Assembly: GCA_016194335.1 (NCBI GenBank)
Contig: JACQBR010000008.1
Span: 864 to 64,863 of the forward strand
Length of the DNA stretch: 64,000 nt
Direction of reading: 5' to 3'
DNA from: Candidatus Micrarchaeota archaeon
GTDB lineage: Archaea > Micrarchaeota > Micrarchaeia > Norongarragalinales > UBA97
The notes under the pieces are model-generated. The model was given only the letters and a program-made list of their open reading frames with translations, did not search any database and was not told where the DNA came from. Positions 1-64,000 of this stretch are shown here, piece by piece. A program made the position numbers and the translations under genes. How positions within the stretch are numbered: position 1 is the stretch's first letter; each line of letters starts with the position of its first letter.

Positions 1-1
1 C

Positions 2-706
2 ATCAACCTGTTCCCGTCTGATGCCAACTACATCTTCAACAGCTCGACAACCGGAACCCTCACCACGCTTTACGCAAGCAGCGTGACTCCGGGCACCGCC
101 CTCGCGGCCGGCTACCCGTCTACGGGCGGAACGTCGTACGAAAAGGGATTCATCAGCCCCGGCGGCTTGGCCCTTAAGGACCTGACGCTCACGAGCGCGA
201 TAATCAACTACCCCAAGAAACTCGTCCACGCGAGGTACCAGTTCGGCGCTCCGTCAACGGTCAACGTGACCACGACCGGCGCGACGGTTACCGAGCGCAC
301 GATGGCGGAAGGCGAGGAGTTCGCACTCGGAGGCGGCTACAAGGTGAAGGTATCGTCCATCACCGCGACCGTGAGCTGCACCGGAGGCGCAGCCGGAGTT
401 GCCGCATGCACGCCCAACAAGGCTGCAGTCGTCACCCCGCTTAGCGCAACCGACCACCTCGTGGTCCTCGACAGCGATGCCGGCTCGACCGGACAGCTCG
501 TCGTGGTTGGAGGCCCGCTGGTCAACAGCGTCGCTGCTGACACCCCCGGCGTTGCCGACGTGACCAACACGCCCGGCAGTTCGGTCATCAAGGTGATTGG
601 CAGCAAGGTCGTCGTCGCGGGTTACACCGCACAGGACACCACCGACGCGGCCAACGCGCTGGTGAAGTGGCTTTCCGACAACAGGGACGCAGTCAGGGGA
701 GTTTAA
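2..706 (+). CDS. Secreted/surface protein, 5'-partial. The reading frame is open from the window edge; rich in T/G/A/V
   Basis: Frame 2 is open from position 2 and the first Met is at 83. Composition is low-complexity and Thr/Gly/Val-rich, typical of archaeal surface proteins. No catalytic motif recognised. Confidence 0.45.
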   Translation: MNLFPSDANYIFNSSTTGTLTTLYASSVTPGTALAAGYPSTGGTSYEKGFISPGGLALKDLTLTSAIINYPKKLVHARYQFGAPSTVNVTTTGATVTERTMAEGEEFALGGGYKVKVSSITATVSCTGGAAGVAACTPNKAAVVTPLSATDHLVVLDSDAGSTGQLVVVGGPLVNSVAADTPGVADVTNTPGSSVIKVIGSKVVVAGYTAQDTTDAANALVKWLSDNRDAVRGV

Positions 707-713
707 ATCCCTT

Positions 714-830
714 GGGGGGCTTAGCCCCTTTTTCCCCTTTTTTTTCTCTTTCTTCTTTTTTTCCCTTCTTTTCATATCTTTCGTTTTTGTTTTTCCCAGT
801 TTCACTCCTTGATTCTTTCCCATAAGCCTT
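714..830 (+). terminator. GC hairpin (ggggc-tta-gcccc) followed by a roughly 100-nt T/C-rich tract. Probable terminator of the upstream gene
   Basis: Inverted repeat at 716-728, then oligo-T runs (tttttt, ttttttttt). Archaeal terminators are oligo-T. Confidence 0.4.
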
Positions 831-910
831 TAGGGCTTCATACGGGCTATGGGGGGGGCAACGGTTTTTAATTCAGGCACGCGCATTAACTATCTCGGGT
901 TTAGGGCCAT

Positions 911-1390
911 ATGGCTGAAAAGAAGTTTTATCTCGAATCCGATTCCGAGCTGCAAAGGATAGGCCTGCGGGCGCAGGTCGTCTCGTTCCTAATCGCGCAA
1001 GGCATCGAGCGCGGAAATGCGCTTAACGACCCTGAGAACAAGAAGAGGGTGGTGGTAGCCATAGGCGCGGATGCCGATTCGCGCATTGAAGAGGTCAGGG
1101 ATGAGCTGGTCAAGTTCCTCAACAAGCTTCACGACGACGATCCTGCCTGCTACGGGCAGTTCCCCGCCGACATTCGCGCGAGCCAACTGCACGAATTGAG
1201 CAACCCGCATTCGATACGCCTGTTGGACCTCAACCACCTGGCAAATTCGCTCATGCTCGAACAGACGAGCAAGGGCGTGGGGGCGATGCTTTCGATTCCC
1301 GCTTCAATGGAGAAAGCCATGGTGAGGTCCCTGGAACCGCTGCATGGCCTTCCCCAGGCGATTGAGGCCCTGGCCAAGAGGCTGAAGTAG
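911..1390 (+). CDS. Hypothetical protein (159 aa)
   Basis: Clean ORF with balanced composition. No recognisable motif. Confidence 0.4.
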   Translation: MAEKKFYLESDSELQRIGLRAQVVSFLIAQGIERGNALNDPENKKRVVVAIGADADSRIEEVRDELVKFLNKLHDDDPACYGQFPADIRASQLHELSNPHSIRLLDLNHLANSLMLEQTSKGVGAMLSIPASMEKAMVRSLEPLHGLPQAIEALAKRLK

Positions 1391-1546
1391 CCATTGCATG
1401 TGCCCGGTGCCCGCACTTGAACGAGTGTGCGGCAGTGCCGGGGAAGTGTTAAAATTCATTACCTCCCCAAATCCTATTCCTGGGGTTTGATTTTCCCAAT
1501 ACCCTGAATGCCCGTGTTTTCCTTCCTGGAGTTGCCTTAGCCAAAG

Positions 1547-2392
1547 ATGCCGCAGAACAAGTTTCTCCACTACTTCACGCTTTTTCTCATAGCGTCGTTC
1601 ATCGTCTCCTCGTTTGCCGTCATCCTCTACCTTCCCGTCCAGCAGAACAACGGCCGGAATGGCAACAGCTCCGCCAATACCGGCCCGCAGGCCCAGGCGC
1701 AGCTTGAAGCGAGCGGCGTTGCGAAAAACGCCCGCGTGCTGGGGTTTTCAAACCAGCTTCTCGTGCTTTGCAATTCCACGCTGCCGGTGGACAGTTCCTC
1801 CATTGCGGGCGTGAAGGGCGTTCTCAACGCATTTCGGGTTTCTCCCTCCCTTTTCATCGCGCTTCTCAATTCAACCTCTCCCATAGTGCCCGTTGAAGAG
1901 GGGGAGGCGCAGGGTGTGGCAATCGGCATCCAAACGGCGCTCGAGCCATACTGCGCCGCTGCGGTTTACCGCAACGGGTTCGTTTCCATCGAATCGCCGG
2001 TCACCTTCGCCCTCAAGCCACCTGCAGGCACGCCGGTTTCGCTCAATGCGGCTTCCCAGCCTTCCAACGCCACGTTCTACCCCCTGGATTTCCGGGACTA
2101 TGCGGTGAAGAACAACCTCAGGGGAGTGCCCGCGGTTCTCGATGCCTTCACTTCCGGCAACCAGACGGTTGACTTGGTGATCTTCGCAACCGTGCAGGGA
2201 GACCAGCTTTCGCAAGTGAATTCCCAGCAGTCGGGCGGCGGCGGGCTGAAATTCTCCCAAGCCCGGGCGGAAGCTGTGGTGGTGAACTCCAGTTCAAACG
2301 CCTATTACCTCCAGGGTTTTTCCCCTTCGGCCAAAGGGCCGCAATCAACGGCACGGCGTGGCAGTGGCAGCTCAATTCCACCCCCAACGTGA
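1547..2392 (+). CDS. N-terminal-anchored extracellular glycoprotein, part 1. Probably one gene with 2389..2913, disrupted by a frameshift
   Basis: N-terminal TM helix and many NxS/T sequons (NSTLPV, NSTSPI, NATFYP, NQTVDL, NSSSN). The adjacent frame carries further sequons (NGT, NST, NVT) upstream of position 2389 and continues the same protein style. Confidence 0.5.
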   Translation: MPQNKFLHYFTLFLIASFIVSSFAVILYLPVQQNNGRNGNSSANTGPQAQAQLEASGVAKNARVLGFSNQLLVLCNSTLPVDSSSIAGVKGVLNAFRVSPSLFIALLNSTSPIVPVEEGEAQGVAIGIQTALEPYCAAAVYRNGFVSIESPVTFALKPPAGTPVSLNAASQPSNATFYPLDFRDYAVKNNLRGVPAVLDAFTSGNQTVDLVIFATVQGDQLSQVNSQQSGGGGLKFSQARAEAVVVNSSSNAYYLQGFSPSAKGPQSTARRGSGSSIPPPT

Positions 2393-2913
2393 CAATCGCG
2401 TCTTTCCTTCTCGAGCGCAACGACTACTTCAGCGTGAGAAACATTCCCGGCCGGACGCAAAAAATCGCAATCGCCGCCGCGCTCGAGTCCCTCTCGTTCG
2501 TGACCAACATACTTCCAGGGGAGGAGAATGGTTCCATCGGGAGGGTTGAGGTGAACGCCTCGTTTGAAAACGAATCCGCAGTGAGGGATGCAGTCGCAGC
2601 CGCGTCCCCCAACGGCACGGCAGAAGTCGTTTTCGCAAACACCACCCTCGACGCGGATGTCGTCATCGCGGATGCGACGGCGTTTGGCGCGGTGGCGTCG
2701 TTTGCCGGAAGCAATGGCCTGCTGTTGCGCAAGAGGGTGAAGGCGGCCCTGTCCAATCCCGCGGAAGTCCAGCGGCAGGTGCAGGCGGTGATTCCCACTC
2801 CCATCGACGCGGCGGTGTTCTACTACCACGGCAACGGCTCGGTTGTCAACCTCTCCATTTCGGTCCTCTCAAGCGGTGGAAGGGCCCTTAGCGTGAATGC
2901 GCGCGAGGATTGA
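2389..2913 (+). CDS. Extracellular glycoprotein, part 2. C-terminal continuation of 1547..2392 in a different frame
   Basis: NxS/T sequons NGSIGR, NASFENES, NGTAEV, NTTLDA, NGSVVNLS. The frame stays open upstream of the nominal start and overlaps the end of the previous ORF. Confidence 0.45.
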   Translation: MTIASFLLERNDYFSVRNIPGRTQKIAIAAALESLSFVTNILPGEENGSIGRVEVNASFENESAVRDAVAAASPNGTAEVVFANTTLDADVVIADATAFGAVASFAGSNGLLLRKRVKAALSNPAEVQRQVQAVIPTPIDAAVFYYHGNGSVVNLSISVLSSGGRALSVNARED

Positions 2914-2984
2914 GTGGGGTTAAAAACGGTTTTGGGGCTTAAGATTATTTTCCAGATGAGAAATTTGATTTTTGGGGGAATGAT

Positions 2985-3680
2985 TTGCGCATGTCTGTCC
3001 AACCAGTGAAGAAAGGCGATTTTGTCGAGCTTTCGTTCGAGGGGAGGCTCGCATCCGGCGGGGAGGTTTTCGAGAAGGCCCAGAGGCCAATCCTCGCGAT
3101 CGTGGGCGAAGGGCAGCTCGTGCCCGGCCTCGACTCGGCCTTGGTCGGCGCAATGCCGGGAGAGGAGAAGTCGGTTGAGATTGACGACCCGGCAATGGCG
3201 TTCGGCGTGAGGACGGAGGAGCTCGTGCGCCTCGTTCCCGCCGAGCAGTTCACCAAGCAGGGAGTCACCCCGGTTGCCGGAATGCAGGTGGAGCTTGACG
3301 GCGCGACGGCAAGAATCCAGTCGGTGAGCGGCGGCCGCGTGAGGGTTGACTTCAACCACCCCCTTGCAGGGAAGAAAATCGCCTACAGCTTCAAGGTCGA
3401 GAAGTCATTCCTCACTCCCGAGGAGAAGGTTTCCGCACTTGCCAAAAACTTCCTTTCCGGCTCGCCCGCAAAATTCGAGGCGGGCGTGGCGGCCGCAACG
3501 GCTGGCGAGGGGGTGCGCAAGGACGCGGAATACACCATTGGGAAAATGAGGTTCGTCAGCCTCGCGCTCAAGTTCGTGCCCGAAGTCAAACGCGTCACCG
3601 TGCTCGAGGAGTATGCAGCGACGGAAGGGAAGGCCGCGACGGAAGGGATGGCAGCAGCGGAAGGGACGCCCGGGCAGTAG
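2985..3680 (+). CDS. FKBP-type peptidyl-prolyl cis-trans isomerase, long archaeal type with an IF/chaperone insert
   Basis: VKKGDFVELSFEGRL...GEVFE, VPGLDSALVGM..GEEK, RVDFNHPLAGK. These are canonical FKBP/SlyD-family motifs. Confidence 0.85.
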   Translation: MRMSVQPVKKGDFVELSFEGRLASGGEVFEKAQRPILAIVGEGQLVPGLDSALVGAMPGEEKSVEIDDPAMAFGVRTEELVRLVPAEQFTKQGVTPVAGMQVELDGATARIQSVSGGRVRVDFNHPLAGKKIAYSFKVEKSFLTPEEKVSALAKNFLSGSPAKFEAGVAAATAGEGVRKDAEYTIGKMRFVSLALKFVPEVKRVTVLEEYAATEGKAATEGMAAAEGTPGQ

Positions 3681-3869
3681 GCCGCTTGCACGCCCCGCCG
3701 CTTTTGGGGGGATGAAGCGCCCTCCGGATGGGGGGGCAGTGAACCATTTAAATACTTTTGCGGATTCAATACTTTCGCAATCCACCTTGGCTTATTCGAG
3801 CCGTCAGCTTTTTTGGGGGTTCGAATTGTTTTCCATTCCTTAACGACTTTTTGCGGAGTTGATTTTTCC

Positions 3870-4499
3870 ATGGTTGAACTTGCCGACGAGCACAAGAATT
3901 TCAAGGGCACCACCACCGTCGGGATAGTGTACAGGGACGGCGTGATTCTCGCCGCGGACAAGCGCGCGACTATGGGATACTTCATCGCGAGCAAGGACGT
4001 GGAGAAGATAGTGTTCATTTCCGACAAGATAGCAATCACCACCGCGGGAGGCGTGGGTGACGCGCAGGCGCTCGCGCGCATGCTGCGTGCCGAACTGGAG
4101 CTGTACAAGTACGGCAATGCCCAGCCCCTTTCCGTGAAGGGAACGGCCACTCTCCTTGCGAACATCCTGCAGGGAAGCCGCTATTACCCCTACCTCGTGC
4201 AGATTATCGTAGGCGGGTTTGACGACGCCCCCCGCATTTTCGACATCGACCTCCTCGGCGGCCTTCTTGAGGAGAGGTACACCTCCACCGGAAGCGGCAG
4301 CGTAGTGGCTTACGGCATTCTCGACGAGGGGTTCAAGGACAGCCTATCGCAGGACGAGGCCGTCAAGCTTGCGGTGCGCGCGGTGCGGGGCGCCATCAAG
4401 CGCGACAGCGCCACCGGCGAGGGAGTCGACGTGGTGGTGATCACCAGGGATGCAGTGAAGAAATTGAGGCAGTCCGACGCCGCTGCAGGCGCTTCCTAA
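3870..4499 (+). CDS. psmB: Proteasome beta subunit
   Basis: Propeptide followed by GTTTVGI, which carries the mature N-terminal Thr. Ntn-hydrolase fold residues match. Start chosen at the ATG at 3870; the ORF-track start at 3813 is probably spurious. Confidence 0.9.
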   Translation: MVELADEHKNFKGTTTVGIVYRDGVILAADKRATMGYFIASKDVEKIVFISDKIAITTAGGVGDAQALARMLRAELELYKYGNAQPLSVKGTATLLANILQGSRYYPYLVQIIVGGFDDAPRIFDIDLLGGLLEERYTSTGSGSVVAYGILDEGFKDSLSQDEAVKLAVRAVRGAIKRDSATGEGVDVVVITRDAVKKLRQSDAAAGAS

Positions 4500-4584
4500 A
4501 GCCCCCCAATCGAGTCCAATGCCCGACCAGAATTTTTCTCAGTTCTTCCCAACCCCCCGGTGCCTTCTGCATCAAGCCGGAATC

Positions 4585-4726
4585 CCGTAATGGCAATCCC
4601 ATAGAGTCAAGCCCATAATGCAACGCAGTTTTTTCCCGCATTTGGCGGTCTTTCCGTGATGGCAATCCCAGAGGGTCAAACCTTTAATGCAGAGGGAGGT
4701 TTTTCTTGCCGCATTACGCGGTTTTC
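4585..4726. repeat. Two tandem copies of a roughly 70-nt direct repeat, about 80% identical, upstream of aCPSF1
   Basis: ccgtaatggcaatcccatagagtcaagcccataatgca... compared with ccgtgatggcaatcccagagggtcaaacctttaatgca..., directly abutting. Confidence 0.6.
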
Positions 4727-4791
4727 CCCCAGTGGGAAGACGAGCAACGTAACATATTTTTTTCAACCAACAACGCAGGTGCATCGATAGG

Positions 4792-7700
4792 ATGGTTAAC
4801 GACGTAAAGGATTTGGAAGAGCTTGTGAATTCCGTCTTGCCCCCCCAGTGCGAGCTTTCAAAAATAGAGCTCGAAGGCCCCCAGGTTGTGCTTTACCTCA
4901 AGAACATGCACGCGTTCTACGCCGACGTTAACCTCATCACGCGAATCGCTTCGAAAGTCCGCAAGAAGGTGCTCGTTCGTTCCGATTCCTCCATCCTAAT
5001 GCCTCCCGAAAGGGCGAAGGAAAAGGTCGCCGGCCTCATTCCCCCCGAGGCGGGAGTGAAGGAAATCCGTTTCGACCCGCATTTCAACGAGGTGCTCATC
5101 GAGGCCGCAAAGCCCGGGGTGGTAATCGGCAAGGGCGGAAGCGTGCTGAAAAGCATCACGCTCACCACCGGATGGTCCCCCCGCGTGCTCCGCGCGCCCA
5201 CGATGCCTTCCGAAATTGAGACTGCAATCCGAAACGCACTGCTTGCGGGCTCGGAGCAAAGGAAGAAATTCCTAGGGGTTTTTGGCAAGAGGATGCTGGG
5301 CGCCCCGGCCGCAACCGAGTGGGTGAAGATGACCGCGCTGGGAGGCTTTCGCGAAGTGGGCCGCAGCTGCTTTCTTTTGCAGACCCCGAAGAGCAACGTG
5401 ATTGTCGACTGCGGGCTCAACATCGACACCAGCGACGCCACGCGCGCCTATCCCTATCTCAACGCAATGGGGCTTTCGCTTGAGCAGATTGACGCGGTCA
5501 TCCTTTCGCACGCGCACCTCGACCACTGCCTCCATCCGGATTCCCTCATCCAGCTTGCAAACGGCGAAATAAGCAGCATTGAAGATTTGGCAGAACACGG
5601 CGGGGACGTCGTTTCTTACGATTTCGTTTCCGGCGCAACTGCAGGCGCTGTTGCAAGCAAGGGCGCTACTCAAAAGCCGGAAATGCTCAGGATCAAGACC
5701 AATTTATTCAGCATCCGCGCCACGCCAGAACACCGCTTTTTCGTCGTCAACGGCCTTGACGTGAGGGAAAAGCGCGCGGGAGAGCTGCGCGAGGGCGATT
5801 TCGTGGCGGCGCTGCGTTCAAGCAAATTCGAGGGAGCGGCAAACCAGCCTCTGCCCTTGGTGAAAGTGCAGGAGCTCGCTTTCATTTCGGGGGAAGGCAG
5901 GCTGAAAATGCGCCAAACGCGCGAGTCGTTCAAGCTGACCCGCAAGCAGGTTGCAGCAATTGCCGGAGTGCCGGCATGCCAATACGCATGGCTCGAATCG
6001 GGCAGGCACAAGCCGTCGAGGGAAAATTTGCAGAAATGCCTGCAGGCGCTGGGCCTGAAAACTCAGGATTTTGGGAATGAGGTTTCTGCAATCAAGTCGG
6101 CCGAGTTGCCCAAATTTTCAAGTGAGGAGTTCTGCCAGTTTTTGGGCTACGTCCTCGGCGACGGGAACGCGCACTATCAGGCGCACGATGCCAATTGCAA
6201 TGATTTGGCCGTGACGGACAAGGACGTGGCGAACCTCGAGTTTTACGCCCAGCTTGCAGAAAGGGTGTTCAATACAAAGCCGCGCTTTTCGCTCAAGGCG
6301 GGAACAAATGGCGGGAGAAACCGGGTGTTCTTCTCGTCCTACGTGACGAAGCTGATGTTCGCCTTGGACAAAGGGATTATTTGCCGCAGCCGCCAGCGCC
6401 GCGTACCCAAAATGATTCAGCGTGCGTCCAACGCCGAACTGGCCGCTTTCTTCCGCGGGCTTTTTGACGCCGAGGGGTCCGTGGGCCACCACTCGGTGAG
6501 GCTGGTCTCTTCAAGCGAGATGCTCTTGCGCGTGGCGCAGATGCTTCTATTGAGGCTGGGCGTGCAAAGCTGCATTGAAGAGCGCAAGGCGGTTTCGCAA
6601 AAAGCATTCTCCAAAGAGCCGTTCTACTGCCTTGCCATCACCCATCCCCGGTCGCTTTACGCATTCGGGGAGAAGATAGGCTTCTCATCAGAGGCGAAAT
6701 TGCAGAAATTCAAGGCGATGGCCGCCACCGTAGGCAATGCGCGCTCCGGAAAGGTTGACCTAATACCGATTGACGGTGCGGCGCTTAGGGCCGAATTGGC
6801 GGATGCGGGGTTGTTCGAAACCGATTTCGACTCCAGAATCTCCCGTTACTGGAACTGGAGCCACGCGCCGAGCAGGGAGGCAGTTGATGGAATCTGCGCG
6901 GGAATCGAAGCGCGTTTGCAGCTGCTGAAGACGGCTTCATCGCGGCAGGAGCTGCGAATAACGCAAGGGCAGGTCGGAAAGGCTTTGGGAGTGGACCAGT
7001 CGGTAGTTTCGGCAATCGAGCGCGGCAGAATCTCTTCGTGCAGCATTATCTACCGTGAGACGCAGGAGTTTTTGCACCTCTCCAGAGAAACCTGCATTTC
7101 AAAAGCGGAGCAACTTCTTCTCAAGTTGCGGATGCTCGTCTCGCAGGAGCTTGCGTGGGTGAAAATCAAGTCGATTGAAAATGAAACCCCGCCGGAGAAG
7201 GTTTACGACCTGAGCGTCCCCGGTTACGAGAACTTCGTTGCGGACGGTTTTGTCGTGCACAACTCCGGTTTCATCCCCTACCTCTACGCCTACGGCTACG
7301 AAGGCCCGGTCTACTGCACGCCCCCCACGCGGGACATGATGGTGCTTCTCCAGCAGGACTGCGTGAACGTGATGAATAGCGAGGGCGGCAAGGCCCCTTA
7401 CGGCGAGAGGGACATCAAGAAGGAGCTCATGCACGTGATCACCCGCGAGTACGGAGAGGTGACCGACGTGACGAGCGACATCCGCTTCACCTTCCACAAC
7501 GCGGGGCACATGATTGGAAGTTCCATCGTGCACATCCACATCGGCGAGGGCATGCACAACCTCATCTACTCCGGCGACATCAAGTTCGGCCGCACGAAAC
7601 TCTGCGACACCGCATCTACGCAATTCCCCCGCGCCGAGACGCTGATGATAGAGGCGACTTACGGCGGGCGCAACGACATCAAGCCGCGAATCGAGGATTG

Positions 7701-8424
7701 CGACGCGAAGCTCTCCGAAATCATCCGCACCGCAACCGGCCGCAGAGGCAAGGTCCTCATTCCCGTCCTCGCCTCTGGCCGCGCGCAGGAGCTGATGCTC
7801 ACGCTTGAGGAGCAGTTTTCCAACCCCGACTTCACCGTCTATATGGACGGCATGAGCCGCGAGGCAAGCGCAATCCACACTGTATATCCGGAATACCTGC
7901 GCCGCAACATCCAGCGCCGCATCCTGCAGAACGACTCGCCTTTCGACAAGCCGATGTTCAAGAACATACAGAACAACGACCACCGCAAGGCCATTGCCGA
8001 GTCGGACGAGCCCGCTGTGATTCTCGCGCCAAGCGGGATGCTCACCGGGGGGCCCAGTGTCGAGTTCCTCAAGCTGCTTGCCGACGACGCGCGCAATTCC
8101 CTCGTATTCGTGAGCTACCAGGGCGCACTCACGCTGGGCCGCAGGCTCCAGCAGGGGGAGAGGGAAGTGCCGGTGCTCAACCGCGCGAACAAGCAGGACT
8201 CGCTGAAGATTAACATGGCCGTGCAGAGCATCGAAGGCTACTCCGGCCACTCCGACCGCTCACAGCTCGTCGCGTGGACGCGCAACATCCGCCCCAAGCC
8301 CTCGCGCATCTTCACAATGCACGGCGAGGAAGGAAAGTGCGAGGAGCTCGTGCGCACGCTGGGCAAGATGCTCCACGTCCAGACGCAGGTGCCGATGAAC
8401 CTCGACAGCATCAGGCTGAAGTAG
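4792..8424 (+). CDS. aCPSF1/FttA (KH plus metallo-beta-lactamase plus beta-CASP ribonuclease), interrupted by a 579-aa intein
   Basis: N-terminal KH domains. MBL motif HAHLDH is followed directly by Cys. The extein resumes SGFIPYLYAYGYEGPVYC... The extein is 631 aa, a typical aCPSF1 length. Confidence 0.9.
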   Translation: MVNDVKDLEELVNSVLPPQCELSKIELEGPQVVLYLKNMHAFYADVNLITRIASKVRKKVLVRSDSSILMPPERAKEKVAGLIPPEAGVKEIRFDPHFNEVLIEAAKPGVVIGKGGSVLKSITLTTGWSPRVLRAPTMPSEIETAIRNALLAGSEQRKKFLGVFGKRMLGAPAATEWVKMTALGGFREVGRSCFLLQTPKSNVIVDCGLNIDTSDATRAYPYLNAMGLSLEQIDAVILSHAHLDHCLHPDSLIQLANGEISSIEDLAEHGGDVVSYDFVSGATAGAVASKGATQKPEMLRIKTNLFSIRATPEHRFFVVNGLDVREKRAGELREGDFVAALRSSKFEGAANQPLPLVKVQELAFISGEGRLKMRQTRESFKLTRKQVAAIAGVPACQYAWLESGRHKPSRENLQKCLQALGLKTQDFGNEVSAIKSAELPKFSSEEFCQFLGYVLGDGNAHYQAHDANCNDLAVTDKDVANLEFYAQLAERVFNTKPRFSLKAGTNGGRNRVFFSSYVTKLMFALDKGIICRSRQRRVPKMIQRASNAELAAFFRGLFDAEGSVGHHSVRLVSSSEMLLRVAQMLLLRLGVQSCIEERKAVSQKAFSKEPFYCLAITHPRSLYAFGEKIGFSSEAKLQKFKAMAATVGNARSGKVDLIPIDGAALRAELADAGLFETDFDSRISRYWNWSHAPSREAVDGICAGIEARLQLLKTASSRQELRITQGQVGKALGVDQSVVSAIERGRISSCSIIYRETQEFLHLSRETCISKAEQLLLKLRMLVSQELAWVKIKSIENETPPEKVYDLSVPGYENFVADGFVVHNSGFIPYLYAYGYEGPVYCTPPTRDMMVLLQQDCVNVMNSEGGKAPYGERDIKKELMHVITREYGEVTDVTSDIRFTFHNAGHMIGSSIVHIHIGEGMHNLIYSGDIKFGRTKLCDTASTQFPRAETLMIEATYGGRNDIKPRIEDCDAKLSEIIRTATGRRGKVLIPVLASGRAQELMLTLEEQFSNPDFTVYMDGMSREASAIHTVYPEYLRRNIQRRILQNDSPFDKPMFKNIQNNDHRKAIAESDEPAVILAPSGMLTGGPSVEFLKLLADDARNSLVFVSYQGALTLGRRLQQGEREVPVLNRANKQDSLKINMAVQSIEGYSGHSDRSQLVAWTRNIRPKPSRIFTMHGEEGKCEELVRTLGKMLHVQTQVPMNLDSIRLK
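5527..7263 (+). mobile_element. Intein (579 aa) with a LAGLIDADG homing endonuclease and an HTH domain, inserted in the aCPSF1 MBL motif HAHLDH|SG
   Basis: Begins with Cys (CLHPDSL), ends with ..VVHN and the +1 residue is Ser. Internal LAGLIDADG blocks FLGYVLGDGNAHY and FFRGLFDAEGSV. HTH segment LTRKQVAAIAGVP. Confidence 0.85.
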
Positions 8425-8429
8425 TTAAC

Positions 8430-8843
8430 TCAAACAATCGTGATGTCGCTGAACTTTTCGAAATCCCGGTCAGCCGTGACGATGCGGTTTATTCCTGCGC
8501 GTATGAGTGTGAGGTAGATGACGCAGTCGGTGTATTTCACGCCCAACCTGTCGCATAGAATCAGGGCGTCTTGGAAAATGTCGGCCGGTTCCGCCACCAC
8601 CCTGTTTTTCTCTTCCTCGTAGAGCTTGCTTATGACCTTGGCGCAAACCGCACGATTGTACCGGCGGTGGAGGATGTTTGCAAGCTCGACAATCACGGTA
8701 GTTGGAATTGCGACCGTAGCTTCGGCATAGGCTTTGTCGAGTTTTGACGCCGTCTTTTCGGCAATCCTTCTCTCTTCAGGAGTAAACCGTGAAGGGTCGC
8801 TCACATAGTAATAGAGTGCGCTAGTGTCTACTCCAATTTCCAA
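8430..8843 (-). CDS. vapC: PIN-domain toxin VapC
   Basis: PIN-like acidic residues in a roughly 135-aa protein. It overlaps the upstream antitoxin gene by 16 nt. Confidence 0.7.
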   Translation of the reverse strand: MEIGVDTSALYYYVSDPSRFTPEERRIAEKTASKLDKAYAEATVAIPTTVIVELANILHRRYNRAVCAKVISKLYEEEKNRVVAEPADIFQDALILCDRLGVKYTDCVIYLTLIRAGINRIVTADRDFEKFSDITIV

Positions 8844-9127
8844 TCGGCAGCACCTTCCGCCCTGAGAGTATCCAAATCGGCTCCGGGTTTTGCCGGGAGC
8901 GCCCCCCTCAATTTTCGGAAAGCCCCGGCTTTCTTTTCCTTGATGACGATTTCATTCTCAAACTTGAAGAGGACTAGGCGTTTGGACATCCCCTTACGCC
9001 ACGTTGCCGGAAGAACAATCCTGCCGGTGCCGTCAATCTCCCGGTATGCAACATCGATGTTTGCCATTTCAATCACGGTTCTGCCATAAGGATTAAGAAT
9101 ATGGCAGGTTATATTGCTTTCTGCCAA
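8828..9127 (-). CDS. vapB: AbrB/SpoVT-type antitoxin VapB
   Basis: GRIVLP swapped-hairpin motif. Small protein immediately upstream of and overlapping the PIN gene. Confidence 0.65.
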   Translation of the reverse strand: MAESNITCHILNPYGRTVIEMANIDVAYREIDGTGRIVLPATWRKGMSKRLVLFKFENEIVIKEKKAGAFRKLRGALPAKPGADLDTLRAEGAADWKLE

Positions 9128-9144
9128 ATCAGATTCGTGATGAC

Positions 9145-9780
9145 ATGAGAATCGGAATCACGGGAACGCCGTGCACGGGAAAGACCACGCTGGCCAAGGC
9201 GCTTGCGAAAAAATTGCGGGCAAAGTGCGTGAGTGCCAGCGACGTGGTGATGCGGAAGAAAGCGATTGAGAAGATTGAGGGCAGCGGCGAAATCGTTGCG
9301 GATTTGAGGAAACTCAAAAAAGAATTGGAGAAAATAATCGAAAAAAGCAAGAAGGTCGTCGTTGAGGGGCACCTGATTTGCGAGTTTTCCCTTCCCCTTG
9401 ACGTCCTGGTAATCCTGAGGGCGAACCCCCTTGTGCTTGAGAGGAGGATGAGGGCGAGGCGTTATGCGCAGGATAAGATTGACGAAAACCTTCTCGCGGA
9501 AATCATCGACTATTGCCTGATCAATTCGGAGCAGAATTACGCGGGCAGGCTCAAGGCCAAAAAGACCGCAATTCTGCAGGTGGACGCGAGCGGTGGAGGG
9601 GCGGCGAAGGTTTCATCCCAGTTGGTGGCGAGGTTCTCTCCATTCCCCCCTAAGCGCGGCGGCTCGAAAGGGAAGGCTGGCGGAGCGCTTAAAAACATTG
9701 TGCCCCCTAAGGAGAAGGGTATAGACTGGAGCAGGATGCTGCTGGAAGGGCAATTCTCTCGTTTGGCCCGCAGCAAATAA
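9145..9780 (+). CDS. P-loop kinase, Fap7/adenylate-kinase-6-like
   Basis: MRIGITGTPCTGKTTLAKALA is a Walker A motif. Size and layout resemble archaeal Fap7/AK6. It carries a C-terminal Gly/Lys-rich extension. Confidence 0.55.
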   Translation: MRIGITGTPCTGKTTLAKALAKKLRAKCVSASDVVMRKKAIEKIEGSGEIVADLRKLKKELEKIIEKSKKVVVEGHLICEFSLPLDVLVILRANPLVLERRMRARRYAQDKIDENLLAEIIDYCLINSEQNYAGRLKAKKTAILQVDASGGGAAKVSSQLVARFSPFPPKRGGSKGKAGGALKNIVPPKEKGIDWSRMLLEGQFSRLARSK

Positions 9781-9858
9781 TCCCGGCCCGCTTACAAAGG
9801 CTTATAAACGCGTTATGGTAATTATGTTGGCTTTAGGCCATTAGAGGTGCAAGCGATT

Positions 9859-9999
9859 ATGGAGATTGATTCGGTCCGCAAGGTCCAGCCCGTCTTCAAG
9901 CTCGGCGACGACGGTGATGACGACGAGTGGGAGGACGAGGACGACTGGGACGAGGACGAGGACTGGGAAGACGACGAGAGTTCGGAAGAAGGCGACTAA
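9859..9999 (+). CDS. Small (46 aa), extremely acidic DE/W-rich protein
   Basis: ATG is preceded by a TATA-like cttataaa about 50 nt upstream. MEIDSVRKVQPVFKLGDDGDDDEWEDEDDWDEDEDWEDDESSEEGD. Below the 60-aa ORF-track cutoff. Confidence 0.4.
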   Translation: MEIDSVRKVQPVFKLGDDGDDDEWEDEDDWDEDEDWEDDESSEEGD

Positions 10000-10122
10000 A
10001 CTCCTTCCCTTCCCAACCCGGTTTTTCCCAGGTTCTTCCCAAAGTTGCCCTCCTTTCCTCTTTAACCTTTTTTCCCCCATTTACCGCTTCTTTTATTTAC
10101 CGTCCATTCCCTAATCGCCTCC

Positions 10123-10644
10123 ATGAAAAAACTCCTTTCCCGCGCCCGTGGGCGGCTCAAAAAGCCGCTTGGAAGGCTGCTGGACAAAAGACAGGCAGCC
10201 GCGTTTTTGGAAAGTTGCAAAAAGCACAAGCCGTTCCTCGTCACTGTCGGCGACGCAACCACCGGCCTTGCGCTGGGGCGCGGGATTTCTCCCTCCGTCT
10301 CGGTTGTCGACCTCAAAATCGCGAGGGAGAAAGTCGAAGCCCACCACGTCAAGCAATTGCTTCTTGCCGGCGCGGTGCTGCTTGAGGCTAAAAATGCGCC
10401 GGGAACAATCTCGGTTGAATCGGAGAAGAAAATTGCAGAGGCAATAAAATTTTCAAGGAAGGGGAAGAAGGTAATCCTGCTCATTGACGGCGAGGAAGAC
10501 CTCCTAACCCTGCCCGCAATCGTTTCCGCGCCCGTTGGCGCGCTCGTGCTTTACGGCCAGCCGGGTGAGGGGCTGGTGGCGGTTGAAGTCACTGCGGGGA
10601 AGAAGGGGGAAATCCGTAAAATTCTCGGCACGGGATTCGGCTGA
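10123..10644 (+). CDS. DUF359/COG1909-like protein, possibly a GTP-dependent dephospho-CoA kinase
   Basis: Roughly 170 aa with a basic N-terminus, PFLVTVGDATT and LIDGEEDLLTLPA blocks. The family assignment is from memory, not verified. Confidence 0.35.
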   Translation: MKKLLSRARGRLKKPLGRLLDKRQAAAFLESCKKHKPFLVTVGDATTGLALGRGISPSVSVVDLKIAREKVEAHHVKQLLLAGAVLLEAKNAPGTISVESEKKIAEAIKFSRKGKKVILLIDGEEDLLTLPAIVSAPVGALVLYGQPGEGLVAVEVTAGKKGEIRKILGTGFG

Positions 10645-11340
10645 TTACCGCCTGCCCTTTCCCTTCTGCGCCTTTTCCATCTCGCCTGCCATCTGCAGGG
10701 TGATTACGTCGGTGGGAATGGCGTCCTCCTTCTTGAGGCCGAGCTTGGCAACCAGCTCGTAGGCGCGCTTTTCGCTCCTTTCCCGTTGGTGGACGAAGTT
10801 CGTTGCCGGAAGCGCAACTTCGAGAAAATCGCCGAACTCTTCGATGGAGAAGGCTGCGAGCGGGATTTCAAGCGAGGCGAAGCGCCAGACGGTGTATTCG
10901 CGGGCAAGCGCCTCTTCGTAGCCGAGTTCCTGGAGGTCTTCCATCATCTTGTACGCGCTTGTCACTTCAAGGCCCAGCTTTTCCTCCTCTTGCACCATGT
11001 ACGTCTCCGCAACGACGGTCTCCTCTTCGGTCTTCCTGTCCGTGCGCACGAGAAGGTAGGAGAACACGCCTTCGCCGAACTGCTTGGCGTGCACCACTTC
11101 GGAATACTCCCCGCCCCCGAGGAACTTGGCGTGCACTTTCTTCTCAAGGAGCCCCACCGTCTCTTCCGCGTCTTGCAGCGGGAAGGAAAGCCTCGCTTCG
11201 GGAAGCTTCCACTTGAGCTTGTGCTCCTTGCCCAAAGTTTTTTTCCTCACTCCCGCGAGCCTGTCAAGCGCGTTGAGGAGGGGGTTGGCGTCAATCATGT
11301 TCAAACATCTCTTGCAACAGGCGCACTTATGGCAAACCAA
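10645..11340 (-). CDS. CYTH-domain (triphosphate tunnel metalloenzyme) protein
   Basis: N-terminal HKLKWKL resembles ExExK. C-terminal ...FSIEEFGDFLEVAL matches the CYTH GxFxEIE motif. The true start may be the Met at 11298. Confidence 0.5.
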   Translation of the reverse strand: MVCHKCACCKRCLNMIDANPLLNALDRLAGVRKKTLGKEHKLKWKLPEARLSFPLQDAEETVGLLEKKVHAKFLGGGEYSEVVHAKQFGEGVFSYLLVRTDRKTEEETVVAETYMVQEEEKLGLEVTSAYKMMEDLQELGYEEALAREYTVWRFASLEIPLAAFSIEEFGDFLEVALPATNFVHQRERSEKRAYELVAKLGLKKEDAIPTDVITLQMAGEMEKAQKGKGRR

Positions 11341-11376
11341 GAAAGTCTTGCGGCAGTCTTATCTCGGTTTGCAACT

Positions 11377-11420
11377 AGCGGATTGCAATGTGGCATTCGC
11401 ATTACTTTTGCAATCCGCTA
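11377..11420. promoter_or_regulatory. Perfect 13-bp inverted repeat (tagcggattgcaa / ttgcaatccgcta) with an 18-nt spacer
   Basis: Lies between the truD 3' end and the CYTH gene 5' end. Could be a terminator or an operator. Confidence 0.4.
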
Positions 11421-11468
11421 TAAGTATTGAGGAAGCCTGACTAATTAAAAAGCAGCATCACCCCCGAT

Positions 11469-12749
11469 TTAAGGCCCGGCCTTTGCATCAATCTCCGAAG
11501 TTTGGCCACCAAGCAGAAACTCGAGGGCGGCGGTGGCATAGGCGCCCGGGGGCAGGCTGAATTTCAGGAGCACGGCGTTTCCCTCTTGAATTGTTTTGGC
11601 CTCAAAGCCCTTGATGGGAATGAATTGGGCGCGCAGCGTCCCCCTGCTGGCAAGCTCGGGCATCGGCGGCGTGGCGAAGTCCTCCTGCGCAACCCCCTCG
11701 TCGTGGAGGATCTTCCGCTCCAGTTCGTCCAGCTTCGATTCCGTGCCAATGAGGCTTGCGGCAATGAATGCCTTCCCGTCCGCAACCAATGCGCCAATCG
11801 CCTCAGCCTCCTCCCTGTTTTCAATTGTTCTAAACTCGGCGCTTGGAAAGCCGGTTATGGGACTTGCGTTGAAGTAATGGGCGCCCACTGCCGGAGACGC
11901 AATGCCGCGTTCAATCCTTTGCCTCAGGGCCTGGTTGAACAGTTTCGCCTCGAAGGCGTTGACGAACATCAGCTCAAGCGGCCGCGGGAGCTTCCGGATG
12001 GCCCCTACGAAATCAGTGGGGTTCCTCGCAAGGTGGGAGAGCATCATCCGTTCAAAGCGCAGGTGCTTGGGAAAGGCCGAGGCCGCCTTCCTGAAGTCCT
12101 TGCCCGTTGAAAGCTCCTGCCTTGCCCTCACGGCAGCCTCGTTCCTCTCCCCCTGCGTGCCGCAGAGGTATTCCATCGCCGCGGCCTCGAAGTCGCCCTT
12201 GAGCATGAGCCTTCCTACTTCGGCGGTGTTTCCCCTGCTGCCGAACCTCTGGCCCCCGAAAAAGTTAGGCACTACAAAACCGAATTCCTCCGCCCTTTTG
12301 CAGATGGCGCAGGCATCCGGCTCCACTCCGCAATTCCCCCGGTTGAGGGTGATTTCAAACCGGTTGCCCCCCACCGCGCCCAGCTTCACTTTTTCCCGCG
12401 CCTTCCACGCGCCGTTGATTGCAATGTCCTTCACGCGCGTTGCCGCCGCGATGAGGCGCCCGGGCTCGAGGGTGAATGCGCTTGCGAGCTGCACGCTTGT
12501 GGAGTTGCGGTCCTTCGTGCCGGCGAAGTCGAAGCGCCTCCTTGAAACTCCCGCCGCGCGCGCGAGGGCGTCGAGGGCGTCGGTGGTGTTCCAGCCCCGC
12601 TTTTGGAGGATGAAGTGGCAGAAATAGTCCCGCTCGAGGGCCTGGTCATCCTCCCTGCCGAGGGAGAGGGGCTTTCCCAGTTCGAGCAGCGTGCCGTTTG
12701 GCGTGATTTCCTCGACGATGAATTCCTCTGGAGAGAAGTTGAAGCGCAT
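11469..12749 (-). CDS. truD: tRNA pseudouridine synthase TruD/Pus10-like (Psi13)
   Basis: FAGTKDRNSTSVQ and FGGQRFG motifs. Start set at MRFNFSPEEF; the upstream 32 codons of the ORF-track are probably not translated. Confidence 0.8.
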   Translation of the reverse strand: MRFNFSPEEFIVEEITPNGTLLELGKPLSLGREDDQALERDYFCHFILQKRGWNTTDALDALARAAGVSRRRFDFAGTKDRNSTSVQLASAFTLEPGRLIAAATRVKDIAINGAWKAREKVKLGAVGGNRFEITLNRGNCGVEPDACAICKRAEEFGFVVPNFFGGQRFGSRGNTAEVGRLMLKGDFEAAAMEYLCGTQGERNEAAVRARQELSTGKDFRKAASAFPKHLRFERMMLSHLARNPTDFVGAIRKLPRPLELMFVNAFEAKLFNQALRQRIERGIASPAVGAHYFNASPITGFPSAEFRTIENREEAEAIGALVADGKAFIAASLIGTESKLDELERKILHDEGVAQEDFATPPMPELASRGTLRAQFIPIKGFEAKTIQEGNAVLLKFSLPPGAYATAALEFLLGGQTSEIDAKAGP

Positions 12750-12790
12750 AGTGAGAGGGGGGGGAGTGGGCACTTGAGATGGATGCCGGT

Positions 12791-13042
12791 TCACAGAAGC
12801 AGCATCGCGATTGCGAACACGACGAAAACGACTACCGAGAACCACGTGCTCACGTACGCAACCGCCGCCAGCACGAGCGGGACGGCAATGGCCCAGAGGA
12901 GCATCGTGGGGTTGTTCACGCTGAGGTGCGCCCCGTACGCCACGCCAAGGGCGAAGATTATGAAGATGAATGCCGCAAACCGCCTGAGAGTGAGGGTGAG
13001 GCTGTCGACGATGGAATATCCGATGTCCTCAAGCAGACCCAT
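12791..13042 (-). CDS. Small membrane protein (83 aa, 2-3 TM)
   Basis: Hydrophobic helices FAAFIFIIFALGVAYG and AIAVPLVLAAVAYV. Confidence 0.4.
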   Translation of the reverse strand: MGLLEDIGYSIVDSLTLTLRRFAAFIFIIFALGVAYGAHLSVNNPTMLLWAIAVPLVLAAVAYVSTWFSVVVFVVFAIAMLLL

Positions 13043-13163
13043 TCAAACCAGCCTTTTATCTCATCAAGTTTTCCATTGTTTTTTGCAAACCGCGGCCAGC
13101 AAAACTAATCCGGTGCCTTTGTGCAAATCGCGATTTCCATTACCTTAGCGCTTTCCCGCCTTT

Positions 13164-14861
13164 TTATCTGTATCGAAGGAACGCGCCGATGCCCTTGAAC
13201 GTTCCGTAGAACTGGTCGCCCTCTGCCGTTTCGCGCGATATCATCTCAACCACCACCCCCCTCTCCTCTGCAAGGCCGATGATGTCGTTGATGAGGTCCG
13301 TCTCTTTCTCAATCCTGAACTTTCCGCTCTTGCACTCGCTGCAGTCCTCCATGTGGGCGTTGTTGGTGCTTTGGATGGTCTTGGAAAAGCCGCACTGGCC
13401 GCACTTGAGCTGCAGTTCGTAGAGGTTCTGGTTTTCGCTTACGAGAAGCATCTTGGCCTGGTTGGCCTCAATTGCCTTTTTCACGTTGCCGTAGTTGGAG
13501 ACCACGAGCCCGCCGCGCACCGCCTCCTTGAGGAATTCGTCAAGAAGCTTCTTTTCCCTCACCGCCTCCTGCTCTGAAATCAGGTCCGAGGCCTTCTCCA
13601 TCACTTCCCTAAGGCCGTACTCGTCGGTATAGCCCGTGTCGACGATGCCGAGAATCTTGAGCTGGTAGTTGAACGGCGCGGCCTTCACCAAATCCTCCTT
13701 CGCCGGCCCCGGCCCTCCGACAATGACGCCCTTGAAGTTCTTCACCTCCAGAAACGCCGCCATCGCCTCGCCGATGCGCTCCTGGAAATACTCGATTCCC
13801 TCCTCGCGCAGCCGCGAGAAGCGCTGGGATGAGTTGTGCGCGACAATGCCGTTTGCGATGAAGTTCTCGTTCCCGGGTATTTCGAGGTCGTAGAAAAATG
13901 CCGTTGGATTGCGAATCACTTGAATAAAATCGATGGGGGAAATTGAGAGCTGGGAGAGAAGGGAGATTGAAGAGGTTGAGGCATTTTCCGCCGTAGAGTG
14001 GTTTAAATTCCCTTTTGAAAGCAGGCGTTCGCCGACGCTGAGGTCTTCTGCAAACCTTTCCCTCACCCTGCCGTTTTCGGAAACGAAGAAGCGGTGCTCT
14101 TTGGTGGCAATTATTTCTCCGCCGTTTCCAGTCTTGATTAGGAGCGCATCGTCAGAATTTCTCGCAAAAACATTGATGCATTCCTGTTCTTCAAATAGCT
14201 GGGTTTTCCAGTTGAACGAGAGCAGTTTATCTCCTGGCTTAACTTCCCGAATTTCCTTTATTTCCCCGCTGGCCATTTGCACCAACGTTTTTTCATGGAG
14301 GCACTGTCCACCTTTATGAGTCTTGGCATGCGCGGTCGAGTGGATTTGCTTGATGACTTTTATGTTCTTGCCCTTGAGCACCGCCACGGTCGCTTCCTTG
14401 CCGTCCATCACCACCAGCCCGTAAGCGCCGCTGTGCTCCACAAGCTCCTCAAGCGGCTCGAGGACGAAAGTGGATTCGCAGCGGTAGAACTGGGCGTTGA
14501 GGGGAACGGGCGGGACGATGGAATAGAGCTGCAAATCCTGCCTCCCTTCGGTTTCGGAGAGGTTGCCGCAGAAAATCGCCATTCCCGTCTTTGGCGTTTC
14601 GCGAAACGTCTTGAGGTACTGCACTATCTTTTCCAGCGCGGCAATCACGTTCTTGCGCGTGGAGGTGCTCTTGATGTTCGTCGCCGCGCCGGCCTCTTCC
14701 TTGAGCTTGCCGGCAATCTCGCTGATGGGATAGCCGGGAGTCATGTACACGCTGATGAGCTCGGTTCCCCTGCCCCGGAATTCCCTAAGCGACTTTATCT
14801 GCTTCTTGAACTCGTAAATCTCCCTGCTCTTCTGCGAGGAGAGGTCAGCACTGATTGCCAT
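13164..14861 (-). CDS. prf1: Peptide chain release factor aRF1, interrupted by a 157-aa mini-intein
   Basis: eRF1 domains. TAHAKTHKGGQ is followed by Cys, and the extein resumes SSQRFSRLRE. C-terminal zinc ribbon CGQCG...CSEC. Confidence 0.9.
   Translation of the reverse strand: MAISADLSSQKSREIYEFKKQIKSLREFRGRGTELISVYMTPGYPISEIAGKLKEEAGAATNIKSTSTRKNVIAALEKIVQYLKTFRETPKTGMAIFCGNLSETEGRQDLQLYSIVPPVPLNAQFYRCESTFVLEPLEELVEHSGAYGLVVMDGKEATVAVLKGKNIKVIKQIHSTAHAKTHKGGQCLHEKTLVQMASGEIKEIREVKPGDKLLSFNWKTQLFEEQECINVFARNSDDALLIKTGNGGEIIATKEHRFFVSENGRVRERFAEDLSVGERLLSKGNLNHSTAENASTSSISLLSQLSISPIDFIQVIRNPTAFFYDLEIPGNENFIANGIVAHNSSQRFSRLREEGIEYFQERIGEAMAAFLEVKNFKGVIVGGPGPAKEDLVKAAPFNYQLKILGIVDTGYTDEYGLREVMEKASDLISEQEAVREKKLLDEFLKEAVRGGLVVSNYGNVKKAIEANQAKMLLVSENQNLYELQLKCGQCGFSKTIQSTNNAHMEDCSECKSGKFRIEKETDLINDIIGLAEERGVVVEMISRETAEGDQFYGTFKGIGAFLRYR
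13833..14303 (-). mobile_element. Mini-intein (157 aa, no endonuclease domain) inserted immediately after the GGQ motif of aRF1
   Basis: CLHEKTL...IVAHN with +1 Ser. Removing it restores GGQSSQRF, which matches the consensus GGQSA.RF. Confidence 0.85.
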
Positions 14862-14931
14862 AAGAGGTAATTAGAAGGAGGAAGTTTAAAGGGGTGACTG
14901 ATTTAATCGCCTGCTTTGTCGGGGGTGGAAA

Positions 14932-15564
14932 CTACTCGATGCTCACGCGCCGGTATTTCCCGAGGCGGGGCGTGACTGCCTGGTGGGTATTTCCCAGCAG
15001 TATCACGACGTCAGGTTGCGCTTTTCCTATCCGCCGCACGATTGAGTCGTGGTAAATCCCGCGCAGCCTGCCCAATTTTTTCTCATGAGCTTCGGCTTGC
15101 AGCGAAGCGCGCTGGGAGTCTTGGGCAGTTTTGGCTTCACTGGCCTTCTGCCTTGAATTGAGGATGGCGGCTTGGAGGTAATCCATTTTTCTCATGCACG
15201 AGCCGCTCTGTATTCCGCGTATCTCCATGCCTAACTTCCTTGCGTGCAGGATGGCGTGAATCAGCGGAGGCATTCCGACGCCCGCCCCTTCCTGCTCGCC
15301 GTAATCCTCAAGGCCCCTTTCAATTTCCGGGATGTGTTCGGGGCGTATCTTGTCAGTCAGTTCCTTCGTGAATTCCACTGCCAATGTTCTTGCCCCGTTT
15401 TTGCGGGCCCGGTCGATCTCCGTTTCCAGCCGGCTTATCGTAGATTCGGATTGCGCAATGGCATGGCCTTTCGGTATCAAGCTCCCCAATAGCCCTATCG
15501 CTATTTTTTCAGGTTTTTTCTCCAGTTCCCCCGCCGTAAATCCCGCCACCGAACTCACCCTCAC
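14932..15564 (-). CDS. Hypothetical protein (210 aa) downstream of serS
   Basis: ORF co-directional with serS and overlapping it by 4 nt. No motif recognised. Confidence 0.35.
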   Translation of the reverse strand: MRVSSVAGFTAGELEKKPEKIAIGLLGSLIPKGHAIAQSESTISRLETEIDRARKNGARTLAVEFTKELTDKIRPEHIPEIERGLEDYGEQEGAGVGMPPLIHAILHARKLGMEIRGIQSGSCMRKMDYLQAAILNSRQKASEAKTAQDSQRASLQAEAHEKKLGRLRGIYHDSIVRRIGKAQPDVVILLGNTHQAVTPRLGKYRRVSIE

Positions 15565-16880
15565 GTCGTCTTCGGCCTTTTTACCGGCCGTAGTTTTTCA
15601 AGCCCGTTCATGTAGGGCTGGAGGGCCTTGGGAATAAGCACGCTGCCGTCCTTCTGCTGGCAGTTTTCCAGAATCGAGCGCATTGCCCTTGAAGTGGCAA
15701 CGGCAGTTGAGTTGAGCGTGTGGCAGTATTCCTTCTCCTCCCCTCCCTTGCGCGTGCGGTATTTCACGCTGAGGCCAACTGCCTGGTAATCGGTGCAGTT
15801 GCTGCAACTGACTGCCTCCTTGTACTCGGCCTCGCGGGGCATCCACACTTCGAGGTCGAGTTTTTTCGCCGCGACGGTGCCGATGTCGCCCGTGCAGATT
15901 GAAACGATGCGGTATGGAAGCCCTAGTTTCTGGAAAATAAGCTCCGCGTTGGCAATCAGCTCGTCGAAAATCTTCCAGCTTTCCTCCTGCTTGCAGAAGA
16001 CGAATTGCTCCACCTTGTTGAACTGGTGCATCCGGAAAAGCCCCCTCGTGTCAACCCCGTGGCTGCCGATTTCCTTCCTGAAGCACGGGCTCACCCCCGC
16101 GAGCCTGACGGGAAGGTCCTCCGGCTCGAAAATGTCGCCCGCGTGCATCGCGGCAATCGCGTGCTCGCTCGTCGCTATGAGATACTTGTCCATCCCCTCG
16201 ATTTTGTACATCATGGTCTCGAAATCGGCAAGGTCCGTGACGCCTTCATAAGGCGCCTTGTCAACCATGAGCGGGACCTCGATTATGGTGAAGCCCCTTT
16301 TTTCGAGGGTGTCAAGCGCGAAGAGCTGGAGGGCGAAGTCGAGACGCGCGAGGTCGCCCAATAGATAGGCGAATCCCGCGCCGCTTGCCTTTGCCGCGCG
16401 GGAGAAATCAGCCCAGCCGTTCTCCTCCGCCAGCTCGCCGTGCACCTTCAGCTCAAAGTGTGGCTTTTTGGGTTCCTTCCCTTCCGGCCATTTTCTCACA
16501 ACGGCGTTGTCGCTCCCGTCTTTCCCCACGGGGACGCTGTGGTGCAGGATGTTTGGAAATTTGCGGACCGCCACTGCAATTTCCTCGTCGAGATACTTGG
16601 CGCGGTCCTCGTTTTCCCTAATCAGCCCCGGGATTTTCGACGCTTCCTTCTTGAGCTCGTCCGCCTTTCTCTTCTCCCCCGCCTTTATCGCCTCGGAAAT
16701 GCCGCGCGTGACCTGGTTGCGCCTCGCGCGCAGCTCGTCGCCCTCCACCTGGAGCTTGCGCCTCTCCGAATCGTTGCTGAGCAATTCGTCAAGGACTTCG
16801 AGCTTTTCCTTCCGGCCCCTCTTCTGGAGGTCCCTCTTCACGATGTCGGGATTGTTGCGGATGAAGCGGAGGTCGAGCAT
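15561..16880 (-). CDS. serS: Seryl-tRNA synthetase
   Basis: N-terminal coiled coil. Class II motifs FRKE, GLFRMHQF, GLPYRIV. Confidence 0.92.
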   Translation of the reverse strand: MLDLRFIRNNPDIVKRDLQKRGRKEKLEVLDELLSNDSERRKLQVEGDELRARRNQVTRGISEAIKAGEKRKADELKKEASKIPGLIRENEDRAKYLDEEIAVAVRKFPNILHHSVPVGKDGSDNAVVRKWPEGKEPKKPHFELKVHGELAEENGWADFSRAAKASGAGFAYLLGDLARLDFALQLFALDTLEKRGFTIIEVPLMVDKAPYEGVTDLADFETMMYKIEGMDKYLIATSEHAIAAMHAGDIFEPEDLPVRLAGVSPCFRKEIGSHGVDTRGLFRMHQFNKVEQFVFCKQEESWKIFDELIANAELIFQKLGLPYRIVSICTGDIGTVAAKKLDLEVWMPREAEYKEAVSCSNCTDYQAVGLSVKYRTRKGGEEKEYCHTLNSTAVATSRAMRSILENCQQKDGSVLIPKALQPYMNGLEKLRPVKRPKTT

Positions 16881-16890
16881 GTGGTTTTTC

Positions 16891-17115
16891 CTACGAGTAT
16901 TTCAGGAAATCTTCGCGGCTTATGGCTAAATCCTTTCTTATCATCTTGTTGAGCGGCCCCCTGTCGATGTCTTCCCCGCCGTGGTTTGGAACAAGCGTGG
17001 TCCTTCCGTCCGCATGCCTGAAGAAAGCGTGGCTTCCTTCTTGGCGGATGAGCTCAAAACCCGTTTTATGAAGAATCTTTGTCAACTCTTTTGCATTAAG
17101 CAGTGGGAGTTTCAA
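16891..17115 (-). CDS. hicA: HicA mRNA-interferase toxin
   Basis: 74 aa, YcfA/HicA-like (..EGSHAFFRH..). Lies directly downstream of the hicB-like gene. Confidence 0.7.
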   Translation of the reverse strand: MKLPLLNAKELTKILHKTGFELIRQEGSHAFFRHADGRTTLVPNHGGEDIDRGPLNKMIRKDLAISREDFLKYS

Positions 17116-17334
17116 TCAAACCGCCACTTTTTGCACTCCTATAAACTTGTGAAGTTCTTCCCCCGCCCCTTCAACCTTGAGGTAAAGCGCAATAGCCTCT
17201 TTGGTTCTCCGCATGAGCTCGTAAAGCGTCTTGGTTTGAGTGTGGCAGCCGGGCAGTTCGACGACCTCAGAAATGAGGCAGCCGTCTTCCCCCTCTTCAA
17301 TAACGACGGTAAACTCGTTGGTCACTTTGCTCAC
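17116..17334 (-). CDS. hicB: HicB antitoxin (UPF0150)
   Basis: 72 aa with EEGEDGCLISEVVELPGCHTQTKTLYE, typical of HicB. Confidence 0.7.
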   Translation of the reverse strand: MSKVTNEFTVVIEEGEDGCLISEVVELPGCHTQTKTLYELMRRTKEAIALYLKVEGAGEELHKFIGVQKVAV

Positions 17335-17418
17335 CTTCTGAATTTCTTGTGATTAAATACCCTTAGCGCCAAAATGGTATAAGAAGCATTCGTCGAAAGA
17401 GAGTTGGCTGTTGCCGTG

Positions 17419-17994
17419 TTATTTTCGCAACATCTCGCTTCTCGCCGCCTCGAGCTGGCCGCGCAGCACGTCCTGCTTGTGCTTGAGGGGACCGACGAGG
17501 GAGGAGGAGAACTTCACGAGCATGAGGTTGTCGTAAAGCTCGTTCATCTTCCCGAAGTAGTATTCCGCCTGTTTTTTCTTTCCCGCCAAGAGCGAGTTTT
17601 GCAGCGCGCGGCGCAGTTCTCCGGAGCAGTCGGCAAGGCCGTTGAGGTACGCCACGGGCGTGACTTTGAGCTCTTCGTGCGTGGGGAATTCCCTGTGCTC
17701 GTACACCGCGAGGAGCGAGGAGATTTCGACGAACTCCTGGTAGCACTGGAAGCTTATGTTTTCAAGCCCGTGGTCGATTTCGCGCATGTGGGCCGCGAGG
17801 CCCCCGATTCTGGTCAGCCCTTCCTTCGCGCCGGCGATGTTCCCCGTGTGGATGTCTTTGATTGCCGAAGCGCTCTCGCGGATGATCTGCCTTGAGAGCT
17901 GGAGGACCTCATCCTGCCTCTTCTCCTTTTCGGCAAATTCCTTCACGATGAATTCGATGCAGTCGCGCCAGTTGGTTGCCTTGCTTTTTTCCAT
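17419..17994 (-). CDS. Translin-family protein
   Basis: Roughly 190-aa alpha-helical protein with translin-like blocks. Start set at MEKSK; the ORF-track extends to 18048. Confidence 0.4.
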   Translation of the reverse strand: MEKSKATNWRDCIEFIVKEFAEKEKRQDEVLQLSRQIIRESASAIKDIHTGNIAGAKEGLTRIGGLAAHMREIDHGLENISFQCYQEFVEISSLLAVYEHREFPTHEELKVTPVAYLNGLADCSGELRRALQNSLLAGKKKQAEYYFGKMNELYDNLMLVKFSSSLVGPLKHKQDVLRGQLEAARSEMLRK

Positions 17995-18149
17995 AACCAG
18001 ATTAGCGCTTAGCACATTTAAGTTACTTCCCAAAGGCCGGGAAGACACGGCTTTCCGCCAGCGCTTTCGATGCGGTGCGAAGCCAGCAAACCAAAGCAGC
18101 GTTTTACGCTAATCTGGCTTCACGCCGCAGAGCGACGAACGTAGCGAAT

Positions 18150-18320
18150 ATTTTCCGTAAACGCTTTTCGAGCGCGCCGAGGAGGCGAAGCCGACGAGCA
18201 AGCGAGGAAAAGGGTTTAGCGAGCGAAGAAAGGGTTGTGGTGGGGGGTCGTTCTCCGTCAACGCTTTCGAGAGCACCTTGACGAGCCCGTAGGCGAGGAG
18301 AGTGCTCGAAGAAAGGGTTG
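18150..18320. repeat. Imperfect tandem direct repeat of about 75 nt, two copies, purine-rich, in a 420-nt divergent intergenic region
   Basis: ...aaacgcttttcgagcgcgccgaggaggcgaagccgacgagcaagcgagg..gcgagcgaagaaagggttgtgg compared with ...caacgctttcgagagcaccttgacgagcccgtaggcgaggagagtgctcgaagaaagggttgttgg. Confidence 0.5.
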
Positions 18321-18471
18321 TTGGAAAAGAGGTGCACAGAGCACCAGACCGTTTGGAATTGCCTCCTTGGGGTTGCCTTGCTTTCCTCTTTTCCAAACTA
18401 AGTTCGTCCGTTTTTCCATAAATAGCTTGCGGCCCGTTTGGGCTGCGGTGATTTATATTTTGGCTCAAATA

Positions 18472-19167
18472 ATGAATCCGGCAATGAAGGCGAAAACCAA
18501 GGGCGGGGAGACCATCGCTTCGGCCGTGAGGCGCGCGGTGACTGGCAAGCCGGCAATCGCCGACGCCCTCAAGCTGGGCGTGGTGAACTACCACGCGCTC
18601 GCGAGGCTCGTTTCCGGCGAGGTGGGCGGGCCGGGCACCGATGCGGTGGTAAGCGCGCTCAAGCGGCTCCGGAGGGAGCTGGAATATTCCCGTTGGGATG
18701 AGGGGATAAGGGAGCTCGTGGCAAATTCCACCGTAAGCCTCAGGCCGGATGTTGCCGTGATTACCCTGCCCGCAGGGTTCGACTGGAAGAGCCTGCAGGC
18801 TTCCCTCAGGGCGTTCCAGGTGGTGGAAGGCCCCAACGCCACCATCATCGTGGTGGACGAGCGGGTGCTTGATTCCTCCAGCTCTCCCCTGACCAAGGGC
18901 TTTGGCGTGAGGCGCGGGCTTGCCGCCGTTACCCTCAAGTCGCCTTCGGAAATGATGGACACCCCCGGGGCGCTTTGCCACTTCCTCTTCCCCATAGGCC
19001 TCAACGGCATCAACATCGAGGAGGTGATGAGCTGCTATACCGACAAGATCATCATCTTCAAGCTCGAGGACGCGCAGAATGCATTCACCATCCTCAACGA
19101 CCTCATCAGGAAAACAAGGGAGGAACTCAAGTCCGGGGCGGGCAGGCTCGTGAAGGTCCCAAAATAG
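18472..19167 (+). CDS. Putative regulator with an N-terminal HTH and a C-terminal ACT-like domain (COG2150-like)
   Basis: HTH-like segment IASAVRRAV..IADALKLGVVNYHALARL. ACT-like C-terminus. Start taken at the ATG at 18472. Confidence 0.35.
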   Translation: MNPAMKAKTKGGETIASAVRRAVTGKPAIADALKLGVVNYHALARLVSGEVGGPGTDAVVSALKRLRRELEYSRWDEGIRELVANSTVSLRPDVAVITLPAGFDWKSLQASLRAFQVVEGPNATIIVVDERVLDSSSSPLTKGFGVRRGLAAVTLKSPSEMMDTPGALCHFLFPIGLNGINIEEVMSCYTDKIIIFKLEDAQNAFTILNDLIRKTREELKSGAGRLVKVPK

Positions 19168-19224
19168 GTTTCGGGGTTTTTATCAAAACGCATTTAACTT
19201 CCCTGCGCGTTAATCTGCATCAGG

Positions 19225-19953
19225 GTGGTGCTCTTGTCTTCAAAACTGGTCAACGGTTCTCAACCCGTGGTGATTTCCCTGGGCGGAAGCATGCTTTTCA
19301 GGCAGGGCGGGGAGATTGACGACGGTTACATAGCTGATTTTGCAGAGTTGGTTGGGGAGAACCATTCAAAGGGCCTCAAGTTTGCAATTCTCGTAGGGGG
19401 GGGCAAGACCAATTCCGAATACGCCAGGGCAGTCAGGGCGCTTGCGGACAACGAGTTCCTTGCCGACCGCGTTGGCATTTCCGTAACGCGGCTCAACGCC
19501 CAGCTGCTCATTGCCGCGATGGAGGGCATTGCCTACCCCCGCGTGCTTACCGACTTTGACAATGCGGTGGACGCCCTGCGCGAGGGGCTTACCCCCGTGA
19601 TGGGGGGGATGCTCGAGGGGATCACCACCGACACCGACGCAGTGCTTCTTGCGGAGAGGATAGGCGCAAAGACGCTTCTGAACCTCAGCAACGTGGAGGC
19701 GGTTTTCGACTCCGATCCCAAGGTCAACCCCAAGGCGAAGAAATACTCCTCGATGAGCCACGCGCAGCTGGTGGAACTTGCCAGCAGGAGCGACGACCGC
19801 AGGGCGCGGACGCATTTCGTCTTCGACCTCATCGCATGCAAGCTCGCGGCCCGCTCAGGAATTGCCGTGCACTTCATCCACGGAAGGAAGCTGGACGAGG
19901 TGCAGAAGGCCATTGACGGCAAGGGCCACTCTGGGACGGTGGTGAGGAGTTAG
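19225..19953 (+). CDS. pyrH: Amino-acid-kinase family protein, probably archaeal UMP kinase
   Basis: VVISLGGS, AILVGGGK and DRVGISVTRLNAQLL blocks fit UMPK better than isopentenyl phosphate kinase. Confidence 0.55.
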   Translation: MVLLSSKLVNGSQPVVISLGGSMLFRQGGEIDDGYIADFAELVGENHSKGLKFAILVGGGKTNSEYARAVRALADNEFLADRVGISVTRLNAQLLIAAMEGIAYPRVLTDFDNAVDALREGLTPVMGGMLEGITTDTDAVLLAERIGAKTLLNLSNVEAVFDSDPKVNPKAKKYSSMSHAQLVELASRSDDRRARTHFVFDLIACKLAARSGIAVHFIHGRKLDEVQKAIDGKGHSGTVVRS

Positions 19954-19959
19954 GGGGGA

Positions 19960-20721
19960 ATGGGAAGGAAAACGGCGAGGCGACTAAGCAGCAGCTCCAA
20001 CGGTAGAAAAATCCTAATTGTAAAAAACGCGCACCACGAAGGACCGGGCTTGATCGCGCAGTTCCTCAAGACGCATGGCGTCCCTCACGACGTTGTGGAC
20101 CTGGGCGAAACGGAATTCCCCAAGGTCAGGAATTACTCGGCAGTCATCGTTTTGGGCGGGCCGGACAGCGCCAATGACAACTCGCCTAAAATGAAGCTGG
20201 AGCTTGAGAGAATCAGGCAGGCGATAGCTTCCGGAAAACCGTTTTTGGGCGTGTGCCTTGGGATGCAGGCCCTTGTGAAGGCCGCCGGCGGGACTGTGGT
20301 TGCAAATAAGGTGAAGGAAATAGGCTTTCGCGACCACGAGCGCTCGATTTTTGGAATTGAAAAGACAATGGCGGGCAGGAAAGACCCTCTCCTTGCAGGG
20401 CTTGAAAACACGCTGAACATCTTCCACCTCCACGGCGAGACCGTCGCCCCCGCCGATGGAATGGCGGGCAGATTGACTGTCCTTGCGACCGGCAGGCACT
20501 GCCACCACCAAATCGTTCGGGTTGGAAGGAACGCGTGGGGAATCCAGGGCCACTTCGAACTCACGCCCGGGATGCTGCGCCAATGGCACAAGATAGATGG
20601 TGACTTGAATGCCAGGAACCTCGCTCAGTTGAGGAAGGACTACGCGGGCCTGAGGGAACAGCTCGAATCGAATTGCAATGCAATCGTGGGCAATTTCCTC
20701 AAGCGCGCCGGGGTTCTATAG
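19960..20721 (+). CDS. Class I glutamine amidotransferase-like protein
   Basis: GVCLGMQ contains the catalytic Cys. His is downstream in WGIQGHFE. Confidence 0.7.
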   Translation: MGRKTARRLSSSSNGRKILIVKNAHHEGPGLIAQFLKTHGVPHDVVDLGETEFPKVRNYSAVIVLGGPDSANDNSPKMKLELERIRQAIASGKPFLGVCLGMQALVKAAGGTVVANKVKEIGFRDHERSIFGIEKTMAGRKDPLLAGLENTLNIFHLHGETVAPADGMAGRLTVLATGRHCHHQIVRVGRNAWGIQGHFELTPGMLRQWHKIDGDLNARNLAQLRKDYAGLREQLESNCNAIVGNFLKRAGVL

Positions 20722-20732
20722 ACCGATTCCGC

Positions 20733-21311
20733 CTAACCTTTTCTTGCAACCGGCCGCCCGACCCGCCTTAGGGAAGCGGAGATTCTTTGCAGGCGTGCTT
20801 TTGCAATCGAGTCCTCCCGCAGTCGCTTCTCTTCTGAATCTTGTTTTTGCCTTAGTTGCTCCTCGAGCGTTTCGATTCTTGCCTGCAACTCTGCGTTGCG
20901 TCGCAGAGCATGGGCGCCTGCCGTTTTTTCCGCAGCAAAAGCGCGGCTTTCTGAAATGATTTTGGCAATGCCAAGTTGGTACTTGCTTAACGCGTAATCG
21001 CCGCCCAGCGTCCTGAGGCTGGGCTGGTGCCCTGCCATGTGGTCGAGGGGCCTGAGCCGGCCGGCGACTTCCTGCTCCAATTCCTCCATTCGATTGAATG
21101 CTTCCATGAACCCGCCGGGCGCGCCTTTGGGCGGTTTGGCATCCCAACCAAGCATTTTCCCTCCGTTGTGCCTGATGACTTCCTTCCGCGCCTTTTCGTA
21201 AGCGAGGCATTTGTCCCTGAACTCGCGCGTAATCCAGTCAGGAAAAGCCCTCTCGAACTCCGTGCCTCTGGCAGCCCCATTCCGCCTTCCGGGTATTTTT
21301 GTCCTCGCCAT
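20733..21311 (-). CDS. Hypothetical protein (193 aa) with a C-terminal coiled coil
   Basis: Start taken at MARTKIPG. The C-terminus ELQARIETLEEQLRQKQ... is heptad-like. Confidence 0.4.
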   Translation of the reverse strand: MARTKIPGRRNGAARGTEFERAFPDWITREFRDKCLAYEKARKEVIRHNGGKMLGWDAKPPKGAPGGFMEAFNRMEELEQEVAGRLRPLDHMAGHQPSLRTLGGDYALSKYQLGIAKIISESRAFAAEKTAGAHALRRNAELQARIETLEEQLRQKQDSEEKRLREDSIAKARLQRISASLRRVGRPVARKG

Positions 21312-21312
21312 C

Positions 21313-21534
21313 TTAAACCCACCCCTGGTGCCGAATGTAAAAGTAGAAGCTGATTGCGTAAAGCAGAACGCCAACAATTACCAATACTGGCATTGCAATC
21401 GAATCCTGCTTTGCAAGGAACATCCCGTAGCCAAGGCCGAGAAAACCCAGGCCAAGGGTGGCGAGGTAGCTCGCCTCGCCGAGAAGTTCATCCTTAACTA
21501 GTCTTGTTGTTAGCACCATCTGCTTTCCATCCAA
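21313..21534 (-). CDS. Small membrane protein, paralog A (73 aa)
   Basis: Shares the motif EASYLATLGLGFLGLGYGMF with the adjacent small ORF. Confidence 0.5.
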   Translation of the reverse strand: MDGKQMVLTTRLVKDELLGEASYLATLGLGFLGLGYGMFLAKQDSIAMPVLVIVGVLLYAISFYFYIRHQGWV

Positions 21535-21542
21535 TTTTTGTT

Positions 21543-21710
21543 TTAACCCATTGGAATATGCCCCAAATTAGAAAAACCGCCACCATACGCCGGGAATGTC
21601 GCATAGTTCTTGGATTCGTTTATGCCGAACATAGCATAACCTAATGCCAAAAATCCAATGCCGATTGTTGCAAGATAGGTTGCTTCTTCCAATGATTTTC
21701 CCGAATTCAT
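21543..21710 (-). CDS. Small membrane protein, paralog B (55 aa)
   Basis: MNSGKSLEEATYLATIGIGFLALGYAMF... is a paralog of 21313..21534. Below the ORF-track size cutoff. Confidence 0.45.
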   Translation of the reverse strand: MNSGKSLEEATYLATIGIGFLALGYAMFGINESKNYATFPAYGGGFSNLGHIPMG

Positions 21711-21734
21711 CTAACTCGCCTACGCATTTCTTAT

Positions 21735-24287
21735 TCACTCATCTTTCCTGCCCCTCTCCAAGAGCGCCCGCATCTCCGCGCTTGCCACGACCTTGCGCGT
21801 GAGGTCGACCACGTCGGGGTTGACGCTGATGGAGTCAATGCCGTAATCGACCAGCTTTTCGGCAAACTCTGGGTAGACGCTTGGCGCCTGGCCGCAGATT
21901 CCCACCTTCACCCCGTATTTGTGGCAGGTGACGATGACGTGCTTGAGGCTTTGGTAAATCGCGTCGTCCCGCTCGTCGAACTCCTCCGCGACGATGGGGT
22001 TGTCGCGGTCGATTCCAAGCGTGAGCTGCGTGAGGTCGTTGCTGCCGATTGAGAAGAAGTCGGCTCCGGCCTTGCAGAATTCCTCGGCGAGAATCACGTT
22101 TGAAGGCACTTCGCACATCATCCCCAGCTTGAAGTCGCGGCTCTTGTGAAGCCCGCTTGCCTCGACGAGCTTTTTCACCTGCGTAAACTCGTGCACCGTG
22201 CGCACCACGGGAATCATGAGGTGGAGGTTTTTCATTCCGTACTGCTCGCGCACTTTCTTGATTGCCTCGAGCTCGAGGGCGAATTCCTCCGGGTCCTTGA
22301 TGTAGCGGAAGCACCCTCGGTAGCCGATCATGGGATTCTCCTCGTGGGGCTCGAATTCCTCCCCGCCCTCGAGATTGCGGTATTCGTTTGTCTTGAAGTC
22401 GGTAGCGCGGTAGATTATGGGCCGGGGGTAGAATGCCGCGCAGACTTTGCGCAGGCCCTTGGCAAGCGAGTCGACGAATTCCTGTTGCCTCCCTTCCTTG
22501 ATGAGCTTCTTGGGGTGCACGCCGATTCCCGCGATCATGAATTCCGCGCGCAGCAGGCCCACGCCGTCAACCGCCAGGTCTGCGGTCCTGTCGGCAAGCT
22601 CCGGTTCGGCGATGTTGACGTAAATTTTAGTTCCCGTGATGATGGGAGATGCGCGCGTGACGTGTTCGGCAACCTGCTGTGCCGGCGTCTTGGCCTCGGC
22701 CATTTCCAGCTTCCCTTCGTAGATGATTCCGCGCTTGGCGTCCACAGTGACGATTTCGTCCTCGTGAAGGGCCGAGGTGCCGTTGCGCGTGCCGACGACG
22801 CAGGGGACGCCGAGCTCGCGCGAGACGATTGCCGCGTGGCAGGTCATCCCGCCCTCGTCTGTGATTATGGCCTTGGCGCGCTTCATTGCGGGCACGAAGT
22901 CGGGCGTGGTCATGTGGGTGACGAGCACGTCCCCGTTCTTGACCCTGTAGATTTCCTTGATGTCAAGGATGATTCGCACCGGTCCCGACGCGATGCCGGG
23001 TGCCGCGCCCAGGCCGTGCAGGAGCGCAACGTCGCCGCCCGCTTTGACCGCGGTGCTTTCCCCGCTTGGGGAGACCACGTGGATGGTGGGCGTTGAAGGA
23101 AGGTTTGACGACGGGAGACTTGAATCGCTTGGGGAGAAGCTGGAGCCTGTTGAATAAGTGGAGGAGAGGCCGCTTTGGGGGTTTGCCATCATCGCCATCG
23201 CGTCGGCTGAAGGGGATTGTGTCGAATCGGGGTTGGGCTGGCCATCGGCATTTTCCGGCGCGGCGTCGTCGGTCTTGCGGTCAAGCGTGGTGATCGGCCT
23301 GCTCTGGACGATGTAGGTCCTTCCGCCCTCGATTGCCCACTCGATGTCCTGAGGCGAGCCGTAGTGCCTCTCGATGCTTCGGCCGATTGAGGCGATTTCC
23401 ATCACCGCCCCGTCGCTCACCTTCTGCGCCTCGACGAGTTCCTGCGGCACGTCAAGCTCGTCGTTGCCCTGGCCGTCCCTGCGCCTGACAATCATTTTTT
23501 CCTGCGCGTTGACCTGCTTTGAGATTATTTGCAGCGAGTTCTTGTCCACCTCGAAATGGTCGGGCGTAATCATGCCGCTAACGATCGCCTCGCCCAATCC
23601 CAGCCCGCCTTCAATCACGATTCGGCCGTGGTCTTGCGAAATGGGGTCGACGGTGAACATCACTCCCGACGCGTCTGAATTGACCATCCTCTGCACGACC
23701 GCGCACAGCCCCACGCTGAGATGGTCGAACCCGTTTTGGATGCGGTAGTAAATCGCGCGTGCTTCGAAAAGCGACGCCCAGCATCGCTTCACGGCGTCCA
23801 CAACGCCGGCAGTGCCGCGGACGTTGAGGTAGGTGGACTGCTGGCCGGCAAAGCTCGCCTCGGGAACGTCCTCGGCAGTTGCGCTGCTTCGCACCGCAAC
23901 GTAAGCGCCGCCCTCAAAGCCGCTTATTGTGGGAAGGATTTGGTCCACTCCCGATGCCTGTGCGGAGAGTTTTTCGTAAGCCGCGCCGATGGCGTCGGAA
24001 ATTTCCTTCGGCATCTCCGCGCCCATCATTGCGGACTTGATGTCGTCACTCGCCTTCTGCAGGGCGGCGGAATCCTCCACGTCGAGGTTTTCTGTCTTTT
24101 TCTTAATGAAGGCGTCGAGGTTGTTCAGCAGTATGAATTGCCGGTAGCTCTCCACGCTGACGCAATACCCTTCGGGGACGGGAAAACCCGCGTTGGCCAT
24201 CTCGCCGAGGTTCGCGCCCTTGCCGCCCGCAATTGCGAGGGAGCCCTTGCCAAGCTCGCCAAACCAGTAAATGTGCTTGATAGCCAT
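21735..24287 (-). CDS. ppsA: Phosphoenolpyruvate synthase (pyruvate, water dikinase)
   Basis: ATP-grasp N-terminal domain, mobile His domain (GGMTCHAAIVSRELG) and PEP-utilizer C-terminal domain. Carries an unusual 85-aa S/T/P-rich linker. Confidence 0.92.
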   Translation of the reverse strand: MAIKHIYWFGELGKGSLAIAGGKGANLGEMANAGFPVPEGYCVSVESYRQFILLNNLDAFIKKKTENLDVEDSAALQKASDDIKSAMMGAEMPKEISDAIGAAYEKLSAQASGVDQILPTISGFEGGAYVAVRSSATAEDVPEASFAGQQSTYLNVRGTAGVVDAVKRCWASLFEARAIYYRIQNGFDHLSVGLCAVVQRMVNSDASGVMFTVDPISQDHGRIVIEGGLGLGEAIVSGMITPDHFEVDKNSLQIISKQVNAQEKMIVRRRDGQGNDELDVPQELVEAQKVSDGAVMEIASIGRSIERHYGSPQDIEWAIEGGRTYIVQSRPITTLDRKTDDAAPENADGQPNPDSTQSPSADAMAMMANPQSGLSSTYSTGSSFSPSDSSLPSSNLPSTPTIHVVSPSGESTAVKAGGDVALLHGLGAAPGIASGPVRIILDIKEIYRVKNGDVLVTHMTTPDFVPAMKRAKAIITDEGGMTCHAAIVSRELGVPCVVGTRNGTSALHEDEIVTVDAKRGIIYEGKLEMAEAKTPAQQVAEHVTRASPIITGTKIYVNIAEPELADRTADLAVDGVGLLRAEFMIAGIGVHPKKLIKEGRQQEFVDSLAKGLRKVCAAFYPRPIIYRATDFKTNEYRNLEGGEEFEPHEENPMIGYRGCFRYIKDPEEFALELEAIKKVREQYGMKNLHLMIPVVRTVHEFTQVKKLVEASGLHKSRDFKLGMMCEVPSNVILAEEFCKAGADFFSIGSNDLTQLTLGIDRDNPIVAEEFDERDDAIYQSLKHVIVTCHKYGVKVGICGQAPSVYPEFAEKLVDYGIDSISVNPDVVDLTRKVVASAEMRALLERGRKDE

Positions 24288-24498
24288 CGCATCCCCCTGG
24301 GGAAGATTAGGCGGGTGGAATTTAAAAAGAGGGGTGGCGGGCGCGAAAGCGAAAGGCGTGGCGCAGGGGGGGGAAGAGGAAAATGATGCGATTAAGGGAC
24401 CAAAGGTAGGAACTAGTCAGAATCAAGAAACTCAATAAAAGTTCTAAGGAAAAAAAGGTTAGAAAAACGGAAGTTGATGGGCGTCTGAAGTTAGCGCC

Positions 24499-25209
24499 TT
24501 ACTTCTTCTTTCCCGCCGCGGGCTTGGCCTCTTCCGCCTTTGCGGGAGCGGCGCCTTCCTTGCCCGCCGGCGCGGCGGCTACGGCGCCTTCTGCGGTTGG
24601 GGCCGCAGCGGCCTCTTCAACCTTGACTTCCTCGACTTTCTTCTTCATCTTCCTGCCCACGAGGGAGCGGAGGAGGTTTACCGAGTCGGCAGTGATGTCG
24701 CGGCTCACCACGGTGTAAGTGCCTGAGAGTTTTGTATGCGCCTTCCTGAGCGCTTCCTTCATTTCGGGAAGCTGCGCCGAGGCGATGCGGCCGCGGAAAA
24801 TTGCCTCGCCTGCGCGCACGCGCGCCATCCTCCCCTTGGGCTTGCCAAACGCGCGCTTCATCCCCTTGGAAATGCGGTCTGCCCCCGCCACGCCCAGCGC
24901 GGAGTGCTCGCGAAGCACGAGGTGGGGGAATGCGACCACTTGGAAGAAGTAGTTGTCAAGGAGCTTTTTCTCGAGGTATTTGTTAGCCGCCTGGCGCGCG
25001 GCTTCAATGGCGTTGTCGCGAAGTTGGATGTTTCCGTCGGCAACCAGCTCGACTTCAATGTCGAACCGCTTGTCCGTGCCCATGTTGTACTGGCGCACCT
25101 TCACGTGCGGTGCTCCCTTGACGTAGGACTTGCGGGGCTTTCGCCTGCTCATGCGTGCCCAAGGCTGCCCCTTCCAGTCCCTGCATGCCAGTGCCGGCCT
25201 GATTCCCAT
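24499..25209 (-). CDS. rpl10e: 50S ribosomal protein L10e (uL16), with a C-terminal A/K/E-rich tail
   Basis: Blocks RPA.CYR, Y.KG.P..K and MG...F match L16/L10e. Confidence 0.85.
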   Translation of the reverse strand: MGIRPALACRDWKGQPWARMSRRKPRKSYVKGAPHVKVRQYNMGTDKRFDIEVELVADGNIQLRDNAIEAARQAANKYLEKKLLDNYFFQVVAFPHLVLREHSALGVAGADRISKGMKRAFGKPKGRMARVRAGEAIFRGRIASAQLPEMKEALRKAHTKLSGTYTVVSRDITADSVNLLRSLVGRKMKKKVEEVKVEEAAAAPTAEGAVAAAPAGKEGAAPAKAEEAKPAAGKKK

Positions 25210-25289
25210 TTCTAGCCACTTGCATAAGCGTTTATAATTCGCGCTGCGTTAAGGAGTTTTACCTGCAAATGGTATAAAAAACCCATTGC

Positions 25290-25889
25290 ATGGCCGAAGT
25301 GAAAAACATGGCGATTATCGAGGATTTCCTGCGGGCTTTCATCGGCCTTGTCGTAATCATGGACCCGCTTGCGAGCATTCCCGCCTACCTCGCGCTCACG
25401 AGGAATTTCAGCCCCAAGAGGATGTTCGAGGCGGCCAACATCGCAAGCATCTCGGCGGGGGCTACCCTCATCGCATTCATTTTCGTAGGTCCCGCCCTGT
25501 TTTCGTTCCTCTCAATCACCATTGCCAACTTCAAGGTGGCGGGGGGAATCGTTCTCCTCATCATGGGAATCGAGCACGTGCTCGGCCTGAGACTGGACAG
25601 CGGGGGGAGCAAGAAGCACTATTCCCTTTCCCTCGTAATCATCGGCGTCCCGCTCATCACCGGCCCCGGCGCGCTCACCGCCGCAACGCTGCTGGCGGAC
25701 TCCGCCGGACTTTGGGTCACTGTCGCCGCCGCCCTCTGCGCAATCATCCTCACGAGAATCATCCTCGGCTACGCCGACAGGATAAGCTCCAAAGTCGGCC
25801 CTCTCGGGCTTGAAGTGTTCTCGCGCATCATGGGCCTGCTGCTCGCGGCGATTGCCGTGGCGTTCATTCGGAGCGGGCTGGTTGGCTAA
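25290..25889 (+). CDS. MarC-family (UPF0056) integral membrane protein
   Basis: Six TM helices with MarC-like conserved blocks. Confidence 0.75.
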   Translation: MAEVKNMAIIEDFLRAFIGLVVIMDPLASIPAYLALTRNFSPKRMFEAANIASISAGATLIAFIFVGPALFSFLSITIANFKVAGGIVLLIMGIEHVLGLRLDSGGSKKHYSLSLVIIGVPLITGPGALTAATLLADSAGLWVTVAAALCAIILTRIILGYADRISSKVGPLGLEVFSRIMGLLLAAIAVAFIRSGLVG

Positions 25890-25913
25890 AGCTGATATTC
25901 AATTCCCGGCCTT

Positions 25914-26912
25914 TTACGCGAACTGCAGTTCCGTGAGGAATTCGCACGCCTTGCACAACCCCCCTGTTGAGCGGCCCGAATGCTTCTCCCCGCAGCGGGT
26001 GCATTGTGCCATGGGGATTTCCCGACTCGCGGCAATCGCGCTTTTTTGTGATTTACCTCCATTCAATCCTTTCTGGATTTCAAGAAACGAGTGGAGCAGA
26101 TTGAACTTCGTGCCCGGATAGTTTTTCTCCGCGCCGTTGAGGAAGTCCTTCACATAGCCGCGGAATGACTCGCCAGCGTATGGGCAACCGCCCAGGTGGA
26201 AAGGCAGGTTTTTGAGCTTGCAGAAAAGCGCGCATTCGATTTCAAGGTTGTAGACGAGGGGCTTGACGCGGCGGGCGAATCCCTCTTGCGGCTCTTCCTC
26301 CCCTCCCGCCGAGCCCATCGGGCCGTTCCTTGCCGGCTCGCTGCGCATGAGGTTCATCATAAAAGTCTGTGCCGTGTCGTCGGCATTGTGCCCGACTGCC
26401 AGCTTGTTCGCGCCCACCCCGAGCGCCGCCTTGTTCAGCGCCTGCTTGCGGAAAACCCCGCAGTAAGTGCAGGAAATTCGAGGAGTGAATCCCTCCTTTC
26501 CTTCTTGGGCCAGCTCGTCCCTGCGCGCCATCACCTCATCCATGCTTGCGGAAAAAAGTTCTTTGTAGCTGAAGGTTTGTAGAGTGTAGCCAAGCTGGCT
26601 GCAAAGTTCCTGTGCTTTGAGTGCAGCGACGTTGCGGTAGCCCTCAATCCCCTCGTCAATGAGGATGGGCTTTAGCGTGATGCCTCCAATGCGCTTCGCC
26701 ATCTTGTCAAGGCAATAGAGCATCGCGGCGCTGTCCTTCCCGCCGCTCACCCCCACCGCAACTATGTCCCCCCTGCGCAGGAGCGAGAAATCGCGGTTGG
26801 TTTTCGCAACGCGGCGTTCGAACTGCGCCGTAAAGCACCCGCCGCACAGGTCCTGCATGGTGTATTCCATTCGCATTGCCGCAGGCAGGCCGCACTTGAG
26901 ACAAGCGGACAT
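25914..26912 (-). CDS. ttuA: TtuA/NcsA-type PP-loop tRNA 2-thiolation ATPase
   Basis: SGGKDS PP-loop flanked by CxxC zinc fingers at the N- and C-termini. Adjacent to a ubiquitin-like sulfur carrier. Confidence 0.75.
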   Translation of the reverse strand: MSACLKCGLPAAMRMEYTMQDLCGGCFTAQFERRVAKTNRDFSLLRRGDIVAVGVSGGKDSAAMLYCLDKMAKRIGGITLKPILIDEGIEGYRNVAALKAQELCSQLGYTLQTFSYKELFSASMDEVMARRDELAQEGKEGFTPRISCTYCGVFRKQALNKAALGVGANKLAVGHNADDTAQTFMMNLMRSEPARNGPMGSAGGEEEPQEGFARRVKPLVYNLEIECALFCKLKNLPFHLGGCPYAGESFRGYVKDFLNGAEKNYPGTKFNLLHSFLEIQKGLNGGKSQKSAIAASREIPMAQCTRCGEKHSGRSTGGLCKACEFLTELQFA

Positions 26913-26949
26913 TAGGTTCGCATCACGTTCTTTTCCCGTTTCACTGTTT

Positions 26950-27153
26950 TCAACCGCCGTAAATGACTCCCAAGAGTTCGAGCTCGTCGCCTTCCTTCAA
27001 TTCGGTGGAGGGATGGGCGATTTTCCCGTTGACGGAAATGAGGAGTGTCTGGCCGTTGAGATTGCGCGAATCAATCACGTCTTGAACCGTAGTGCCTAAC
27101 TCCAGTCCCTCGTCTTCGGTCTTACCAAGGCCGTTTGAAACCCTTATTTTCAT
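26950..27153 (-). CDS. Ubiquitin-like small archaeal modifier/sulfur carrier (MoaD/ThiS fold) ending in GG
   Basis: 67 aa ending ...GVIYGG. Lies next to the ttuA-like gene. Confidence 0.75.
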   Translation of the reverse strand: MKIRVSNGLGKTEDEGLELGTTVQDVIDSRNLNGQTLLISVNGKIAHPSTELKEGDELELLGVIYGG

Positions 27154-27279
27154 GTGCCGAAACGCCTTCTCCTTCTCTTTAAATCCTTTTTGCCTCTAAA
27201 GAGTTAATTACCGTTATTGAAGATGTGGGACCGAATCCTTTCCCAAAAGGGTTGCCCGAATTATTGAGGTGTTGTCATA

Positions 27280-27711
27280 ATGGGTATGTTCAAGTACGTC
27301 AGGGAATCGTTCCAGCAATCCGTTTCAAAGCATTCCGACACGTTCAAGGCCCGCCTGCAGAAGTGGAGAAAGCAGCCTAGCATCGTGCGGGTTGAGAATC
27401 CCACCAACACCGTGAGGGCCCACGAGCTGGGCTACAAGGCGAAGAAGGAGTTCGTCGTGGTGCGCATCCGCGTTTCGAAGGGAAAGCGCACGAGGCCCGC
27501 CGCGGCCCTTGGCCGCAAGCCCGGCAAGAACGTCAAGCGCGTTTCCCCCGGATTCAGCCTCCAGAATCTGGCGGAGCAGCGCACGGCGGTGAAGTACCCC
27601 AACCTCAAGGTGGTCAATTCCTACCTTGCGGGGATGGACGGCACGCACAAGTACTTCGAGGTCATCCTTCACAACGATTTTATTGCCTCCAAGCCTAATA
27701 GGCCACGCTGA
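27280..27711 (+). CDS. rpl15e: 50S ribosomal protein L15e
   Basis: YKAKKEFVVVRIRVSKGKRTRP and YFEVIL match L15e. Confidence 0.85.
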   Translation: MGMFKYVRESFQQSVSKHSDTFKARLQKWRKQPSIVRVENPTNTVRAHELGYKAKKEFVVVRIRVSKGKRTRPAAALGRKPGKNVKRVSPGFSLQNLAEQRTAVKYPNLKVVNSYLAGMDGTHKYFEVILHNDFIASKPNRPR

Positions 27712-27716
27712 AAAAT

Positions 27717-28268
27717 ATGGAGTTCTGCGACCTCAACCTGGCAAACCCCGCGCTGGAAAAACGGGCTTTGGAACTGGGCTTTTCCCGCGCCAGGCCCGCG
27801 GCTGTTTTTGCAGTCAATTCAAGGCCCGCGCTGAGGGCATTGAGGAATTCCAATTCCGGAACAGTCGCAGTCGAGGGGAGTTCCGGAGACCTGCTCAAGG
27901 ACTGCATCCGCGAATGCAGGGATAAAATCCTTCTGATAAATCCCCATTCCGTCCCGCGCTATTTTCTCGACGACGGCCTCGTCCGTTCCGTTGCATCCGC
28001 GGCCCCAAGCCAGAGGGTCGCGTTTGAAATCCAACTGCGACCGCTGCTTCTCTCCAGTTTTGCGCAGAGGGCGAAGATAATCTCGCAAACTTCCGAATTC
28101 CTCCGCCGCTGCCTCAAGCTCGGCGCGCCTTTCGTCCTCACCTCCCGCGCGTCTAGAGAGTGGGAGCTCAAATCCCCCCGCGAAGTGATTGCAATCGGGA
28201 CTCTTTTCGGGCTCAATCACGGCCAGGCGGGAATGGCGGTTGGGAGGACTCCCGGCATCTTGTCATAA
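27717..28268 (+). CDS. rnp3: RNase P protein component 3 (Rpp30-like)
   Basis: Conserved position after rpl15e in the exosome/RNase P superoperon. Size fits a TIM barrel. Confidence 0.5.
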   Translation: MEFCDLNLANPALEKRALELGFSRARPAAVFAVNSRPALRALRNSNSGTVAVEGSSGDLLKDCIRECRDKILLINPHSVPRYFLDDGLVRSVASAAPSQRVAFEIQLRPLLLSSFAQRAKIISQTSEFLRRCLKLGAPFVLTSRASREWELKSPREVIAIGTLFGLNHGQAGMAVGRTPGILS

Positions 28269-28282
28269 GCGATGGTGTGAAA

Positions 28283-28807
28283 ATGGGGCGGTTGGTAATC
28301 AGGCGTGCGGTGCTTCCGGAACTCAGGAAGTTTCTCGAGGACTATCCCGAGCCGGAGGAAGGAGGCGAACGGCGTGCGCTTTCGGCCCACTTTGAAAAGC
28401 TGGAAGAAAGGCCGGAGGGCCGGTCGGAACTCTCAGCGCTCGTGGCGGAAATCGAGAATGGCGGCGGAAGGGCCAGGGTGGGTTTTCGGACGGTTATTTA
28501 CCCAAAGGACGACAACCCGTATTTCGGGCTGGTATACGCCCATCCTGCCTATAGGCGCAGGAATCTTTCCAAAGTCCTTAATGCCGCTGCATTGCGCGAC
28601 GCTTTCGACAATAAGGGCGCTAACTACGTAGTAGGCTCTTTTGCCGCCGACGACAGGCAAACGCTTGAATCCGCAAAAAGGGCGTATGAAGAACTGGGAT
28701 TCAAAGTGAGCATCAGGGACCGGCTCTTTTCCATGGACAGGCGCCAGTATGACCGGTCACGGGAGAAGCACGCGCGGTTGCTCGATGGAGTCAAGCTGGA
28801 AATTTAG
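28283..28807 (+). CDS. GNAT-family N-acetyltransferase (first of two)
   Basis: Acyl-CoA binding-like block VYAHPAYRRRNLSKVL. Confidence 0.5.
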   Translation: MGRLVIRRAVLPELRKFLEDYPEPEEGGERRALSAHFEKLEERPEGRSELSALVAEIENGGGRARVGFRTVIYPKDDNPYFGLVYAHPAYRRRNLSKVLNAAALRDAFDNKGANYVVGSFAADDRQTLESAKRAYEELGFKVSIRDRLFSMDRRQYDRSREKHARLLDGVKLEI

Positions 28808-28847
28808 CCGCCAGCCTCCCATCCGCCCTTTGGGAAAAACATTGAAG

Positions 28848-29354
28848 ATGGTGAAACTTATGCGTTCCAACAGGCCGGTAATCCGACTGGCGAGGGAGGA
28901 AGACCTGCCGGGCATTGCCGCGCTTGCCGGCGAGGCGCTTAGGTCCAAGGAGCTTTACCCCAAGCCCGCCGAATTTGAAGCCGCAGCCAAGGGCGAATCT
29001 AAAGGCATCCTCTTCTTCACCGCGCATCAGGGCGGCCGCGTGGTGGGCTCGTGCTCGGTGAATCTTTCCGGAGAAGAGCCGCAAGTGGGCCACGTTTTCA
29101 CCACCGCACAGCTTCGCGGGAAAGGCATCGCGACGCGCCTCTACCTCCACGCGTTCAGGCACGTTTTTGAAAAGCTGAAAAGGAAGTCGATCGTTCTCAA
29201 TATCAACATAGCCGACTTGGAAAGGCGGCAGAAGGCGAGGGAACGCTTCAAGGCGCTTGGTGCGGATATTGTTGGCGGCGAATTCGGCCACGTCCGCTAC
29301 ACCAAAGAGCAGTACGAAAAGTGGAGACTGGAGATGTCGGGCCGCCAATGGTAA
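28848..29354 (+). CDS. GNAT-family N-acetyltransferase (second of two)
   Basis: Motif A QLRGKGIATRL. Confidence 0.7.
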   Translation: MVKLMRSNRPVIRLAREEDLPGIAALAGEALRSKELYPKPAEFEAAAKGESKGILFFTAHQGGRVVGSCSVNLSGEEPQVGHVFTTAQLRGKGIATRLYLHAFRHVFEKLKRKSIVLNINIADLERRQKARERFKALGADIVGGEFGHVRYTKEQYEKWRLEMSGRQW

Positions 29355-29935
29355 AAATCCTTTTCGCAACTTCAAACGCAGGCAAGGTCCGCGAGGCGAG
29401 GTTTGCCCTTGCGCCCCTTGGAATTGGTGTGGAGCGGGTTGAGGTTGAGTTGCGCGAGGAGCAGGGCGAGAGCGTGGAGGAAGTGGCGAGGGCCAAGGCA
29501 ATCGACGCGTTTGAAATCGTGGGCCGGCCGGTTGCTGTTGAGGACACGGGCTTTTTCATAACGGCGTTCAAGGGGTTTCCAGGCGTCTATTCCAAGCCAG
29601 TGATGAAGGCAATCGGCAGGTCGGGGATTCTCAAATTGGTTGATGGGACGGACGGGAAGGCAGAATTCCGCACGGCAGTTGCGTTTGCGAAAAACCGGGC
29701 GGATGTGGAAATTTTTTCCGGAGCCGCGGCCGGCCGCGTTGCCGATGCGGCGATGGGGGAAAGCGCCGATTCGCTTCCCTACGACTCCCTTTTCATCCCC
29801 GCGGGCGCCCGAAAGACCTACGCGCAGATGGGCGAGGGGGAAAAGCTCTCCAACTCGTCGAGGGCAGTGGCTTTTAGAAAGCTGGGCGAGTTTATTCTAT
29901 CCGGAAAAAAAACCAGGGGATTTGAGTTGAAATGA
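29348..29935 (+). CDS. Non-canonical purine NTP pyrophosphatase (Ham1/RdgB/ITPase)
   Basis: ILFATSNAGK, VEDTG and FKGFPG motifs. Confidence 0.85.
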   Translation: MVKILFATSNAGKVREARFALAPLGIGVERVEVELREEQGESVEEVARAKAIDAFEIVGRPVAVEDTGFFITAFKGFPGVYSKPVMKAIGRSGILKLVDGTDGKAEFRTAVAFAKNRADVEIFSGAAAGRVADAAMGESADSLPYDSLFIPAGARKTYAQMGEGEKLSNSSRAVAFRKLGEFILSGKKTRGFELK

Positions 29936-30261
29936 TTCGTGAAAAGAAAAGGTATCTCCTCATCAAGTTCGAGAGGGAAGGCGGCGTTGCGTTCAGCGCC
30001 GACGAGGCGAAGAAATGCCTCTACCAGGCAATCTTCTCCCTCTTGGGCGAGCAGGGAGCCGCACAGGCCCGCGCGTCGCTTGAGTCGTTTGACGAGAAGG
30101 GCCAACTCGGCATGGTCAAGTGCACCCTCGAGCCCCTCGACCGCGTGATTGCCGCCCTTGCGCTCAAGACGACTTTTGACGGGAAGCCCGTGGCGCTGAG
30201 GCTGCAGAAAATCAGCGGGATGGCGGGGAAGATCGCGGGAAAGAGAGGGCGGTTGCCCTGA
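29932..30261 (+). CDS. rnp2: RNase P protein component 2 (Pop5-like)
   Basis: RYLLIKFE N-terminus. Roughly 110 aa. Conserved position immediately upstream of psmA. Confidence 0.55.
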   Translation: MIREKKRYLLIKFEREGGVAFSADEAKKCLYQAIFSLLGEQGAAQARASLESFDEKGQLGMVKCTLEPLDRVIAALALKTTFDGKPVALRLQKISGMAGKIAGKRGRLP

Positions 30262-30470
30262 AACCCAACGGGCGGGAAATGGCCTCTGCGCAAAAAAGTG
30301 CCAAAAGTTCCCCGATGTTTTCAGCACCTTTTTATACCCTTCCGCCCCGTAATCTTGTTGTAAAGAGACAAGAGATTCGCAAGCTTCCCGGACTGCGCGC
30401 CGGGCTTGTTGTGGCTTTAATAATTTGCAGTGATTAACGCTTTGAGAACTTGCTTGAGGGTGGTCTAGTT

Positions 30471-31184
30471 ATGTATCCAATGTCCCAGTCAGCTTACGAC
30501 AGGACGATTACGGTCTTCTCGCCCGACGGCAGGCTTTTCCAGGTGGAATACGCCCGCGAGGCGGTCAAGACCGGCAGCACGAGCATCGGAATCATCTGCG
30601 CCGACGGCATCGTGATGGCCGCGCACAAGCGCATCGCCTCGCCCCTCGTGGTGGGCGATTCGCACGAGAAGATTTTCCAGGTGGACTCCCACATTGCCGC
30701 CGCATCAAGCGGGCTGGTGGCCGACGCGCGCAAGCTCGTCGACTTCGCCCGGCTCACTGCCCAGCGCCACCGGCTGCTTTACGACGAGCCGATGCAGGCC
30801 GACGCGATTGCCAAGGACGTTGGCGACCACATCCAGTTTTTCACCCAATATGCGGGCGTGCGGCCTTACGGCGTGTCGCTGCTCATTGCGGGGGTGAACA
30901 GCGAGCCGAGGCTTTTTGAGACCGACCCGTCGGGGGCGCTTTTCGAATACAAGGCAACGGCGATAGGCGCGGGGAAAAAGGCGGTTGACGAGATGCTCGA
31001 GAAGGAGTACAAGGACGGCATGACCATGGACGATGGCGTGGCGTTTTGCGTAAAGGCCTTGCGCAAGGTCGTTGAGCAGAAGCTTTCCCCAAAGATAGTC
31101 GACATCGCAAAAATCCCGCTCAAGACCAGGAAGGTGGAACTCCTCACGCAACAGGAGGTTTCGAAGTTCATAGGCGAAAAGTAG
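30471..31184 (+). CDS. psmA: Proteasome alpha subunit
   Basis: YDRTITVFSPDGRLFQVEYA alpha-subunit signature. Confidence 0.93.
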   Translation: MYPMSQSAYDRTITVFSPDGRLFQVEYAREAVKTGSTSIGIICADGIVMAAHKRIASPLVVGDSHEKIFQVDSHIAAASSGLVADARKLVDFARLTAQRHRLLYDEPMQADAIAKDVGDHIQFFTQYAGVRPYGVSLLIAGVNSEPRLFETDPSGALFEYKATAIGAGKKAVDEMLEKEYKDGMTMDDGVAFCVKALRKVVEQKLSPKIVDIAKIPLKTRKVELLTQQEVSKFIGEK

Positions 31185-31205
31185 TTTTTCTTCAAGTGAG
31201 ACAAA

Positions 31206-31895
31206 TTGCCGGGAATTGAAAACACCATTGTCGCTCGGTTGGAGAAGGGCGGCGACCGGTTCGAACTGCTCGTCGACCCAAAGCTTTCCTACGAGTACAA
31301 GACGGGCGCGAAAAAGGACCTCGCGAATGTCCTACTGGTGGATGAGGTTTTCAAGGACGCGCAGCGCGGCGAGAGGCAGTCGCCTTCCGAAATCAGGAAA
31401 GTGTTCGGCACCCTTGAGATAAACGAGATTGCGAGGAGGATTTTTTCCGACGGGGAATTGCAGCTCACCACCGACCAGAGGAGGAAGGTGCTGGAGGAGA
31501 AGAGGCTCAAGATCATAGATCTGATATGCAGGAACTGCGTGGACCCCCGCACGAAGGCGCCGCACCCCCCCGCCCGCGTTGAGAAGGCCCTTGACGAGGC
31601 GCGCTTCACCCCGCAGGCCTTCAAGAGCGCAGAGGAGCAGATGGAGGACGCAATCGAGTCGATTAGGGAAATCATTCCCATCTCGATGGAAAAGGCGCGC
31701 ATTGCCGTGAAGGTGCCCGGGCAGTACGCTCCCAAGTGCTACGGGATGCTCAAGGAATACGGAATCAGGCAGGAGGAGTGGCTCTCCGACGGCTCGCTTG
31801 CCGCGATTGTTGAAATGCCTGCGGGAATCACGTCGCAGTTTTTCGACAGGCTCAACAAGCTCACCGGCGCGACGGCGCAGACCAAGTCGCTTTGA
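31206..31895 (+). CDS. Ribosome maturation protein SBDS/Sdo1
   Basis: N-terminal FYSH domain VARLEKGGDRFELLVDP. Conserved superoperon position. Confidence 0.8.
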   Translation: MPGIENTIVARLEKGGDRFELLVDPKLSYEYKTGAKKDLANVLLVDEVFKDAQRGERQSPSEIRKVFGTLEINEIARRIFSDGELQLTTDQRRKVLEEKRLKIIDLICRNCVDPRTKAPHPPARVEKALDEARFTPQAFKSAEEQMEDAIESIREIIPISMEKARIAVKVPGQYAPKCYGMLKEYGIRQEEWLSDGSLAAIVEMPAGITSQFFDRLNKLTGATAQTKSL

Positions 31896-31959
31896 TCAAA
31901 GCGGATTGATTTGAGGAAAGATTGTTCTTGGGACTTTTTGCCGGTTGCAAAGTCGCTTT

Positions 31960-32130
31960 GACAAGTCATGGGCTTTGCATTGGTGTGGATTGGATTGGGT
32001 TTAAAAAAAATTTAAAGAAATTGGGTTTAAAAAAAATTTAAAGATTGGGTCTGGAAAATTTAGGGAATTGGATTCTAAAAAATTCAAAAATTTATTGGCA
32101 TCGCGTTCGCGTCGTTCTGAAATCATAGGG
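31960..32130. promoter_or_regulatory. AT-rich island with two direct repeats (ttgggtttaaaaaaaatttaaaga) between SBDS and rrp4
   Basis: Local GC is far below the genome average. Repeats at about 32000-32023 and 32028-32051. Confidence 0.45.
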
Positions 32131-32145
32131 AGTTGAAGCCAACTA

Positions 32146-32811
32146 ATGGAATCAGTTGATTTTAATGAAAATGGGGAGCAGGCTCCGGCCGGGCGCGTGC
32201 AGCGCGAGCCGGGCCGCATCGTCCTTCCCGGCGAGATGGTGGCGGACCGCCCCACCGACATGGAGGGGTGCTTCGTGGCAGCGGGCAGGACCTACGTGGG
32301 GGTAATAAGCCTCCTGCGCGAGGGCAAGGTCATCCCCCTCAAGGGCCATTACCTTCCCACGCCGGGCGATTACGTCGTTGGAATCGTCACGGAAGAGCGC
32401 TTTTCGGGCTACAACATCGACCTGCATTCCGCTTACGAGGGGACTTTCTCCACCCGCGACGTGCGCGAGGAATTCAAGGTCGGCGAGGTCATCAGCGCCA
32501 AGATTCTCGACGTGAACGAGGTTAACGAGGCGACGCTTGGCGAGCCGCGCAAGTTCTCCGGCGGGCAGCTTCTCGAGGTGGATTTCGTGAAGGTCCCGCG
32601 CATCATCGGCCGCGGGGGAAGCATGCTGGAGATGATCCGCAGCTACACGGGGACGGACTTGTTCATCGGGAAGAACGGCCGCATCTACATGCGGGGCGGC
32701 AACACCGCGCTTGCCACGCTTGCAATCCTCAAGATAGACCGCGAGGCCCACGTGCAGGGGCTCACCGACCGGCTCAAGGAATTCCTCGAGGTCGAGAGCA
32801 AGCGCGCGTAG
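32146..32811 (+). CDS. rrp4: Exosome RNA-binding subunit Rrp4 (S1 plus KH)
   Basis: S1 and KH domains, the latter with IIGRGGSMLEMI. Confidence 0.88.
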   Translation: MESVDFNENGEQAPAGRVQREPGRIVLPGEMVADRPTDMEGCFVAAGRTYVGVISLLREGKVIPLKGHYLPTPGDYVVGIVTEERFSGYNIDLHSAYEGTFSTRDVREEFKVGEVISAKILDVNEVNEATLGEPRKFSGGQLLEVDFVKVPRIIGRGGSMLEMIRSYTGTDLFIGKNGRIYMRGGNTALATLAILKIDREAHVQGLTDRLKEFLEVESKRA

Positions 32812-32866
32812 GATGAAGTGGGTTACGGAATTGTGTTTGAAGAAAATTTGGAAGTGATTTTGAAAA

Positions 32867-33616
32867 ATGGCAGGAAACAACAACAATCCCAACAAGCCCA
32901 AGCTCCGCGACGGCGGAAGGCGCATCAGCGGCCGCGGCGACGACGAGCTGCGCCCGATGAGCATCGAGGTGGGGCCCATGGTGCGGCCGGAGGGAAGCGC
33001 TATTGTCAACTGGGGCCGCAACAAGGTCCTTGCGGCGGTGTACGGCCCGCGCGAGGTTTTCCCCAAGCACCTCACCGACCCGCACAAGGCGCTGATAAAC
33101 GCCCGTTACATAATGGCGCCGTTCTCGGGCCAGGAGGAGCACGGCAGGGCCGGGCCCAACCGCAGGAGCATCGAAGTCTCCAAGGTCATCAAGCACGTTT
33201 TTGAAAACAACGTCCTTGTCCATTCGTTCCCCAAGACCACCGTTGACCTCATGCTCGAGGTGCTCCAGAGCGACGGGGGCACGCGCGTTTCGGCAATCAA
33301 CGCCGCTTCAGTGGCCCTCGTGGACGCGGGCATCCCCATCCGGGACATCGTGAGCGCGGTTTCGGTTGGCAAGGCCGACGGGAAGATGGTGGTTGACCTC
33401 GACAAGGACGAGGACAATTGGGGGGAGAGCGACATGCCCCTGGCGTTCAGCGTCCGCACGGGCGAGATGCTGCTTTTCCAGATGGACGGCATGCTCACCA
33501 TCGAGGAGCTCTCAACCGGCATTGACCTGGGTTTCGAGGCGGCCAAAAAGGTGCGCGCCATCCAGACTGACGCGCTTGTGAGGAAATACGCCATTCCAGG
33601 GGAGTCGGCGCAATAA
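32867..33616 (+). CDS. rrp41: Exosome catalytic subunit Rrp41 (RNase PH-like)
   Basis: RNase PH fold blocks GRR..GR.DELRP and QSDGGTR. Confidence 0.9.
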   Translation: MAGNNNNPNKPKLRDGGRRISGRGDDELRPMSIEVGPMVRPEGSAIVNWGRNKVLAAVYGPREVFPKHLTDPHKALINARYIMAPFSGQEEHGRAGPNRRSIEVSKVIKHVFENNVLVHSFPKTTVDLMLEVLQSDGGTRVSAINAASVALVDAGIPIRDIVSAVSVGKADGKMVVDLDKDEDNWGESDMPLAFSVRTGEMLLFQMDGMLTIEELSTGIDLGFEAAKKVRAIQTDALVRKYAIPGESAQ

Positions 33617-33691
33617 TCCATTCCGATTGGAAGTTCGGCAAATTGTTTTTTGCGGATAATTGTTTTTGACTGAAGAGAGTGATGCTGAGAA

Positions 33692-34486
33692 ATGGACATG
33701 GACAAGATGATTTTGGAGCAGGTCAAGGAAGAGTACGTCAAGGAGCTTCTCAAGGCAGGCAAGCGCACCGACGGCCGGGCGCTGGACCAATACCGCGAGA
33801 TTTCCGTCACGAAAGGCTATTTGAGAAACGCCGAAGGCAGCGCCCTCGCGTGCATCGGCGCCACGAAGGTGCTTGCGGGAGTGAAGTTTGACATGCTCGA
33901 GCCGTTTGCCGACAGGCCCGCCGAGGGCGTGGTGATGGTGAACTGCGAGTTTTCCCCCGCGGCCCATCCCGGTTTCAACCCCGGCCCGCCTGACGAGAAC
34001 AGCATCGAGCTCGCGCGCGTGGTTGACAGGGGCATCCGCAGTGCCGAGGCGGTTGACGTTGCGGCACTCGGTGCGACGGGCTCGCCAGACGGCAAGGTGC
34101 TTGGCGTCTTCATCGACCTCTACGTGCTTGACCACTCCGGAAACCTCACCGACTGCGCCGCGCTCGCCGCGATGGCCGCGCTCAAGGACGCCAAGGTCCC
34201 CCAACTCAAGGCAGGCAAGATCGTGCGCGGCTCTGACGCCGGAAGGCTCTCCCTGCGCCGCAACGTGGTCACCTGCACTTTCGAGAACGTGGCGGGCAGC
34301 TACCTTCTCGACGCCAATTTCGAGGAGGAAGTGGCCAGCGACGGCAGGCTCACCATCGGCGTGAGCGACGACGGGTTCGTCTGCGCGGGGCAGAAAAGCG
34401 GCGCGGCGTCGATAACCAAGGACGCCCTGCTCGGCCTTGCGCGGGCGACGATGAAAAAGAGCGGGGAACTGTTCGCCCACATTTGA
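33692..34486 (+). CDS. rrp42: Exosome subunit Rrp42
   Basis: RNase PH-like protein, non-catalytic, in the conserved order after rrp41. Confidence 0.88.
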   Translation: MDMDKMILEQVKEEYVKELLKAGKRTDGRALDQYREISVTKGYLRNAEGSALACIGATKVLAGVKFDMLEPFADRPAEGVVMVNCEFSPAAHPGFNPGPPDENSIELARVVDRGIRSAEAVDVAALGATGSPDGKVLGVFIDLYVLDHSGNLTDCAALAAMAALKDAKVPQLKAGKIVRGSDAGRLSLRRNVVTCTFENVAGSYLLDANFEEEVASDGRLTIGVSDDGFVCAGQKSGAASITKDALLGLARATMKKSGELFAHI

Positions 34487-34542
34487 ATTTTTATTTTCAG
34501 TGCATATTGGTTGCAACTTGAACAACAGGAGTTGAAGGAGAA

Positions 34543-34785
34543 ATGGTTTCACGCTACGGTGTCAAGACAAGGAAGCTCCACGCGGCCGCGGTGCGCACTT
34601 CTCGCGCCAAGCACGCCTGCCCCAAGTGCGGCAAGCGCAGCGTGAGGCGCGACGGCTATGCCGTGTGGCACTGCCTCTCGTGCAAGGTGCGATTCGCCGG
34701 CGGGGCCTACTCGCCCGAAACGATGGTAGGCGCGGCCGCCAAGAGGGCACTGAGGCAGGCGCCGGCCGTTTCGAAGGAAGAGTAA
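34543..34785 (+). CDS. rpl37ae: 50S ribosomal protein L37ae
   Basis: Zinc ribbon CPKCGK...CLSCK. Conserved position after rrp42. Confidence 0.9.
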   Translation: MVSRYGVKTRKLHAAAVRTSRAKHACPKCGKRSVRRDGYAVWHCLSCKVRFAGGAYSPETMVGAAAKRALRQAPAVSKEE

Positions 34786-34860
34786 TTTCCTTTATTTTCT
34801 GAACTTGAGTTTCCCTTTATTTCCTGGATTTGAAGAACTGGGGGGGGCGCTTAGGGAATA

Positions 34861-35724
34861 ATGCGTGCTGATTTCGTCACTTTCCGCGCCTTCCTTCCGG
34901 ACAAGTCGCTTGTTTTGCACAGCGACGGCAATGGTGCCGCGCAGGTCGTCGCGGGCGCGATGCACGCGGCGCTTGAGCTTTCCTACGAGTTTTCACCCCT
35001 TGACGCCAAAGGCATCGGGCAATGGGCGCAAAAGGACGCCCAGGCCATCCGCACCGCCTCGGATTTTGCTTCAGTAATCAGGTCAAAGAAGCAGGCGGCA
35101 CTCGAACAGCAGCTTTCCCAATTCGTCAGCCTGCCTTCCGCTGCCCCGGACGCGAATGCCGAAAATTACAAGGCGTCCAAGGCGAGCCCGGTTGAATTTG
35201 CATTCTCGTGCTGCCTCAATTCCCTTGCCGATCCCATGTTCCCCCCGCGTAGAGTTGCGTGGTCCGGGCCCGGCGGCGAAAGGAGCGAAGTGCGCCTGGC
35301 GGCGAACATTTCCGGCTGGATGGCGGTGAAGAAGGCCGACGCGGAAAAGGCCGGGCGCAGGGAAGTGATGGCCGCGTGCGCGGGCATTTTCGAATCGTGC
35401 AGGAGAAAGCTTCCACACCTGCTTTGCGGCGATGCGAAAATTGCGGAGTACGAATCCGCCCTCGACGCCTTCCTCTCCAAATTCCCGGAACGCAAGTCGT
35501 TCTCGCGGCTTCCCGAAATTCTTGAATCCGCAGATAGGGAGAAGATTGCGGACAAGCTCGAGGCCATTTCAGGCTCTCCCCTTGCCCGCGAGCTTTTCTA
35601 CTACGAATGCTTCTCCCGCGCCGGCTTCACCCCGTTCATCCAGCAGGAAACCATCGGCCTGGTGTATCCCGAACTCAAGATTCCAAAACCGCGCGGCAAT
35701 TTCGGGAAGAAGAAAAGGAAGTAG
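34861..35724 (+). CDS. Hypothetical protein (287 aa)
   Basis: Long ORF co-directional with the operon. No motif recognised. Confidence 0.35.
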   Translation: MRADFVTFRAFLPDKSLVLHSDGNGAAQVVAGAMHAALELSYEFSPLDAKGIGQWAQKDAQAIRTASDFASVIRSKKQAALEQQLSQFVSLPSAAPDANAENYKASKASPVEFAFSCCLNSLADPMFPPRRVAWSGPGGERSEVRLAANISGWMAVKKADAEKAGRREVMAACAGIFESCRRKLPHLLCGDAKIAEYESALDAFLSKFPERKSFSRLPEILESADREKIADKLEAISGSPLARELFYYECFSRAGFTPFIQQETIGLVYPELKIPKPRGNFGKKKRK

Positions 35725-35815
35725 ATGCCAAAAGCCGCCGGCTATTCTTTCCGCTTCAGACTCCCCTAATTTTAACATCCTCCATCCACTATAATTCACG
35801 CCATTACTTCAGGGC

Positions 35816-35888
35816 GGGGGATTGGGGTAGCCTGGCATCCTACCAGCTTTGGGAGCTGGTGACCTGAGTTCGAATCTCAGATCCCCCA
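35816..35888 (+). tRNA. tRNA-Pro (anticodon TGG)
   Basis: Acceptor gggggat/atccccc, U8, anticodon loop tTTGGga, T-arm ctgag-ttcgaat-ctcag. 73 nt with no encoded CCA. Confidence 0.75.
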
Positions 35889-35941
35889 CTAAACCTTTTC
35901 TGCGGTGCTCCTCACTTCGTTCGTCCGCCCCTTGAAACGCG

Positions 35942-35994
35942 GCGTGAAGCAAGCAAATTAAAGCGGAGTTTCAGATACTCTTGCTTCACACCGC
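35942..35994. terminator. 10-11-bp inverted repeat (gtgaagcaag / cttgcttcac) with a 26-nt loop, downstream of tRNA-Pro
   Basis: ggcgtgaagcaagc...gcttgcttcacaccgc. Confidence 0.4.
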
Positions 35995-36080
35995 GAAGCT
36001 TTACCAGAAGCTGCGATGAAGAAAAGCCCTTGGGGAAAAGAAAGAACAATTTTTTTTACGAAAAGAATTTTTTTGACAGG

Positions 36081-36527
36081 ATGTCGATTCTCTTGGACGT
36101 TGACCTTGCGAAAGTGAATTTCCGCGCGACTTCCTGCGACGCGATTGTCGTTGAGGCTGGGAGGGTTCTCCTTGCCAGGCGGAAGTTCCCCCCGTTTGCC
36201 GGCTTCTACTGCCTTCCCGGCGGGAGGGTTGACCGGAACGAGACGACCCGGCAGTGCGTGCTTCGCGAGCTTTTTGAAGAGACGGGCCTGAAGGGGAAGG
36301 TCGTGAGGATGCTCGGGGTTTACGACGAGCCCGGCCGTGACGAGCGGCAGACTATAGCCGTGGCGTTCATCGTGGAGCTTGAAAAGGGCCAGTCGCCACT
36401 GAATGAGACGAAAGAAACCGAGGGCATCGCGTTCTTTCCTCTTGACGCCCTTCCAGAAAAAATCGCTTTCGACCACCGCAGGATGATTGCCGACGCTGCG
36501 GGGGCTGACGGCTTATATAGAGATTAA
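36081..36527 (+). CDS. NUDIX hydrolase
   Basis: Nudix box GGRVDRNETTRQCVLRELFEETGL. Confidence 0.85.
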   Translation: MSILLDVDLAKVNFRATSCDAIVVEAGRVLLARRKFPPFAGFYCLPGGRVDRNETTRQCVLRELFEETGLKGKVVRMLGVYDEPGRDERQTIAVAFIVELEKGQSPLNETKETEGIAFFPLDALPEKIAFDHRRMIADAAGADGLYRD

Positions 36528-36556
36528 GGCAAAAAAACCCTGCAGGCAGTATATTC

Positions 36557-38218
36557 CTACTTCCTGCCATCCTGCAGCTTTTCAATCGGCACTTCCGTGT
36601 TTGCCTTTGTGCGTGCCGCGTCGCGGTTTGCCTTGAGCTTGCGCAGGAGGGTAAATCCGCCCGCGAGCGCTGCGAGGATGAGGATGACTCCCGCAATGAG
36701 CGTGAGGTCGATTTCGTTCTCGCGGCCCCGGAGGGAAACGAGCCGCGTGGAGAGGGCGGTTGCGTTCTGGCCCGCATTCTTGAACTGTTCGGCGGTGACG
36801 GGCCGGGCGGACTTGAGGTCCTGCTCGCTGAGCTGGAACGACTCGCGCAGTTGGGTGACCTGCTTCCGCATTTCGGCAACGCGCGGGTCGTTGGTGCCGA
36901 ATTTCTTCGTGGCGGTGGCGAGCGTCGCGGAGGCGTTGTTGATTGCGGATAGCGAGGCGGAGTAGTCGGCCAGGACTGCATTCTGGCTTTCGTAAGCGAG
37001 GGACGCGTCCGTTATTGCCTTGTCCGCGTCGGCAGCTGCGGTCGCGACGATGCTGGCGTTGGTCTGGTTGCCTATCGCGCCCAGCTTGGCGCGGGCGTCG
37101 GCGACTTTCTTGCCCAATCCCGGCAGGTCCATGTTCCTGTTGGCCTTCTTGAACGAGGAGGAGAGCCGTGCGTAATTGGCTTCAAGCGCGGCCACCTTGC
37201 CCTCCCTAAGCGCGGTTGCCTTCCTTATCGAGGCGGGAAGCGTCCTGCCCGCAGTGAAGGAGAGGATTGCATTTCCTATTGCTTGGGCGTTGGGGAACGA
37301 CGAGCCGGCGCTGGCCTGGCTGTCGATGTTGCCCATCGCGTTCACGTCGATGTTGCACCTGCCGAGCCCGCCGTCGTGGGCGAATTCGTATTGCGTGAGC
37401 ATCGAGGAGTGTGCCGAGTTGAACTGGTCGTAACCCGCCTTGAACGAGGTGATGTTGGACTTGATGTCTGAAAGTATGGGCGTTAGGCCTCCGACAGACG
37501 CCTGCTGGAATTCCCCGTCGAGGTCGGCAACGCGGCTGTTGATGTTGCGGAGGGAGCCGTTCATGGATGCGAATCCGGAGTTTATGGCGGCCTTTGCGGG
37601 GCCTATTGCCACCGAGAGGTTGAGGATGGAGCTCAGGTCGGTTGAATAGATGAGGGAGCACAGCCACGCCCTGCCGGCAGCGAGGATGAAGCAGAAGCTG
37701 CCCCGGTTGCCCTGGGTGAAGTTGTAGTAAACCTGGCTGCAGTAGTCCGTGCTGGACTTGAGGGAAGCGTAGTTGGTCTTTATCGCGTCAAGGTTGGCTT
37801 GCTTGAACGGGATGTCAAGCTGCGAAACGTATGCGGGGACTGCCGCGTTGATGTCCGAAAGCGTCGTGAGGGCGTTTTCGTTCTCGTCAAAGACGATTGC
37901 CTCGCTCCCGCCCACCTTCACCAGCGTGTATTTCCTGCCCCCCGCCGTGACGGGAACCTTTTCGGGCGTCTCGCCGGAGTTGAGGTAATAGCCTATTTCC
38001 GCATCCACGCCGGTGAGCGCGGGCTTTGCGGGGGTTGCGTTCACCGTGGCATTGCCGCCCGTTGGGGGTGCGCCCGCGGTCGCGTTTGCCGAGGCGTTAA
38101 GGGCGGCGCTGCCCGAAGCGTTTGCCGAGGCGGAACCGTTGGCCAGCGCCGAGGCAAAACCCGCGCTTAGCAGCAGGAACATCAACGGGAGGAGCAAAGC
38201 CTTCCTGGCAAAAAGCAT
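36557..38218 (-). CDS. Surface glycoprotein with a signal peptide, many N-glycosylation sequons, and a C-terminal TM anchor with a basic tail
   Basis: N-terminal signal. NGS, NAS, NAT, NQT and NIT sequons throughout. C-terminus LIAGVILILAALAGGFTLLRKLKANR. Confidence 0.65.
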   Translation of the reverse strand: MLFARKALLLPLMFLLLSAGFASALANGSASANASGSAALNASANATAGAPPTGGNATVNATPAKPALTGVDAEIGYYLNSGETPEKVPVTAGGRKYTLVKVGGSEAIVFDENENALTTLSDINAAVPAYVSQLDIPFKQANLDAIKTNYASLKSSTDYCSQVYYNFTQGNRGSFCFILAAGRAWLCSLIYSTDLSSILNLSVAIGPAKAAINSGFASMNGSLRNINSRVADLDGEFQQASVGGLTPILSDIKSNITSFKAGYDQFNSAHSSMLTQYEFAHDGGLGRCNIDVNAMGNIDSQASAGSSFPNAQAIGNAILSFTAGRTLPASIRKATALREGKVAALEANYARLSSSFKKANRNMDLPGLGKKVADARAKLGAIGNQTNASIVATAAADADKAITDASLAYESQNAVLADYSASLSAINNASATLATATKKFGTNDPRVAEMRKQVTQLRESFQLSEQDLKSARPVTAEQFKNAGQNATALSTRLVSLRGRENEIDLTLIAGVILILAALAGGFTLLRKLKANRDAARTKANTEVPIEKLQDGRK

Positions 38219-38272
38219 GAAATAAATAGGCTTCTTCTTTTAAAATAGTGATATACGCGACATGCGCGACCC

Positions 38273-38399
38273 CCCGCTGTAGCTCAATCTGGCAGAGCAC
38301 CTGACTGTAGCCAAAAAGCGCGCTTGCACGAATGCGATGAATGCAAGCCAGTCCTCGTCAGAAATCAGGGTGTTGGGAGTTCAAATCTCCCCAGCGGGA
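38273..38399 (+). tRNA. tRNA-Tyr (anticodon GTA) with a 53-nt intron at the canonical 37/38 position (38311..38363)
   Basis: Acceptor cccgctg/cagcggg, D-arm gctc..gagc, anticodon stem cctga/tcagg, loop cTGTAg then the intron, T-arm gggag-ttcaaat-ctccc. Confidence 0.75.
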
Positions 38400-38470
38400 C
38401 CTTTTTTGTCAATAAGCCGGCTGGTTTCTTGGCCGAATTCCTTTTTCCCAAGGCATTTGCTTGAGCCGCC

Positions 38471-38695
38471 TTAAGTCTTGTCCTTCCTGAATGGGGCGCC
38501 GATTGTTCCGTTGCGTGTTTCTTCAAAGGTTGGCGGGTTTGAAACCACTTGTGTCAAGTCGCGGTTCCGTCTTTCCTCGTGTAACAGGAGCCTTGCTTCG
38601 AACGAACTTTCCTCCAAGCTTGTTGAAAGCGGCTTGAGTTTTTCTTCAATCAGTTCATAGTCGGGCTTTATCCCGTTTTCCAGAAGGTATGCCAA
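38471..38695 (-). CDS. Hypothetical small protein (74 aa)
   Basis: ORF only. Confidence 0.2.
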   Translation of the reverse strand: MAYLLENGIKPDYELIEEKLKPLSTSLEESSFEARLLLHEERRNRDLTQVVSNPPTFEETRNGTIGAPFRKDKT

Positions 38696-38827
38696 GTCGC
38701 AGGCGTCACGCGGCTTTGGCCGGTGGTAGATGGCGCGTATTTTTTTGATTCTTTATTGCGAAAGTTAGCTTAAGTCCTCTCCGGAACCCAACTTTTTTCC
38801 GGTTCACCCAGTGTGGCCTTTGCCGAT

Positions 38828-39046
38828 TCAGTTCGAAACCCCGATTACTTTCCTTTTCGACGCGCGGCCCCGCATTATCGCAACCCGATTCTTCGGGACT
38901 TTGAGAAAATCGGCAACCAGCCCGATTACTTCCGCATTCGCCTTCCCCTCAATCGGCTTTGCCCTCACGCGCACCTTAAGCCCGCCTTCAAACCTCTCGA
39001 CCCCGGGCTTGGATGAGTTTGCAACGACGCGGATTTCGATTAGCAT
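38828..39046 (-). CDS. DUF167/YggU-family protein
   Basis: MLIEIRVVANSSK...G.LKVRV.A.P..GKAN.E and a roughly 75-aa size fit YggU/UPF0235. Confidence 0.6.
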   Translation of the reverse strand: MLIEIRVVANSSKPGVERFEGGLKVRVRAKPIEGKANAEVIGLVADFLKVPKNRVAIMRGRASKRKVIGVSN

Positions 39047-39114
39047 TTTCCAACAAACCATATGTCGCCGATTTTTTAACCCTTCTCCATGAATATACTA
39101 TTCTGGTTAGTTCT

Positions 39115-39187
39115 GCCTTGGTGGTGTAGCGGTCTAGCATAATGGCCTGTCACGCCGTTGACTCGGGTTCGAATCCCGACCAGGGCG
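39115..39187 (+). tRNA. tRNA-Asp (anticodon GTC)
   Basis: GCCTTGGTGGTGTAGC...CTGTCAC...TCGGGTTCGAATCCCGACCAGGGCG closely matches archaeal tRNA-Asp. Confidence 0.85.
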
Positions 39188-39220
39188 CCTCTTCTTCTTT
39201 CCAGCCCTCTCGCGCGAGGG
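39177..39220. repeat. Direct repeat copy 1 (44 nt), starting with the last 11 nt of tRNA-Asp. att-like
   Basis: cgaccagggcgcctcttcttctttccagccctctcgcgcgaggg is identical to 40412..40455. Confidence 0.8.
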
Positions 39221-39426
39221 CATCCAGCTTGGAGTTCACATCCCCTAACGGGGCGCTTAACCGCATGCGCCGAAATAGGGGTTCACTCAATGTTCAGTCC
39301 GCACAGCTTACTTTACAATCGATTGTTAGGGCGTGTGCCTAAGAGTTCTACCCGCATGTTTTAGGCATACTTTTTATAGACTAAATGTGTGCTAAGCCTT
39401 AAATAGTCCGCCTGCCTATTACTCGC

Positions 39427-40359
39427 ATGCGCACGCGGCTCAAGGTGGTGAACGGCCGGCAGTATTACTATCTGGAGGAGTCCATCCGGCTTGAGAAGCC
39501 AGTGGTCTACTCTGTTTTTTTGGGCAAGCGGATTCCCGCAAAAAAAGAGCTTGAAGCGAAGAAGGAGGGGTTGCTCGCCAAGATGTACGGCTCGCTTCTG
39601 GCTGGAGCAGAACGCCTCTTCCTTTCGCGGGAGCAGCTCGTTGAAGCCGAGAAGCTGCGTAGGCGATACGTGCAAAAAGTCAGGAAACTCGGCAAGGTTG
39701 CGCGGGATGAGAGGGAGGAAGTGGATGCAGTCAATTTCGTCTACACCACGCTTACCACCGAAGGCGTTCCTATTACCAGAGAGGACGCCAATCTTGCCTA
39801 CAAGTTCGACAGAAAGAATGTCAAGAACCTGCGCGACGAGAACCTGCGCGTTGCGCTCGACATGATCAAGGGCCTCAGGTTCGTCAAGGAAGGCAAGAAA
39901 GGGCTAACGCTTGATTTCCTAGCCAGGCTGCACGGCATCATCATGGCGCAGTACGGTGAACGAGCGCCTGGAGAATTCCGTTCAAAGCAGGCATACATTT
40001 ACCTCAAGAGCTACCAGCGGGCTGAAGAAATAGGCTTTCGGCCTCCAGCCCACCAAGAGGTAACGAAAAAACTCCGTGAGCTCGTCGAATGGTACAACGC
40101 CAACGAGGGAACGCTAAACGCCATCGAACTGGCCGCCCTGCTGCACCTGCGCTTTTACATGATTCACCCGTTCGAGGACGGCAACAAACGCGTTTCAAGG
40201 CTCTTGCTCAACAAGGCCCTCTTCGACAAGGGCTATCCCCTGCTAAACATCTCGAAAGACTCCCGAAGCTATTTCGACGCGCTCATAACCGCGGTCGAAC
40301 GGAGGGACGAAAAAGCCTTCGTGCAATTCGTCTACGAACAATTCATCGCACGCAAGTAG
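39427..40359 (+). CDS. fic: Fic/Doc-family protein (putative AMPylator)
   Basis: HPFEDGNKRVSRLL is a variant of the Fic motif HxFx(D/E)GNGRxxR. It sits between the att-like direct repeats. Confidence 0.8.
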   Translation: MRTRLKVVNGRQYYYLEESIRLEKPVVYSVFLGKRIPAKKELEAKKEGLLAKMYGSLLAGAERLFLSREQLVEAEKLRRRYVQKVRKLGKVARDEREEVDAVNFVYTTLTTEGVPITREDANLAYKFDRKNVKNLRDENLRVALDMIKGLRFVKEGKKGLTLDFLARLHGIIMAQYGERAPGEFRSKQAYIYLKSYQRAEEIGFRPPAHQEVTKKLRELVEWYNANEGTLNAIELAALLHLRFYMIHPFEDGNKRVSRLLLNKALFDKGYPLLNISKDSRSYFDALITAVERRDEKAFVQFVYEQFIARK

Positions 40360-40411
40360 TCGGGAGTTCCTTTTCCGTTCTCGGGGACGGCCCATCTGAC
40401 GGCCAGCCATG

Positions 40412-40455
40412 CGACCAGGGCGCCTCTTCTTCTTTCCAGCCCTCTCGCGCGAGGG
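40412..40455. repeat. Direct repeat copy 2 (44 nt), att-like
   Basis: Identical to 39177..39220. It is followed by ggcgtgtgcctaa, which also occurs at 39329-39342 about 110 nt downstream of copy 1. Confidence 0.8.
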
Positions 40456-40709
40456 GGCGTGTGCCTAACCTTTGGCGCGTAGCCCTTTCAAGGCGCTCCA
40501 ACTCCCGTCTGCCCGCCGATGGCATTTCGGAAGCGGAACGTTTAACCTTTTTTTAAAACGGCCGCGCATAGACTATCGTGCCGCTCCCCTAGAAGGCACC
40601 CCTGAAAACGCGCCTTTTTCCCCTTCTTTCTTTATTGGCTTTCTTTCGGGATTATTGTAGTGCCTAACTCTTTCCGGTTGAGTGCAAAACGCCCGGTCAT
40701 GCCAATCGC

Positions 40710-41780
40710 TCAGCCTGCGTTTTCGTAGTTGTACATCGCCGCGATTTCCGTTGCTGAAAGGGCGCGGGCGTACACGTGCGCCTCGTCGATCTGCCCGTTG
40801 AGGTTTTCGGCGTTGTAGTCAGTTCCCCCTCCGGCATACCAGTTGCGCGAGCCGGTGATTGCGTTGGCGTTTCCTGCGGAGTAGACTGGCGCGCCATTGA
40901 GGTAGAGCGTCACCGTTCCTGAAGACCTCACCCACGCGACGTGGTACCATTGGTTCGCGCTAAGAACCGGCCCGCCGCTTGTGGCTGCGGTGGCGTAATA
41001 GTTGACAATGCCGTTGTAGACATATAATTCAACCCCGCCGGCATTTCCAGAGCCGTAGTTGCCCATCACAAAATTAGCGACAGCTGGATTGACGAGATTC
41101 ACCCACGCGGTTGCCGTGAAATCCCCCGTGCCGGTTATCAACGGGGTTGAAAGGCCGATTTTCTGGCTTGAGCTTGGCCCGGCAAACGAATAGCACCCTC
41201 CCTTCTTGCAGGATGGAACGAATGTCGGCGGGCCGTTGAGGTTGCCGTTGTTGCCGCTGGGGCTCGCGTCAAGGGCGTTGTTTTCAAGGTGCAGCGAGAG
41301 CACCGCGGTGGAGTCCACCCAAGGGAGCCATGCGCCTTCGTACCTTCCGCGGATTGTCCCGGAAAGCGTGTGGTTGATTCCGCTCCGGGCGTTCACGTAC
41401 CATCCCCTTACCGCGCCTTGGTATGTGCTTCCGGGCGCACCTGAAGGCAATGCCCCGGACGCCTTGCACGTCGTGTTCCCCCCGGCTGCGACGGAGGCGG
41501 GGCTGCATGAGCCCCCTGCGACGGAGATGTTGCTTATGGCGTTTCCGAGCTGGTTGTTCAGAATGATCGTGAGCTTTCCGAGCGGGTCGACTGAAAAATC
41601 GCTTGCCAGCATTCCGGAGAACCCCGATGCGCTTTTGACGCCGATGAAGGACTCGGGGCTGAAGACGCCGGTGTACCACAAGGCCGCGCCGATGATGACG
41701 ATTGCGAGGATGGCCCAGCCGTAAGTGACGAGGTATTCGAGTGCGGACTGTCCCCTCGGGCGTGCAGGTTGCAATGCCAT
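40710..41780 (-). CDS. Type IV pilin-like protein (class III signal peptide) with a C-terminal LamG/ConA-like lectin domain
   Basis: PRGQSALEYLVTYGWAILAIVIIG is an archaeal prepilin peptidase site followed by a hydrophobic helix. C-terminal domain with W.HVAWV....LYLNG resembles Laminin_G_3. Confidence 0.65.
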   Translation of the reverse strand: MALQPARPRGQSALEYLVTYGWAILAIVIIGAALWYTGVFSPESFIGVKSASGFSGMLASDFSVDPLGKLTIILNNQLGNAISNISVAGGSCSPASVAAGGNTTCKASGALPSGAPGSTYQGAVRGWYVNARSGINHTLSGTIRGRYEGAWLPWVDSTAVLSLHLENNALDASPSGNNGNLNGPPTFVPSCKKGGCYSFAGPSSSQKIGLSTPLITGTGDFTATAWVNLVNPAVANFVMGNYGSGNAGGVELYVYNGIVNYYATAATSGGPVLSANQWYHVAWVRSSGTVTLYLNGAPVYSAGNANAITGSRNWYAGGGTDYNAENLNGQIDEAHVYARALSATEIAAMYNYENAG

Positions 41781-42016
41781 GGGATGAATCTCCAATGGAC
41801 TACTGTTTGGAGGTTTATAAAGCGGCATCAAACCGCACTTTGTCTCGTCAACCGCCGGCCTTATTTCAAGGGCTGGTTTGGTTCAGAAGGAAATCACTTC
41901 CTGCCCGGATATTGCCGCAGCATCCCTTACTCTCACCGCCCGCCTTTGCTCACTCTTTTATACCGATGATTCCTTACTTTAGTTGCAAAGTTCGTTTTTG
42001 GAGGATTGATTTGAAA

Positions 42017-42295
42017 ATGGGAATGCATGGAACGTGCAAGAAGGTAATGGGCGTTTTGGTTTTGGCATCGGGCGTCGCCTTGGCAATGGGCGGGTGGGGC
42101 TATCTCACCGTCACCGGCGCGCTTAAGGTGGCCGGCGTTCTCTTCGTGCTCAAGGGCCTTTCTGCACTTGCCCACTCGATGAACATGTGCCCCCAGTGCA
42201 GCGAGGCTTGCGGCCACGGCGGCAATTGCGACTGCGGCCACGGGGGATGCTGCATGCAGGAAAAGGCGGCCGCGCACAGGGGCAGGCGCAGGTAA
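42017..42295 (+). CDS. Small 2-TM membrane protein with a C-terminal Cys/His-rich metal-binding tail
   Basis: MGMHGTCKKVMGVLVLASGVALAMGGWGYLTVTGALKVAGVLFVLKGL then CPQCSEACGHGGNCDCGHGGCC. Confidence 0.4.
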   Translation: MGMHGTCKKVMGVLVLASGVALAMGGWGYLTVTGALKVAGVLFVLKGLSALAHSMNMCPQCSEACGHGGNCDCGHGGCCMQEKAAAHRGRRR

Positions 42296-42440
42296 GTTCC
42301 AACCGGAAACAGGAGGCAAGCCCCCAGGGGGATGTTGGGGGCTAAAGCTTCCCATTTCACTTCAGATAGCCTTTTAATCTTTTCTTTTCTAATAACTACT
42401 GTCGCAGTCAAGCGTAGCGTATTCTTGGGTTGGTATAAGG

Positions 42441-42680
42441 TTGGGGACCGCAGAGCATATACTCGTGCCTAAGCATTCCATTGCCACCGAGCAGGAGGTG
42501 GCGGGTTTGCTCGAGAAATTCGGCAAGCCAGTGCAGGCCCTGCCCCTCATCGCAACCGACGACCCGGCAATCAAGGAATTGGGCGCAAGGGAGGGCGACG
42601 TGATCCGCATCGACCGCAACAGCCCCACGACCGGCAAGGTCGAGCCTTACTACCGCCTGGTTTCAGAGCTTGACGACTAG
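42441..42680 (+). CDS. rpoH: DNA-directed RNA polymerase subunit H (Rpb5-like)
   Basis: HILVPKH motif. 79 aa. Immediately upstream of rpoB. Start codon TTG or GTG. Confidence 0.8.
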   Translation: MGTAEHILVPKHSIATEQEVAGLLEKFGKPVQALPLIATDDPAIKELGAREGDVIRIDRNSPTTGKVEPYYRLVSELDD

Positions 42681-42798
42681 GGATTTGCATTACTCGCCCA
42701 TTCGCCGCAATGGCGATTCGGGAAAATCTACAAACGGACCCCTGCGGGCCATCTGCTCTTCGGGGCCGCAGTTGGGTTTTTCGGAGCGTGGTGGGAAG

Positions 42799-44268
42799 AT
42801 GGCCTTTGAGGAAATCACGGCTGATTATCTGCGGGAAAACAGCCTGGTCAAGCAGTTCATAGAGTCTTACGACAAGTTCGTCGAGACGGGCTTGCAGGAA
42901 GTGGTGGACAGCCAGCAGGTCATCGAGCCGCAGATTGAGGGGCTCGTGCTGCGCCTGGGCCGCATCCGCGTGGAGAAGCCGCGCGTGATCGAGGTGGACG
43001 GGTCTTCCCGCGTTTTCTACCCGGCCGAAACGCGCGCGCGCGACCTTTCGTACACCGCGCCGCTCTTTCTGGAAATCACTCCCGTCATCCACGGGAGCGA
43101 AAAGCGCACTGAAGAGGTGTTCGTGGGCGAACTGCCCGTGATGGTGAAGAGCAAGCTCTGCTACCTCAACGGGAAGTCCGCACAGGAGCTTGTCGAACTT
43201 GGCGAGGATGCCAAGGATCCGGGGGCGTATTTCGTCATCAACGGGACGGAAAAGACGCTCGTCACCCTCGAGGACCTTGCGCCAAACCGCATTCTGGTCT
43301 CGCGGGAGAAGGACGGCAAGTCGGTTCAGTCCAAGATTTTCTCCACCCGACTGGGATTCCGCGGCCGCTGCACCGTCGACCGCAGCACGGAAGGCAAGCT
43401 GAGCGTGACGATGCCCAGCTACGGCAAGCCCCTCGAGCTCACCCTCACGCTCAAGGCGTTGGGCATGGACAAGGTGGAGAAAATCGTCGAGGCGTTTTCG
43501 CAGGACCCCGAAGTGCAGAACGACATTGCCCTCAACCTCGAGATTGACGAGGCCAAAAACCGGCGCGAGGCCCTTGAGATAATCGGGAAGCGCGCGGCCC
43601 CCGGCCAGCCTGTTGAGTACCAGGTGCGGCGCGCGGAACTGCTTCTTGACCGTTATCTCCTTCCCCACATCGGCATCGACGAGAGCGCGCGCATCCCCAA
43701 GGCGTATTTCCTCACGCGCATGGCAGAACGCGCCACGATGGTGGCGTACAGGAAGCGCGCGCCCGAGGACAAGGACCACTATGCCAACAAGCGCCTCAAA
43801 ATAAGCGGAATGCTCATGGAAGAGCTGTTCCGCTATTCCTTCCAGTTCCTCGTCAAGGACGTGGCGTACCAGATGGAGCGCGCGAACGTGCGCGGCCGCA
43901 AGATGTCGATGTTCGCCGTCGTTCGCCCCGACGCCCTCACCGAGAGGCTGAAGTATTCAATGGCAACCGGCAACTGGGTGGGCGGGCACACGGGCGTTTC
44001 CCAGCCGCTTGACCGCTACAACTACATCAGCGCAATGAGCTTCCTGCGCCGCGTCACTTCCCCCTTGGCAAAGAAGCATCCCCACTACAAGGCGCGCGAC
44101 CTCAACGGCACGCACTTCGGCAGGCTCGACCCCAACGAAACGCCGGAAGGCCCCAACTGCGGCCTGGTAAAGGCGCTCGCTCTCTTCAGCGAAGTCACCA
44201 CGGGCACTCCCGAGGAGGAAGTGGAGCATTTGCTCAAGAAGATGGACGTCAGCCTCAGGCTGGACTAG
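42799..44268 (+). CDS. rpoB2: DNA-directed RNA polymerase subunit B'' (N-terminal half of split RpoB)
   Basis: Rpb2 N-terminal domains. Start at MAFEEITADYL. Confidence 0.92.
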   Translation: MAFEEITADYLRENSLVKQFIESYDKFVETGLQEVVDSQQVIEPQIEGLVLRLGRIRVEKPRVIEVDGSSRVFYPAETRARDLSYTAPLFLEITPVIHGSEKRTEEVFVGELPVMVKSKLCYLNGKSAQELVELGEDAKDPGAYFVINGTEKTLVTLEDLAPNRILVSREKDGKSVQSKIFSTRLGFRGRCTVDRSTEGKLSVTMPSYGKPLELTLTLKALGMDKVEKIVEAFSQDPEVQNDIALNLEIDEAKNRREALEIIGKRAAPGQPVEYQVRRAELLLDRYLLPHIGIDESARIPKAYFLTRMAERATMVAYRKRAPEDKDHYANKRLKISGMLMEELFRYSFQFLVKDVAYQMERANVRGRKMSMFAVVRPDALTERLKYSMATGNWVGGHTGVSQPLDRYNYISAMSFLRRVTSPLAKKHPHYKARDLNGTHFGRLDPNETPEGPNCGLVKALALFSEVTTGTPEEEVEHLLKKMDVSLRLD

Positions 44269-44374
44269 CGCAGTTCCATTTTGGTTTTTCGTTTTGTTTT
44301 TTTTTTGGTGCGGGAATCAAAAAAGATATTTTCAGGAAATCAAGGTCGTCATCAACTTCAGGGTGGTAGGGCAG

Positions 44375-46189
44375 ATGGCAAACAAGGCTTCGGTTTATCT
44401 CAACGGCCGCTTCGTCGGCTTCAGCGACAACGGCGAGAAGCTCGCGAGGGAATTGCGCGAGAAGAGGCGCGAGGGCGCGGTCCATTACCACACCAACGTC
44501 GCGTTCTACAAGAACACCAACGAGGTGTTCGTAAACAGCGACGAGGGAAGGCCGGTGAGGCCGCTTATAGTGGTGAAGGGAGGCAAGCCGGCAGTCACTC
44601 CCGAAATGCGCGAAAAGGTCCGCGCGGGCTCGCTTCACTTCAACGATTTGGTCAAGCAGGGCTCGATTGAATTCCTCGATTCGGAAGAGGAGGAGAACGC
44701 CCGCGTTGCGATGGACGAGTTGGTCATAGGGGAGAAGACCACGCATCTCGAAATCGACCCCCTCGGCATCCTCGGCTACGCAAGCGCCCAAGTCCCGTTC
44801 CCCGAGTACAACATGGCCCCACGCGTGCTGATGGCAGCCCAGCACACGAAACAGGCAATGGGGCTTTACGCGTCCAACTTCAACCTGCGCACCGACACGC
44901 GCGGCCACATCCTTTTCTACCCCCAGCGCCCGCTCGTCCAGACGAGGGCATACCGGGTGCTGGGGCAGGAGAAGCGGGCAAGCGGGCAGAACTTCGTCGT
45001 CGCGATCCTTTCGTACAAGGGCTTCAACATGAACGACGCGGTGGTGCTCAGCCAGAGCGCAATCGAGCGCGGGCTTGGCCGCAGCGCATTCCTGCGGACA
45101 TACACGGCCGAAGAGCGCCGCTACCCCGGGGGCCAGCGCGACAGGTTTGAAAACCCGCAGGAATTCGTGCAGGGGTACATGGGCGAGGAGACGTACAGGC
45201 ATCTTGACGAGGACGGCATCATCAGCCCGGAAACGCAGGTTGCCGGCGACGCGGTGCTCGTGGGAAAAACCTCCCCGCCCCGTTTTCTCAAGGAGGTTTC
45301 GGCCCTTGACGTGGAGACCGAACGCAGGCGCGAGTCCAGCGTGACGGTGCGCAGCAACGAGAGCGGCGTTGTCGACGCGGTCATCATGAGCCAGACCACC
45401 AGCGGAAACAGGCTTGCGAAAATCCGCGTGAGGAACACCTGCATTCCCGAAATCGGCGACAAGTTCGCATCCCGCTTCGGCCAGAAGGGAGTAATCGCCC
45501 TTGTCGCAAAGCAGGAGGACCTCCCATTCACCAAGGACGGCGTCACTCCCGACCTCATCATCAACCCCCACGCCATCCCCGGCCGCATGACTGCCGGCCA
45601 CCTTCTCGAGATGATCGGGGGCAAGGCATCGTGCGTCGACGGGGCGCTCAAGGACGGCACGGCATTTACCGGCGCGAAGCAGGAGGACTTCGAAAAGGCG
45701 CTTCTGGCATCCGGCATGTCCCCCGCGGGGCAGGAATACCTCTACGACGGCAGCACCGGAAAGATGATGGCAGCGAAAATCTTCGTGGGCGTCATTTACT
45801 ACCAGCGCCTCCACCACCTCGTCCAGCTCAAGATGCACGCGCGCAGCCGCGGGCCCGTGCAGATGCTCACCCACCAGCCCACGGAAGGCCGCGCCCGCGA
45901 GGGAGGCCTGAGGCTGGGGGAGATGGAACGCGACTGCTTCATCGGCTTCGGCGCGGCCCTTCTCCTGCGCGAGAGGATGATCGACGCTTCGGACAAGACC
46001 GTGGAGCTGATTTGCAACCCCTGCGGCGGCGCGGGCGTGTACGACAAGGTCAAGAAAATCAAGTACTGCTCGCTCTGCGAATCCGGCGACGTGGAGGAAG
46101 TGGAGATGTCCTACGCCTTCAAGTTGCTGCTTGACGAGATGAAGAGCATCGGAATCAGCCCCAAGATAAAGCTGAAGGCCAGGGGATGA
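44375..46189 (+). CDS. rpoB1: DNA-directed RNA polymerase subunit B' (C-terminal half of split RpoB)
   Basis: Rpb2 C-terminal domains GDKFASRFGQKG and C-terminal zinc ribbon CNPCGG...CSLC. Start at MANKASVYLNG. Confidence 0.92.
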   Translation: MANKASVYLNGRFVGFSDNGEKLARELREKRREGAVHYHTNVAFYKNTNEVFVNSDEGRPVRPLIVVKGGKPAVTPEMREKVRAGSLHFNDLVKQGSIEFLDSEEEENARVAMDELVIGEKTTHLEIDPLGILGYASAQVPFPEYNMAPRVLMAAQHTKQAMGLYASNFNLRTDTRGHILFYPQRPLVQTRAYRVLGQEKRASGQNFVVAILSYKGFNMNDAVVLSQSAIERGLGRSAFLRTYTAEERRYPGGQRDRFENPQEFVQGYMGEETYRHLDEDGIISPETQVAGDAVLVGKTSPPRFLKEVSALDVETERRRESSVTVRSNESGVVDAVIMSQTTSGNRLAKIRVRNTCIPEIGDKFASRFGQKGVIALVAKQEDLPFTKDGVTPDLIINPHAIPGRMTAGHLLEMIGGKASCVDGALKDGTAFTGAKQEDFEKALLASGMSPAGQEYLYDGSTGKMMAAKIFVGVIYYQRLHHLVQLKMHARSRGPVQMLTHQPTEGRAREGGLRLGEMERDCFIGFGAALLLRERMIDASDKTVELICNPCGGAGVYDKVKKIKYCSLCESGDVEEVEMSYAFKLLLDEMKSIGISPKIKLKARG

Positions 46190-46321
46190 GCCCCCCATTC
46201 ATCCCTTGATTTTTTTTCCCGTTGATGAATTGTTTTTTTTTGTTTTTTGTTTTCGTCAAGTAGATTCTTCAGATTGTTTTGCGGTTCTCAAATCCGTTCA
46301 AACGCCGGCTGGTGGTAAAAA

Positions 46322-49300
46322 ATGAAGGTCATTGGTGCGATTGAGTTCGGCGTTTTCTCCCCCGAGCAGGTGCGCAAGATGTCGGCCGTGAAGATCACCG
46401 TGCCCGACACTTACGACGAGGACGGCTACCCCATCAACGGCGGGCTTGCCGACCAGCACCTCGGCGTCATCGACCCGGGCCTGCGCTGCAAGTCCTGCGG
46501 CGGCCGCATGAAAAGCTGCTCGGGCCACTTCGGCCACATTGAGATGGTGCGGCCCGTCATCCACGTGGGGTTCGCAAAGGCCGTTTACCACCTGCTCAAG
46601 GCGACGTGCCGCAAGTGCTCCCGCCTGCTTGTCGAGGACAGCACTTTTGAGAAGCCCAAGAAGGCCGCGGTCTGCCCCCACTGCGCCGAGCAGCAGGGCG
46701 CGATAAAGTTTGTCAAGCCCACGAGCTTTTTCGAGGACGTGGGCGGCAAGGAAAGGAGGCTTTTGCCCAACGAAGTTCGCGAGAGGATGGAGCACATTTC
46801 CGACGAGGACCTCAACACCCTCGGCGTGAAAATCAGGCCCGAGTGGATGGTCCTTACCGTCCTCATCGTCCCTCCGGTCACCGTGCGCCCCAGCATCACC
46901 CTTGAGACGGGCGAGCGCAGCGAGGACGACCTCACCCACAAACTCGTGGACGTGCTGCGCATCAACCAGCGCCTCGGCGAGAACATCGACGCCGGCGCCC
47001 CGCAGCTCATCATCGAGGACTTGTGGGAGCTTCTCCAATACCACGTCGCGACTTTCTTCGACAACGAGACCGCAGGCATCCCGCCTGCAAGGCACCGCAG
47101 CGGAAGGCAGCTCAAGACGCTCTTCCAGCGCCTCAAGGGCAAGGAAGGCAGGTTCCGCTACAACCTTTCGGGCAAGCGCGTGAACTTCAGCGGCCGCACC
47201 GTCATTTCCCCCGACCCCACCCTCGGCATCAACGAGCTCGGGGTTTCCGAGCACATCGCAAGGGAGCTTACAGTCCCGATTTTCGTCACCGAATGGAATC
47301 TCGAGCCCATCAAGGAGCTTGTCAAGGGCCATCCGGAAAAAATCAATTACGTCATCCGCCCCGACGGCAAGCGCAAGAAGCTCATCGGCCTCAACATCGA
47401 GGAAGTGACGGCGGAAATCGTCCCCGGCTACACTGTGGAGCGGCAGCTTATGGATGACGACATCGTGATTTTCAACCGCCAGCCCAGCCTCCACCGCGTG
47501 AGCATGATGGCCCACCACGTCAAGGTCCTTCCGGGAAAGACTTTCCGCTTCAACTCCGCCGTCTGCAAGCCGTACAACGCCGACTTCGACGGGGACGAGA
47601 TGAACATCCACGTTCCGCAGAACGAGGAGGCGCAGGCCGAGGCGGAAATCCTCATGAAGGCCCAGGAGCAGATCCTCTCCCCCCGCAACGGCGAGCCCAT
47701 AGTAGTTCCCGAGCTCGATCAGATTTCCGGCCTTTACATGCTTACCGCCAAGGGCGTGGAATTCCCCCGTTCGGAAGCGGCGATGATGCTTTCCCGCGCC
47801 GGCGTCAACGACGCCGAGTTCAAGGGGGAGAAGGTTTCAGGACGGGAAATCCTCTCCGCGATTCTCCCCAAGGAATTCGACTTCGAATGCGCCAGCCTCG
47901 CGTTCCACCAGAAGTGCAAGGAGTGCCCCGGGGGCAAGTGCGCCGAGCACGACTCCACCGTAGTGGTGAAGAACGGCAAGTTTTTGCGCGGCCATCTCGA
48001 CGGCCGCTCGAGCGACAAGCTCGTCCGCGCGCTATTCAAGGAATTCGGAAGCGACGCGGCGGCGAAATACCTCGACGCGGCAACCAAGATTTCCGTCGAC
48101 GTTGCCACCGACTTCGGCATCTCCCTCTCGCTTGACGACTACGCCATTACGGACAAGACCCGCGGGGAGCTCGGCGAGCTTTACCTCACGGCGCACAAGG
48201 GGGTGCGCAAGCTCATCCAGAAATACCGCATGAAGAGGCTCGCGCGGCTGCCCGGCAAGACGCTCAAGGAGACGCTGGAGGAGCAGGTGATGGACATCCT
48301 CGAGGCGGTTCGCCACGACGCGTGGGGCATAATCAAGACCCACGTGCGCAAGCACCCCGTGAAGTTCGGCGGGGCGGAAATAATGCACAACTCCGCGCTT
48401 CTCATGGCCGACTCCGGCGCGAGGGGCAAGCCCATCAACGTCGTGCAGATGGCTGGCATCGTCGGCCAGCAGGCCGTGCGCGGAAAGCGCATGCGCTCAG
48501 GGTACAAGGGCCGCATCCTTTCCCACTTCGCAAAGGGCGACCTTTCCGACCTCGCGCGCGGGTTCGTGCGCGACAGTTACGTCCGCGGCCTTTCCCCCCA
48601 CGAGTACTTCTTCCACGCCGCAGGAGGCAGGGACAGCGTCGTTGACAAGGGAGTCAACCCCGCCAAGACGGGTTACATGCAGCGCAGGCTCATCAACGCC
48701 CTTCAGGACATCGTGGTGCAGAAGGACCTCACCGCAAGCGACGCGGAGGGGAAAATCATCCAGTTCAAGTACGGCGACGACGGGATGCACCCGGCGGGGA
48801 ACGCCGTGGCATACGGCGAGCCCGTGGGAGTGATCGCGGCTCAGAGCATCGGCGAGCCCGGAACGCAGATGTCCATCCCTTCGGGTGAAAAAGTGGTCGT
48901 AAGCATTGACGGCGCGATGAAACCCGTGGCAATCGGGGAGTTCGTGGACGGGCTCATCGAGAAGCATGGCTCGATCAAAATAGGCGGGGCTTCGGTTGTG
49001 GACCTTCCCCAAAGCGCAGGCATTTGCGTCCCCAGCCTCTCGCAGGAAGGCAAGGTTGTTTTCAAGAGGCTCATTTCCGCCAGCAGGCACGAGTGCGGAA
49101 AGAAAATCCTCGAGATAACCACGCGTTCGGGAAGGAAAATCCGCGCGACCGACAACCACTCCTTCGTCATCCGCAAGGACAACAGAATCATTCCCGTCAT
49201 GGGAAGTTCCCTCAAGGTCGGCCAGAGGATTCCCGTTGTCAAGTCCATGCCCTCCCCCGCACTGTTTGCCCAAGGTGCCGAGAGCCTTGATTTGCAGCAA

Positions 49301-51334
49301 CACCTTCCAAAGAGCACCCACTGGTTTGGAAGCGAACTCAAAAAGGCGCTTGCGCCGGGCGTGATAAGCCGCGCGGGCCACAATGTTTCGTACACTATTC
49401 CCGTGGGCGCGGATGCGTTAAGGCACTACGCGGGGCATGGGAATTCATTCGAAATCGAGGACGGCTTTGTCTATCCAGTGCAGAACCACGGCAACGCGAG
49501 GATTCCCGAATCAATGCCCCTCGACTCGAAATTCGGCTGGTTTGTCGGGGCCTACCTTTCCGAAGGCAGCCTGAGCAGGTACAACGTGGGCATTTCAAAC
49601 ACTGACTCCGAGTTCATCGCAAGGACGAAGGGATTCGCCGACTCCCTCGCGCTCAAATACGCGGAGAAGGCCAACAGCCGCGGCTTTGCCTTGGGCAACG
49701 GCCTTACCATCAATTCAACCCTGCTTTCCGAACTGTTGCAAAAGACCTGCGGCAAGGGCTCGTCAAGCAAGCGCGTTCCTGAATTCGCCTTCAGCGCAAA
49801 CGAAAAGTTCATCTCATCGCTTCTTTCGGCGTATTTCGATGGCGACGGCAACGTGACGATGGAGCGCAATGCGATTCGCGCCTCTTCCAACTCGAAGGAA
49901 CTGATTGACGGGGTTGCACTGCTGCTCTGCAGGCTTGGCATCTTCTGCACCAAGCACTTCGCTTCGGGCCAGCACTGCCTCTCCATTCCGGGGGCGTACG
50001 CAAACCGCTTCAGGGAGAAAATCGGCTTCGTGTGGGCCAAGAAGTCTTCCTTACTTGGGAAACTTTGCACCAAGGAAACCAAGCGCATCTCTTACGACAT
50101 TCTCGACATGAAAGTCGGGTTCGGAAGCGTGATAGGCGACGCCGCCAGGAAGCTCGGAGTGCCCTCCCGTTTGGTCAGCAAGTTCACCAAGAAGCAGGAA
50201 ATCGGCGTGAAGACGCTTGCGAAATACGTTGACAAGTTCGGGGAACTCTCGCGCCAAAATAGCATCAACGTGGATAAAGAGCTTTCCGTAATGAAAGCCA
50301 TGCTTGAGGAAGACGTGGCGTGGGACGAGATTGTCGAGGTGAAGTTCGTCGACTCCACGCCCCTGGTCTACGACTTTTCCGTCGAGGGGCTCGAGACGTT
50401 CGCCACCTTCGACGGCGTGATTACGCACAACACGCTGCGCACCTTCCACTACGCCGGAGTCGCCTCGCTCGCGCAGCTCGGCTTCACCCGACTGGTGGAA
50501 ATCGTCGACGCGACCAAGAAGCCGAAGAGCCCCGTGATGGAAGTCTACCTTCGCAAGGAGCTTTCCAAGGACTTCGAGAAGGTCAAGAAGTTCGCCGCTT
50601 CTCTTGAGCAGCTCACGCTGGAGCAGGTTGCCGATGTGAGGGAGAATTTCGACCGCAAGAGCATCCGCGTCACCTGGGACGAGAAGTCGCTTCACGACAA
50701 GGCGGTGAAGGAAGACGAGATTTTCGAGAAGGTCAAGCTCGTCGCCCCCGCGGAGAAGACCCAGACTGGAATCACCGTCCGCCCCAAGGCAGACAGCATC
50801 CGCAACACCCGCAAGATCACCAACAAGCTTCGCGAAATCATCCTGCGGGGAGTGGCGAACATTTCCCGCGCCATCATCATCGAAAAGGCAGGGGAGTACG
50901 TCGTGGCGACGGAAGGGAGCAACCTCGAAGGCTTGCTGAAGATTCCCGAAGTGGACTCCTCGCGCACCACCACCAACGACATTACCGAAACCTACCACGT
51001 GCTCGGGGTGGAGGCCGGCCGCAACTCCATAATGAACGAGATGCTCAAAGTGCTCACCGCCCAGGGGCTCAAGGTCGACGCGAGGCACATCATGCTCATT
51101 GCCGACTCGATGACCTCCAAGGGCAAGCTCACTTCAGTCGGAAGGCACGGCCTTGCGGGGGAGAAGAGATCCGTCCTCGCGCGCGCGGCCTTTGAAGAGA
51201 CTGCCAAGCACCTCCTCAACGCCTGCATCAAGGGCGAGGAAGACCCCCTTCAGGGAATTGCCGAGAACATCATCATCGGCCAGACCATCCCCTGCGGGAC
51301 GGGCAAGGTCAAGCTCGAGATGACCATTGAGTAG
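46322..51334 (+). CDS. rpoA: DNA-directed RNA polymerase subunit A with the A' and A'' portions fused in one ORF, interrupted by a 520-aa intein
   Basis: Rpb1 zinc ribbon and the NADFDGD active site lie in the N-terminal part. GEPGTQM is followed by the intein, then TLRTFHYAGVA of the A'' region. There is no stop codon between the A' and A'' regions. Confidence 0.9.
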   Translation: MKVIGAIEFGVFSPEQVRKMSAVKITVPDTYDEDGYPINGGLADQHLGVIDPGLRCKSCGGRMKSCSGHFGHIEMVRPVIHVGFAKAVYHLLKATCRKCSRLLVEDSTFEKPKKAAVCPHCAEQQGAIKFVKPTSFFEDVGGKERRLLPNEVRERMEHISDEDLNTLGVKIRPEWMVLTVLIVPPVTVRPSITLETGERSEDDLTHKLVDVLRINQRLGENIDAGAPQLIIEDLWELLQYHVATFFDNETAGIPPARHRSGRQLKTLFQRLKGKEGRFRYNLSGKRVNFSGRTVISPDPTLGINELGVSEHIARELTVPIFVTEWNLEPIKELVKGHPEKINYVIRPDGKRKKLIGLNIEEVTAEIVPGYTVERQLMDDDIVIFNRQPSLHRVSMMAHHVKVLPGKTFRFNSAVCKPYNADFDGDEMNIHVPQNEEAQAEAEILMKAQEQILSPRNGEPIVVPELDQISGLYMLTAKGVEFPRSEAAMMLSRAGVNDAEFKGEKVSGREILSAILPKEFDFECASLAFHQKCKECPGGKCAEHDSTVVVKNGKFLRGHLDGRSSDKLVRALFKEFGSDAAAKYLDAATKISVDVATDFGISLSLDDYAITDKTRGELGELYLTAHKGVRKLIQKYRMKRLARLPGKTLKETLEEQVMDILEAVRHDAWGIIKTHVRKHPVKFGGAEIMHNSALLMADSGARGKPINVVQMAGIVGQQAVRGKRMRSGYKGRILSHFAKGDLSDLARGFVRDSYVRGLSPHEYFFHAAGGRDSVVDKGVNPAKTGYMQRRLINALQDIVVQKDLTASDAEGKIIQFKYGDDGMHPAGNAVAYGEPVGVIAAQSIGEPGTQMSIPSGEKVVVSIDGAMKPVAIGEFVDGLIEKHGSIKIGGASVVDLPQSAGICVPSLSQEGKVVFKRLISASRHECGKKILEITTRSGRKIRATDNHSFVIRKDNRIIPVMGSSLKVGQRIPVVKSMPSPALFAQGAESLDLQQHLPKSTHWFGSELKKALAPGVISRAGHNVSYTIPVGADALRHYAGHGNSFEIEDGFVYPVQNHGNARIPESMPLDSKFGWFVGAYLSEGSLSRYNVGISNTDSEFIARTKGFADSLALKYAEKANSRGFALGNGLTINSTLLSELLQKTCGKGSSSKRVPEFAFSANEKFISSLLSAYFDGDGNVTMERNAIRASSNSKELIDGVALLLCRLGIFCTKHFASGQHCLSIPGAYANRFREKIGFVWAKKSSLLGKLCTKETKRISYDILDMKVGFGSVIGDAARKLGVPSRLVSKFTKKQEIGVKTLAKYVDKFGELSRQNSINVDKELSVMKAMLEEDVAWDEIVEVKFVDSTPLVYDFSVEGLETFATFDGVITHNTLRTFHYAGVASLAQLGFTRLVEIVDATKKPKSPVMEVYLRKELSKDFEKVKKFAASLEQLTLEQVADVRENFDRKSIRVTWDEKSLHDKAVKEDEIFEKVKLVAPAEKTQTGITVRPKADSIRNTRKITNKLREIILRGVANISRAIIIEKAGEYVVATEGSNLEGLLKIPEVDSSRTTTNDITETYHVLGVEAGRNSIMNEMLKVLTAQGLKVDARHIMLIADSMTSKGKLTSVGRHGLAGEKRSVLARAAFEETAKHLLNACIKGEEDPLQGIAENIIIGQTIPCGTGKVKLEMTIE
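48872..50431 (+). mobile_element. Intein (520 aa) with a LAGLIDADG homing endonuclease, inserted at GEPGTQM|TLRTFH of RpoA''
   Basis: Starts with Ser (SIPSGEKVVV), ends VITHN with +1 Thr. Internal LAGLIDADG blocks GWFVGAYLSEGSL and LLSAYFDGDGNV. Confidence 0.8.
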
Positions 51335-51375
51335 GAAAGCGCGGGGTTAAGAACCCGACTTGAGTAGATGGTTTC

Positions 51376-51609
51376 ATGAAACGTCGTGCAACTTCAATCG
51401 TTCGGGGCCGCGTCCAGGGCGTCGGATACCGCGACAGGGTGTTGGAGAAGGCTCTGGAGCTCGGCATTGCGGGTTTTGTTGAGAACGAGCCCGACGGCAG
51501 CGTCAAGGTTGTTTGCGAAGCAGAGGAAGGAGTTCTCCAAAAATTTCCTTCCTCAATCGAGATAAAACACGAGCCGGACAAAGGAATCATTCTTGTCAAG
51601 TCGGTCTAA
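51376..51609 (+). CDS. acyP: Acylphosphatase
   Basis: VRGRVQGVGYR is the acylphosphatase signature. Confidence 0.8.
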   Translation: MKRRATSIVRGRVQGVGYRDRVLEKALELGIAGFVENEPDGSVKVVCEAEEGVLQKFPSSIEIKHEPDKGIILVKSV

Positions 51610-51651
51610 ACCTTTTTTTCCCAACCAACCGGAGAGTTCTCTTATTCTGAA

Positions 51652-51909
51652 GTGAAAATGGGAGAACTTCCTTCCGAAATTCGCGAAGGCTTCCGCACGG
51701 CATACAACTACTTCGGCCTTTTCAGCGAACGCACCGACGAAAATTTCAACCGGGTTGATGCCAAGTATGGCGTTATCCATCAGGAAATGATGGCGTTTCA
51801 GGCCACGATGAAGGAACTCGTCACGGCTCTGCGCGAAGACCGGGAAGAAATCAAAAGAATAAGCAAAGGCATCACAAAGATTGCCGACCGGCTCGCGCCC
51901 GAAGCTTAG
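51652..51909 (+). CDS. Hypothetical small protein (85 aa)
   Basis: ORF only. Confidence 0.3.
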   Translation: MKMGELPSEIREGFRTAYNYFGLFSERTDENFNRVDAKYGVIHQEMMAFQATMKELVTALREDREEIKRISKGITKIADRLAPEA

Positions 51910-51921
51910 CGTGCGTTCATG

Positions 51922-52332
51922 TCAGCTTTTCTTCAGCACCGTGAACGACTCCGTCTCCATCACGCCTTCAGTCCGCCTTATTTTTTCGAGAAGCTCGTTG
52001 AGGATGGGCAGCGCCGGGGAGTGAACGAGGCAAATGACGTCGAACCTTCCAGTCACTTCGAGCAGTTCCTCCACGCCCGCGTAGTGCTTGAGCTTCTCGA
52101 CGATTTTCCCGGTGGGCTTGTGCGAGTCGGTCTTCAGCCCGATTATCGCGCTCACGCCCTCGTAGCTCCCCTCGTAGGTGAAGCGCCTTACCGTCCCTTC
52201 GGAAACGAGCCTCGCGATGCGGTTGCGCACCGTCCCCTCGCTCACGCCGATTTCCTCTGCGATTTCGCTAAGCGGCGCGCGTGCGTTTTCCTTCAGGATT
52301 GAGAGGATGCTGCGGTCAGTAGCGTCAACCAT
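51922..52332 (-). CDS. lrp: Lrp/AsnC-family transcriptional regulator
   Basis: N-terminal HTH (ILSILKENARAPLSEIAEEIGVSEGTV) and a C-terminal RAM domain. Confidence 0.85.
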   Translation of the reverse strand: MVDATDRSILSILKENARAPLSEIAEEIGVSEGTVRNRIARLVSEGTVRRFTYEGSYEGVSAIIGLKTDSHKPTGKIVEKLKHYAGVEELLEVTGRFDVICLVHSPALPILNELLEKIRRTEGVMETESFTVLKKS

Positions 52333-52641
52333 GTGCCCACCAAAAAAGCGTCTTGCCCGAAGGCAATTACGCGAAAAGGATTAATTATGCTTTCGGTAGC
52401 AAAAATGCGGAAAACGCAATGGAAGCACCGAGTGAGGGGTATTGTTGGCAATATGTTTTTTGATAAAAGTCGCTTCAAATATTCCCGCTTTCCGTCGTTG
52501 CGATAAAGTTTCTTTCCCGCAAAGCATCCAAATGGTTATAAACAATTCCCGGCCTATTTCTTGTTGTTGCAGTCCTCATTTTGAAGTGGGGAGTTATCCC
52601 GCCTGACGGCGCCGGATAGAGAACCATAGGTTGGATTACTC

Positions 52642-52944
52642 ATGGACGTTTCACGTTCAATCAGGCTTGCGGTGGATTCGGGCAGGGTAGTGCTGGGCAG
52701 CCAGAAGGCCGTCACGCTGGTGAAGAGCGGCGGTTGCAAGCTCCTTGTCCTTTCCCAGAACGCCCCGGCCGACCTTTCGCGGGACATCACGCACTACGCG
52801 AAGATGTCGGGCATCCCGTTGATAGTTTACGAAGGCACGAGCATCGAGCTCGGCGCGGTGTGCGGAAAGCCGTTCACGGTAAGCGCGCTGTGCGTGCTTG
52901 ATGAGGGCAATTCGGACATCCTCAAGGCGTCACGGGGCGCGTAA
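52642..52944 (+). CDS. rpl30e: 50S ribosomal protein L30e
   Basis: L30e/L7Ae fold blocks. Confidence 0.8.
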   Translation: MDVSRSIRLAVDSGRVVLGSQKAVTLVKSGGCKLLVLSQNAPADLSRDITHYAKMSGIPLIVYEGTSIELGAVCGKPFTVSALCVLDEGNSDILKASRGA

Positions 52945-52955
52945 GAGAGATTTTA

Positions 52956-53378
52956 ATGCCAGTAACGCTGAGCAACGAAGACCTCCAGGCGATCAACCTG
53001 CTCGAAAGGAGCACCGGCGCGCGGGCCACCGACGTGGTTTTCGGCGAGGGTTCGGTCATCTTCGTCGTGGCAAAGGGGGACCTCGGCCGCGCGATAGGGA
53101 AGGGCGGCGCGAGCATAACGAAGTTGGAAAGGGCGTTTGACAAGGCAGTCGAGGTCGTCGAGGACGACGGGACGATGCAGGGTTTCCTCGCAAACCTCTT
53201 CAGGCCCGTTGCCCTTAGCGAAGTGCGCGAGTCGGGCTCGCCCGAGCGCAGGACCGTCACGGTTGCGGTAAACCCCGCCGACAAGGGCAGGGCGATTGGA
53301 AGGGGCGGCGAGCGCATAAAGAAGGCGAGGATGCTGCTGAAAAGGAAATTCGGGATTGAGGACGTAAAGATAGTGTAA
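52956..53378 (+). CDS. nusA: Transcription elongation factor NusA (archaeal, two KH domains)
   Basis: Two KH GxxG blocks, IGKGGASI and IGRGGERI. Confidence 0.85.
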   Translation: MPVTLSNEDLQAINLLERSTGARATDVVFGEGSVIFVVAKGDLGRAIGKGGASITKLERAFDKAVEVVEDDGTMQGFLANLFRPVALSEVRESGSPERRTVTVAVNPADKGRAIGRGGERIKKARMLLKRKFGIEDVKIV

Positions 53379-53440
53379 TGAAATCTCAAAATGTCTTCGG
53401 TTAAAATTTCAAAAAAAAAACTGTTGAAGGTTTTCAAACT

Positions 53441-53869
53441 ATGGCACGAGGAGAATTTGCAGGCAGGACACTGGCGCGCAGCAGGAAGAAGCGGCGCTGG
53501 CTCAAGAAATGGTGGAAGAGAAAGGAGCTGGGCCTGAAGGAAAAGTACGACCCCCTTGAAGGGACGGCGCGCGCAAGCGGCATCGTCATTAAGAAAGTCG
53601 GGATTGAGCAGAAGCAGCCGCACTCCGGAATCATCAAGGGAGTGGTGGTGCAGCTTCTCAAGAACGGGAAGAAAGTGACGGCGCACGTCCCCCGCGACAA
53701 GGCGATTGGGAAGATTGACGAGCACGACGAGGTCACAATCGAGGGGCTCGGCGGCTCTCAGCGCGGGCAGATGGGTTCCATCCCCGGCGTCCGCTACAAG
53801 GTCGTGGCTGTAAACGGCGTTTCGCTCGAGATGCTCCGCAAGGGCAAAAAGGAGAAGCCGAAGAGGTAA
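53441..53869 (+). CDS. rps12: 30S ribosomal protein S12 (uS12)
   Basis: Conserved S12 blocks ([22 protein letters not shown]...LGG.QRGQ). Confidence 0.9.
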
Positions 53870-53900
53870 GCCGCATAAAATTTGAAGAGTGGGTTTTTAC

Positions 53901-54575
53901 ATGGCTGAAGATGAATCTGCAAAAGTCGAGGCGGCAAGGCCCGAGCACAAGCCGGACGGGCACGTTGAGGCCGAGGTGAAGCTCTTCGGCAAGTATCCCT
54001 ACACCGGGCTTGTGATTAACGACGGCAGCCTGCGGCAATACGTGTCGCTCAACCCGCTGCAGATTCCCCACTCGTTCGCGCGGCACGCCAACAAGCAGTT
54101 TGCCAAGTCGAAGGTCAACATCGTCGAGCGGCTTGCCAACAAGCTCATGAGGGGAGGCACTGGCGAGAAGCTCGGCGGCAAGGTCATCCGAACGCACGGG
54201 AAGCTGCAGGGCAAGAAGAGCAAGGCAATCAAGATCATCGAGGCGGCTTTTGAAGTGGTCGAGAGGAAGACCAAGCAAAACCCCATCCAGATGCTCATCA
54301 GGGCTCTTGAGAACAGCGCCCCGCGCGAGGACGTCACGCGCGTCCGGTTCGGTGGCATCGCGTACCAGGTGGCCACCGACGTGAGCGCGCAGCGCAGGCT
54401 CGACCTCGCGCTCAGGAACATCACCCTCGCGGCCATACTCGTCGCCTTCAACAAGAAAACCACGCTGGCCGAAGCGCTCGCGGACGAAATCATCCTCGCC
54501 GCAAACGGCGACCTTGCAAGCTTTTCGGTCAAGCGCCGCAACGAGACCGAACGGATGGCGAGGAGCGCAAGGTAA
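53901..54575 (+). CDS. rps7: 30S ribosomal protein S7 (uS7)
   Basis: S7 family blocks. Confidence 0.88.
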   Translation: MAEDESAKVEAARPEHKPDGHVEAEVKLFGKYPYTGLVINDGSLRQYVSLNPLQIPHSFARHANKQFAKSKVNIVERLANKLMRGGTGEKLGGKVIRTHGKLQGKKSKAIKIIEAAFEVVERKTKQNPIQMLIRALENSAPREDVTRVRFGGIAYQVATDVSAQRRLDLALRNITLAAILVAFNKKTTLAEALADEIILAANGDLASFSVKRRNETERMARSAR

Positions 54576-54647
54576 GGCCCAGCTTGTGTTTTGATTTTTT
54601 TTTTGGCTTTTGTTTGCAGGCAATTCATAGGGGATTAGTGGATCACA

Positions 54648-56870
54648 ATGGCACGAAAGGAAGTTGTCGTCGACGAAGTCGTCCGCCTCATGGGCGCGCG
54701 GGAATACATCCGCAACATGGGCATAGTCGCGCACGTGGATCACGGAAAAGGCTAAAGCCACATTGCGGGCTTTGCTTACGGTCAGACCACGCTGAGCGAC
54801 TCTCTCGTAGCAGTAGCGGGGCTCATTTCCCGCGACCTGGCCGGGGAGCAGCGCGTGCTCGATTACGACCCTCAGGAGCAGGCGCGCGGAATCACGATCA
54901 AGGCCGCGAACATCTCCCTTGGGTTCAACTACGAGAACCAGGATTACATCATCAACATGATTGACACTCCCGGCCACGTGGACTTCGGCGGCCACGTCAC
55001 GCGCGCCATGCGCGCCGTTGACGGCGTGATTCTCGTCATTGACAGCGTGGAGGCCATCATGCCGCAGACAGAGACGGTGCTGCGCCAGGCGCTCAAGGAG
55101 AAAGTGCGCCCCGTGCTCTTCATCAACAAGATAGACCGGCTCATCAACGAGCTCAAGCTCGACTCGAAGGGGATGCAGGAGAGGTTCCTCAAAATCATCA
55201 GCGGGGTGAACAAGCTCATCGCCACCTACGCGCCCGACGAGTTCAAGCAGGAGTGGCAGCTCAGCGTGGAAAAGGGCAACGTGGCTTTCGGAACCGGCTT
55301 TCACAAGTGGGCCGTTTCGTACCCCATCATGAAAAAGACGGGAATGAACTTCAAGGAGCTTTACGACTTATGCGCCGCTGACAACCACGCCGAACTGCGC
55401 AAGAAGGCGCCGCTTGAGGAAGTCATTCTCGAAATCGTCGTGAGGAACCTCCCGTCGCCCATCACGGCGCAGAAATACCGCATTCCCGTCATCTGGCACG
55501 GGGACAAGGGGAACGCGTGGGGCAGGGGAATGCTCACCTGCGACCCGAAGGCGCCCGCCTGCTTCATGGTAACGGCGGTGCAGGTGGACGAGCACGCCGG
55601 CGAAGTGGCAATCGGCCGCCTCTACTCCGGAACGATACGGAAAGGGACCGAACTCTATCTCGCGGGCCAGTTCAAGAACCAGAAGGTGCAGAGCGTCGCG
55701 ATTTACATGGGCCCCGACCGCGTGCTCGTGGACGAAGTGCCTTCGGGCAACATCGTCGCCGTCATCGGGCTCAAGGACGTGTTTGCAGGCGAGACGGCAA
55801 GCGAAGGCCAGATGGACGCATTCGAAAAGATCAAGCACCACTCCGTGCCCGTCGTGACCAAGAGCGTGGAGGCTAAAAACCCCCGCGACCTCGTCAAGCT
55901 CATCGAAGTCCTACAGAAATTGGGCAAGGAAGACCCCACCATCCGGGTTGAAATCAACCAGCAGACGGGCGAGCACCTCATTTCCGGAATGGGTGAGCTG
56001 CACCTCGAAATCATCGAGTACAAGATTGCCAAGGAAAGGGGCGTGGAGATCGAGACGTCCCCGCCGATTGTGGTCTACCAGGAGGCCGTCCTCGAGCGCG
56101 GGCCCGAGCTTGAGGGCAAGTCGCCGAACAAGCACAACAAGTTCAAGCTCGAAGTGATGCCTCTTGAGGAAGGCGTGCGCAAGGCCATCGAGGAAGGCAC
56201 GATTGACGAGCGCACGAAGGGCAAGGAGCTTGTCGAGAAGCTCATCGCAGCGGGGCTGGAGCGGGATGAGGCGAAGAAAATCATCTGCATCCACCGCGAC
56301 AACATCTTCATCGACGCGTCGAAGGGAGTGCAGTTCCTCCAGGACATCAAGGAGCTGCTCATCCAGGCTTTCGAGGAGGCCGTCGAGCAGGGGCCGCTTG
56401 CCAAGGAGAAAGTCGTGGGGCTAAAAGTGCTTCTCAACGACGCGGTGATCCACGTCGACCCGGCCCACCGCGGGCCCGCGCAGGTCTTCCCCGCAATCAA
56501 GCGCCCGCTCTACGCAGGCATGGTCATGGCGAAGTGCGTGCTTTTCGAACCCAAGCAGAAGCTCGTGGTCAACGCTCCCGCCGAGTACATGAGCAACATA
56601 ATCCAGAGCATCCAGGGAAGGCGCGGGCAGGTGCTTGACATCGCGCAGGACGGCGAGCTCATCAACGTGACGGCCAAAGTCCCAGTCGCCACCATGTTCG
56701 GCTTTGCCTCCGACATCCGCGGGGCGTCGCAAGGCCGCGCCGCGTGGTATTACGAATACGCCGGTTACGAACAGCTGCCCTCGAGCTTGCAGGGACCGAC
56801 GATCGCGGCCATCCGCAAGCGCAAGGGCGAGAACGAAACCCCGCCGACGGCGAAGGACTTTCTGGACTAA
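54648..56870 (+). CDS. fusA: Elongation factor 2 (aEF-2), interrupted by a 36-nt in-frame insertion (54750..54785) that carries a TAA stop
   Basis: [34 protein letters not shown], then the insertion encoding [11 protein letters not shown], then [12 protein letters not shown].... Deleting exactly 36 nt restores the consensus G1 motif AHVDHGKTTLSD. Everything downstream through [11 protein letters not shown] and the C-terminus is EF-2. Confidence 0.85.
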
Positions 56871-57031
56871 TAGCGGATTGCATTATAATGAAACATTTGC
56901 AGCAATTGCAAAACGCACTTCTAGAGTTCCATAATCAATGCGATTTGCTTCTATGAGAAAAGCCGCCTTGTTCAGTAATGTTTTTGTATCACCCTGGTTT
57001 TAAGGATCTGGTGGAGGAGGGAGGGAGTTGC

Positions 57032-58264
57032 CTAATTCCAGCTTGCCATCCTTACGGCCTTCTTTCCCCTGCGGCTCGGCCTTCGCTTGCCCGGCCTCCT
57101 GCGCAATGCCACCGCGGCGTAATTGAGGCCGAGCGGGACGGCCTTGGCTATTTCGGGAAGCGCAGCGCCGGCAGAGGCAGCGCCGGCATAGCCTAAAACC
57201 GGGACGGAATACGGCGGGGTGAACTCCGGCCTTGCGGCAAGGCGTACTGTCTTTGCCGCCTGCACCGCCGCCAGTGCCTTCCGCCTGTTGGCAATGTATT
57301 TCCTGTCGCTGGCGCTTAGGTAGTTTCTCCGAAACCTTCGAAAGGCGCCCCAGCCGCCGTCCTTGTACGAGAGATTGAGGTAGTCCTGCAGCTTTTTGTG
57401 GTTGATGTTATTGTAGTTTGTCCCTCTGTTGATGAGGTTTCGAAGAAGACGGTTGGCGTTGAAGAAAGCCGTGTGCACGGCGTTGGTGACGTTGAGGCGA
57501 ATGCGCCTTTCATTCTCCGCCCCGATTTCCCCGGGCGTGAGCTCGCGGGGCGTCTTTCCCTTCATCCGGGCGAATCTCTCCAAGTCCTTTTGGTAGACCT
57601 CTTCAAATTCGGAAGTGTCAAGCCTCGTGGAAACGGAGCGGAGCGCGTCCCCAACCGCCTTCGGGGGGATTAATGGCCGCATTTCAAAAAGTTTAGTTCC
57701 CGCCGGCACCGCCCCGTCCTTGATTGCCTGGCTGAGAGATTCATCCGTGACTTGGCCGAGGCCGTTTGCAAAAATCTCGCCATTCCTGTTTCGCAAAGGC
57801 ACGACCGCCTTGTCGCCGCCGCCTTTGACAACCCTGAAGTTGGCGTCCCAAGGAGCCAGTCCGCTTTCGGCAATCAGAATAGCGTGGATGAAATCGGGGG
57901 TGACGAACCTCGAGGCATCGGCGTAATTGAGGTCGGCATTGTGCCTTGCAACTTCGGCCCGAATGGCTTCGTTGATCAGTCCGCTCGCGTCGGGGATGCC
58001 CGTGTGCCGCTCGGTAAGATAGTATTCGGGATGCCCCAAAATTTCTGCAGCTTTGCGGTGGTCCACTTTTTCCCTTCGTTCGAACATTCCGGCAGCAGAC
58101 TGCGCGGCCACCTTCCGCTCGAATTCCTGGCGCGGGGCGCTGTTGAACTTCACTTCGCCCGCCTTGAGGAGCCCCATCAGTGCCAGGGCCGGCAGGAGCC
58201 TCTTTGCGATTCTGGCGGTTCCACCGACTCCCTGCCTTCTTGAATTTTCCGACGCGCGGGTCAT
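57032..58264 (-). CDS. Secreted protein with a lytic-transglycosylase (SLT/lysozyme-like) domain
   Basis: Signal peptide RLLPALALMGLLKAG. IAESGLAPWDAN...ANGLGQV resembles the SLT motif ES..P.A.S..GA.GLMQ. Start taken at MTRASENS. Confidence 0.45.
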   Translation of the reverse strand: MTRASENSRRQGVGGTARIAKRLLPALALMGLLKAGEVKFNSAPRQEFERKVAAQSAAGMFERREKVDHRKAAEILGHPEYYLTERHTGIPDASGLINEAIRAEVARHNADLNYADASRFVTPDFIHAILIAESGLAPWDANFRVVKGGGDKAVVPLRNRNGEIFANGLGQVTDESLSQAIKDGAVPAGTKLFEMRPLIPPKAVGDALRSVSTRLDTSEFEEVYQKDLERFARMKGKTPRELTPGEIGAENERRIRLNVTNAVHTAFFNANRLLRNLINRGTNYNNINHKKLQDYLNLSYKDGGWGAFRRFRRNYLSASDRKYIANRRKALAAVQAAKTVRLAARPEFTPPYSVPVLGYAGAASAGAALPEIAKAVPLGLNYAAVALRRRPGKRRPSRRGKKAVRMASWN

Positions 58265-58352
58265 AATTATGCTTTTGTCCGTCCGCCTCTTTAAAACCTC
58301 CCGCGCCGATGGGGAGTCGGCCTTAAATATCTCCGGCAGCGTTCTGTTTCCG

Positions 58353-59090
58353 ATGGACCGCAAAACCGCTCGCAAGCTCGCCCACGCCGAGATGGAGATG
58401 CGGCGTTCGGACGAAGGGTCGTTCCTAAGGCAGATCATCCTCGGCGGCCAGGATGGCCTTGTGAATGTGTTGGGCGTGCTTCTCGGAGTCGCGTCGGGCA
58501 CTTCCGACACCGGCATCGTAATCATCGCCGGGCTTGCCGCGACTTTTGCGGAGAGCATTTCCATGGCCGCAGTCGCCTACACCTCCTCGAAGGCAGAGCA
58601 GGATTTCTACCGCAAGGAGTTCGAGAGGGAAAAGCGGGAAATAAGGGAGCTTCCCGAGGTGGAGACCGAGGAGATTCGCCTCATTTACATGAAAAAGGGG
58701 TTCCGGGGCAGCCAACTCAATTCCATCGTGAAGAAAATCACTTCCGACCAGAAGGTCTGGCTGCAGGTGATGATGCAGGAGGAACTCGGCCTTTCCGAGT
58801 CGGAGAAGGTTAACCCCCTGCGCGAGGGAATCGTAGTGGGTCTTGCGGCTTTGGCCGGCTCGCTCGTCCCCCTCATCCCGTTCTTCCTCCTTCCCCTCCA
58901 GTCCGCGGTAATCGCCTCGCTGGCGGTTTCGATAATGGCGCTTTTCGCCATGGGCGCATACAAGGGCAAGCTCACGCTTGGCGACTGGATGCGAAGCGGG
59001 TTTGAGATTGCAGTCATCGGCATGATAGCCGCCATTGCGGGCTACGCAATCGGCGCGGCTGCCGGAAACGCCAAACTGGGCACGGGATAG
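58353..59090 (+). CDS. VIT1/CCC1-family Fe/Mn transporter
   Basis: Cytoplasmic N-terminal helix then GGQDGLVNVLGVLLGVASG. Five TM helices. Start at MDRKTARKL. Confidence 0.7.
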   Translation: MDRKTARKLAHAEMEMRRSDEGSFLRQIILGGQDGLVNVLGVLLGVASGTSDTGIVIIAGLAATFAESISMAAVAYTSSKAEQDFYRKEFEREKREIRELPEVETEEIRLIYMKKGFRGSQLNSIVKKITSDQKVWLQVMMQEELGLSESEKVNPLREGIVVGLAALAGSLVPLIPFFLLPLQSAVIASLAVSIMALFAMGAYKGKLTLGDWMRSGFEIAVIGMIAAIAGYAIGAAAGNAKLGTG

Positions 59091-59171
59091 GGGAGTGTGG
59101 GGGTCGGGGAAGGCGCAAACTCTTTTTCCCCCATCAAACGGTCTTTCCGAAAAAGCCCCAATCGCCAGGTT

Positions 59172-59723
59172 TTATTTCCAGAAGGAGCCCAGCCAGCTGA
59201 AGAAGCCTGAAAGAAAGTCGTAGATTCCGTTGCCTTGCGTGACGGCGAGGCCGGTAACGGGGGCCGGTTCGCCTGAAGAAGCGGGTTGGCCTGCGCCTTC
59301 AGTTTCGGCCAACTCTATTTTCGCTTCCGCCCTCGCCTCCGCCCCTCCCGAATCCGAGGCAACCGCCCTCACCGTAATCGTGCCCGGCGCCTGCACGAGT
59401 TTGAGCCTGCAGGAATATTCGCAGGAAATCCCGCCGCATTCGCCCCGGCCCATTCTTTCAAACTCCAGCAAAACCCCTTTCGGATCGTAAGCCGAGCATT
59501 GCGCCGACTTTTCCACAACGTCGCCGGCGCCGTTGTTGTCCGAAATGGAGAAAACCGCCTCGAGCCCGCCCCCCCGCGCAACTGCGCTCTCAAAACGGAT
59601 TTCGGGAGGCGAGTTGGCGATGCTCACGCTCGTGCCCACCGCGTCGGCTGCGACAAAATTGGCCGGGAGGACGAGCATCAAGACTGCAATTGCTGCGGCA
59701 ATGAGGTTCAAACTTTTTTTCAT
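59172..59723 (-). CDS. Secreted hypothetical protein with a signal peptide
   Basis: MKKSLNLIAAAIAVLMLVLPA signal peptide. Cys pairs. Confidence 0.4.
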   Translation of the reverse strand: MKKSLNLIAAAIAVLMLVLPANFVAADAVGTSVSIANSPPEIRFESAVARGGGLEAVFSISDNNGAGDVVEKSAQCSAYDPKGVLLEFERMGRGECGGISCEYSCRLKLVQAPGTITVRAVASDSGGAEARAEAKIELAETEGAGQPASSGEPAPVTGLAVTQGNGIYDFLSGFFSWLGSFWK

Positions 59724-59740
59724 GTCGTTTTCCATCTCCT

Positions 59741-60121
59741 CTAGCTTCGTCTCGCGCCGGCAAGGCGTTTGAATTTAACGTGAATCATCGTGACCGTGCG
59801 CGCCTCATTCATCACGCTCGTGCGGTAGACGGTCTGGATGTCGTGAATGGCGAGGCCCGCGAGCCTGCACGCCTCTTCCAACGGCTCGTGGTCCCTGATG
59901 TTGAGCGCGGTGATGCCTGCGGCCGTGATTATGGAATCCGATATATTGGGTGCGTGGTCTATCGCTATGTAAATGCCGCTTCCGTCGTTTGGGACCAGCA
60001 CCTTGCTCCGATGGAATGCCGATTGGTCGACTACCGACTTGATTATGGGCCTGAACTTCCGCAAGATAACGGCATCAACCCGCGAAGCCGCACTTTCCGC
60101 AACGCGCCTTGTTTCGTTCAT
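59741..60121 (-). CDS. Hypothetical protein (126 aa) upstream of agmatinase
   Basis: ORF co-directional with speB. No recognisable motif. Confidence 0.3.
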   Translation of the reverse strand: MNETRRVAESAASRVDAVILRKFRPIIKSVVDQSAFHRSKVLVPNDGSGIYIAIDHAPNISDSIITAAGITALNIRDHEPLEEACRLAGLAIHDIQTVYRTSVMNEARTVTMIHVKFKRLAGARRS

Positions 60122-60179
60122 TTCCCTTACCGCCTCCCGTCCTTAAATTTCACGGCCCCGTCACCCGCAAGTTCCTCCT

Positions 60180-61193
60180 CTACCGCATTGATTTCGCAAA
60201 AGCGCTTGCCGCAATGAAATAGGCCAGCTTTGCCGCGAGAAAATCCGGGGCGGCCAAGCCCGGAATGGGCGAGAGTTCCACGACGTCCGCGCCGACGATG
60301 TTGCGGGCCATTGCGACTTCACGAATTATTTTCGTCACCTGCCACCAGAGGAGGCCGTTGGGTTCGGGCGTTCCCACCGAGGGCATGATTGACGGGTCGA
60401 GGCCGTCGAGGTCGAAAGAAAGGTAAACGTCCCTCTTGAGTTTGGGAAGGATTCTTTTCTGAATGATCTTGTCGAGATTTGCGCCGTTTCCTTTCCCGCC
60501 ATCGTTGAACTCGTGCGCAAAAACAATCTCCACGCCCGCCTTCCCTGCGTTTGCAAGCTCCTGCTCCCCCGCGCTCCTCACCCCCACAATAACTTCGCCG
60601 ATTTTTTCATTCGCGATTGACGGGGTGATGTCGGCAATCTTTTCGCCCCGCAGGGTCGCGGCGACTCGCTTGGCTCCGCCCGAGTTTCCCGCATCTGCAA
60701 TCCTCGCGCCGACCGAAGCGTGGGAATAGCCGGAGCCTTCGTACTCGTCCCACCAGTCGGCGTGCGCGTCGAAACACAGAACGGAAGCGTCTTTTGCGTG
60801 AAAATGCTGTGCGATTGCCTGAACCGCGCCGATGGTGATGGAATGTTCGCCTCCCAGCATCAGCGGGAATTTCTTTTTCTCAAGAACCTGCCCGACAACG
60901 TCCTTCACGCGCCCGACCGTTTCCTTCGAGTCACCACGCGCGGGTTCCAGCTCGTTGAGGGTGAAAAAACCGACTTGCTTTTCGGCGTTGAACTTCAGTT
61001 CCGAATCGTATGGCTCGAGAAACCTCGAGGCGGAAATGATTGCGTGCGGGCCTTCGCGCGCGCCCGTCCCGTAGGTGGCGGTGGAGTCGAAAGGCACTGG
61101 GAGAACCGCCACTCGCGCGCGTTCAAACGCCTTTTCGCCGTCCTGCCCGCTTCCGCAGAAGTTGTACGGCGGGAGGGAATGGAGGAGCTTCAT
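60180..61193 (-). CDS. speB: Agmatinase/arginase-family ureohydrolase
   Basis: GGEHSIT, DAHADW and SFDLDGLDP manganese-ligand motifs. Confidence 0.85.
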   Translation of the reverse strand: MKLLHSLPPYNFCGSGQDGEKAFERARVAVLPVPFDSTATYGTGAREGPHAIISASRFLEPYDSELKFNAEKQVGFFTLNELEPARGDSKETVGRVKDVVGQVLEKKKFPLMLGGEHSITIGAVQAIAQHFHAKDASVLCFDAHADWWDEYEGSGYSHASVGARIADAGNSGGAKRVAATLRGEKIADITPSIANEKIGEVIVGVRSAGEQELANAGKAGVEIVFAHEFNDGGKGNGANLDKIIQKRILPKLKRDVYLSFDLDGLDPSIMPSVGTPEPNGLLWWQVTKIIREVAMARNIVGADVVELSPIPGLAAPDFLAAKLAYFIAASAFAKSMR

Positions 61194-61499
61194 TTCGATA
61201 ATTATCTATGGCCGGAGCGCCTATTATTGGATGAGGGTGCGTGCGGGTTCGGGAATGTGCCTCTGCACACCTCAACGCTTTTAAAGCATTTGCGCCCTAA
61301 AAGTTATGTTGGCTGATAGGCTTATCATGGCTGATTGTAAGTTGCGCATGCAAGTGCGTTTGGTCTGAATCGATTTTGGTTGGGCAAGTCCTAAGCTCGC
61401 GCTATTGCCATCAATTTGAATGCATTTTTTCCAGCGATTGTTTTTTTTTTTTAGCGAAAATGGGAAAACAAAAAATTCCAATAGGGGTGTTTTGAGAAA

Positions 61500-62777
61500 A
61501 TGTCTGACAAACCGCACTTGAACCTGATTTTCACCGGCCACGTCGACCACGGCAAGTCCACTTCGGTCGGCAGGCTGCTTTACGAAACCGGCGCGCTTAG
61601 CGAAAACGAGCTGCGCAAGCTCAAGGAAGAGGCGGTCAAGGTGGGCAAGGCGACTTTCGAATTCGCCTTCGCAATGGACAAGCTCAAGGAGGAACGCGAG
61701 CGCGGGGTCACCATCGACATCGCCCACCGCGACTTCACAACCAACAAGTTTTACTTCACCATCATCGACGCGCCGGGGCACAAGGACTTCGTGAAGAACA
61801 TGATTACCGGCGCGAGCCAAGCCGACGCGGCGGTGCTGGTCTGCTCGGCAAAGGAAGGCATCCAGGCCCAGACGATTGAGCACGCGTTCCTCCTCAAGGT
61901 GCTTGGAGTGAGCCAGTTCATCATCGGCGTTAACAAGATGGACGCGGTCAACTACGACAGGCAGGCTTTCGAGAAGACCAAGATGGAGCTTTCCGCCAAG
62001 CTCAAGCCCATGGGCTACCCGGTTGACAAGATTAACTTCATCCCCTACAGCGCCTACCAGGGCGACAACGTCGCGAAGAAGAGCGACAAGATGGCGTGGT
62101 ACACCGGCCCGACCCTGCTTGAGGCCCTTGACCTGCTTGTCGAGCCGAAGAAGCCCACCGACAAGCCCCTGCGACTGCCGATTCAGGAAGTTTTCACCAT
62201 CACCGGCCAGGGGACCGTTCCCGTTGGCCGCGTGGAGTCGGGCATCCTCAAGCCCAACATGGCAGTAATCATCATGCCTGCGAACAAGACGGGTGAGGTG
62301 AAGACGATTGAAATGCACCACCAGCAGCTAACGCAGGCCATTCCCGGCGACAACGTCGGCTTTGCCCTCAAGGGAGTTGACAAGAAGGACATCACCCGCG
62401 GCAACGTGCTAGGGGACCCCAAGAGCCCGCCCACCGTCGCCGAGGAATTCACCGCGCAAATCGTGGTGCTCAACCACCCCACCGCAATAGGGAAGAACTA
62501 CGCGCCCGTCTTCCACATCCACACGGCCCAGCTGGCGTGCTCGATTACCGAACTGGTCGAGAGGAAGGACCCCAAGACCGGCCAGACGGCGCAGAAGAAC
62601 CCCGAGTTCATCAAGACCGGCGACGTCGCAATCATCAAGGTCAAGCCCACCAAGCCCGTGGTTGTCGAGAAATACGGCGACTTTCCCGCTTTGGGGAGGT
62701 TCGCCATCCGCGACATGGGACAGACCGTCGCCGCTGGCATCGTGCTCGAAGTGGTCCCCAAGAAGGACCTCAAGTAA
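61500..62777 (+). CDS. tuf: Elongation factor 1-alpha
   Basis: GHVDHGKST, DAPGH and NKMD G-motifs. 425 aa. Confidence 0.95.
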   Translation: MSDKPHLNLIFTGHVDHGKSTSVGRLLYETGALSENELRKLKEEAVKVGKATFEFAFAMDKLKEERERGVTIDIAHRDFTTNKFYFTIIDAPGHKDFVKNMITGASQADAAVLVCSAKEGIQAQTIEHAFLLKVLGVSQFIIGVNKMDAVNYDRQAFEKTKMELSAKLKPMGYPVDKINFIPYSAYQGDNVAKKSDKMAWYTGPTLLEALDLLVEPKKPTDKPLRLPIQEVFTITGQGTVPVGRVESGILKPNMAVIIMPANKTGEVKTIEMHHQQLTQAIPGDNVGFALKGVDKKDITRGNVLGDPKSPPTVAEEFTAQIVVLNHPTAIGKNYAPVFHIHTAQLACSITELVERKDPKTGQTAQKNPEFIKTGDVAIIKVKPTKPVVVEKYGDFPALGRFAIRDMGQTVAAGIVLEVVPKKDLK

Positions 62778-62895
62778 GGGCGGTTTTGGAAAATGCCGGC
62801 ATTTCCGTTTTTTTGCCGGCAAAACAAATTCTTTTGATTGAACCAGACGGACATTCTTTCGCTTTTAAACCTCACAAAAAGGCATTTGAACAAAA

Positions 62896-63201
62896 ATGAG
62901 CAAGGCCCGCATCAAGCTCGAGAGCCAGGAAGTGGCCGACATCGACGAAGTCTGCAGCCAGATCAAGGGCATTGCTGAGAAGGCGGGCGTGGAGATGAAG
63001 GGCCCCGTGCCCCTGCCCACCAAGAAGCTCAAGATTTCCACGCGCAAGACCCCGTGCGGCGACGGGAGCGACACTTACGAAAAGTGGGAGATGCGCATCC
63101 ACAAGCGCCTGATTGAAGTGTTCGCCGACGACCGCGTGCTGCGCGAAGTGATGCGCATCAGAATCCCCCCTTCGGTCAACGTCGAAATGACGCTTGGCTG
63201 A
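62896..63201 (+). CDS. rps10: 30S ribosomal protein S10 (uS10)
   Basis: S10 family. Conserved position after tuf. Confidence 0.88.
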   Translation: MSKARIKLESQEVADIDEVCSQIKGIAEKAGVEMKGPVPLPTKKLKISTRKTPCGDGSDTYEKWEMRIHKRLIEVFADDRVLREVMRIRIPPSVNVEMTLG

Positions 63202-63230
63202 GAAACAAGCGAATTCCTCTTGCGGCCTTT

Positions 63231-63986
63231 TCACCCGGCATCCCTCTTTCTGTTCACGTAAGCCGGTTTTTCGGTATGCAGCAGGTTTGGCATCAAGGTT
63301 ACCATCCCAACCTTGCCCGAAAGGAGGATGTTGGCATAAGTTCTTCCCGCACACCCGCCGCTGATGGGAATGTAACCTTCAGGCATTCCATTCTTTACCC
63401 ACTTGCCCTCGATTGCTGCGATACGGCTGTTTCTTTCCCTATCGCTTGCATCTTCCATTGAATACATCCCGCCCACCTGAAGGCGCTTCACTCCAAGCTC
63501 TTGCAGGAGTTCGCAAAGTTTTTTCAGCTTCCTGTCAACGAGAAAAGGATTTTTGGCGTAGAGGATCGGTTCCTGGCTTTCGCCCGTCAATAAAACCAGC
63601 CTGTTTCTCTTTCCCCCAGTCACACGGCTTATTGTTTGAGGGTTTGACAGGATGAAATCCAATTCATCCTCGCCCCAAGTGTTGTGGAGGACGAACACGG
63701 GCAGTTTGGAGTGGTTCAGAAAGTAAGCCACGCGCCTTTGGAAATCCTTCTCTGCGGGATAATCTGCGCTGCGGAAGTAGTACGGGTGCACCAGGATTGC
63801 CGCCCTGCCCCCGCTTTCCCTTATCAATTTACTCATTTCGGCTTTCCGTTCCTGCGGTATCGAACCGATTAACACCGCGGAATTTTCCTTCTCCCTCCGG
63901 CGGGGGCCAAAAAAACGCTCCAACATCCTTGAGAGAGCCACATTCGCCACTTTAATAACCTTGATGAAGGGAATTTTAATAAACAA
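63231..63986 (-). CDS. Hypothetical protein (251 aa)
   Basis: ORF only. Confidence 0.3.
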   Translation of the reverse strand: MFIKIPFIKVIKVANVALSRMLERFFGPRRREKENSAVLIGSIPQERKAEMSKLIRESGGRAAILVHPYYFRSADYPAEKDFQRRVAYFLNHSKLPVFVLHNTWGEDELDFILSNPQTISRVTGGKRNRLVLLTGESQEPILYAKNPFLVDRKLKKLCELLQELGVKRLQVGGMYSMEDASDRERNSRIAAIEGKWVKNGMPEGYIPISGGCAGRTYANILLSGKVGMVTLMPNLLHTEKPAYVNRKRDAG

Positions 63987-64000
63987 GCCGGGATGGCAGA

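Follow-up and report, generated by a model that had tools for sequence, protein, structure and literature searches.

A conserved hyper-acidic micro-protein with evenly spaced tryptophans, encoded beside a Fap7-type kinase gene in Micrarchaeota

The micro-protein gene and its neighbours

The micro-protein gene lies at positions 9859..9999 (+ strand) of the window, by which we mean the whole 64-kb stretch of DNA that was analysed, and consists of 46 codons followed by TAA. The annotation of the Candidatus Micrarchaeota MAG lists its product under the name 'hypothetical protein HY995_01510'. Its translation, MEIDSVRKVQPVFKLGDDGDDDEWEDEDDWDEDEDWEDDESSEEGD, agrees exactly with the protein described in an earlier note on this DNA as 46 residues long, acidic and carrying three tryptophans among its last 30 residues. 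That note had also counted 27 Asp or Glu in these 30 residues, which is wrong: the recount gives 23, the rest being 3 Trp, 2 Gly and 2 Ser. Over its full length the micro-protein contains 25 Asp/Glu, and its net charge is -22. No other ORF of 20-120 aa in the six frames of the 64-kb window has at least 14 acidic residues in 20, and the string TGG(GAN)5TGG(GAN)5TGG occurs once in the window, versus 0.00 expected from 100 shuffles.

The protein can be divided into two parts. Residues 1-16 (MEIDSVRKVQPVFKLG; 9859..9906, + strand) form a variable N-terminal segment, in which alignment A3 reveals a loose Pro-hydrophobic-x-Lys/Arg-hydrophobic motif. Residues 17-46 (9907..9996, + strand) form a polyanionic core. 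The core tryptophans, residues 24, 30 and 36, are encoded at 9928-9930, 9946-9948 and 9964-9966, and the underlying DNA is made of an 18-nt tandem unit present in 3.3 copies (TRF period 18, 80% matches). AlphaFold returns a low-confidence coil with no secondary structure (mean pLDDT 54), and the micro-protein is predicted to be intrinsically disordered. Searches of Pfam, including DSS1/SEM1 (E<=10), PHROGs (E<=0.01), PADLOC (E<=1), NCBIfam and PDB profiles gave no match to the micro-protein, nor did Rfam give any to the micro-ORF DNA.

Upstream, at 9145..9780 (+ strand), lies the gene for a Fap7/AK6-type kinase of 211 aa (Pfam AAA_18, E=1.1e-17), for which the closest solved structure is P. 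abyssi Fap7 (4CVN/4CW7, E=1e-21). Downstream, at 10123..10644 (+ strand), lies a DUF359 or GTP-dependent dephospho-CoA-kinase-like gene (Pfam DUF359, E=2.7e-31), which scores 112 bits against NCBIfam NF041125, under that model's cut-off. The spacer between the micro-ORF and this gene is about 124 nt. On the other side of the kinase, a VapB/VapC pair occupies 8430..9127 (- strand). The kinase and the micro-ORF share a reading frame in the window, but two in-frame TAA codons separate them, and in one orthologous locus (L014) they lie in different frames; the micro-ORF is thus not an extension of the kinase by read-through or frameshifting.

Putative expression signals

A TATA-like box, CTTATAAA, putatively a promoter element, is found at 9801..9808 (+ strand), 51 nt 5' of the ATG, and is preceded by a purine-rich AAAGG. 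Comparable boxes (cTTTATAAA, gTTTAAAAAA, gTTTATATA, cTTAAAAAG) stand 45-70 nt upstream of the start in most of the nine orthologous loci described below, and nearer to it in L026 and L117. The suggestion that the gene has its own TATA-like promoter, with cttataaa about 50 nt upstream, is supported by the promoter-like boxes of these loci, and a ribosome-binding-like signal can be added to it. Indeed, a Shine-Dalgarno-like GAGGTG lies at 9844..9849 (+ strand), 9 nt 5' of the ATG, and GGTGA-type motifs precede the start by about 5-12 nt in all nine loci, in a weaker form (GTGGTA) in L051 and L119. An alternative GTG start at 9847 falls within the Shine-Dalgarno motif, and the ATG at 9859 is therefore the likely start. 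Past the stop codon, a pyrimidine-rich tract (10022..10073, + strand) with runs of T5 (10022-10026) and T6 (10068-10073) might act as an archaeal terminator of the oligo-T type. In L014, L026, L051, L117 and L119, too, the stop is succeeded by T-runs.

Synteny of the locus

Nine loci were compared: the window and L014, L023, L026, L051, L116, L117, L118 and L119. A Fap7-type kinase gene is immediately 5' of the micro-ORF in eight of them, that is, wherever the upstream gene is readable, the upstream ORF of L117 being interrupted by the contig end. This constitutes a genomic tie to the ribosome-assembly machinery. Four members of the family recovered by sequence alone are all directly 3' of the kinase. 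The DUF359 gene directly follows the micro-ORF in five of the nine loci (window, L023, L116, L117 and L118), its start being only 2 nt from the micro-ORF stop in L116. It is not the next gene in L014, where a gene of 169 aa without family match follows, nor in L051 and L119, where tRNA or other ORFs do; the L026 sequence ends too early to judge. A DUF359-based scan of genome contigs was uninformative, returning only distant archaeal and bacterial-labelled loci, without an acidic ORF.

The micro-ORF thus belongs to a conserved housekeeping array of FKBP, proteasome, aCPSF1, Fap7, micro-ORF and DUF359, with a proteasome beta-type gene two to three genes upstream. The earlier note had placed the gene between the Fap7-like kinase and DUF359, near VapBC. 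All these neighbours are where it put them, but the association with VapBC does not hold: the pair is missing from the orthologous loci L014, L116 and L118. It is therefore a lineage-specific insertion in the window, and its nearness to the micro-ORF is incidental. In none of the nine loci is the micro-ORF linked to a gene for SSB, a histone or Alba, and no obvious one appears in the 64-kb window on a gene map, which is not an annotation.

A family of relatives with a fixed core

When the 46-aa protein was used directly as the query of a sequence search, it retrieved itself and nothing else. Among true family members, pairwise HMMER scores are only 3-20 bits because of bias correction. Standard sequence search is blind to this micro-protein family, and synteny alone brought it out. 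The orthologous loci provided the micro-ORFs of L014 and L026, each of 35 aa, and those of L023 and L051, each of 36 aa; a profile search then gave 14 proteins, and an exhaustive scan of 1.84 billion representatives gave 14 proteins at E<=1e-3. In all, about 18 relatives were found by synteny and profile searches, all of them free-standing and 35-56 aa long. The hits of the profile search and the exhaustive scan taken together measure 36-64 aa (those of the scan 36-56 aa), and none is fused to another domain, OB fold included. Conservation of the reading frame in relatives, on which the earlier note had made its proposal depend, is thus clearly observed.

The family shares the core motif EWDDExDWDxxEEWDxE. 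In an alignment of 13 proteins, D29, W30, D31, E34 and W36 are invariant and W24, D26 and D37 nearly so. No indel interrupts the core in the aligned members, and in each of the 17 members with two or more tryptophans, these are spaced by exactly 6. The N-termini differ (IPIPHFSF, LPFFKLS, IPYLRVA, LPFQRLVF, with poly-Lys in two members), and the net charge of most members is between -19 and -23.

Selection and origin

Summed codon-position entropies are 1.77, 1.27 and 19.0 for positions 1, 2 and 3, respectively; variation is almost all at third positions, where it is partly Asp/Glu exchange and not all synonymous. The acidic class is retained at 88-100% of core positions. This is a real, conserved and clade-restricted gene under purifying selection, with a product that is predicted to be disordered. 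In an NJ tree (a rough one, without support values), the kinases that accompany a micro-ORF group into a single clade, from which micro-less kinases are absent. This suggests a single origin of the micro-ORF in one Micrarchaeota clade, followed by its retention. The kinases of the lineages that conserve the core share only 36-48% identity.

We also asked whether kinases bearing a micro-ORF stand out by their C-terminal extension or their charge. When relatedness is controlled, neither the length and charge of the C-terminal tail nor the charge of the whole protein sets them apart from their nearest micro-less relatives (Mann-Whitney p=0.64). The kinases of the L051 and L119 lineages are acidic.

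Resemblance to known acidic proteins and tails

Several known systems combine acidity with spaced aromatic residues or use acidic side chains in place of nucleic acid. In gp2.5, the acidic tail and ssDNA compete for the OB fold, and the tail also touches partner proteins of the replisome (PMC10359462). Like tails of this type, the micro-protein is an Asp/Glu tract with aromatics, disordered by prediction, and the W-x5-W-x5-W layout is common to it and to the end of a viral gp2.5-like SSB (AWDDDEDWDDDEDWEDDD in L113; phrog_112, 3e-55). A viral dUTPase also has the same Trp hexad as its C-terminal tail. The likeness to bacterial SSB tails is looser than that to the phage T7 gp2.5-type tail. In contrast to the latter, the micro-protein is free-standing, not attached to an OB fold, and is encoded on an archaeal chromosome beside Fap7. 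The resemblance may be one of convergent low complexity, for which homology is not demonstrable.

DSS1 is described as a small acidic multifunctional protein that binds several complexes, including BRCA2 and RPA (PMC6218214, PMC7641332). DSS1/Sem1 (PF05160) and the micro-protein have in common that they are free-standing, small, acidic and disordered (by prediction for the micro-protein), with a conserved Trp. The micro-protein differs in being half the size, in its strict Trp hexad, in having no C-terminal helix and in being confined to one archaeal clade. A third likeness is to the acidic regions of histone chaperones (APLF, YL1, Spt16, Nap1), which are disordered peptides with spaced aromatic anchors; the acidic domain of APLF relies on Tyr/Trp anchors to mask the face by which H2A-H2B binds DNA (PMC6101569). 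In these large eukaryotic proteins, however, the anchors are 9-23 residues apart, whereas the tryptophans of the micro-protein are 6 apart.

The last comparison is with chaperones of ribosomal proteins that mimic RNA: Fap7, which serves uS11, and the escortin Tsr2, which serves eS26 (PMC4019466, PMC5148605). Fap7 substitutes Asp/Glu for the rRNA phosphate contacts on uS11 (PMC4019466). The mode that we propose for the micro-protein is similar, in that acidic side chains would replace rRNA phosphates on a basic ribosomal protein until assembly. Fap7 and Tsr2 are folded, unlike the micro-protein with its predicted disorder, whose putative link to ribosomal proteins comes from gene adjacency.

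A possible nucleic-acid mimic for a basic partner

The best explanation overall, to which we give about an even chance, is that the family consists of disordered polyanionic micro-proteins that mimic nucleic acid for a basic partner, a client of the Fap7/uS11 system being the leading candidate. The gene would have arisen once in a Micrarchaeota clade, in the interval that separates the Fap7 kinase from DUF359, and would have been retained by every sampled descendant. Transcribed and translated independently, it would produce a short variable hydrophobic/basic N-terminus followed by about 25 Asp/Glu and three Trp 6 residues apart. This product most likely acts as an "acidic tail in trans", the free-standing form of the tails carried by SSBs, DSS1 and the chaperones of histones and ribosomal proteins. 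Its carboxylates would stand for the phosphate backbone and its Trp side chains would serve as base-like anchors, so that the peptide could fill the nucleic-acid-binding surface of the partner and shield, escort or regulate it.

By analogy with the systems above, we infer mimicry as the mechanism. The earlier note had likened the peptide both to tails of nucleic-acid-binding-protein chaperones and to anti-restriction peptides; the first comparison is still the best guess, backed by the W-x5-W-x5-W tail of the gp2.5-like SSB, while the second is contradicted by the vertically inherited array and by the lack of any PHROG or PADLOC match. The invariant Trp register and the fixed choices between Asp and Glu, together with the absence of indels from the core, imply at the level of the alignment a defined binding interface, beyond mere charge. 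As to the client, a small-subunit ribosomal protein or assembly intermediate is put forward tentatively, because the gene has a fixed position behind that of Fap7, itself a chaperone of uS11 by RNA mimicry. In a compact DPANN genome, this adjacency may reflect only the birthplace of the gene and not its function. The array shared with Fap7 also contains unrelated genes (proteasome, aCPSF1, DUF359), and the charge and tail of the kinase do not vary with the presence of the micro-ORF, which likewise weighs against the proposal.

A more specific version of the proposal, which we consider possible though rather unlikely, is that the micro-protein is an RNA-mimic co-chaperone of the archaeal Fap7-uS11 module. 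This 'micro-escortin' of about 40 residues, with its Trp anchors and an Asp/Glu register copying the 16S rRNA backbone, would hold a basic small-subunit protein (the C-terminal extension of uS11 or a neighbour) until ATP hydrolysis by Fap7 passes the protein to pre-rRNA. If true, it would be the smallest dedicated ribosomal-protein chaperone known, and would illustrate how, in DPANN archaea, a GA-rich repeat lying between genes can give rise de novo to an assembly factor.

For a small, clade-restricted family, the wider impact is limited for now. Micro-proteins of less than 50 aa are nevertheless routinely overlooked or written off as low-complexity noise, and the present case indicates that a peptide of 36-46 residues, made almost purely of Asp, Glu and Trp, can stay under strict positional selection across deep divergence. 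It may also help to study how ribosomes are assembled in DPANN archaea that are uncultivated and genome-reduced. Since the peptide can be synthesised and has a built-in Trp fluorescence reporter, it is a tractable object for studying the acidic-aromatic disordered recognition of nucleic-acid-binding surfaces.

Alternative explanations

The micro-protein could be a generic polyanion without a specific partner, either a 'hero-like' poly-Asp/Glu anti-aggregation factor or a buffer of Mg2+, Ca2+ or polyamines. Its extreme charge and predicted disorder would suit such a role, as would the variability of the N-terminus. However, the identity of Asp versus Glu is invariant at D29, D31 and E34, and the 6-residue Trp spacing is kept without indel across kinases as divergent as those above, where drift in spacing and length would otherwise be expected. 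We therefore hold this explanation to be unlikely.

That the peptide is a trans-acting acidic tail for SSB/RPA, a histone or an Alba-type protein, unrelated to Fap7, appears unlikely as well. It fits the occurrence of the hexad at the C-terminus of two viral proteins, a gp2.5-like SSB and a dUTPase, and it has parallels in the acidic peptides with aromatic anchors that bind the DNA-binding faces of H2A-H2B (PMC6101569) and in DSS1, described as a small, acidic protein that partners BRCA2 and is found in association with RPA (PMC7641332, PMC6218214). Yet none of the nine loci contains a linked gene for such a partner, and the viral likeness is that of a low-complexity motif, perhaps convergent.

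A leader peptide or regulatory uORF, itself functionless, might control DUF359 through the availability of Asp-, Glu- or Trp-tRNA or through translational coupling. The micro-ORF is rich in few codon types and stands directly 5' of DUF359, in the same orientation, in five of the nine loci, with the 2-nt gap of L116. But it is kept in L014, L051 and L119, where DUF359 does not lie downstream, a TATA-like box of its own precedes it and T-runs succeed its stop, and DUF359 has no link to the metabolism of Asp, Glu or Trp. Moreover, the position-specific conservation of residues, N-terminal segment included, exceeds what codon content would explain. We regard this possibility as improbable.

An archaeal homologue or functional equivalent of DSS1/Sem1, tied to the proteasome gene nearby, is very improbable. 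It was suggested by a small acidic protein, predicted to be disordered, with a conserved Trp, encoded two to three genes from a proteasome beta-type gene. However, Pfam DSS1_SEM1 does not match at E<=10 (five members tested), hhalign against human DSS1 gives a probability of 1.2% over 5 columns, phmmer scores in the comparison with DSS1 are -2.3 and -4.6 bits (with DSS1 sequences entered by hand), and the PDB profile search contains no DSS1/Sem1 chain. On these nulls we reject homology with DSS1, and the family does not reach beyond a single Micrarchaeota clade. PCI-domain lid subunits, BRCA2 and TREX-2, the known partners of DSS1, are not known from DPANN archaea.

The idea that the peptide came from a mobile element, belongs with VapBC and mimics DNA to counter restriction or other defences is largely refuted by synteny and retains only a slight probability. 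The composition is indeed hyper-acidic, and small acidic W-rich ORFs and tails are present on viral contigs. Against it, the locus is core housekeeping DNA, kept as an array across deep divergence, the micro-ORF is monophyletic with the kinase, and VapBC is a lineage-specific insertion absent from three of the loci; nor is there a PHROGs, PADLOC or Pfam match. Ocr and ArdA are folded DNA mimics, of a class whose scaffolds display carboxylates in B-DNA geometry, unlike the micro-protein with its predicted disorder, although it might fold on binding.

Finally, the + strand ORF could be no gene at all, but a non-coding GA-rich repeat or the complement of an antisense ORF resembling a membrane peptide. 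GAN repeats leave the antisense frames open by composition, and the ORF list of the window does contain a Val/Leu/Phe-rich ORF of 79 aa, initiated by ATG, at 9841..10080 (- strand). This reading is barely credible: the frame, length and start of the antisense ORF vary among loci, the exact-antisense frame is devoid of any start codon in L014, L026, L117 and L119, and the invariant TGG would place a Pro every six residues inside a 'helix'; the comparison of frames and starts across loci rules the antisense ORF out. No Rfam family supports a non-coding repeat. The + strand alone conserves the promoter-like box, the Shine-Dalgarno motif, the start and the stop. What lies at 9859..9999 is a real gene, and neither low complexity nor antisense coding explains it away.

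The micro-ORF and its signals

Direct translation of the ORF at 9859..9999 (+) yields a 46-residue product, MEIDSVRKVQPVFKLGDDGDDDEWEDEDDWDEDEDWEDDESSEEGD, and both the coordinates and the translation agree exactly with the earlier note. The same product, annotated as hypothetical in a Candidatus Micrarchaeota MAG (HY995_01510), occurs on three more assemblies of the same population. On recount, the last 30 residues contain 23 Asp or Glu (27 had been claimed), together with the 3 Trp correctly reported, 2 Gly and 2 Ser; the whole micro-protein, with 25 Asp/Glu, carries a net charge of -22. The TATA-like cttataaa, said to lie about 50 nt upstream, is present at 9801-9808 (+), 51 nt before the ATG as read from the sequence. 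A Shine-Dalgarno-like GAGGTG is found at 9844-9849 (+), 9 nt before the ATG, and since the alternative GTG start at 9847 falls within this motif, the ATG at 9859 is the likely start. Runs of five and six T lie downstream of the stop.

A six-frame search of the 64-kb window for ORFs of 20-120 aa with at least 14 acidic residues in 20 returned the micro-ORF alone, and the back-translated pattern TGG(GAN)5TGG(GAN)5TGG is present once, with an expectation of 0.00 from shuffles. The micro-ORF is not a chance outcome of composition. Its core DNA is made of 3.3 copies of an 18-nt tandem unit.

Relatives of the micro-protein

A direct protein search with the 46-residue sequence returned the identical sequence alone. 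True relatives reach just 3-20 bits in pairwise HMMER comparisons after composition correction, which makes direct search blind to them. Synteny was therefore used: the encoding loci of kinase relatives (the closest in the databases being at most 48% identical to the window kinase) were looked up, and metagenome contigs were scanned with a kinase profile. This route led to four more lineages, each with a hyper-acidic, Trp-containing micro-ORF directly 3' of, and co-oriented with, the kinase: L014 (MNPYMFAEEEDDVDEDEEDWEDDEDLDEEGDVDEE), L026 (GTG start; YKHLLSVEEDGVEDEDDEDWEDEDDWEDDDVDEE), L023 (MKIPIPHFSFEESDDEWDDEEDWDDDEEWDDEDDGE) and L051 (MAGTKKKKTKKKLNFNAWEDDEDWDEEEEWDDEADF). A profile made from these four and the window micro-protein retrieved 14 database proteins of 36-64 aa, the weakest of which (P0071, 64 aa) is doubtful and was omitted from the later profile. 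Run exhaustively against 1.84 billion cluster representatives, the resulting 13-sequence profile matched 14 proteins at E<=0.001, all of 36-56 aa and none (0/14) fused to other domains. The family size is a lower bound, because gene callers often miss ORFs so short. Conservation in relatives had been the check proposed; the reading frame is indeed kept, in relatives reached by synteny and profile and not by direct search.

The micro-protein has no match in Pfam (DSS1_SEM1 included, E<=10), NCBIfam, PHROGs or PADLOC, and the sole weak match of a PDB profile search, an acetyltransferase, was treated as chance. No library searched holds a model of the family and literature searches found no paper on it; the family is undescribed. 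It offers a well-supported example of a conserved micro-protein invisible to standard homology search; the clade of uncultivated archaea to which it is confined is small, and its function is inferred.

Coding strand

By its composition, a GAN repeat leaves the antisense frames open, with Val/Leu/Phe as their translation, and the ORF map of the window carries a 79-aa antisense ORF at 9841..10080 (-). The earlier note had raised the possibility of an antisense or low-complexity artefact, against which the + strand signals and the codon pattern both speak. Across nine orthologous loci, the window included, the antisense ORFs differ in frame, length and start, and in 4 of the 9 the exact-antisense frame offers no start codon. 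On the + strand, the micro-ORF starts with ATG or GTG in 9/9, each time behind a Shine-Dalgarno-like motif, which is of the GGTGA type and 5-12 nt upstream in most loci and weaker (GTGGTA) in L051 and L119. A TATA-like box lies 45-70 nt upstream in most of the nine (the nearest box is closer to the start in L026 and L117), and several of the loci carry T-runs after the stop.

In the nine DNA sequences, the 16 core codons that align without gaps have a summed column entropy of 1.77, 1.27 and 19.0 bits at codon positions 1, 2 and 3, respectively; the acidic class is retained at 88-100% of core positions while nucleotide identity drops to 67-90%. Third-position change is partly Asp/Glu exchange and not strictly synonymous; this notwithstanding, the pattern in the aligned sequences is the one that purifying selection on the + frame would be expected to leave. 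Rfam has no family matching the region. Read-through out of the kinase is rejected: the window has two in-frame TAA codons, and in L014 the kinase and the micro-ORF are in different frames. We regard it as almost certain that the micro-ORF is a real gene under selection.

Synteny and origin

The reported position between a Fap7-like kinase and a DUF359 gene is borne out. The kinase (9145..9780, +) matches Pfam AAA_18, its best solved relative being Pyrococcus abyssi Fap7 (4CVN/4CW7, E=1e-21), and the DUF359 gene (10123..10644, +) relates to GTP-dependent dephospho-CoA kinase with a score under the NCBIfam cut-off. Four database proteins found by sequence alone (P0062, P0063, P0064 and P0068) all lie directly downstream of the kinase, as their context, checked afterwards, revealed; at L117 the contig ends within the upstream ORF, too early for it to be typed. 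L116 repeats the full window order: FKBP, proteasome, intein-containing aCPSF1, kinase, micro-ORF, DUF359 and a conserved, unannotated minus-strand gene. The window is core chromosome: by eye, from N-termini and not by formal annotation, it also appears to encode proteasome alpha, L37Ae, L10e, L15e, RNA polymerase, S7, EF-2, EF-1alpha and S10.

DUF359 comes next after the micro-ORF in the window, L023, L116, L117 and L118; in L014, L051 and L119 its place is taken by a 169-aa gene without family match, a tRNA (in L051 a tRNA-like gene seen by eye) or other ORFs. There is a small probability that the micro-ORF is a leader peptide for DUF359, as the gap of just 2 nt in L116 would suit, but it persists where DUF359 is not downstream, has promoter- and terminator-like signals of its own and is conserved at the residue level. 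The VapBC pair said to be nearby is present, VapC (PIN) and VapB (MazE/AbrB-like) lying at 8430..9127 (-) between aCPSF1 and the kinase; it is absent from the orthologous arrays L014, L116 and L118, and is therefore an insertion specific to the window lineage and unrelated to the micro-ORF.

Of the kinase loci that extend for at least 250 nt on the downstream side, just those nearest the window's kinase carry the micro-ORF. A neighbour-joining tree of kinase cores, rough and without support values, places 8/8 micro-ORF-bearing kinases in one clade with no locus lacking it inside, and the kinase has diverged to 36-48% identity across the lineages that retain it. The simplest reading is a single origin in the Fap7-DUF359 spacer, possibly via expansion of the 18-nt GA-rich unit, and retention in every sampled descendant.

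Several neighbouring features were noted. The window aCPSF1 (KH + beta-lactamase + beta-CASP; 4792..8424, +) owes its length of 1210 aa to an intein that includes an HTH domain as well as a LAGLIDADG homing endonuclease; the intein is also in the L116 orthologue (1176 aa) and absent from those of L014 and L017 (632 aa). The minus-strand gene after DUF359 (209-243 aa; window 10645..11340, L023:1524-2177, L116:5663-6316, L117:1066-1695, L118:5007-5738) recurs in L014 at 5309-5992 (-), in the same position after the 169-aa gene; Pfam and NCBIfam gave nothing for the window copy, and no Pfam hit is recorded for the others. In L026, a GC-rich insert of ~200 nt (3560-3740), which the sister locus L014 lacks, separates the kinase-proximal TATA box from the micro-ORF. 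It has no Rfam match, is probably structured and could be a small mobile element or non-coding RNA.

Family alignment and predicted structure

The first 8-35 residues vary, commonly with a loose Pro-hydrophobic-x-Lys/Arg-hydrophobic motif (QPVFKL, LPFFKL, IPYLRV, LPFQRLVF), and are followed by a conserved C-terminal core, approximately EWDDExDWDxxEEWDxE. In the 13 aligned sequences, D29, W30, D31, E34 and W36 (window numbering) are invariant and W24, D26 and D37 nearly so. The Trp-Trp spacing is exactly six residues in 17/17 members with at least two Trp, the core shows no indels in the family alignment, a missing Trp is replaced by Leu or Val at the hexad position (L014, L026), and the choice of Asp or Glu is fixed at several core positions. 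This positional constraint in the alignment argues for a defined interface, which it would favour over bulk charge. Orthologous hexads are more alike than paralogous ones (e.g. the "EE" before the third Trp), and the repeat is therefore old, without ongoing homogenisation. AlphaFold2 with the family alignment gave a mean pLDDT of 54 and no secondary structure, a prediction that fits an intrinsically disordered peptide.

Possible function

The exact hexad pattern had ten matches in 2.9 million viral contigs, mostly as the acidic C-terminal tail of larger proteins, such as a gp2.5-like ssDNA-binding protein (L113; phrog_112, E=3e-55), which ends in AWDDDEDWDDDEDWEDDD, and a dUTPase (L108). This suggests that the W-(D/E)5 hexad repeat is a widely reused acidic-aromatic module. 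Hexad tails were also seen on a protein (L111) with a possibly transmembrane run of hydrophobic residues and on larger proteins (L114, L115), and stand-alone small acidic hexad ORFs on L106 (about 87 aa) and L112 (about 63 aa).

In gp2.5, the acidic tail and ssDNA compete for the OB fold, and the tail also contacts partners (PMC10359462, citing Marintcheva et al. 2008). In APLF, Tyr/Trp "anchors" of an acidic disordered domain cover the DNA-binding face of H2A-H2B (PMC6101569), and DSS1, which is small, acidic and disordered, serves as an adaptor of BRCA2, RPA and further complexes (PMC6218214, PMC7641332); a profile-profile comparison of the family with human DSS1 gave a probability of 1.2%. 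Fap7, the invariant neighbour of the micro-ORF, is itself a chaperone of uS11 by RNA mimicry, its Asp/Glu replacing every salt bridge that rRNA phosphates make with the basic C-terminal extension of uS11 (PMC4019466), and it pre-assembles uS11 with eS26 (PMC5148605).

These analogies, with the viral tails, lead us to propose that the micro-protein acts as an "acidic tail in trans": its carboxylates would imitate backbone phosphates, the three evenly spaced Trp would serve as base-like anchors, and the peptide would sit on the surface with which a basic partner binds nucleic acid. Of the likenesses that the earlier note had claimed, a mimic- or chaperone-like tail is, by analogy, the best explanation; the anti-restriction or mobile-element reading is at odds with the vertical housekeeping synteny. 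We put at about even the chance that the micro-protein is a polyanionic, aromatic-anchored mimic that binds a basic surface. The family would be alike in kind to known acidic-aromatic disordered mimic peptides, and differs from them in being free-standing, archaeal, 35-56 aa long and of a strictly periodic Trp register. It is tractable experimentally as a synthetic peptide.

We think it unlikely that the client belongs to the Fap7/uS11 pathway, a small-subunit r-protein of which is weakly the leading candidate; adjacency to the kinase in a compact genome may simply record the gene's birthplace. One corollary, a difference in C-terminal extension or charge between kinases with and without the micro-ORF, gave no signal once relatedness was controlled. 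The window kinase is itself strongly basic (net +21, pI 10.1), with abundant Lys, Arg, Gly and Pro in a C-terminal extension of 80 residues, and many DPANN relatives are likewise basic, which is unexpected given that the characterised orthologue acts as an acidic RNA mimic. In two related lineages (L051:866-976 and L119:1624-1734) the micro-protein N-terminus is poly-Lys (KKKKTKKK) and not hydrophobic, and the adjacent kinase is acidic, with a pI of about 5 versus about 10 in other members; together with the lack of DUF359 there, this may be a covariation, amounting effectively to one evolutionary event.

Follow-up and report, generated by a model that had tools for sequence, protein, structure and literature searches.

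How does an archaeon obtain a working release factor from an aRF1 gene whose GGQ codons are followed immediately by an insert of 157 codons? The gene that raises this question lies at 13164..14861 on the minus strand of the window, the ~64 kb stretch of genome covered by the analysis, where the ORF list gives a protein of 565 aa plus stop that is identical to the NCBI entry HY095_01650 (Candidatus Micrarchaeota archaeon). This ORF scores 397.7 bits with the aRF1 equivalog TIGR03676, whose cut-off is 234.7, and the match falls into two parts, one on each side of the insert. All three Pfam domains of the family, eRF1_1, eRF1_2 and eRF1_3, are found in it, and it encodes NIKS at aa 62 (14667..14678, minus strand), YRCESTF (consensus YxCxxxF) at aa 126 and GGQ at aa 184-186 (14304..14312, minus strand). 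With the equivalog cut-off passed and these motifs in place, the ORF can be assigned by sequence to aRF1.

Boundaries and fold of the insert

The insert splits aRF1 exactly between GGQ and SSQRF and remains in frame, the precursor reading ...TAHAKTHKGGQ (184-186) / C187 LHEKTL ... IVAHN343 / S344 SQRFSRL. We parse the precursor gene into an N-extein, a mini-intein and a C-extein, all on the minus strand. The N-extein (aa 1-186, 14304..14861) comprises domain N, with NIKS and YxCxxxF, and the start of domain M as far as GGQ, whose Gln186 is the -1 extein residue. The mini-intein, assigned to class 1 and endonuclease-free on the strength of profiles and a HINT model, takes up 157 aa (protein aa 187-343, 13833..14303), and the C-extein (aa 344-565 plus stop, 13164..13832) holds what is left of domain M, followed by domain C, which includes a zinc-ribbon insert. 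The first-pass annotation had proposed a mini-intein directly after the GGQ of aRF1 at 13833-14303, and the profiles and fold described below bear this out at those exact coordinates.

The signatures on which that proposal relied, Cys1, a terminal HN and a +1 Ser, are all present, as are the Hint blocks that it had suggested looking for: block A with its nucleophile Cys1 (TGC, 14301..14303), block B as T67-K-E-H70 (TxxH, 14094..14105), block F with Asp139 (13887..13889) and block G with His156-Asn157 (CAC AAC, 13833..13838), followed by the C-extein nucleophile Ser344 at +1 (13830..13832), all on the minus strand. Across 181 aRF1 inteins, Cys1, His70, Asp139, His156 and Asn157 are 100% conserved, and Thr67 is shared by 90% or more of 19 aligned mini-inteins. 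The residue after HN is Ser in all intein-bearing aRF1s examined, and intein-free alleles have the same Ser directly after GGQ. Class 3 inteins have no position-1 nucleophile and carry a Trp-Cys-Thr triplet in blocks B, F and G; that class is ruled out here by the presence and invariance of Cys1 and by a block G that ends in HN.

Among the profiles, Pfam Intein_splicing (PF14890) matches the insert with an E value of 3.5e-16, far outside what chance would produce, and 59.8 bits (cut-off 35.8), NCBIfam intein_Cterm (TIGR01443) scores 34.6 (cut-off 15.6), and intein_Nterm (TIGR01445) passes marginally, at 25.3 against a cut-off of 24.5. An endonuclease domain had been claimed to be lacking, and a profile search of the 157-aa insert indeed found none of the LAGLIDADG, HNH or GIY-YIG families. 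Having no homing-endonuclease domain between its N- and C-terminal splicing regions, the insert is classed as a mini-intein. At the position of the lost endonuclease module is a disordered, Ser/Thr-rich linker of 30 aa (intein aa 96-125; 13929..14018, minus strand). Supposed LAGLIDADG remnants in this linker were dropped, the alignment being forced and the region of low complexity and low pLDDT.

An AlphaFold model of the insert adopts a HINT fold (pLDDT 92, pTM 0.84) of which the linker is the sole low-confidence part, and in a model of the precursor the exteins and the intein form separate confident modules, with low-confidence connecting residues 180-184. Foldseek ranks the PhoCDC21-1 and PabCDC21-1 inteins first (E about 1e-11, TM 0.81) and the Ssp DnaB, Npu DnaB and Mtu RecA inteins next; its best 50 PDB matches are inteins, BIL or Hedgehog HINT domains, with TM of at most 0.81. 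In sequence, phmmer matches the insert to solved inteins down to E 3e-9. The occurrence of BIL2 and Hedgehog HINT structures among the fold matches, together with sub-threshold Pfam matches to Hint (PF01079, 29.1 against a cut-off of 29.7) and PT-HINT (PF07591, 24.7 against 27.7), could suggest an autoprocessing HINT domain like those of BIL (bacterial intein-like) or Hedgehog proteins, which would cleave without ligation and leave aRF1 as two fragments. We consider this extremely improbable: both profiles stay below cut-off while Intein_splicing is well above its own, the canonical HN/S junction with its +1 nucleophile is invariant, and the flanks are halves of one essential protein that are contiguous in empty alleles. 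Still less credible, to the point of being nearly negligible, is a plain loop or domain peculiar to the lineage and retained in the mature release factor, for which nothing speaks but the existence of an insertion. The GGQ loop of eRF1/aRF1 must enter the peptidyl-transferase centre of the ribosome, and it is hard to see how it could do so with a globular domain of 157 aa at its tip; the HINT fold, the intein profiles passed, the catalytic residues kept and the polymorphism of close relatives at one exact peptide bond all argue in the same direction.

Occupied and empty alleles among relatives

Excision of the insert in silico yields a 408-aa aRF1 with the junction ...KGGQSSQRF..., as the first-pass annotation had predicted, and intein-free relatives read GGQSAARF, GGQSSARF or GGQSSQRF at this position. 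The spliced extein is 72-73% identical to two of these intein-free proteins (P0011 and P0012), in alignments free of gaps. Of the 120 nearest aRF1 homologues, 61 are intein-free, 42 hold full inteins (432-577 aa) that include LAGLIDADG and in many cases HTH domains, and 17 hold mini-inteins (139-217 aa), all 59 occupied alleles being interrupted at one site, GGQ/C...HN/S. The comparison of related genomes that had been suggested at the outset therefore turned up syntenic orthologues without the insert as well as others with full or mini versions at the identical site. Intein homologues were gathered by an exhaustive search of representative proteins, and the site is also occupied in Aenigmatarchaeota, Woesearchaeota and Nanoarchaeota.

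The closest full-length inteins, from Micrarchaeota (P0004, P0006 and P0009; 498-503 aa), interrupt the same host protein at the same peptide bond as the window intein. Their splicing domains are 56% identical to it (P0009) or less, and they differ in carrying ~345 extra residues, an HTH + LAGLIDADG module, exactly where the window intein has its 30-aa linker. In the intein tree, mini-inteins are interspersed among full inteins, which points to repeated loss of the endonuclease. The aRF1 intein family that emerges is large, DPANN-wide and apparently undescribed. The first-pass statement that this insertion site had not been catalogued holds for the literature searched (full text, intein surveys and reviews), where no description of it was found, but not for the sequence databases, where the allele is common and where the JGI pipeline labels some copies 'eRF1/intein/homing endonuclease'.

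Gene order around aRF1 is also informative. The arrangement PPDK ... SerRS, a 204-210-aa ORF, aRF1 and an 83-aa ORF is common to the window and to an intein-free locus (L037), whose GGQ-coding site reads, with the intein position marked, AAAGGCGGCCAA/AGTGCC. The locus of the full intein P0004 (L038) shares the order PPDK ... SerRS, aRF1 and short ORF, differing in that SerRS is followed directly by aRF1, without the 204-210-aa ORF, and then by an 84-aa ORF. This shared synteny argues that the window aRF1 is the orthologous copy, and a tandem second aRF1 close to the gene is absent from every locus fetched. The GC content of the window intein is 47.6% against 57.2% for its exteins (GC3 56% against 80%), and intein GC is below extein GC at L038 too.

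It might be supposed that the insert is a decayed, non-splicing intein in a redundant or dying copy of aRF1, given that the endonuclease is gone, that the linker is of low complexity and that the genome was seen across the ~64 kb of the window only. Such decay is very unlikely, however, in a gene that has kept its 565-codon frame, all five of its catalytic positions, the +1 Ser and the motifs NIKS, YxCxxxF and GGQ, whose exteins show the gap-free similarity to intein-free orthologues noted above, and which occupies the syntenic orthologous locus.

GGQ, which the first-pass annotation called universally conserved, is not strictly so: a large number of aRF1 genes from Aenigmatarchaeota have GGW or GGM in its place, whether an intein is present or absent (on contigs CAVSBQ010000002.1, 1.1 Mb, and Ga0373625_0000008, 464 kb, among others), and intein-bearing aRF1s were found with GGW, GGM, GGF or GGS, that is, with a varied -1 position. 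That these are Pelota or other paralogues was rejected on TIGR03676 scores of 270-487 bits and on the retention of NIKS and YxCxxxF in entries covering that part of domain N. A shifted intein boundary that would restore GGQ was rejected as well, since Gln is unable to serve as +1 nucleophile and is missing from the neighbourhood in some copies, and so was adaptation of GGW/GGM to the intein, since 16 intein-free Aenigmatarchaeota genes read GGW or GGM.

A separate peculiarity of the window is its EF-2 gene, which is interrupted by a 36-nt insert (54748..54783) that includes a stop codon and folds much like a bulge-helix-bulge; relatives have an intein at this site. The expected P-loop sequence of EF-2 is GKTT; bypass of the gene-60 type and direct-repeat deletion, which would give GKGQTT or GQTT, were set aside by reasoning. 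The non-GGQ aRF1s and this EF-2 insert are more surprising than the aRF1 intein itself.

Putative splicing, inheritance and regulation

We hypothesize that the aRF1 insert is a splicing-competent class 1 mini-intein, deleted for its endonuclease and vertically inherited within the organism's orthologous aRF1 gene, a reading that the sequence comparisons and structural models make very probable. Class 1 splicing is an established mechanism, and we infer the individual steps here from that mechanism and from the residues present. The precursor would be translated as a single 565-aa chain, in which an N-to-S acyl shift by Cys1, aided by Thr67 and His70 of block B, would turn the Gln186-Cys187 bond into a thioester; attack on this thioester by the Ser344 (+1) hydroxyl would then form a branched ester; cyclisation of Asn157, aided by His156 and Asp139, would free the 157-aa intein; and an O-to-N shift would leave a native Gln-Ser bond in the 408-aa aRF1 product. 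Carrying a HINT domain of 17 kDa on the tip of its GGQ loop, the precursor should be inactive, judging from where that loop acts. Termination in this cell would consequently depend on splicing, and this dependence would explain why the splicing residues are kept intact.

The ancestral element was probably a homing intein with an HTH + LAGLIDADG endonuclease that targeted the GGQ-coding DNA of empty alleles; for the full-length relatives, endonuclease activity and target specificity are suggested by domain content. In the window lineage the endonuclease module would have been deleted at the usual linker position, leaving an intein that is presumably now immobile and inherited vertically, and that probably survives only because its imprecise loss would destroy an essential gene.

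Alternatively, the intein may be kept for a benefit, as a post-translational switch whose splicing is conditional on redox, temperature, substrate or ribosome state and gates release-factor activity. The insertion lies in the catalytic loop, so splicing necessarily governs activity; endonuclease-free mini-inteins persist in several lineages with their catalytic residues intact; and conditional splicing has precedent in other archaeal inteins, such as RadA (summarised in PMC5874633). Intact splicing residues are, however, equally expected of a selfish element in an essential gene, and about half of the close relatives do without the intein. Nor was a conserved redox partner found: Cys42, a candidate for pairing with Cys1, was dropped with a column identity below 80% across the 181 inteins. 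We therefore regard such a switch as unlikely, and consider it similarly doubtful that conditional splicing lets the cell, or a DPANN symbiont responding to its host, tune the supply of active release factor. If it were so, termination and stop-codon read-through would be under post-translational control, and this would be the first natural intein gating termination.

Relation to known inteins and wider meaning

Outside aRF1, the closest solved structures to the window intein are the Pyrococcus CDC21-1 (MCM) inteins (PDB 6rpq, 6rpp; phmmer E 3e-9), which are likewise class 1 archaeal HINT domains with a C-terminal ...NF[IL]ANGI.VHN, but which have an MCM helicase as host, occupy another insertion site and are 24-25% identical to it. 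The Ssp DnaB and Npu DnaB mini-inteins (1mi8, 6frg, 4o1r) are also endonuclease-less class 1 elements of similar size and fold (TM 0.77-0.79), and differ in being bacterial, in residing in the DnaB helicase and in their 23-26% identity. Within the window itself, FttA/aCPSF1 also holds an intein (5527..7263, plus strand; 579 aa). Like the aRF1 intein it starts with CLH..., ends with ...NF[IV]A.G.V.HN/S and sits at a catalytic motif (HxHxDH), and identity between the two is 32% in the N-terminal splicing domain and 54% across the final 26 residues; unlike the aRF1 intein, it keeps HTH + LAGLIDADG, interrupts another host protein and has a GC content nearer that of its host.

Archaeal inteins in the P-loop of aIF2/IF-2 and in RNA polymerase A'' have been tabulated (Novikova et al. 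2016, PMC4760082), and as listed there they resemble the aRF1 intein in their position at the best-conserved functional motif of a host protein that works in information processing. By the account in that survey core translation components have few inteins, and its main text makes no mention of a release factor as intein host (PMC4760082).

The splicing mechanism proposed here is standard, and the biological surprise is therefore moderate. Proteins of this kind are named 'hypothetical', 'LAGLIDADG homing endonuclease' or 'helix-turn-helix domain-containing protein' at NCBI, names that hide the organism's release factor in annotation. For protein engineering, the family provides small inteins that lack an endonuclease by nature and have a Gln(-1)/Ser(+1) junction. 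For the family as a whole, a translation-termination factor joins the list of intein hosts, and the bond directly after the catalytic Gln is about as clear a case as exists of inteins homing to those codons of essential genes that are under the strongest constraint. With every stage of the homing cycle represented at this single site, across four or more DPANN phyla, these aRF1 alleles offer a natural data set for following intein gain, endonuclease decay and loss.

A mini-intein at the GGQ motif of aRF1

The archaeal translation-termination (release) factor aRF1 is encoded at 13164..14861 on the reverse strand as a precursor ORF of 565 aa, identical to the NCBI entry 'hypothetical protein HY095_01650 [Candidatus Micrarchaeota archaeon]'. 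Directly after the GGQ motif the frame reads ...TAHAKTHKGGQ / CLHEKTL...IVAHN / SSQRFSRL, placing an insert of 157 aa (C1 to N157; protein residues 187-343, window 14303..13833, reverse strand) exactly where the first-pass annotation had put it, with the same sequence. The exteins, the flanking parts, are aRF1: the NCBIfam equivalog TIGR03676 matches at 397.7 bits (cut-off 234.7), its alignment broken in two at the insert, Pfam matches eRF1 domains 1, 2 and 3, and the NIKS and YxCxxxF motifs of stop-codon recognition are both found. In-silico removal of the 157 residues yields a 408-aa aRF1 that aligns without gaps to two intein-free Micrarchaeota aRF1s (P0011, 73% identity; P0012, 72%), and the post-excision junction GGQSSQRF, whose restoration had been predicted, also occurs naturally among intein-free relatives. 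The gene order PPDK ... seryl-tRNA synthetase, a 204-210-aa ORF, aRF1 and an 83-aa ORF is common to the window and an intein-free locus, L037; in L038, where aRF1 carries a full-length intein, PPDK ... seryl-tRNA synthetase is followed directly by aRF1 and then by an 84-aa ORF. By these gene orders the window aRF1 is the orthologous locus, known in three states, and not an extra paralogue.

The insert matches the Pfam model Intein_splicing over residues 196-343 (E 3.5e-16, 59.8 bits, cut-off 35.8) as well as NCBIfam intein_Cterm (34.6, cut-off 15.6) and intein_Nterm (25.3, cut-off 24.5), while Hedgehog-type Hint and pretoxin-HINT models score slightly under their cut-offs. A profile search matched no endonuclease family in the 157 aa, in keeping with the earlier reading. 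Aligned with 18 other aRF1 mini-inteins, the window intein shares invariant C1, H70, F73, D139, H156 and N157, with T67 kept in at least 90%; these positions correspond to blocks A, B (T-K-E-H), F and G, all four of which had been named for checking. The signatures first noted (Cys1, terminal HN, +1 Ser) extend across the family, C1, H70, D139, H156 and N157 being 100% conserved over the 181 aRF1 inteins collected and Ser following HN in every one examined. An AlphaFold model built from the mini-intein alignment is confident (mean pLDDT 92, pTM 0.84) and uncertain only at residues about 101-120. Foldseek against the PDB retrieved only HINT domains with this model, led by the Pyrococcus CDC21-1 inteins (E about 1e-11, TM 0.81), with the Ssp and Npu DnaB mini-inteins and the Mtu RecA intein among further best matches; phmmer against PDB sequences found the same proteins (E 3e-9). 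In a model of the whole precursor the aRF1 domains and the HINT module are each confident, whereas residues 180-184, which link them, are of low confidence; the helix that follows GGQ begins right at the +1/+2 residues. The insert might instead be a loop retained in mature aRF1, a dead intein remnant or a BIL/Hedgehog-type cleavage domain, but each of these readings is contradicted, being at odds with the profile, conservation, fold and locus data. From sequence and predicted structure, the insert is very probably a class-1 mini-intein without endonuclease, and is predicted to splice.

Distribution of aRF1 inteins and loss of the catalytic glutamine

The proposed comparison of related genomes found the site both empty and occupied: of the best 120 aRF1 homologues, 61 lack an intein (GGQ|S...) and 59 have one inserted at this very bond (GGQ|C...HN|S). 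Full-length inteins of 432-577 aa account for 42 of the 59; LAGLIDADG is present in all of them and an XRE-type HTH domain in most. The remaining 17 are minis, 139-217 aa long. The nearest full-length inteins, from Micrarchaeota (P0004 of L038, P0006 and P0009), align end to end with the window intein save ~345 extra residues, which fall at its Ser/Thr-rich linker. In a tree of splicing domains the minis are dispersed among full-length inteins, and the endonuclease therefore appears to have been lost several times independently. Both the window intein (GC 47.6% vs 57.2% in exteins; GC3 56% vs 80%) and the L038 intein (GC 43.7% vs 51.3%) are compositionally foreign. The domain content of the relatives and the pattern of presence and absence suggest homing, in which LAGLIDADG would cleave empty GGQ-coding alleles. 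A further search that started from a distant family member recovered at least 120 more proteins, assigned by their source records to Aenigmarchaeota, Woesearchaeota and Nanoarchaeota, all with an intein at the GGQ-site bond. One aRF1 homologue of the representative library (P0196, 1452 aa) has a GGQ|C junction at 696-699 and an additional ...VHN|C junction at 638, which points to another intein, or an extended N-terminal part, ahead of the GGQ-site intein.

The motif itself, first taken to be universally conserved, is not strictly so. An exhaustive search gave 14 intein-bearing aRF1 representatives, nine of which lack Gln at -1 (KGGW|C, KGGM|C, KGGF|C, KGGS|C). These are nonetheless bona fide aRF1s, because they score 270-451 bits on TIGR03676 and retain NIKS and YxCxxxF where the entry covers the relevant part of domain N. 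The GGW codons (GGC GGA TGG) lie on a 464-kb JGI contig adjoining ribosomal-protein genes, and the same protein is present on seven contigs. Among 120 listed relatives of P0158, one of these homologues, the -1 residue is Q in ~66, M in ~28, W in ~24, and Y and F in 1 each. This material lies outside the window (loci L001, with the gene at 10001-12739, L003-L016, L021 and L022; proteins P0158, P0268-P0281 and P0290-P0349, among others). Intein-free Aenigmatarchaeota genes in GTDB genomes (27) read KGGWS in 15, KGGMS in 1 and AGGQS in 11, the W/M forms scoring 473-487 bits on the aRF1 model and grouping together by extein similarity. Since 16 of these 27 also read W or M, loss of Gln is a trait of the lineage and does not depend on the intein. 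The genes with GGW or GGM (rarely GGF, GGY or GGS) in place of GGQ form a coherent Aenigmatarchaeota clade that includes intein-bearing and intein-free members. Most Gln-less genes read GG[WM]SQ, matching the GGxSQ motif described for VLRF1-type release factors by Burroughs and Aravind (PMC6514570), and a few lack that second Gln too. These genomes may also encode a second, GGQ-bearing factor. No paper on GGW/GGM aRF1 came up in the searched literature.

Other interrupted genes in the window

Three inteins occur in the 64 kb. The transcription-termination factor FttA/aCPSF1 (4792..8424, forward strand) contains one of 579 aa with HTH_3 and LAGLIDADG (5527..7263, HAHLDH|C...HN|S), directly after the metallo-beta-lactamase HxHxDH motif; the syntenic FttA of L037 is intein-free at 631 aa. 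It is more closely related to the aRF1 mini-intein (32% identity in the N-terminal domain, 54% in the C-terminal 26 residues) than is the third, a 520-aa LAGLIDADG intein with Ser first (48872..50431, forward strand, GEPGTQM|SIPSGEK...ITHN|TLRTFHYAG) in RNA polymerase subunit A. That subunit is a single forward-strand ORF of 1670 aa (46322..51334) spanning Rpb1 domains 1-5, with A' and A'' not encoded separately.

In EF-2 (54648..56870, forward strand) a 36-nt insert that includes an in-frame TAA (54748..54783, forward strand; edges ambiguous by at most 2 nt, possibly up to 54750..54785) breaks the P-loop at AHVDHGK|TTLSDSL. Of 80 relatives fetched, ~70 are uninterrupted there, and in seven a true intein sits at precisely the same bond. 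The predicted fold of the window RNA (MFE -31.7 kcal/mol, z = -3.0) runs through an exon-exon helix, 2-nt bulge, 4-position helix, 3-nt bulge and intron hairpin, in this order, a geometry that is bulge-helix-bulge-like; predicted cuts at 54747|54748 and 54783|54784 restore G-K-T-T. Pairing between its exons amounts to -21.1 kcal/mol, whereas the 70 uninterrupted relatives scored give -5.7 +/- 2.65. A pseudogene or assembly error is less favoured than the best reading, that the insert is probably a BHB-type mini-intron in the mRNA.

A new host protein and its predicted dependence on splicing

In the full-text literature searched, neither aRF1 nor eRF1 is described as an intein host, and neither is so described in the main text of the principal archaeal intein survey (PMC4760082) or in intein reviews (PMC5874633 among them); the survey reports few inteins in core translation proteins. 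The first-pass view that the site is uncatalogued stands for the literature but not for databases, JGI already labelling some copies 'eRF1/intein/homing endonuclease'. Public annotation is inconsistent, NCBI naming the same family 'hypothetical', 'LAGLIDADG family homing endonuclease' or 'helix-turn-helix domain-containing protein'. Both the intein allele, which is well populated, and its host protein are new; the mechanism is already known.

Class-1 splicing is established intein chemistry, and the window residues fit the standard pathway, which we infer would run from an N-S acyl shift at Gln186-Cys187, through transesterification of the acyl group onto Ser344 and succinimide formation from Asn343 aided by His342 and Asp325, to an O-N shift giving the Gln186-Ser344 bond. 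That conditional splicing gives the intein a regulatory role seems improbable. The GGQ loop has to enter the peptidyl-transferase centre, and therefore the precursor should have no activity before it is spliced, making termination dependent on splicing, which would account for the perfect conservation of catalytic residues in immobile minis.

Follow-up and report, generated by a model that had tools for sequence, protein, structure and literature searches.

A Fic-enzyme gene in a 1.2-kb cassette at the 3′ end of tRNA-Asp in a Micrarchaeota archaeon

The 64-kb stretch of DNA analyzed here (the window) comes from an archaeon of the Micrarchaeota (DPANN) and carries one Fic-enzyme gene in a 1.2-kb cassette at the 3′ end of tRNA-Asp. 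The attachment-site gene, tRNA-Asp(GTC), is intact at 39115-39187 on the plus strand, scoring 59.2 bits against the Rfam tRNA model over its full length (model positions 1-71), and is also called by ARAGORN, which puts its end at 39189 rather than 39187. Upstream lie a DUF167 gene, tRNA-Tyr, and a gene for a 553-aa protein of unknown function. The final 11 nt of the tRNA open a 44-nt sequence, CGACCAGGGCGCCTCTTCTTCTTTCCAGCCCTCTCGCGCGAGGG, of which there are two exact plus-strand copies (39177-39220 and 40412-40455), and none of 100 dinucleotide shuffles gave any match to it, even when up to 3 mismatches were allowed. As the original prediction had described, both copies are followed by the 14-nt GGGCGTGTGCCTAA; on the right it stands at 40455-40468, overlapping the final G of the 44-mer, and on the left at 39329-39342, after 108 nt (39221-39328) that are found on this side only. 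This 108-nt segment has no further copy in the 64-kb window and matches no known RNA family in Rfam. Between the right repeat and rpoH are a LamG-domain gene and a small Cys-rich ORF.

The left repeat copy is made up of a core, a C/T-rich trailer, and the 5′ strand and loop of a hairpin. The core, CGACCAGGGCGC (39177-39188, attL-like), reaches from the final 3 nt of the T-stem through the 3′ strand of the acceptor stem and the discriminator to 1 extra nt, and the first 12 nt of the right copy form an attR-like core. Directly past the tRNA trailer, the hairpin GCCCTC-N6-GAGGGC (39204-39221, plus strand) folds as DNA with −5.8 kcal/mol (z = −2.2, with 7 of 200 shuffles as good), and an equivalent hairpin follows tRNA-Asp in the relative L084 and a tRNA remnant upstream of Fic in the relative L087. 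The proximal arm of the cassette reads CGRCCARGGCGCTTTACYCC. The 108-nt segment had been taken for an extra insertion in the first copy, a view that does not hold, because its first ∼24 nt share homology with what follows tRNA-Asp in L084 (blastn of window 39124-39244 against L084 4673-4793, 84%) and its last ∼24 nt, from AGCTTAC at 39305, open the conserved upstream region of Fic in the ∼20 Fic loci compared; it is the right copy that lacks them.

A conserved putative promoter/operator region extends over 39305-39426 on the plus strand with the same architecture in ∼20 Micrarchaeota Fic loci. Its candidate elements are operator box 1 (GGGCGTGTGCCTAA, 39329-39342), an inverted box (TTAGGCATAC, 39361-39370), box 2 (AAATGTGTGCTAAGCC, 39383-39398) and a TATA-like sequence (TTAAATAG, 39399-39406) 21 nt upstream of the Fic ATG. 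Candidate regulator-binding boxes upstream of Fic can be written as GTGTGCCTAA / TTAGGCATAC. The Fic gene itself occupies 39427-40359 on the plus strand and is followed by a distal arm, GGGGACGGCCCATCTGACGGCCAGCCATG (40383-40411, plus strand), the counterpart of the conserved GGGAGGTCTAGCC..GCTAGCCATG arm at the sites of L084 and of another relative, L109. In the window this arm is conserved only at its GGGG start and its GCCAGCCATG end, which is poorer conservation than in L084 and L109. On inspection of the sequence, the ATG in the arm opens a peptide of only 19 aa, and the arm hairpin is not thermodynamically special, with z between −0.5 and +1.0 against shuffles. The second copy of box 1, directly past the right repeat (40455-40468, plus strand), is also present in the sister strains L001 and L002. 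This box and the stretch 40424-40455 look, when taken together, like a Fic-cassette left end from which the 108 nt are missing, and they may be the remnant of a second cassette.

The sole convincing gene between the repeats encodes a 310-aa protein of the Fic family (Pfam Fic, 1.2e-20), as predicted, with the active site HPFEDGNKRVSR. It has an N-terminal three-stranded sheet and, N-terminal to the Fic core in the same chain, the in-cis inhibitory motif TLTTEG, which aligns with TVAIEG of human FICD, its best solved relative. The AlphaFold model (pLDDT 92) has FICD and BT_2513 as its top fold matches (Foldseek E about 1e-10). The motif TL[TSN]TEG occurs in all 120 listed relatives and HPFxDGNKR in 118 of the 120, so that the second Gly of HxFx(D/E)GNGRxxR is replaced by Lys; remoter homologues of the same architecture have GNGR. 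By a rule given in PMC4177925, the Lys that occupies motif position 8 in the Doc consensus HxFx(D/N)(A/G)NKR causes ATP to bind in inverted orientation, and phosphorylation results; this consensus is matched exactly by the Fic protein. Since the active site carries the Doc-type lysine, the enzyme is predicted to catalyze phosphotransfer, not AMPylation. With FICD/HYPE and the class II Fic proteins it shares the fold and the aligned TxxxEG inhibitory helix motif, but it differs from FICD in the GNKR Lys, in having neither TPR nor membrane anchor, and in its distinct N-terminal sheet. Doc, by contrast, is small, has six helices and is paired with an antitoxin, Phd, encoded by a gene of its own, whereas the protein of the window has an eight-helix FICD-like core. 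The original prediction had raised the search for a cognate antitoxin or an inhibitory helix; the helix motif is there in cis, whereas a partner antitoxin gene is not, and the 240 nt upstream of Fic hold the conserved non-coding promoter region and no Phd gene. A two-gene toxin-antitoxin module was rejected, the protein being FICD-like, of this size, equipped with an inhibitory motif of its own and lacking a partner gene. That Fic might itself be the recombinase was likewise rejected, as the protein is an ordinary FICD-like Fic with a small N-terminal sheet and has no nuclease or recombinase fold.

The family is Micrarchaeota-wide and tight, with proteins of ∼310 aa that are at least 59% identical among the 120 matches listed; at 50% identity all members fall into a single cluster, and no relative beyond it exceeds 44% identity. 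The Fic is a lineage-wide, strongly constrained, self-inhibited class II FICD-like enzyme. The family pairs a FICD-type inhibitory helix with a Doc-type catalytic lysine and is about as conserved as the RNA-polymerase subunit RpoB''; these traits make it a good candidate for an enzyme with a housekeeping regulatory role in Micrarchaeota, with translation factors as possible targets, and it offers a test case for the rule that the lysine turns AMPylation into phosphorylation. The comparison of GC and codon usage with the host that had been proposed for 39427-40359 gave no foreign signature, GC (0.543), GC3 (0.70) and RSCU distance (0.115) all lying in the range of host genes. There is no relative of the protein in IMG/VR, and PLSDB and INPHARED gave matches of only <35% identity over most of the protein, so that a viral or plasmid origin was rejected for want of any close relative on a phage, plasmid or IMG/VR contig. 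The idea that an element had delivered a Fic effector or toxin is at odds with this host-like, phylum-wide gene. Identities of Fic and RpoB'' run roughly in parallel (84 versus 82, 79 versus 68, and 64 versus 67%), which suggests that the history of Fic may be largely vertical, with relocation only occasional. Horizontal transfer is suggestive in two cases, the L090 genome (Fic 73% identical versus 39% for SerRS) and JAGVWL (79% versus 68% for RpoB''), the other pairs being congruent.

The repeat-Fic-repeat arrangement is seen again in one MAG contig at NCBI and in two contigs that Logan assembled from other runs, and these three other assemblies or contigs rule out an assembly artifact; MAG contigs end at 39188 and 39299. 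The sister strains L001 and L002 are 99.2-99.6% identical to the window, and the left repeat copy of L002 equals that of the window. The right copy of these strains differs from that of the window at 7 positions (6 substitutions and 1 indel), all within 40422-40445. Over 2.5 kb, 7 of the 20 differences between the window and L002 fall inside the 44-nt right repeat, versus 1 in the 1,190 nt between the repeats. Such differences in nearly identical sister strains indicate that the perfect 44-nt identity is secondary and argue for gene conversion; the exact identity points to a recent homogenization in the strain of the window. In relatives, only the 12-13-nt core is identical between the tRNA site and the distal sites.

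An empty tRNA-Asp site, which the original prediction had suggested looking for, is found in the relative L005 (JAGVFW01). This genome is collinear with the window over 34.0-39.2 kb and again from rpoH (RpoB'' 82% identical), and its tRNA-Asp runs from ...CGACCAGGGCGC straight into tcttcttttttcc...ctcgctgccctctttagtc, with ORF206 and a VIT1-like gene next. In L084 the tRNA is the same and the right flank matches that of L005 (6966-7037 versus L005 7013-7088, 89%), and the exact point of the L005 empty site is taken up by a 2.24-kb insert with ORF244 and Fic, bounded by the 12-nt core. Insertion at the 3′-end attachment site of the tRNA, as first proposed, is borne out by this pair, empty in one genome and filled at exactly the same point in the other. 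The flanks of L005 and L084 share 79-88% nucleotide identity, and each is closer to the other than to the window; the clean empty site of L005 despite its closeness to L084 thus implies a precise gain or loss after the window and L084 had split. In the species of the window no empty site was seen: exact-protein look-ups of the DUF167 and LamG neighbor ORFs gave no match, and the 72-aa DUF167 ORF (P0121) led only to contigs that stop at or inside the left repeat. Homologue searches with the DUF167 and 553-aa proteins for more tRNA-Asp loci returned the query itself alone. Fic lies within 10 kb upstream of RpoB'' in none of 80 Micrarchaeota RpoB'' loci, so its place beside the rpo operon is not ancestral.

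Further cassettes are stacked in the relatives. The L109 contig (run SRR32573209; Fic 82% identical) starts inside tRNA-Asp and continues with Fic, ORF287, and a Na_H_Exchanger gene plus ORF193, three cassettes that each end in the conserved arm GGGAGGTCTAGCC..GCTAGCCATG and the 12-nt tRNA 3′ core. Its three sites read GGGAGGTCTAGCCnnnnGCTrGCCATG and then CGGCCARGGCGC, and past the last one stands a trailer closely like the one after the tRNA-Asp of the same contig. L084 has two sites plus one partial site, and the window a single complete cassette. Fic is tRNA-proximal in the window and L109 and distal in L084, with other cassettes interleaved. In an alignment of 10 tRNA and cassette junctions, the 12-nt core is the sole block common to every site. 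It follows the local tRNA-Asp allele, being CGACCAGGGCGC in the window, L005 and L084, where the identical 12-mer closes tRNA-Asp, and CGGCCAAGGCGC in L109, L023 and L044. In L084 and L109 the tRNA site and the distal sites are identical over just 12-13 nt, a length on the short side for homologous recombination and usual for recombinase cores, which counts for site-specific insertion. Empty and filled sites are precise, the sites have a common architecture, and the cassettes form arrays. With one to three recombinase-less cassettes behind tRNA-Asp in relatives, or none, this tRNA is a small gene-capture site.

Fic units are also found elsewhere. In L087 (Fic 79% identical) and L106 (65%) the unit lies away from any tRNA; a decayed core remains at each end, and its orientation with respect to Fic is unchanged. 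The L087 junctions (left, CGGCC|AAGGCGC; right, GCGACC|CACACG) would be compatible with a secondary site at which the crossover fell within the core. In other Micrarchaeota lineages, the direct repeats flanking Fic are of quite different sequence. In L104 the repeat is the 108-nt 3′ end of a membrane-protein gene, 94% identical between copies, and in L093-L095 Fic is flanked by sRNA-like elements, for which Rfam returned nothing, with repeats of ∼155 nt in L095 and 16 nt in L093. One tRNA-specific recombinase does not explain these.

As the original prediction had stated, there is no recombinase and no split integrase at the locus. No integrase-type Pfam domain was found in the window ORFs submitted (nearly all of those of at least 200 aa in the 64-kb window) or in the cassette ORFs of L084, and no SSV-type int(N)/int(C) fragments cross the repeats, where the crossing ORFs are short and unconserved. 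Given that none is present in the cassettes or the tested window ORFs, we infer a recombinase that acts in trans, its gene lying at another place in the genome or on an element that was not seen. No free or circular attP form and no extrachromosomal copy was found, and the Logan unitig L003, bounded by k−1 nt of each repeat, is uninformative on a circular form. Two specific att patterns had no match in IMG/VR, and a 17-mer had 38, about the estimated chance number, all without the arm and apparently in unrelated coding sequences, so that IMG/VR gave no sign of an attP on a virus.

We consider it likely that 39189-40423 is a 1,235-bp single-gene integrative cassette, inserted site-specifically at the extreme 3′ end of tRNA-Asp. 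Its layout would be the 12-nt tRNA core, a trailer/hairpin arm, its own promoter/operator, Fic, an arm ending in GCYAGCCATG, and again the 12-nt tRNA core. Insertion would regenerate an intact tRNA on the left and leave a copy of its last 11-12 nt on the right, the cassette, which has no recombinase of its own, presumably being moved by the enzyme acting in trans. Thereafter, the right site would have been homogenized to the left one over 44 nt by gene conversion or crossover. The predicted empty site of the window is tRNA-Asp...CGACCAGGGCGCC followed by the right flank GGCGTGTGCCTAACCTTTGG, and the predicted circle junction is ...GACGGCCAGCCATG-CGACCAGGGCGCC-TCTTC...GAGGGCATCCAGCTTGG. The cassette would belong to a family of equally small units that stack in tandem behind tRNA-Asp in related Micrarchaeota, or are absent, and whose cargo would include Fic, unknown membrane proteins and a Na+/H+ exchanger. 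Of the earlier notion of a decayed or minimal integrative element, the small size and the lack of a recombinase stand, whereas the picture of an isolated decayed relic gives way to membership of a cassette family with tRNA-Asp arrays. Because the region from the right repeat to rpoH differs from that of L005, the local history goes beyond one insertion.

A broader reading is possible, though we hold it only tentatively: Micrarchaeota may have an integron-like capture platform whose anchors are genes for small RNAs (tRNA-Asp in this clade, elements resembling sRNAs in another), at which very small recombinase-less cassettes are inserted, stacked, shuffled and excised in trans, each with a conserved arm and a copy of the 3′ end of the RNA gene, with Fic, MNT-HEPN and transporters as cargo and Fic itself kept as a cassette. 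The genomes of DPANN archaea are tiny, and the ways in which these organisms acquire and relocate genes are poorly understood. If true, minimal cassettes arrayed at a tRNA, with no recombinase of their own, would give them a simple means of shuffling genes and offer an entry point to finding the recombinase.

Fic might instead travel on a circle together with a conserved host stretch (an sRNA, the end of a conserved gene, or tRNA-Asp from its 3′ end into the trailer), entering by a single host crossover of the Campbell type that duplicates this stretch and leaves repeats through which the circle can exit. That the repeats vary by lineage, from the 44 nt of the window to those of L104, L095 and L093, would be natural on such a scheme, as would the missing recombinase, the conservation of the targets between species, which homology-driven transfer requires, and the clear sign that the two repeats in the species of the window have interacted by recombination. 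Yet the 12-13 nt shared by the tRNA and distal sites of L084 and L109 are too little for efficient RadA-type recombination, the junctions fall at the same tRNA nucleotide in three species, every distal core is preceded by a conserved arm without homology to the target, and the L087 junctions resemble a core crossover at a non-homologous secondary site. We regard this route as unlikely.

It is quite improbable, too, that the locus is what remains of one larger integrated virus or plasmid that lost its integrase and other genes on a single occasion in an ancestral genome, the Fic-tRNA-Asp unit being inherited vertically from then on and now immobile. The clean empty site of L005, which is nearer to L084 than the window is, speaks against such a single ancestral event, as do the changing position of Fic with other cassettes interleaved, the compact Fic units with att remnants at non-tRNA sites, and the absence of pseudogene debris of element genes between the repeats. 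These stand against the fair closeness of the window, L084 and L109, in which the Fic identity of 82-84% matches that of RpoB'' (∼82%), the fully host-like codon usage, and the documented archaeal capture at tRNA genes after integrase loss (She et al. 2001, cited in PMC8371274). A resident Fic with no insertion, beside which a second tRNA 3′ end and trailer arose by local segmental duplication, slippage or misassembly, is disfavored and very improbable: the 14-nt operator box at the right copy does look like part of a partly deleted duplicate of the left region, and MAG contigs do break at 39188 and 39299, but the arrangement is reproduced in three further assemblies or contigs, the GCYAGCCATG arm precedes the core at L084 and L109 sites that bound unrelated genes, L005 has an empty site, and Fic stands beside the rpo operon in 0 of 80 relatives.

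The preferred reading, a site-specifically inserted cassette, can be set beside several known systems. IMEX elements such as CTX-phi exploit the Xer recombinases of their host; the cassette resembles them in being integrated, in lacking its own recombinase and in its flanking host-site repeats, but its repeat is a tRNA end and not a dif site, and use of XerA by the cassettes is pure speculation. CIMEs and tandem accretion at att sites were reportedly described by Pavlovic et al. 2004 in the ICESt1-related islands of Streptococcus thermophilus. CIMEs are cis-mobilizable, have functional-looking att sites and no recombination genes, and lie in tandem at one site, a related integrase being the presumed mover; the system is bacterial, targets the 3′ end of a protein-coding gene and consists of deletion derivatives of a known ICE. 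The likeness lies in att-flanked units that have no recombination genes and stack at one attachment site, and the difference in the DPANN archaeal host and in cassettes without a known autonomous partner element.

Archaeal tRNA-targeting elements and gene capture are treated by She et al. 2001, cited in a tyrosine-recombinase review (PMC8371274). The Fic locus is alike in that foreign DNA lies between direct repeats of the 3′ end of a tRNA gene, insertion restores the tRNA, and elements can be trapped where no working integrase is present. It differs in its unit, which spans only 1.2 kb, holds a single gene and shows no int(N)/int(C) fragments or other element debris, in the recurrence of this tiny Fic unit in several species and its stacking in arrays, and in a cargo that is a phylum-wide conserved gene and not viral or plasmid genes. 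Of the features that mark tRNA-targeting elements, repeats with an intact tRNA 3′ end are present and L005 supplies the empty site, whereas an integrase is absent; the int(N)/int(C) pair of an SSV-type provirus is likewise lacking from the window element.

With integrons and CALINs, the cassettes share arrays of one- or two-gene units with conserved end sites, toxin-antitoxin-like or unknown cargo, and the frequent absence of a nearby integrase; Micrarchaeota and tRNA sites are both missing from the account of archaeal integrons by Ghaly et al. 2022 (PMC9668308). At least two cassettes with related sites <4 kb apart, the mark of an integron, were found in the relatives L109 and L084 only. Unlike in integrons, IntI is absent from the window ORFs tested, insertion is at a tRNA 3′ end and not at attI, and the sites have no attC R/L boxes, the GTTRRRY box being absent on sequence inspection and the arm hairpin not significant, so that an attC-like hairpin in the arm (fold z −0.5 to +1.0) was rejected. 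In a further difference from integron cassettes, the Fic cassette has its own conserved putative promoter.

The window comes from the chromosome of a Micrarchaeota (DPANN) archaeon and carries core genes for aCPSF1/FttA, TruD, aRF1, SerRS, PPDK, L10e, proteasome alpha and SBDS, the rpoH-rpoB''-rpoB'-rpoA operon, and further genes for S7, EF-2, EF-1alpha and an arginase-family protein. Inteins interrupt aCPSF1/FttA (4792-8424, plus strand; LAGLIDADG and HTH domains), aRF1 (13164-14861, minus strand; a mini-intein) and rpoA (46322-51334, plus strand; one 1,670-aa ORF, LAGLIDADG). Upstream of the rpo operon lie three tRNA genes: tRNA-Pro (35816-35889), tRNA-Tyr(GTA) (38273-38401, plus strand) and tRNA-Asp(GTC) (39115-39187). 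The tRNA-Tyr gene has a 53-nt intron at the canonical 37/38 position and was found with Rfam and ARAGORN -i, having been missed by ARAGORN at default settings. A Fic protein identical to that of the window is also encoded in MAG GCA_016212415.1 (Candidatus Micrarchaeota archaeon in NCBI). Two small ORFs were each called in the MAG as 92-aa genes: one at ~38471-38749 (minus strand), between tRNA-Tyr and the DUF167 gene, with a weak Pfam match on record to AbiEii (nucleotidyltransferase toxin), and one at 42017-42295 (plus strand), adjoining rpoH upstream, with a Cys/His-rich tail, CPQCSEACGHGGNCDCGHGGCC, and conserved in part at locus L045.

The original prediction of repeats, a left-only segment and a Fic ORF at tRNA-Asp was confirmed as an observation. 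The 44-nt direct repeat is exact (39177-39220 and 40412-40455) and had zero matches in any shuffle of the window; a 14-nt repeat, GGGCGTGTGCCTAA, recurs at 39329-39342 and 40455-40468, and the 108-nt segment (39221-39328, left side only) and the single Fic ORF (39427-40359, HPFEDGNKRVSR) lie between the 44-nt copies. Three further contigs show the arrangement, one from an NCBI MAG (99.6% identical) and two Logan ones that stem from other runs. The Logan contig L003 includes exactly 30 nt of each repeat, the final 30 of the left copy and the initial 30 of the right; these ends are expected from a k=31 graph at a 44-nt repeat and so give no information on a circular form. In MAG GCA_016212415.1, contig JACRGI010000035.1 stops at window position 39188, the exact last base of the tRNA core, and contig JACRGI010000018.1 begins at 39299, inside the 108-nt segment; these breaks may reflect strain heterogeneity at that point in the sample.

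We retrieved 80 RpoB'' loci from other Micrarchaeota species with 10-kb flanks each. None of the 80 carries Fic upstream of the rpo operon; the position beside the operon is not ancestral. The closest locus, L005 (RpoB'' 82%), shows collinearity with the window over two stretches, one between 34.0 kb and tRNA-Asp and one beginning at rpoH, and provides the empty site that had been sought: its tRNA end ...CGACCAGGGCGC runs straight into tcttcttttttccttagcgcaaagctttttcttccctcgctgccctctttagtc, followed by ORF206 and a VIT1-like gene. The filled counterpart is the groundwater contig L084, whose Fic is 84% identical to that of the window. Here the DUF167 gene, tRNA-Asp and right flank are the same as in L005 (L084 6966-7037 versus L005 7013-7088, 89%; VIT1-like gene 88% identical), with 2.24 kb containing ORF244 and Fic separating the tRNA core from the right flank. 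The two loci thus form an empty/occupied pair in which the break falls exactly at the last tRNA nucleotides. The tRNA-Asp genes of L084 (4621-4737) and L005 (~6908-7024), unlike the uninterrupted gene of the window, carry a 42-43-nt insertion after about position 10, apparently a non-canonical intron, and their Rfam match is limited to model positions 9-63. In L005, the DUF167 gene and the interrupted tRNA-Asp are separated by a free-standing LAGLIDADG endonuclease-like ORF (6194-6892, plus strand, 232 aa; Pfam LAGLIDADG_3 8e-11) that is missing in the window and L084. Upstream of the tRNA-Asp region in L084 (1195-3069), an AAA_21/AAA_15 ATPase gene is followed by a RloB-domain gene, a pair reminiscent of OLD- or abortive-infection-type defence.

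Several such cassettes can be stacked at one site. Two complete sites in the L084 insert read GGGAGGTCTAGC-N4/5-GCTAGCCATG + CGACCAGGGCGC + TCTTCTTTTT, one after ORF244 and one after Fic, and a third, truncated site (...GCTAGCCATGCGAC) abuts the Fic promoter region. In L109 (Fic 82% identical), the contig starts within tRNA-Asp (...ttcgaatccCGGCCAAGGCGCc) and continues with the Fic cassette and a site, ORF287 (a predicted membrane protein) and a site, a Na+/H+ exchanger gene with ORF193 and a site, and a final trailer closely similar to that after the same contig's tRNA-Asp. When ten tRNA/cassette junctions were aligned, a 12-nt core, identical to the local tRNA-Asp 3' end, was the only block common to all ten, and an arm before the core was common to all seven distal sites. 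The cores vary with the local tRNA-Asp allele, being CGACCAGGGCGC in the window, L005 and L084, and CGGCCAAGGCGC in L109, the latter also seen in L023 and L044, whose tRNA-Asp genes are uninterrupted. A proximal arm, TTTACYCCGGCTAGGCTCCCTYACG, opens several cassettes (after the L084 tRNA, L109 sites 1 and 2, and, in L087, the tRNA remnant that precedes Fic). Of the distal arm, the window retains only GGGG...GCCAGCCATG before its right core. All units, at tRNA-Asp and elsewhere, have the same orientation: core, proximal arm, promoter, Fic, distal arm, core.

The original reading of an integrated element at tRNA-Asp is supported in its main point, with some of its details corrected. One is the 44-nt identity. 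The sister strains L001 and L002 have the left copy of the window but CGACCAGGGCACCTCTTCTTTTTCCCAACTCCCCCCGCGCGAGGG as the right copy, and of the 20 differences that set L002 apart from the window, 7 are inside the 44-nt right repeat, as against 1 in the 1,190 nt that separate the copies. This pattern indicates that two sites already alike over ~44 nt existed and that one was converted in one lineage; the exact match between the copies is a mark of recent recombination between sites, not the primary footprint. Another is the 108-nt segment, taken to be extra sequence. It is ordinary cassette sequence with homologues at both ends, its start matching the L084 sequence after tRNA-Asp (84% over window 39124-39244) and its end being the start of the Fic upstream region conserved at ~20 loci. 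The right flank has the order trailer, hairpin, operator box 1, with the 108 nt missing, and we infer that it may be the left end of a further Fic-type cassette that has lost an internal stretch.

Database searches give 270 relatives of the Fic protein, and the best 120 of these are 57-100% identical to it (at least 60% save for partial alignments), nearly all 310 aa long, and, where named, all from Micrarchaeota; P0047, labelled bacterium, is probably misbinned. Clustering of a library at 50% identity places the whole family in a single cluster, with the next relatives at 44% or less. Its conservation is similar to that of RpoB'' (82-50% across the same phylum) and far exceeds that of SerRS (73% versus 39% in the L090 genome), and by composition the gene is not foreign, its codon usage and GC3 lying inside the host range. 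The AlphaFold model is confident (pLDDT 92), with FICD/HYPE and BT_2513 as top structural matches. The motif TLTTEG aligns with the FICD inhibitory motif TVAIEG and is kept as TL[TSN]TEG in 120/120 of the best relatives; Fic is thus predicted to be inhibited in cis, with no need for an antitoxin gene, and none is present. The active site HPFxDGNKR, found in 118 of these 120, fits the Doc consensus HxFx(D/N)(A/G)NKR, and more distant homologues that share the N-terminal VxGKxYYYL sheet have the canonical GNGR. In Doc, the lysine causes ATP to bind inverted, so that phosphate rather than AMP is transferred (PMC4177925), and by analogy a kinase-type activity is a reasonable prediction for this family. 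The ~120 nt upstream of the ATG (39305-39426) form a putative promoter/operator with conserved boxes: GTGTGCCTAA, inverted TTAGGCATAC, ATGTGTGCTAAG and, 21 nt ahead of the start codon, a TATA-like element in the window, and TTRYCTTAC, ATGTGTGCTAA, inverted TTAGGCAYAC, ATGTGTGGTAAG and a TATA-like element across ~20 Micrarchaeota species (loci in L084-L109 and L148). The cassette is thus predicted to carry its own regulated promoter.

Away from tRNA-Asp, the Fic gene of L087/L092 (79% identical) is located after the gene for a 1,304-aa protein; CGGCCAAGGCGC + TTTACCCCGGCTA + hairpin still stands in front of it and GGCTAGCGTGCGACC|CACACG behind it, the junctions expected if a crossover took place inside the core at a secondary site. 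In L106 (Fic 65%), Fic lies between two decayed cores, and its spacing to each of them matches that in the window.

The main rival to a site-specific recombinase is homologous recombination, to which Fic-flanking direct repeats of other sequences in other Micrarchaeota lineages lend weight. In L104, a 108-nt direct repeat at 94% (5776-5883 and 6946-7053), made up of the last 87 nt and 21 nt downstream of the upstream gene (409 aa, C-terminal membrane anchor), brackets a 1,062-nt Fic cassette exactly. In L093-L095, Fic is flanked by parts of an sRNA-like element with ...CGGAAATGACCTGTGTGTCT...GGACGGTCTGATGC, and the next unit after Fic in L094, an MNT-HEPN pair (7260-8283; MNT-like nucleotidyltransferase of 211 aa, HEPN-like protein of 147 aa), is flanked by a 129-nt repeat of this element at 94.6% (6952-7079 and 8404-8531), with more partial copies at 687-790 and 5790-5866. 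These repeats may reflect homology-driven (Campbell-type) movement or insertion amid pre-existing repeats, or may be the same type of platform on other RNA genes; at six loci (L098, L100, L101, L105, L107 and L148) no significant flanking repeats surround Fic. At tRNA-Asp, however, only 12-13 nt are common to the tRNA site and the distal sites in L084 and L109, the junctions are precise, and each distal core is preceded by an arm unrelated to the target, which together favour movement of the cassettes by a site-specific recombinase. Integrases reportedly use three classical tRNA sublocations (Williams 2002), and the one used here, at the very 3' end of the acceptor stem, is among them. As originally noted, no recombinase was found in the cassettes or in the window ORFs of at least 200 aa tested against Pfam, nor was one seen in the retrieved flanks, and we infer that it would act in trans.

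Functionally closest to the tRNA-Asp cassettes are, among three systems, gene capture at archaeal tRNA genes and the bacterial CIMEs with tandem accretion, in which att-flanked elements without recombination genes are stacked at one site; integrase-less integron arrays are a looser likeness. The locus does not qualify as an integron proper, since it has neither IntI nor attC structure and its cassettes bring a promoter of their own, nor as an SSV-type provirus, the split int gene being absent as originally noted. A superficial look at the literature found no paper describing such arrays in Micrarchaeota. The main value of the locus lies in the cassette arrays at tRNA-Asp together with an unusual Fic enzyme spanning the phylum.

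The conserved motif ATGAYGA-N3-ACGGACGGT-CTGA-TGC...CTGA is found at many Micrarchaeota loci, and in some lineages parts of it border Fic. It lies on the minus strand upstream of rpoB'' in L051, L052, L054-L056, L059 and L060, and also occurs at L094 735, L095 1201 and L099 327. It has no match in Rfam and resembles a C/D-box sRNA whose guide is fixed, and in which GGACGGTCTGATGC would be the guide and D' box conserved at many loci. A separate Rfam match, to the RT-16 RNA (65.9 bits, above the gathering score), occurs ~2 kb upstream of Fic in the Micrarchaeota metagenome contig L102 (2327-2469, minus strand).
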